The position numbers and the translations under genes are program-made. Of a stretch of 19,117 nt of DNA, positions 1-19,117 are shown piece by piece (position 1 is the stretch's first letter; the number at the start of each line of letters is the position of its first letter). Below the pieces are notes generated by a model. It had not been told where the DNA came from. It saw only the letters and a list, made by a program, of their open reading frames with translations, and did no database searches. The stretch is from Octopus sinensis (lineage: Eukaryota), in NCBI RefSeq assembly GCF_006345805.1, contig NW_021824254.1, positions 1-19,117 on the forward strand. The letters run 5' to 3'.

Positions 1-695
1 TATTCATTTTTATACCGCAAGAGACAAAGTTTTGAAAGCTTCCTTTCTCTTTTTCTCAAGTTCGTCATCACTGTCATTTTCCAAAACCTCTTTTTCTGTA
101 TCATCACTGTTATGCCCCATAAGCTCTTTTCGATGTGTTTCACTAACTGAATTGCAATTCTTGATTCCCATAAACAGAAAGAAAGGTATCTGCCTTGTCG
201 TCGAGTGAATAGTGTAATTATAATCCTCGACAATATCTTTGATAATATTGACATAACGTCCAAAACAATTTTTTGATTCAATGGTGGAGGAAATCCAACC
301 TTTTACACTCTTATTAAATCTAAAATTAATTAATGCAGAAAACATCTTTCTATTTGTCCCTGTACCCAAGGGGCCCGTGGTCTTCCAACATCCTCAAAGA
401 CAATTGATCTGGCTATTCTCTTAAGCCGCATTCGCTGAAACTTGCTCTTGTTATCGAAGACACTCAAATCCTCTTCATTGGACTTGAATTCTTTGATAAT
501 TTCCAATTCTTCCCTAGAAAGTGCCACCTGACGCATTAAATCACGCTGCTTTAAAATTAAATTATTTTATCAGTTTTAATAAAAATTATACATAAATAAA
601 CGACTTTTTCCTTAAAATTATTTTTTTCTTATTTTTTTTGTAATATTTGCTACAAGGTAACCAAAATGGGCGGATTTCAGAATGGGACTGTGACA
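1..695 (-). mobile_element. Internally deleted rve/retroviral-type integrase element (Ginger/KRBA2-like DNA transposon remnant)
   Basis: Minus-strand translation gives GRPRAPWVQGQIER followed, after removing a 26-nt intron-like segment (320-345), by FNKSVKGW...IVEDYNYTIHSTTRQIPFFLFMG. This matches the C-terminal half of rve integrase cores (QG.VERFN...YN...HS....PF). A short N-terminal stretch (MRQVALS...) is joined directly to this motif, so the middle is deleted. A possible TGT terminus (TGTCACAGTCCC on minus) ends at 695, but this boundary is uncertain. Confidence 0.6.
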
Positions 696-1592
696 GAATA
701 TATTCACAGATTTCAACAGGATGGTATCTCTAAATTTTGGCAATCAAAAGATCTACAAATGAAATTTCCAAATTTATGGAAGGAAATGAGTAATGTACTA
801 TTGACATTCCCTACCGCTTATTTAGTTTGAAAGTGGATTTAGTTTTGTCAATCATAATACACAATGTGAAAGAAATAGACTGAAAGTGTGTTATAGAGGC
901 GATATACGCCTAAAGTTGAGCAGAATTAAACCCGACATTTATTTATTTATTAAACACCAAGACCACAGTTAAGACCGAACTAATTAGCGTGTGATCCCGA
1001 CGCACTTCGACGGAGATCCTCCGGAAGGTTCAATCCTATGCAAAGTGCATCGTCCTGCGACGACGATGTCCCAGGGGGTAGGAGAGCTATTGGCCTTTTT
1101 CGGTGAGCATTAGGTGCCCCCTCGGCGTTTCCAAATCCAGTCGAAATCTCCAAATGAATTGGTGGACCACGTAAACGCCTTTCTAAGGCCGGATAGGAAG
1201 GAGATCCCTTTTTGACATCCTGTGTCGTGCCAGATGTACTCGTCACCTCACGGGCAAAGGAACTTCGACGAGATTAACCCCGACTTCAAAGTAGCCTCTT
1301 CTGGATTCGAACCCACGACGGCTGAATTCCAGTATCCAGAGCATACTCTTCAGCCAAGAGGGCCGACATAGAATATTTAGCGAGTAAACATCAATATCAA
1401 GGGTCTCGCTAATAATTTTTAATAAAAATTCAATTTTTTACATTTGATTTATTATTTTATATTTTGATTTTTGAGTTATATACAAAAAACAACCAATTAA
1501 GGGACAATGCCCAAAAATTTTTAAATTGTATGTGGACAAGGGGGCGACAAAAATCTAGGGGGCGATGAACAAAAAAAGGTTGAGAATGCCTG
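696..1592 (+). mobile_element. hAT (Buster/Charlie, SCAND3/ZBED-like) transposon: transposase C-terminus and right TIR, interrupted by a SINE
   Basis: Translation with one frameshift gives FWQSKDLQMKFPNLWKEMSNVLLTFPTAYLVESGFS...RNRLKVCYRGDIRLKLSRIKPDI, which resumes after the SINE as EYLASKHQYQGSR*. This is the hATC dimerisation domain. The right end AAAAGGTTGAGAATGCCTG (reverse complement CAGGCATTCTCAACC) ends at 1592 and is followed by ctcTAatg, fitting the Buster NNNTANNN target consensus. Confidence 0.85.
939..1363 (-). mobile_element. Full-length tRNA-derived SINE (~425 bp)
   Basis: The minus-strand head GCCCTCTTGGCTGAAGAG...GGTTCGAATCC has an A box (1346-1356) and a B box (1303-1313). 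There is no TTTT Pol III terminator in the body. The 3' tail is (TAAA)n. A target-site duplication CCGACAT lies at 932-938 and 1363-1369 (1-2 nt ambiguity with the 5' G). Removing the element restores the hAT reading frame. Confidence 0.85.
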
Positions 1593-2390
1593 CTCTAATG
1601 TAACTACAAAATCTTTCTCCTGGGCTTTTGAGTCCTTTGAGGTATTTAAGACGAGGACGTCGTCAGCGTATATGAGGAGGTTTTTCCAGGAGTTGGAGGT
1701 GAAAGGAAACTGCTCATTACAATTGTAAATAGAATTGGGTTGAGACAAGACCTCTGTGCCTCACCCCTTTAAAGCTAGACGTTTATCGAGTAAAGGCCTG
1801 ATTCAGACATGAAAAAGAACGGTTTGAAAGAAAACAACTCAGCCAGAGAAGGCCTTTTCTGTTGGCTCACACTCTTAAACTCTCTCTAACAGGTTTGATG
1901 CCACACGCTGTCAAAAGCCTTTGAGATATCTAGGCATATGAGAGGTAGAGTTTCTTTAAACTTCATTGCTCTCGCAACATAGACTGAAACGTCAGGAAGC
2001 ATTCACTGCAGCTCCGTCCAGCATGAAAACCCCATTGCTTTAGAAGCAGCACATTTTTGATTTTGGAAAGAAGTCAAAGCGCTTGGCCATAGTTTTTTCA
2101 ATCAACCTTGAGATAATTGATAATTGGGATTAGATTTATAGGACGGAAGCTGCTAGGCAGGCTTCTTGACCAATCGGATCTTGGAAATTTTCCAAGATAT
2201 TGGCACGTGACTTTATCGCAAATATCACGATCGGGTGGTGCCCTGATAACAATAGACAGGACAGTAGTTCTGACTCGCAACTTTGCGAGGTATCTAGACA
2301 GGCCTTCTATGTTTTGGCCAAGTAATTTGCGAATATGTTTGAGAATCCCTCCGGCGAAGCAGGCATGCAGGATTGGTTGCACATTTTAAT
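1593..2390 (-). mobile_element. Degenerate non-LTR (LINE) reverse transcriptase fragment, copy 1
   Basis: With frameshifts and stops the minus strand reads SFRPINLIPI, QWGFHAGRSC, LDISKAFDSVWH, NPILF and LLIYADDVLV, the ordered RT motifs. It is cut at 1593 by the hAT right end. Confidence 0.85.
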
Positions 2391-3083
2391 TTTTCGATGG
2401 GTTTATATATGTGACTGCTTACTTTTCGGCAACTTTGAATTTTTTGTTAATAGTTATCTGACTAGGGTTTAACGTTTTTACATCTCGCAAGTTTTGAATT
2501 CGTGCATTTTGTCTTTAGTTTATGTAAAAAAGTACAGATACAATAAGAGCTAATTTATTCCGAAATAACTAAACAAGTCATTCAGAGACAAATCTATTAT
2601 GGATGAATCATTTCTGGACAAGAAACGTTTTGAATAAAGAAATTCTAAATATTGTCGAATTATGCTAACGTTCAATAAAGTGAATATTTAACTGTCTCTT
2701 TGACTATATCAAGTAAGGTTTCAGATAAGAAATTTATAATCATACCTTTTAATAATTGTTATCTAAGTGTATGATTACTAAGATTAAAAATTCTGAATTG
2801 ATCGAAATTTGATTAATAAATTGTTATCTCTTTTTTGATTTTAGCAACTTTAACTATTTAATGATTTTTGGGCCCTAGTAGCAATTTGAAACAACTTCCA
2901 TTTTCACGGCCTTCGTTACCTTCATAAAACTATTCTAAAAAATTAAAAAGTATTTTATCACATTTTAAAAAGTTTTATCTTTGATAATTTATCATTAGAC
3001 ACATAAATTTAACGGTACATTATTTTGGTATATGATATGAAACCCGATAAACACAGTACATTAATTTTTATAGTTGCACAATA

Positions 3084-4051
3084 ATGGAAAAATGTGTTAT
3101 TTGTGAAGATTATGTAAGGGGTCAATTTTACGGTGTGCCCTGCTGCACCGGATGCAAACTATTCTTCAGGTAATATGTAACAATAATTTTAAGAAGATCG
3201 ATTCTCAAAAAATCTGAATTTGTTTGCAAATTCAGCCAAAACTGTAAAATAAACTTTGCAACTAAAAGCAAATGCAAATTCTGCAGATTTAAGAAATGCA
3301 GTCTCGCTGGAATGGATGCTAATGGTGACCAAAAAAATATTTTTAAAGTTTTCAGCTATTCAAAATTCTCGTGACGAAATATTTCCGGAAATTTCAATTC
3401 CAGAAGAAATTGTCAGATTCGAACAAGATTTTTTTCAATTATTTATTATATATTAACAATTTTAGGTTTTTTTCAATTTTGAATGCTTTTCTTGTTTTCT
3501 GAAAGATATTTGCCAAAATCCGCCGAATCAAACTTTTTTATTGGATTTGACTAAAAACTGGATTGTGATTTTTCTTAGAAACGAAAATGTATCATTTTGT
3601 GAAAATGTATTTGGTTAGTATATCTAATCAAATAGATTATTGCAAAATTAGCTGAGAATTATTTTTATTTATTCATTAGTATTTGCTGTTTTCCACAAAT
3701 GATATCAAAGTTAAACGAGATCCACAACATTGACCACGTCTCAAAACAATTTTTTTTAAGAACTGTCGAGAACTTTTCTAAGCTTCTAAAAGACTTTGGA
3801 ATTTAAAAATGAAATCAACAGATTTTTTTACATCAAGATAATTTCATTTCTTAAATTTTGTAGCTGTATTGATTTATGCTTAAGGTTATGTCGATCAAAA
3901 AGATTGTCCTCAATTGTTGAATAAATATTTGTATCTATTTGAAACAAACTGTCATTCACAGAACTTGAATGTATCGCAGTTTATAATCTTTTTACCGGAT
4001 TACCAAAAAACTGCTATTTGCTTTCAAGACCTCTTAGAATCGCAAAGTTGA
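3084..4051 (+). pseudogene. Nuclear hormone receptor (HNF4/NR2-like DBD), copy 1; intact DBD, ligand-binding domain disrupted
   Basis: ATG at 3084. C-x2-C-x13-C-x2-C and C-x5-C-x9-C-x2-C zinc fingers (CVICEDYVRGQFYGVPCCTGCKLFFRRS...CKFSQNCKINFATKSKCKFCRFKKC) and the T-box AGMDANAIQNSRDEI appear after removing GT-AG introns 3170-3193 (24 nt) and 3325-3355 (31 nt). The downstream LBD-like sequence (RLWNLKMKSTDFFYIKIISF, FIIFLPDY) contains in-frame stops and indels. Confidence 0.8.
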
Positions 4052-4352
4052 ATTACTTTTAACGATTTTTTTGATAAATAATGACGTTTATTTATTATAT
4101 ATTCTAGGGATTTATTTTTTTAATCAAATTTCATTTCAATATTAGTCGAATGCGTATTCTCAACATATTTCATATTCTTAAAACCAAACTTTTCAAATTT
4201 TTAATATAAATCTAGAATTTTGGATAACGTCCGAATCGTCATTTTCCAATGTTATGAACTCCCAGATTTTTAAAGACATTTTTTAAACTTTTCCCCCCAA
4301 TTTGCTTTTCACTGCGTTTGACTTTGCGAAAAACAAAGGAACAAAATGTCTA

Positions 4353-4827
4353 CACCTTTTTGGTATCGAATATCCGAACCATGATGTCAAATATCCGAAC
4401 TGAGATGTCAAACGTGTAGTTTCGTCCATATAAATTATATTTTTCTCATTAATAAATTAAATTTCAGTTTCATTACGTAGTCTCGCACAAATTTCGCTTA
4501 AAGTGATGACAGGATTTTCCTCAGCATAGTTTATCATTCTCGATATTTCAATGTCTGGGATTTTTGACCATTTGACCATTTTTTATTAGGTTGTGAAGCA
4601 TTTCGTATCCATTTATAAGCTGTATTTCGCTTAACTCCATTCAATTCCGCCACAATATGCCAATCTGCATCTTCATTTTCATATACAATTCTCATTTTGG
4701 CTTCCAAATTTGTTTTATTATATGTTTTACTAACACGAGAAGAAGTATTCATAGTTTTAACAAAAGTATTCATTTCGAACGAACAAAAATTCATTTATAT
4801 TTTTTAGATACGTAATTTTGACATTAA
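4353..4827 (-). mobile_element. IS630/Tc1/mariner-type non-autonomous element, truncated copy (one TIR missing)
   Basis: Same sequence as 10194-10668, starting TA|CACCTTTTTGGTATC. It stops at the D1 breakpoint before the second TIR. Confidence 0.8.
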
Positions 4828-4976
4828 GGTTGGGGTTAGGGATAAGGTTGGGGTTAGGGATAAGGTTGGGGTTAGGGATAAGGTTGGGGTTAGGGATAGG
4901 AATAAGGATAGGGTTAGAGATAAGGTTAGGGTTAGGGATAATGTTGGGGTTAGGGATAAGGTCGAAGTTAGGTTAG
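4825..4976 (+). repeat. G-rich 18-bp minisatellite (TAAGGTTGGGGTTAGGGA)n built from telomere-like hexamers
   Basis: Four perfect units at 4825-4896, a variant block, two near-perfect units at 4921-4956, then decay. Each unit contains TTAGGG plus the variants ATAAGG and TTGGGG. Confidence 0.92.
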
Positions 4977-5243
4977 TTTTTGGGATAAAATTGAGATTTT
5001 ATCACGCGCCAAAGATAAAAATGTATTTTTATCACGGATTAATACTTTTTGTGTTTTTTTATTTAGTTTTTATTTAAAAAAAATATAAATAGTTTTAATT
5101 TTTTTTGACTGGTAATCCAAATATTAATTAAATATTTAAAGTTCAACGGCGTTAATAACGAATGTTGGAGTATGTTGGTTTTGTACAAAAAAGAAATTTC
5201 AGTAAATTGGAATCTATCAGCATTTTAGGGTTAAACTTTAACT

Positions 5244-6819
5244 ATTTGCCCTGATCTTCTCCCAATTGTATCCTTGGCCTATTCCTTGCCGAGCAGCTTA
5301 CTTTTTTCCGGAAAAGTTATCAACTCTGAGTGTGGAATCCAACAGGGCGACCCCCTCGGTCCTCTACTATTCGCTGTCTGTGTTGATCACGTTGCACGTG
5401 GCATTTCTTCGCCTATCAATTTTTGGTATTTGGATGACGTCACTCTTGGTGGGCCTTTAGAAGTCATTATGGACGACGCCTCGAAGATAATATCTGAATT
5501 TTGAAGATTGGCCTTTCTCTAAATGGTGCAAAATGTGAACTAATCGGACTTACGGAGCCGCTAACCCAACAGAGTGAGGTTTTTATGGCCCTTTCGGAGA
5601 AAATTGACGGCCTTCGTATAACCGCTCTCGCGGATCTTGTGATTCTGGGTTCACCGATTTCTGATAAGGGAATTGCGAAGGCTATCGTTTCACAACGAGA
5701 TAAGATTGCTCCTCTCTGCGACCGATTACGACTGTTTGGCTCCCATCTGGGGCTGTTTTTGCTGAAAAACTTTCTTTTTATCCCCCGTTTAACCTTTTTG
5801 CTCCGAACGTCTCCTTGTTTTCGCTCACGTCAAGAACTTTTGGATTTGGATGACGCGGTTACATCATCATTACAGTTACTACTGAACACTTTGTTCACTG
5901 ACGTGGGACGTACACGTGCCGCACTTCCACTCCGCTTGGTGGCCTTGGGGTTCGTTCTTGTGCAGATCTTGCTTTGCCTTGTTATCTCTCGTCGATGTCT
6001 GCTTCCGGCAATTTCGTTCGCTCTGTTCTTATCAACTCACTCGAACTTGATGAGCTTACGGAATACCCTGTTGCTGTTCTCGCCTGGAGATCGCTCGGAC
6101 TTGGCCTTCCGGAGATTCCTTCAATACAGAAGAGTTGGGATGTCATCTGGTGCACACACCTGTTGGAGAGTCTTCGCACGCGAGTCGACCAGTTGGAACT
6201 GGCTTCATTGAACTGTGCCTGTCAGCCTCACTCAGGAGACTGGCTAAACGCACTTCCGTTGGCGTCCAATGGTCTGCTTATGGAAGACGAAACTATACGT
6301 ATCGGAGTGTGTCTTCGACTTGGACTTGAAATCTGCCAACCTCACCGTTGTCGCTGTGGTTTTTTGATTCCTTCGAACGGTTTACACGCATTGTCCTGTA
6401 GGAGGAGTGCTGGCCGATTTCCCCGCCACGTCCTTCTCAATGAAGTGGTGAAAAGGGCTTTGGATTCTGCGGGATTCCCATCGACCCTTGAACCTATTGG
6501 GCTCTGCCGCAGTGACGGAAAGCGTCCTGACGGGATGACTATATTCCCCTTTAGAGGAGGAAGGTCTCTTGTTTGGGATGTAACTTGCGTCGACTCCTTT
6601 TCAGATACTGTGCTCACAGGAACAGCCAGTACACAGGCTACGCATGTGCGCTGGCAGAAGAAAGGAAGTTGACGAAGTACGCTGTGCTTCCGAACGTCGT
6701 TGAGTTTGTCCCCCTAGCCTTTGAGACCTCCGGTGTGGTTGGAAAGAAGGTAGAAAATCTGTTACGGGTTGTGGGAGGAAGAATCTCACAGAATACAAAT
6801 GACCGGAGGGTTTTGATTA
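5244..6819 (+). mobile_element. CRE-clade (restriction-like endonuclease) non-LTR retrotransposon fragment, truncated at both ends
   Basis: RT motifs GIQQGDPLGPLLF and FWYLDDVTLGG, then LPLRLGGLGVR, a CCHC knuckle (CRCG...HALSC), the RLE motif RPDGMT...LVWDVTC and FVPLAFETSGVVG. Three 1-nt frameshifts (~5500, ~5937, ~6640) and no other stops. The expected final QRIS(I/V)A..R.N segment and the 3' tail are absent. Confidence 0.9.
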
Positions 6820-7194
6820 CGTGTGATCCCGACGCACTTCGACGGAGATCCTCCGGAAGGTTCAATCCTATGCAAAGTGCATCGTCCTGCGACGACGATG
6901 TCCCAGGGGTAGGAGAGCTATTGGTCCTTTTTCGGTGAGCATTAGGTGCCCCCTCGGCGTTTCCAAATCCAGTCGAAATCTCCAAATGAATTTGGTGGAC
7001 CACGTAACGCCTTTCTGAGGCCGGATAGGAAGGAGATCCCTTTTTGACATCCTGTGTCGTGCCAGATGTACTCGTCACCTCACGGGCAAAGGAACTTCGA
7101 CGAGATTACCCCGACTTCAAAGTAGCCTCTTCTGGATTCGAACCCACGACGGCTGAATTCCAGTATCCAGAGCATACTCTTCAGCCAAGAGGGC
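6820..7194 (-). mobile_element. tRNA-derived SINE, copy lacking the 3' ~50 bp and tail
   Basis: Matches 988-1363, with A and B boxes present and the tail replaced by the CRE junction. Confidence 0.85.
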
Positions 7195-7424
7195 CGACAT
7201 AGATATTTAGCGAGTAAACATCAATATCAAGGGTCTCGCTAATAATTTTTAATAAAAATTCAATTTTTTACATTTGATTTATTATTTTATATTTTGATTT
7301 TTGAGTTATATACAAAAAACAACCAATTAAGGGACAATGCCCAAAAATTTTTAAATTGTATGTGGACAAGGGGGCGACAAAATATCTAAGGGGGCGATGA
7401 ACAAAAAAAGGTTGAGAATGCCTG
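7195..7424 (+). mobile_element. hAT/Buster right end, duplicated copy
   Basis: Matches 1364-1592, including the TIR ...GGTTGAGAATGCCTG and the ctctaatg flank. Confidence 0.8.
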
Positions 7425-8223
7425 CTCTAATGTAACTACAAAATCTTTTCTCCTGGGCTTTTGAGTCCTTTGAGGTATTTAAGACGAGGACGTCGTCAGC
7501 GTATATGAGGAGGTTTTTCCAGGAGTTGGAGGTGAAAGGAAACTGCTCATTACAATTGTAAATAGAATTGGGTTGAGACAAGACCTCTGTGCCTCACCCC
7601 TTTAAAGCTAGACGTTTATCGAGTAAAGGCCTGATTCAGACATGAAAAAGAACGGTTTGAAAGAAAACAACTCAGCCAGAGAAGGCCTTTTCTGTTGGCT
7701 CACACTCTTAAACTCTCTCTAACAGGTTTGATGCCACACGCTGTCAAAAGCCTTTGAGATATCTAGGCATATGAGAGGTAGAGTTTCTTTAAACTTCATT
7801 GCTCTCGCAACATAGACTGAAACGTCAGGAAGCATTCACTGCAGCTCCGTCCAGCATGAAAACCCCATTGCTTTAGAAGCAGCACATTTTTGATTTTGGA
7901 AAGGAAGTCAAAGCGCTTGGCCATAGTTTTTTCAATCAACCTTGAGATAATTGATAATTGGGATTAGATTTATAGGACGGAAGCTGCTAGGCAGGCTTCT
8001 TGACCAATCGGATCTTGGAAATTTTCCAAGATATTGGCACGTGACTTTATCGCAAATATCACGATCGGGTGGTGCCCTGATAACAATAGACAGGACAGTA
8101 GTTCTGACTCGCAACTTTGCGAGGTATCTAGACAGGCCTTCTATGTTTTGGCCAAGTAATTTGCGAATATGTTTGAGAATCCCTCCGGCGAAGCAGGCAT
8201 GCAGGATTGGTTGCACATTTTAA
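7425..8223 (-). mobile_element. Degenerate LINE RT fragment, copy 2
   Basis: Duplicate of 1593-2390 with the same RT motifs. Confidence 0.85.
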
Positions 8224-8920
8224 TTTTTTCGATGGGTTTATATATTTGACTGCTTACTTTTCGGCAACTTTGAATTTTTTGTTAATAGTTATCTGACTAG
8301 GGTTTAACGTTTTTACATCTCGCAAGTTTTGAATTCGTGCATTTTGTCTTTAGTTTATGTAAAAAAGTACAGATACAATAAGAGCTAATTTATTCCGAAA
8401 TAACTAAACAAGTCATTCAGAGACAAATCTATTATGGATGAATCATTTCTGGACAAGAAACGTTTTGAATAAAGAAATTCTAAATATTGTCGAATTATGC
8501 TAACGTTCAATAAAGTGAATATTTAACTGTCTCTTTGACTATATCAAGTAAGGTTTCAGATAAGAAATTTATAATCATACCTTTTAATAATTGTTATCTA
8601 AGTGTATGATTACTAAGATTAAAAATTCTGAATTGATCGAAATTTGATTAAATAAATTGTTATCTCTTTTTTGATTTTAGCAACTTTAACTATTTAATGA
8701 TTTTTGGGCCCTAGTAGCAATTTGAAACAACTTCCATTTTTCACGGCCTTCGTTACCTTCATAAAACTATTCTAAAAAATTAAAAAGTATTTTATCACAT
8801 TTTAAAAAGTTTTATCTTTGATAATTTATCATTAGACACATAAATTTAACGGTACATTATTTTGGTATATGATATGAAACCCGATAAACACAGTACATTA
8901 ATTTTTATAGTTGCACAATA

Positions 8921-9891
8921 ATGGAAAAATGTGTTATTTGTGAAGATTATGTAAGGGGTCAATTTTACGGTGTGCCCTGCTGCACCGGATGCAAACTATT
9001 CTTCAGGCAATATGTAACAATAATTTTAAGAAGATCGATTCTCAAAAAATCTGAATTTGTTTGCAAATTCAGCCAAAACTGTAAAATAAACTTTGCAACT
9101 AAAAGCAAATGCAAATTCTGCAGATTTAAGAAATGCAGTCTCGCTGGAATGGATGCTAATGGTGACCAAAAAATATTTTAAAAGTTTTCAGCTATTCAAA
9201 ATTCTCGTGACGAAATATTTCCGGAAATTTCAATTCCAGAAGAAATTGTCAGATTCGAACAAGATTTTTTTCAATTATTTATTATATATTAACAATTTTA
9301 GGTTTTTTTCAATTTTGAATGCTTTTCTTGTTTTCTGAAAGATATTTGCCAAAATCCGCCGAATCAAACTTTTTTATTGGATTTGACTAAAAACTGGATT
9401 GTGATTTTTCTTAGAAACGAAAATGTATCATTTTGTGAAAATGTATTTGGTTAGTATATCTAATCAAATAGATTATTGCAAAATTAGCTGAGAATTATTT
9501 TTATTTATTCATTAGTATTTGCTGTTTTCCACAAATGATATCAAAGTTAAACGAGATCCACAACATTGACCACGTCTCAAACAATATTTTTTTAAGAACT
9601 GTCGAGAACTTTTCTAAGCTTTCTAAAAGACTTTGGAATTTAAAAATGAAATCAACAGATTTTTTTTACATCAAGATAATTTCATTTCTTAAATTTTGTA
9701 GCTGTATTGATTTATCTGCTTAAGGTTATGTCGATCAAAAAGATTGTCCTCAATTGTTGAATAAATATTTGTATCTATTTGAAACAAACTGTCATTCACA
9801 GAACTTGAATGTATCGCAGTTTATAATCTTTTTACCGGATTACCAAAAAACTGCTATTTGCTTTCAAGACCTCTTAGAATCGCAAAGTTGA
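8921..9891 (+). pseudogene. Nuclear hormone receptor, copy 2; intron 1 has a GC donor, LBD carries stops
   Basis: Same DBD as copy 1. Intron 1 (9007-9030) reads GC..AG and is open in frame. The LBD-like region has TGA at 9489-9491 and TAA at 9721-9723. Confidence 0.8.
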
Positions 9892-10193
9892 ATTACTTTT
9901 AACGATTATTTTTGATAAATAATGACGTTTATTTATTATATATTCTAGGGATTTATTTTTTTAATCAAATTTCATTTCAATATTAGTCGAATGCGTATTC
10001 TCAACATATTTCATATTCTTAAAACCAAACTTTTCAAATTTTTAATATAAATCTAGAATTTTGGATAACGTCCGAATCGTCATTTTCCAATGTTATGAAC
10101 TCCCAGATTTTTAAAGACATTTTTTAAACTTTTCCCCCCAATTTGCTTTTCACTGCGTTTGACTTTGCGAAAAACAAAGGAACAAAATGTCTA

Positions 10194-10753
10194 CACCTTT
10201 TTGGTATCGAATCCCGAACCATGATGTCAAATATCCGAACTGAGATGTCAAACGTGTAGTTTCGTCCATATAAATTATATTTTTCTCATTAATAAATTAA
10301 ATTTCAGTTTCATTACGTAGTCTCGCACAAATTTCGCTTAAAGTGATGACAGGATTTTCCTCAGCATAGTTTATCATTCTCGATATTTCAATGTCTGGGA
10401 TTTTTGACCATTTGACCATTTTTTTATTAGGTTGTGAAGCATTTCGTATCCATTTATAAGCTGTATTTCGCTTAACTCCATTCAATTCCGCCACAATATG
10501 CCAATCTGCATCTTCATTTTCATATACAATTCTCATTTTGGCTTCCAAATTTGTTTTATTATATGTTTTACTAACACGAGAAGAAGTATTCATAGTTTTA
10601 ACAAAAGTATTCATTTCGAACGAACAAAAATTCATTTATATTTTTTAGATACGTAATTTTGACATTAACATATTTGACATCTCAGTTCGGATATTAGAAA
10701 CCACAGTAATGACGTTTGACATCTCAGTTCGGATATTTGATACCAAAAAGGTT
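10194..10753 (-). mobile_element. Complete 560-bp IS630/Tc1/mariner-type deletion derivative (MITE-like) with N-terminal DNA-binding ORF
   Basis: TA flanks at 10192-10193 and 10754-10755. TIRs (C/A)ACCTTTTTGGTATC. Subterminal repeats TATCCGAACTGAGATGTCAAA at both ends. ORF 10297-10635 (DWHIVAELNGVKRNTAYKW...YAEENPVITLSEICARL) resembles the two HTH regions of ITm transposases, and no DDE domain is present. Confidence 0.85.
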
Positions 10754-10906
10754 TAGATTTTATTTTCCGATTTTATTTTCCATAAATCAGCTTCAAATTG
10801 TGTTTCGCGACAAAATAAACCGCAAAAACATCTAGCGTTTTATAAAAAAACCCATCTGGAATAAAACTGCAATTAGTAAAAGTAGTAAAATATAATATAT
10901 TAAAAA

Positions 10907-13900
10907 TCAATAAAGATCTTTCATTCCAGTAGAACAAAAAACAGCCCATGCATCGCTCAGTTCAATAAAAATGAGGGCAGCCAGTTCTTCAAACTGGGTA
11001 CCATTAACTTTGTCTGGGTGCACAATCAATGCAGCTCGTCTGTAATACCTTTTTACATCGTCTCCCAATAGAAGCTGTCCCATCGAAACTAGATTCCAAG
11101 GAGCACCTTCCCATAGAACTGTATGCAACGAACTTAATAAAAAACGAATGTTCTTTCCCTTTCCTTTGGACCATTGAGAGACCTAGCGAATATAATATAA
11201 TCTCATACAGTTTTTTCAGCACAACTAGCAGCCTCGTCACTACGTTCTTTGAGTTCACGCATCGTTTTTGGGGCGCCAGTAGACCCGTCAGTACTATAAA
11301 TATTCCCAAGATCTAAAATCCACAAAAAAGTCACCACTTGAAGGGATATCCCGTTCATTACCCTTCGGTATGTTTTCAGTAGGTATATCCTCCCTTTTAT
11401 TACGAATATCAGGACGTTGGGGAGACTTAGGATTAACGTTAGGAAGTTGTTCAGTTTTGGAATGGAAATATGGCATGTTCAAGTCAACAAAATGTGAATT
11501 TTTATCGTCACTTTCATCAAAATCTATTAGGAAGCTGGCATTGTTATTTTTGGACAGCTTAGGAGTTTGATGAGTCGAATCGGCTGAGAAAAAGTCGCTT
11601 AATAGGTCATTATCGGCCACTTTTTCTAGAAAATGATAGGACACAGAATAAACCTGATTGATGAGCAAAAGAAAGATCAAAAAGTACATCAGATGTGGGT
11701 TGGTTTTCGGATTGAATTGGTGTCTTCGTTGATGGTCTTTCAGGTGGAATGCCACTGATGAGATTCGATGCAAATTCGGATGGAATTGGTGTCTTCGTTG
11801 ATGGTCTCTCAGGTGGAATGCCACTGATGAGATTCGATGCAAATTCGGATATTTCTATAGTAATTTGACAGGAAATACTAAATCGTTGGGAAATGGTGAC
11901 AATTTCATTCATGGAAGTGGTAAGGGCAGCAGGGAAAAGAGAAGCTACTGACAAGTCCCCCCATCGTTCGTCGATAAAAGCAAGTCCTACATCGACAGGA
12001 GTCATATTGAAAATAATCTCACAGTCGTAATCACCTTTGTTAACATCGAACTTAGTCCTAAAAATAAGAAACCAAGACTGCCTGTTAAAATGATGGAATG
12101 TTTTGTCCCCATTGAGTTGGCAAGTGCTGAATGAAAGAGACAAAACAAGATTCATCTACGACAATAAAATACTTCCAAGCACATTTCGCTGAGATATTTC
12201 GAACAACTGAAGTGTTATATTTCCTCGGATTGATATACGAGGACAAAAATCCTGAAGAGGAACATATGAATCATTCCCAGGGACGGCTTGTCTGTCATTA
12301 ACAAACAGTCGGCCATAGAACCCTTCTCTACAAATAGGCGATAGTAGCACCTTGCATTCTTAACTATAACCTGGGAAAGATGCCAGTCAGAGTAGACACT
12401 TAGAACTGGAGCATCCCGAATTATCATTTGAGTGTAATTTAATAGTCTGACGTAATTAAACAATGATACGCAGTTTCCAATGCATTCATAGAAACCAATC
12501 CCTTCTTGTGGGATACATATTTGTCCGACACTTCCACACTGTCGAATAGACGACCAAACAGCAATAGACCACACAAGAAAAAATGAGCAGAAGAGTCGTC
12601 AATCTACAATTAACAAAAAATATGACTTTTGCACACACAACACATATGGCAGTTGGGGAAGATGCCATACGTTTGTAGACATACGAAAGAACGTTGAGAG
12701 TGCTGTGAAGTGACTCCCCAGTACGTCGATACCAGACGACCTCGGCCAACTACAAATAATTGAACCCTCCGACATTTGTCAATTTATGTGCTGTTTTGGG
12801 AAAAACCACAAATATGACATCCCCGTTTTTCTTAAGCTGTCTTACAATCTCTTCACTCTGATGCAACGCCTGCTTATTCATTTCACGGGGCGATAGTGCT
12901 ATCTTGGGTTAAAAACGGAATACAAATCAGTCTCGAGGTAATAAATTTCTTTTCTAATGAGTGTTGATCTGCAAAATAATTCTCAACAACGGGTCTCTCT
13001 AATGGAGGAGAGGCACAAGTGAGAAAAGAGGGGGGTCTTGTGAGGTCGATCTTTAATTGGTTAAAGTGGGACCAGATCTGTTGAATAGAAAACCGACGTT
13101 GTGGGTCAGGCACAAGAATGCATTCTAAGTTGAGAAAAACAAGTACCAATAAGTCTTGAAAACGGAGATGCATGAGGAAAATTATACGAGGCCTGAACAA
13201 TGGCAAGTATAGACTGGTCTGCAAAGGGATGTTGACCAAAGCAGAGGCAGTAGAGAATACAACCGACCGCCTGGATACAAAGATATGAATACAAACCCAA
13301 ATGTCCTGTTCGACTCCAAGAGTGTGCCTCATGTAAAGATCTACCATTTCAGGTGCCCGATATGCCTGAGTGGTACAATTTTTGATCTGCGGGTAATGAT
13401 TGGCATGTACCTCTTCCTCAAGACGCGTGATCTGGTCGACTGACCAATCACTGACAACATATATTTCGTTCGTCGCACTCCCAAAATCACACAATTTAAT
13501 TTCCCCATCAGCAGAGATTAGAAAGTTCTCCATCTGCACATGTCATAAAACGATACCTTCAAATCTCTGTGAATGACGGGGGGAGATGCTGAATGGAGTG
13601 CGTCTACTGCACGGAGAACACGAACAAAAATATATCCAATCTCTTCGAGAGTGAGATTTGCATGGGCATTGAGAGCAGCCAAGAGCGTGCCCCCTAAAAT
13701 AAGCGAGCGACGAATTGATACCCGTGCATAATTCAGTGACGATAAATGCATGTGTCAAACCACTATTAACCTTCATCTGAGTAGAACCAATAAAGCGCAC
13801 AATATTACGGGACGATTGGAATTTGCTCTAAAAATATCAAGTAAGTGAAAGATACAGAAAAGTATATTTCCTTCTCTACGGATAATCTGTTAGAGTCGGT

Positions 13901-14102
13901 CGTTATAATTCTCTGGAAATAGGTTGTATTAGAAATACCTTTACTGCATATTTTATATTCGAGCTGCCCTCAACGCCAAGGAAGATGACCCCAAACCCAC
14001 CTGGTTATAACAAATGAGAGTACCCTGAGCAAGTATTTTAGTTAATTTTATATTAAGTCCATCAAAACACAAAACTGATCCAACAGCTCGATCACTTGAC
14101 AT
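10907..14102 (-). CDS. GAK: Cyclin G-associated kinase / auxilin (NAK kinase + PTEN-like + C2 + clathrin-binding + J domain)
   Basis: Hand-spliced model from ATG 14102 to TGA 10907 with up to 19 GT-AG introns of 21-28 nt, e.g. 14001-14023, 13913-13938, 13828-13855, 13694-13721, 13534-13556, 13387-13410 and 11313-11334. It leaves 2730 nt (909 aa + stop). Motifs: LAQGGFG, YAVKR, IHRDLKMEN, CDFGSAT, YRAPEM, FITSRLI, clathrin box LIDFD, and GKNIRFLLSSLHTVLW...VHPDK...IFIELSDAW. Confidence 0.93.
11714..11850 (-). repeat. 69-bp in-frame tandem duplication inside GAK (23 aa x2)
   Basis: SEFASNLISGIPPERPSTKTPI(P/Q) occurs twice, with one nucleotide mismatch between the units. Confidence 0.95.
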
Positions 14103-14189
14103 AATTAATTGAAACCAATTAAGACTACTTAATCTATTAATAAACAATAATTTACATCATTTTTTTAAACTTAAAAATAATCTAAAAAA

Positions 14190-14465
14190 TTCCCTTGTCG
14201 GTGACTGCAGTCGGATATGCCTGTCCTCTGCCCAAAACTCGGAAAGAATTGAAGTAAACCTCTCTCCCGAAAATATTGAAAATAATTCTTTATTCGTTTG
14301 AGACGAGTGGTGTCGTTGGTAAGAAAGAAATATGACTTTTGAAGAAAATGTGTCGAGTGATTAAAAGCTCTGGAGAGTAGGAAAATATTTTGGCTTTTCC
14401 CTAAGATCTCAGTTGCGATTCTGAGAGCAAACCGCTGCACAACCGCAGTAAAATTCTGAATAAAC
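14190..14465 (+). mobile_element. Degenerate 3' end of a second CRE-like element
   Basis: Reads GYACPLPKTRKELK*TSLPKILKIILYSFETSGVVGKK...ISVAILRAN...*, homologous to GYACALAEERKLTKYAVLPNVVEFVPLAFETSGVVGKK in the 5244-6819 element. Contains stops and a frameshift. Confidence 0.75.
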
Positions 14466-14677
14466 ACAAGAAATCCGAAAAATGCAGTACAACAAAATCT
14501 ACATTCCGTTCACTTTTAGGTATGCGGTTGGTCACAATAAGACGGTCTCTGATATCGGCTGTTACCTACTGAAACTCAAGGATAAAACACACGGCACATC
14601 CTTATGTACTTTGCTAAAGCTTGCGGATCTTTACTTTGCTTGAACTAGACAGATTTCAATAAAATAAAGAATGATAA

Positions 14678-14763
14678 TCTGTAAGCACGGGATTGTTTGT
14701 GGTCTAACTCCTTTAAACAGTTTTTTGTACACCTTATTTAGCAGAATCCTCATTGTACGGGTG
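14678..14763 (-). repeat. 86-bp inverted copy of the LINE RT segment at 15625-15710
   Basis: The reverse complement matches 15625-15710 with 6 mismatches in 86 nt. Confidence 0.9.
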
Positions 14764-14806
14764 CGTCGCTGACCTGTTGTAAAATAAGTAATTCAAAATG
14801 GTTAGA

Positions 14807-15490
14807 TTAAGGTAGTTTAGGTCTAAAACTACTAATGATCGAGAAGACTTTGCTCCTCAGGATCGCAATGGAGATTCTTTGAAACAGCCATTACTTCTCC
14901 CGACGAGATCCAGAGATTTGTGCGGTCATTGCTCCGGACGTTTCAGAAGAGATCGGGGAAAAGATCAAGTTTTCCGTCATGTTAGAGTATTTCTAAATTT
15001 TGAGTTCTCCAGGCTTTATAGCGGCTGACTTGTTATAATATGTTTGTAAGATCTCTCAACAAACTTTGAATGAATAAATGATATATTTAATTTGCTGGTC
15101 AGAGAAATGCCATTAATCTTCTTAAAGAAACTGTTATTTTTAGACTACTAACGTGCAACTGCGTTAATAAGATATAACAGAGTAAAACGACACTGGTAGC
15201 AGCGAACTATTGGCCAATAGCCTCATGTGTGCTTTCTCTAAAACAGGGGTTGGCAGAATTTGCCTTCGTGGGCCAAAATTTTATTTTTGTATGCGATCCC
15301 GGCCAAAAAAGAAAAAATCCTTATCGGACGCAGAAATAAGGATATACAAAAATCCTCTTGACTGAAACAGAGGATCTCGTTTCGTTTGCAATCGTGAGCA
15401 GTAACGCACAAACTATCTGTTTTGCCGAGAACTGACTGTTCCAGGGAAACGCTTGCAGATTTATTAGTTAAAAATGATTTCAAGGAATTG
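14807..15490 (-). mobile_element. Highly degenerate 3' part of a third CRE-like element
   Basis: Minus strand reads KSAAIKPGELKI*KYSNMTENLIFSPISSETSGAM...REK*WLFQRISIAILRSKVFSIISSF...*. Upstream, EDFCISLFLR and HEGKFC...RKH are weaker matches to the pre-knuckle and knuckle region. The 5' boundary is approximate. Confidence 0.65.
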
Positions 15491-15539
15491 TACGTGTGAT
15501 ATCATCTTTTTTACAACTCAAATTATAAAAAAATGTTGA

Positions 15540-16080
15540 TTACTTTTAGTAATTTTGTTCGAGAACAATGGAAAAGATTGTCTTTAACAGACTTTCTGAT
15601 TATGTGGAATCATAAATTTGCTTTCACCCGTACAATGAGGATTCTGCTAAAGAAGGTGTACAGGAAACTGTTTAAAGGAGTTAGAGCATCAACAATCCCG
15701 TGCTTACAGAAACAATGACTGGGTAACTGTGGTGTGCCCGGACCTCGCAAAAGCTTTCGATACCTGGACCTACTTGGAAGAGTTATCAGAGTTTGTAGAA
15801 TTTAGAAGGGTCAATTTTTTCAATCTCCTTCTGGCGGACATTCCTCTACAGCTTGTATGTACTGGAAAACTCATCATATATGCTGATGACATCTTTATCA
15901 TGGATACCTCCAAAAAATTTTACAGTTTTGAAGACGACATACATTGCCATGTTAAAGAAGTTGACAGTAAAGAAGGGCTTGATCCTAGCACCTGAGAAGA
16001 CACCATGTCCTGGTTCGGGACGGAGAAGAGTGACTATTTTATCGAACAGTTGGAAAGCACAAGACATTTTGCATTGAAAC
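15540..16080 (+). mobile_element. Degenerate LINE RT fragment
   Basis: With frameshifts it reads SRTMEKIVFNRLSDY, SPVQ*GFC, VVCPDLAKAFDT, FFNLLLADIP, LIIYADDIFI and GLILAPEKT. The QGS motif region is deleted. Confidence 0.8.
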
Positions 16081-16355
16081 TGGCTTACAGAGTACAACTT
16101 GACTAAAGGCTAAAGACTTGCAAGAATCCTCTGTGCCCACGATCTTAATAGTTCTGGAAAAAAGTTGTGCTGAGTAATTATAATTAGGGTTAGCATAGAA
16201 AGACACATTGGTGGCTTGTTTTTTTATTTCTCCGTTAATAGTTTTGACTTGTTCTTTGGGTTTTTGGTTTTTCTTGAACAATAAAAACAATTCAATTCAA
16301 CAGTAAAATTATTTAAATTTATTGTTAAATTAAAATTGGACATTCATCTCAAGTG

Positions 16356-17552
16356 ATGGCTCTTTTAGAACATTATATATCTGAAAACAAATTTGAATTC
16401 ACAGAATTGCTTGACGAGAGTTTGTTCAACTTTTGCAGTCTCCCCAAAATTATAATAATTGGAGACGAAGGGTATTTAAACAACATTATTTAGATGTGGG
16501 AAAACATCATTCCTGAACTACTTATTAGGCTTTAAAGAATCAATTCCCAAAGCAACTCGAACCATAGAAGTTTTTGGTAGGACTTGTTTATAAAATGTGG
16601 ACTTATCTATGGGTTCGTTCTTCAACGTACAAATATTGGATACTCCGGGACTGAACACCAAATGGATTGGGATGGACAAAAATAATAAAAATTGGTGCAA
16701 ACTTTTGGACAATTGTTTAAACGTGCTGTGCGTCGCAGACCTGAGCGTATTTTTACCTCTGACCGAAATAGTCACGGATGCCCGGTGGCTTGTCTTCAAT
16801 AGCACATTTTATAACTTGTGCTTCAATCATTAATCAGAATTTGAATTTCACCATCGTCGTTCACAAACATGACCTAAGTATCAACAATCCGTTTGCGGTT
16901 CATATAAACCAAGTCAAAACACATCTTGAGATTCTCATTCCTACCAATAAATTGCCAAAAGAAATCAAGTTTTGTTGATTTTTTTAGATTTGCAGATATG
17001 TCAGTACAAGTATATTCGACATGTCCATTCTAATTGCTTTTTCGAAAATTATACTTCCTTACGTACCACTTCAAAATACTTTAGAAAAGATCCTCGGGGA
17101 CTTTATTTCCGTAGTTTATTTTGATGACCCCTATAGCACTCTAAACTTGAGAATGGAGTCATTGTCGACACTCTCACGCGAGTTTTAATCGCTGCTCAAC
17201 CAAAAACTCTTAATTTGAATGAATATGATTTCTTTGCCAAAGTGTTGGAACGTTTTAAAAATATCCATTCTGCCATCAATTGGTTATTTGTTTTGTTTCG
17301 AGAATTTAGGGACCCATTAAATAATTCTGGAAATAAAGAGTTTTCTCCTATACATTCCACTATAAATTTTCACGATTACACAGTCTGTTACAGTAAACTG
17401 ACACCGAAATTGTCGTTGGTATTTCGCGGCGATCGACTTTTTGAAGGTAATTAAACCCTAATAGCTGTGTAGGAGTTTATGAGTATAACCTTCATTTATT
17501 CCAGAAACTGGTAGTTGAAATAATCTCTGAATATGAGAAAACTCAATTATAA
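16356..17552 (+). CDS. RRAGC: Divergent RagC/RagD (Gtr2) GTPase
   Basis: Hand-spliced model with 7 introns: 16472-16493, 16570-16593 (GT..AA), 16747-16771, 16969-16995, 17111-17136, 17283-17309 and 17447-17472. It leaves 1020 nt (339 aa + stop). G1 GDEGCGKTS, G3 QILDTPG, Rag-type G4 VHKHD, TSIFDMSILIAFSK (RagC TSIYDHSIFEAFSK), and a roadblock domain ending YEYNLHLF (RagC IDYNFHCF). RagC and RagD cannot be distinguished here. Confidence 0.85.
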
Positions 17553-17940
17553 TTATTTTTTTGATATTTAATGTGATATAATCAGTTATGAATTAGTAAT
17601 TCTAAGACTCGACCTAACTCAAAGATGGTTTCTTTCAACGAATAATTATAAAACTTGGGATTGTGGAGAATAAACGCAGGGGATCGAAGAGGGACAAGAA
17701 GTATGTATATCTTTAGAGATACAAATTTACTCTGAGGACTTTTCCAACTTATCTCACTACCTTGAAATCGTTGATTTTAAACCTGCAGCGTGTACTGGGC
17801 CGGAAATGACATCATTCCGACATGCGTGTCAGCGTAAACGATCGTCATGAGAGAGGGTGCAGTCCCTTCACGTCTTACTAACAAGGCTAGACATTCATTT
17901 GTGCTTGGAATAAAAGACGCAAAATTGGGTAATAAAATAG

Positions 17941-19117
17941 TCAGACCTCAACTGTACACTTGACAAGAAATGAGGCAAATTCGAGATTGTCCCAATAGCA
18001 CAAATGAGAAGTGAAAAACCGAGAAAACCCAAAGCTACCTTCATAGAGTGCAAAATCGAGTCTATGCTCCAGTCCTCTCAATAAGGCACTGAAAGTACCT
18101 TCCGGTAGAGGATTGAACTCCTCTCCATCGACCGAGTCAGAAAACACTTGGGTGAACCCAGCAATGGCCGAGAGCAAAGACCACCGTCGATACCATGGAG
18201 TTGAGTCGTCCTGAATCACCGATTCAAACGAATATCGGGGAAAGCGACGGAATTCCGGTCTACTGGACATAGTCGACAAATTGACGGGTTCCACATTGCG
18301 GAACTCCCGGCAGAACATTGGCTCGAGTCGATAGGCCTGGACTGAAAGGGGAAGAGAACCATAAAGTCGCTGGGGAAAAATATGTTAAAGAGACGGAAAG
18401 AACGGTTGCCACAGTGAGGAAATATGTCCTCCACTGTGGATTTGTCACGAATCGAAAAGCCTCTGAGCATAAGGAACACAGCAAGAGGGGATCCAATCAT
18501 GAAGAGGTTACTGAAGTGGATGTCGAGGGAATGAGACAAAACCAGGCTACGATCTCCACACGTGCTCTGATTAGTAATAAGATCATAGACAATGACAGAT
18601 CCTGGAATGAGAAGAGTGGACAAACCAAGTGAGTGTGCCACAATGGAGACTTGAGAGACTTCCCTGTGGTAGTCCAAAAAAAGAGAGTGCAGTCTTTTGA
18701 GTTCGTCGGCCAGTTTGGAAATAATCTAGGATAGGAAAGAGAGATAACCTTATGTCTGAAATGTGCACTACTGTAGTACAGCACATCAAGAAGGGAGTTG
18801 TTGATGAAGTTCCTAATTCGAATGTTAGCATTAGGCATGATCGCATCAAGTGTCTCTGCAAATGACAGCCCAAACACAACTTTCTCCCAACTCAACCGAC
18901 CGCCAGTTGATAGGAATAAACTCAATGTTGCCCTCCTTGTGTTCGGAGTGCAAATACTCCTTTATGTTCTTCCGCAGTCTCCAATACTACAACCACACAA
19001 CCTGAGACAACACTGTGTCGAATTGGCATGATCCAATGACTGAGCAATCCCCGGGACGATGAAAACAAGGTGAGATACGTTCTTCTGTGTGGCGTCCGTA
19101 CGTGCCAATTTGTAGTA
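17941..19117 (-). CDS. DDHD-family intracellular phospholipase A1 (DDHD1/DDHD2/SEC23IP-like), 3' part; gene continues beyond the window
   Basis: With 23-25 nt introns the minus strand reads HLVFIVPGI, IEFIPINWR, LLDVLYYSS, lipase motif VAHSLGS, LFMIGSPLAVFL, NIFFPSDFMAYRLEP, RLDF and SHLCYW. Stop at 17941-17943. Confidence 0.88.

Follow-up and report, generated by a model that had tools for sequence, protein, structure and literature searches.

A near-identical direct repeat around a composite insert in Octopus sinensis, consistent with a cycle of templated insertions

The Octopus sinensis contig analyzed here contains a host segment that occurs twice, head to tail, around an insert of foreign composition. 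The window, which is the whole analyzed stretch of 19,117 nt (contig NW_021824254.1 of assembly GCF_006345805.1, positions 1 to 19,117), has the layout A-D1-X-D2-B, in which a 1,992-nt insert X lies between two near-identical copies of segment D. The best explanation is a single replication or repair event with template switching, that is, a cycle of templated insertions without function, to which we assign roughly an even chance (about 0.5). Nothing points to a function of the duplication. Template switching was among the routes suggested by the initial annotation, and the microhomologies and filler at the joints agree with it.

D1 occupies positions 988-4827 (3,840 nt; its start may be placed at 983 if an ATTA microhomology is counted) and D2 occupies positions 6820-10668 (3,849 nt), both on the plus strand. 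Their starts are 5,830-5,841 nt apart, and the period of 5,832-5,841 nt equals D+X. The direct repeat that the initial annotation placed at 988-10668 is confirmed at those positions, and in BLAST the match extends to 983-4827 and 6816-10668 with 99.25% identity. The copies differ at 28 sites, comprising 5 substitutions (a substitution difference of 0.13%) and 23 one-base indels. The earlier view that most of the differences are homopolymer indels is only roughly correct: 16 of the 28 are one-base changes in run length, of which only 8 lie in runs of at least four, and the remainder are 7 indels outside homopolymers and the 5 substitutions. Within the SINE and Tc1 portions of D the copies differ by 0.6-1.6%, mostly through indels. 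The five substitutions, one of them nonsense, indicate that two distinct molecules are represented. On the best explanation the locus is a very recent and probably neutral structural variant of an octopus chromosome. No N is present in the window, and no N gap separates the D copies. Unequal crossing-over was rejected as the source of the layout: the breakpoints share no homology and such an exchange would leave no X.

Both breakpoints lie inside transposons, and because each of them splits an element that is intact at the other D copy, the ancestral order was A-D-B, as originally proposed. The element at the left breakpoint is a 424-nt SINE on the minus strand (939-1362), with a tRNA-like box B (GGTTCGAATCC) close to the head, an (AATA)n run that forms the tail at 939 and a 7-nt target-site duplication, CCGACAT, at 932-938 and 1363-1369. 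The SINE label rests on structure because scans with Rfam and ARAGORN make no tRNA or other RNA call on its head. The left breakpoint of D1, between 987 and 988, is 49 nt from the SINE tail. Only the A/D1 edge preserves the entire SINE, and copy 2 lacks the 49-nt tail, in agreement with the first description of this edge. A search for secondary structure at the SINE breakpoint found none.

The right breakpoint lies in a Tc1/mariner-like relic. The complete form, of approximately 630 nt on the minus strand (10160-10789), has inverted arms at 10160-10257 and 10668-10789 that carry repeated 21-nt units, and a helix-turn-helix (HTH) ORF at 10297-10635. The boundary between D2 and B, at 10668/10669, falls at the first base of the right arm. 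The relic in D1 is truncated (4319-4827, minus strand; coordinates derived from D2 with an offset of 5,840-5,841 nt); it keeps the left arm (about 4319-4417) and the interior with the HTH ORF, and has wholly lost the right arm, so that the end of D1 at 4827 is the inner edge of that arm. The initial annotation had described a mariner-like (ITm) element that is whole only at the right edge of copy 2 and bounded by a TA target-site duplication. Both inverted arms are indeed present only there; the TA duplication was not confirmed, the best-aligned ends of the relic being flanked by GTT/TGAC and ATCA/GCT. The inverted repeat consists of 98- and 122-nt arms around a 410-nt spacer, and the arms pair strongly as single-stranded DNA (DNA fold, z = -6.06). 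The coincidence of a breakpoint with the edge of an inverted repeat is a post hoc observation and concerns one of the two breakpoints only.

The only coding feature duplicated with D is a lone ORF for a zf-C4 (nuclear-receptor-type) zinc finger. In D2 it is intact (8921-9181, plus strand, 86 codons), starts with Met-Glu-Lys-Cys, has its first zinc ligand at residue 4 and matches PF00105 over 8921-9178 (E = 2e-16). In the D1 copy (3084-3341, plus strand) codon 30 is an interrupting stop: D1 has T at base 3171 where D2 has C, which gives TAA instead of CAA. No match to the ligand-binding domain (PF00104) was found in any six-frame piece of at least 40 amino acids across 6820-11000, which covers D2 and the next 330 nt. 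The suggestion that the event duplicated a host receptor gene was therefore overstated: D contains a DNA-binding-domain ORF, and neither D nor the following 330 nt contains a ligand-binding domain. Further nuclear receptor exons may lie beyond 6820-11000. Protein searches with the zf-C4 ORF gave no relative in the searched length range and no exact protein record, a result that is uninformative on the reality of the D-X-D arrangement.

X (4828-6819) is composed of four parts, all given here on the plus strand: an 18-mer array, its AT-rich flank, a retrotransposon piece and a short filler. The first three agree in kind with the telomere-variant array, AT-rich stretch and retroelement (CRE) fragment initially described. 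X1 (4828-4975) is a degenerate telomere-like minisatellite of a TTAGGG-variant 18-mer (TAAGGTTGGGGTTAGGGA), with four perfect units starting at 4825, 4843, 4861 and 4879, after which the array decays; the three closing nucleotides of D1 (TAA) are also the first three of the first unit. The 18-nt period is made up of three different hexamers (TTGGGG, TTAGGG and ATAAGG). X2 (4976-5245) is an AT-rich stretch with 23% GC. It emerges gradually from the decayed end of X1, and the two parts were therefore probably contiguous in the donor. X2 has no match in the window or in the two other octopus loci examined (L001 and L002), which carry full copies of the retrotransposon found in X. Neither the donor of X1-X2 nor the exact copy that gave rise to X3 was found in these sequences, and neither of the two near-identical annotated copies of the retroelement carries X1-X2. 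Similar degenerate telomere-like arrays occur in both L001 and L002, and the X1 array is not special. Because its mixed-hexamer period decays into AT-rich sequence, X1 is better regarded as a copied minisatellite than as a telomerase product, and healing of an end at 4827 by telomerase was rejected on these grounds and on that of the like arrays at the other two loci. A retroelement specific for telomere repeats was also rejected, as normal copies have no such arrays at their 3' ends.

X3 (5246-6810, 1,565 nt) is an internal piece, in sense orientation, of a young O. sinensis non-LTR retrotransposon of the restriction-like endonuclease (RLE) type. It extends from the reverse transcriptase palm motifs through the CCHC motif and the PD-(D/E)XK endonuclease, as indicated by an RVT_1 match and by CRCG...HALSC and RPD...WDVT...EERK motifs aligned with full-length relatives. 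These relatives carry an N-terminal PHD finger, and a PDB search matched PHD fingers only; a PDB sequence search with the X3 endonuclease piece gave no match. The initial annotation called X3 a CRE fragment cut at both ends. It is an RLE-type piece, and it is cut at both ends, with at least 1.29 kb of ORF missing on the 5' side and 133 nt missing on the 3' side. Assignment to CRE is not established; the order of reverse transcriptase, CCHC and C-terminal PD-(D/E)XK is common to all RLE clades and identifies only the RLE-type group. X3 is 99.6-99.7% identical to the full copies in L001 and L002, with two substitutions relative to L001, and its frame is broken by three one-base deletions (5499, 5936 and 6634) relative to both. 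Only two annotated members of the protein family are near-identical to X3. The three copies are 99.5-99.9% identical to one another and the ORFs are intact in L001, which suggests that the family is young and probably active. The full copies in L001 and L002 terminate at one defined 3' end, ...GACTGTAT, beyond which the sequence is A/T-rich (in L002, a run rich in A). The 133 nt missing from X3 correspond to 28 codons, the stop codon and approximately 47 nt of UTR. Ordinary retrotransposition is excluded because X3 lacks these 133 nt of the normal 3' end, and 9 unrelated bases follow instead; the flanking repeat is 3,840 nt rather than a short target-site duplication. The earlier judgment that X did not arrive by normal target-primed reverse transcription was thus well founded.

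The 9 nt of X4 (6811-6819, TTTTGATTA) have no local template that we could find. The last four (ATTA, 6816-6819) equal positions 983-986 of flank A, and X4 is therefore read as 5 nt of untemplated filler followed by a 4-nt microhomology. The D1/X joint has a 3-nt overlap, TAA, at 4825-4827, and the X2/X3 joint has a TTG overlap. Microhomology, short untemplated sequence or both thus mark the joints of X with D (TAA, ATTA and the 5-nt filler), a pattern that joining or switching in vivo would be expected to leave. Two 30-mers spanning these joints (GTAATTTTGACATTAAGGTTGGGGTTAGGG and GGAGGGTTTTGATTACGTGTGATCCCGACG) are absent from metagenome contigs, and a search of 5.8 billion proteins gave no relative of the ORF that crosses the X/D2 joint; the former is uninformative on the octopus locus and the latter on the reality of the joint.

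We present a hypothetical sequence of events for the formation of D-X-D by template switching. A growing or broken plus-strand 3' end would have halted at 4827, the inner edge of the right arm of the relic, where a hairpin or a bound protein could have stalled the fork or been cut. The 3' end would then have primed, via TAA, on a telomere-like minisatellite and copied the array together with its AT-rich flank (418 nt). Continuation, or a switch at the TTG overlap, would have led into the interior of a young RLE retrotransposon, of which 1,565 nt would have been copied and after which approximately 5 untemplated bases would have been added. Re-annealing via ATTA on the homologue or the sister chromatid, inside the SINE that lies 3.84 kb upstream, would have caused D to be replicated again. 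The layout, the joints with their microhomologies, the internal origin of the retroelement piece and the near-identity of D1 and D2 are observed, whereas the order of the steps, the use of DNA rather than RNA as template and a trigger at the inverted repeat are inferred.

The main alternative is that only A-D-B is real and that D-X-D was created in assembly, either because a small number of long reads were chimeric or misplaced or because two haplotypes were placed in tandem. We give this a lower but substantial probability. One-base indels account for 23 of the 28 differences between D1 and D2, which is typical of a noisy long-read consensus, and they reach approximately 6 per kb compared with 0-2.4 per kb in other repeat pairs of L001 and L002; at least one D copy is therefore poorly supported or poorly polished. 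It is proposed that short-read polishing could not mend the copies, the reads mapping to whichever copy was correct at each site. The three frame-breaking deletions that set X3 apart from both sister copies point in the same direction, and the two copies, with a substitution difference of 0.13%, could be two alleles. Duplicated BUSCOs are in tenfold excess in the O. sinensis assembly (GCA_006345805.1, 5.2%, versus 0.4-0.5% in sister species; PMC10700109), and long-read assemblies have been shown to contain false duplications within one scaffold (Ko et al. 2022, PMC9516828). However, copies in typical false duplications are separated by a gap or a depth gap (PMC9516828), whereas the D copies are parted by 2 kb of clean, N-free sequence that includes a stretch 99.7% identical to a real element. 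Unlike an error-ridden read, X is clean and meaningful sequence. In addition, two joints with microhomology and filler and an insert made up of several pieces, each 150-1,500 nt long, would be unlike ligation chimeras of multi-kb fragments. An assembler walk through other SINE or Tc1 copies was rejected, the overlaps being only 380-500 nt and the copy divergence there (0.6-1.6%) too low.

If the duplication is real, it might instead have been made by end joining, in which breaks at 4827 and at 987 on a sister chromatid were ligated with captured filler. That filler may include cDNA from the template-jumping reverse transcriptase of the element, i.e., RNA-templated repair. Such an origin seems improbable. 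It is favored by the young and probably active state of the family (99.5-99.9% identity, n=3; ORFs intact in L001), by the short untemplated filler at the joint, and by the orientation of X3, which is in sense with its 3' side adjoining D2, the geometry expected if the D2 minus strand primed reverse transcription. Capture of 3'-truncated retroelements at breaks is known from endonuclease-independent LINE insertion and from Ty1 cDNA capture. Against this, the model calls for two breaks that coincide on sister chromatids at a distance of 3.84 kb, and either for transcripts of both the array and the AT-rich stretch or for the capture of a second fragment, and the marks of an RNA intermediate, a poly(A) tail or splicing, are absent from the sequence. 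A more specific version, which we hold to be very improbable, has the whole filler made by the reverse transcriptase of the RLE retrotransposon: starting inside its own RNA, the enzyme would have jumped to an AT-rich RNA and a TERRA-like telomere-variant RNA and bridged a 3.84-kb staggered break. If true, this would be natural break repair mediated by a retroelement reverse transcriptase and yielding a multi-kb duplication. It is most improbable of all that D and X first formed a 5.83-kb circle, which a single homologous crossover then inserted into D. The product would be formally identical to the observed layout, with a period of D+X, and sequence alone cannot tell a circle from the other routes; but two events are needed where one suffices, the formation of a circle with the same complex joint and then its integration, and nothing in the sequence marks a recombination site or the origin of a circle.

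Template switching would place the locus within the well-described class of templated insertions, in which strings of templates return to and re-replicate a host segment (PCAWG, PMC7025897). It resembles the cycles of templated insertions, and the FoSTeS/MMBIR events of human copy number variation, in that segments copied from elsewhere are strung together, in the return upstream of the exit point with re-replication of a host segment, and in the microhomology and short insertions at the joints. In contrast to the known cycles, which are somatic and from tumors, this case would be germline or constitutional and comes from an invertebrate assembly; the sequences that served as templates, of 0.4 and 1.6 kb, would be short and repetitive, and it is known from assembly sequence alone. 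Target-primed reverse transcription likewise gives a sense retroelement between direct duplications with the 3' side adjoining the downstream copy, whereas here the 133-nt 3' end and the A/T-rich sequence downstream of it are absent, 9 unrelated bases stand at the joint, the 5' side is preceded by 418 nt of foreign sequence and the supposed target-site duplication is 3.84 kb long. False duplications (PMC9516828) share with this locus adjacent near-identical copies on one scaffold, indels of the error type and an excess of duplicated BUSCOs; they differ from it in that no N gap is present here and the spacer is well formed with microhomology joints, a comparison made at the level of sequence. 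The right breakpoint falls precisely where loop and stem meet in a long imperfect inverted repeat, which recalls the fragile sites formed by hairpins or cruciforms, although the left breakpoint lacks this feature and the 410-nt spacer is long, so that extrusion in duplex DNA is unlikely.

If D-X-D proves to be an artefact, it would serve only to caution those who count gene copies in this assembly, where the duplicated zinc-finger ORF would otherwise pass for a gained gene. The mechanism is not new and there is no evident phenotype. If the arrangement is real, it would be a clean, base-resolved duplication by templated insertion in a cephalopod germline, with a datable and very young retroelement as passenger, and, with one breakpoint at a transposon inverted repeat, it would illustrate how transposon relics can seed structural variation.

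The direct repeat with an intervening filler described in the initial annotation is confirmed. Its head-to-tail plus-strand copies, D1 (988-4827, 3,840 nt) and D2 (6820-10668, 3,849 nt), are 99.25% identical and enclose a 1,992-nt filler, X (4828-6819); by BLAST, the start of the match moves four bases outward, to 983 and 6816. Differences between the aligned copies occupy 28 columns: 5 substitutions, 16 one-base run-length indels (runs of four or more account for only 8) and 7 indels outside homopolymers. There are no N bases in the window. We put the probability that D-X-D is a real structure at roughly 0.7.

The elements at the outer edges of the repeat indicate the ancestral order. A minus-strand SINE of 424 nt (939-1362), with a tRNA-like box B, an (AATA)n tail and a 7-nt target-site duplication (TSD), CCGACAT, is whole only over the edge between flank A and D1, as previously noted; at copy 2, X stands in place of its last 49 nt. 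A Tc1/mariner-like relic of ~630 nt with a helix-turn-helix ORF has both inverted arms (10160-10257 and 10668-10789) only at the edge between D2 and flank B, where an ITm element had been placed, although the TA TSD assigned to it was not confirmed. The D1 version keeps the left arm and interior and wholly lacks the right arm. Since each element is whole at a single edge, the ancestral order A-D-B proposed earlier holds. In D1, the break falls on the first base of that right arm. The arms are long and imperfect, with repeated 21-nt units, and pair as single-stranded DNA with a minimum free energy of -72 kcal/mol (z = -6.06); no secondary structure was found at the SINE breakpoint.

The retroelement portion of the filler, X3 (5246-6810), encodes a reverse transcriptase palm (RVT_1), then a CCHC motif and a PD-(D/E)XK restriction-like endonuclease (RLE). 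The motifs place it in the RLE group of non-LTR retrotransposons; the finer assignment to the CRE clade goes beyond what they show. Among 1.8 billion protein representatives, the X3 protein has thousands of relatives, one of them 98% identical: XP_029657562.1 of Octopus sinensis. The genes for this protein and for a second copy, XP_029655455.1, sit in two other octopus loci, L001 and L002 (GCA_006345805.1), to which X3 is 99.7% and 99.6% identical over 1,568 nt; the family is young, and the window almost certainly comes from O. sinensis. Comparison with L001 reveals two substitutions in X3 along with three one-base deletions, which are exactly its three frameshifts. The full-length ORF occupies 9407-12328 of L001, on the plus strand. 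X3 starts at least 1.29 kb into this ORF and stops 133 nt short of the 3' end common to both loci (...GACTGTAT, followed by A/T-rich sequence, an A-rich run in L002); the missing part comprises 28 codons, the stop codon and ~47 nt of UTR. In agreement with the initial annotation, the fragment therefore did not reach X by ordinary target-primed reverse transcription. Another relative, P0012 (1,395 residues), has a ubiquitin hydrolase (UCH) domain C-terminal to the RT-endonuclease (E = 2e-57), the result either of fused gene models or of the capture of a host domain.

Next to D1, X1 (4828-4975) is a copied minisatellite with the unit TAAGGTTGGGGTTAGGGA. It begins with four perfect units, the opening one sharing the last three bases of D1, and then decays, and X2 (4976-5245, 23% GC) emerges gradually from the decaying array; no match to X2 was found in the window, L001 or L002. 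The perfect 18-mers by the D1 joint (4825-4896), as against the degenerate distal units (4897-4975), fit slippage or re-copying during a switch, but could equally reflect the donor's own structure. We rejected chromosome healing by telomerase as the source of X1, which has an 18-nt period built from three different hexamers and fades into AT-rich DNA. Degenerate TTAGGG-variant arrays also occur at 20700-20849 of L002 and, as the C-strand, at 8031-8186 of L001, the latter between the 5' ends of two head-to-head full-length RLE retroelements of different families (73% nucleotide identity; the second at 4696-7572, minus strand). With three arrays in ~67 kb, one in every octopus locus examined, interstitial arrays of this kind seem common in the octopus genome, and X1 is not special.

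The joints show short overlaps: TAA (3 nt) at D1/X, ATTA (4 nt) plus 5 nt of filler at X/D2, and possibly TTG at X2/X3, where agreement with L001 starts. The terminal filler X4 (6811-6819) reads TTTTGATTA, its last four bases matching 983-986 of flank A. We read the whole D-X-D structure as the outcome of one event, in which a 3' end would have come off its template at the edge of the inverted repeat and, after copying from one or two ectopic templates, returned 3.84 kb upstream. The corresponding class, the cycle of templated insertions, has been put down to template switching during replication (PMC7025897). The sequence alone does not separate this event from end joining between sister chromatids with capture of filler, from RNA-templated synthesis by the reverse transcriptase of the element or from the integration of a D+X circle, each of which would give an identical product.

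That D-X-D is an assembly artefact we regard as the less likely reading, but several features point that way. D1 and D2 differ mostly by one-base indels, at ~6 per kb, whereas other repeat pairs in L001 and L002 show 0-2.4 gaps per kb with substitutions predominating; X3 carries three frame-breaking deletions; and duplicated BUSCOs reach 5.2% in the O. sinensis assembly, compared with 0.4-0.5% in O. vulgaris and O. bimaculoides (PMC10700109). However, near-identical pairs should keep residual indels anyway, because short reads would align to the copy that happens to be right at a given site. False duplications documented within one scaffold show gaps or depth-gaps (PMC9516828), whereas the spacer X is clean and meaningful, with microhomology joints at its ends. 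Read chimeras do not resemble a multi-part insert of 150-1,500-nt pieces, and the five substitutions, a nonsense change among them, point to two distinct molecules. L001 has collinear direct repeats of its own (1-4375 and 14683-22633, 92-98.7% identity, spacing rising from 14.7 to 18.3 kb) that bracket its retroelement-bearing region and represent an older duplication or else a long repeat present twice; their best block has 22 substitutions against 5 gaps, in contrast to the indel-dominated D1/D2.

The duplication of a host receptor gene, as initially annotated, goes too far. D holds a lone zf-C4 ORF, intact in D2 (8921-9181, 86 codons, E = 2e-16). The D1 version (3084-3341) is interrupted at codon 30 by a stop, base 3171 being T there and C in D2. 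None of the six-frame pieces across 6820-11000 gave a hit to a ligand-binding domain. P0176, encoded on a metagenome scaffold (L003, 519-3590), belongs to the same RLE retroelement superfamily as X3 and combines zf-C4, PHD, RT and endonuclease within a single unbroken ORF of 1,023 codons. Its zinc finger runs from the initiator Met, as in the D ORF, which is therefore perhaps no host receptor; at 29% identity, the likeness is a lead that the D ORF might be transposon-derived.

Flank B contains minus-strand host exons for a kinase (Pfam Pkinase, 12883-13539), whose motifs suggest a resemblance to the AAK1/BMP2K/GAK group, and for a DDHD domain (18216-18677). The apparent 3' side of the kinase gene faces the duplication, which is a few hundred bases farther on. 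A 69-nt tandem repeat (11706-11850, 2.1 copies, 97% identity) follows closely on the downstream side of the kinase exons, within long minus-strand ORFs. Between the members of an 86-nt inverted repeat pair (14678-14763 and 15625-15710; 861 nt apart and 93% complementary) sits the C-terminal part of a further RLE retroelement (14828-15061, minus strand; tblastn E = 2e-8 to 4e-9).

Overall, the initial observation stands and its interpretation is partly supported. There is no indication of a function for D-X-D, which is a fresh instance of an already known type of rearrangement, or possibly an assembly error.
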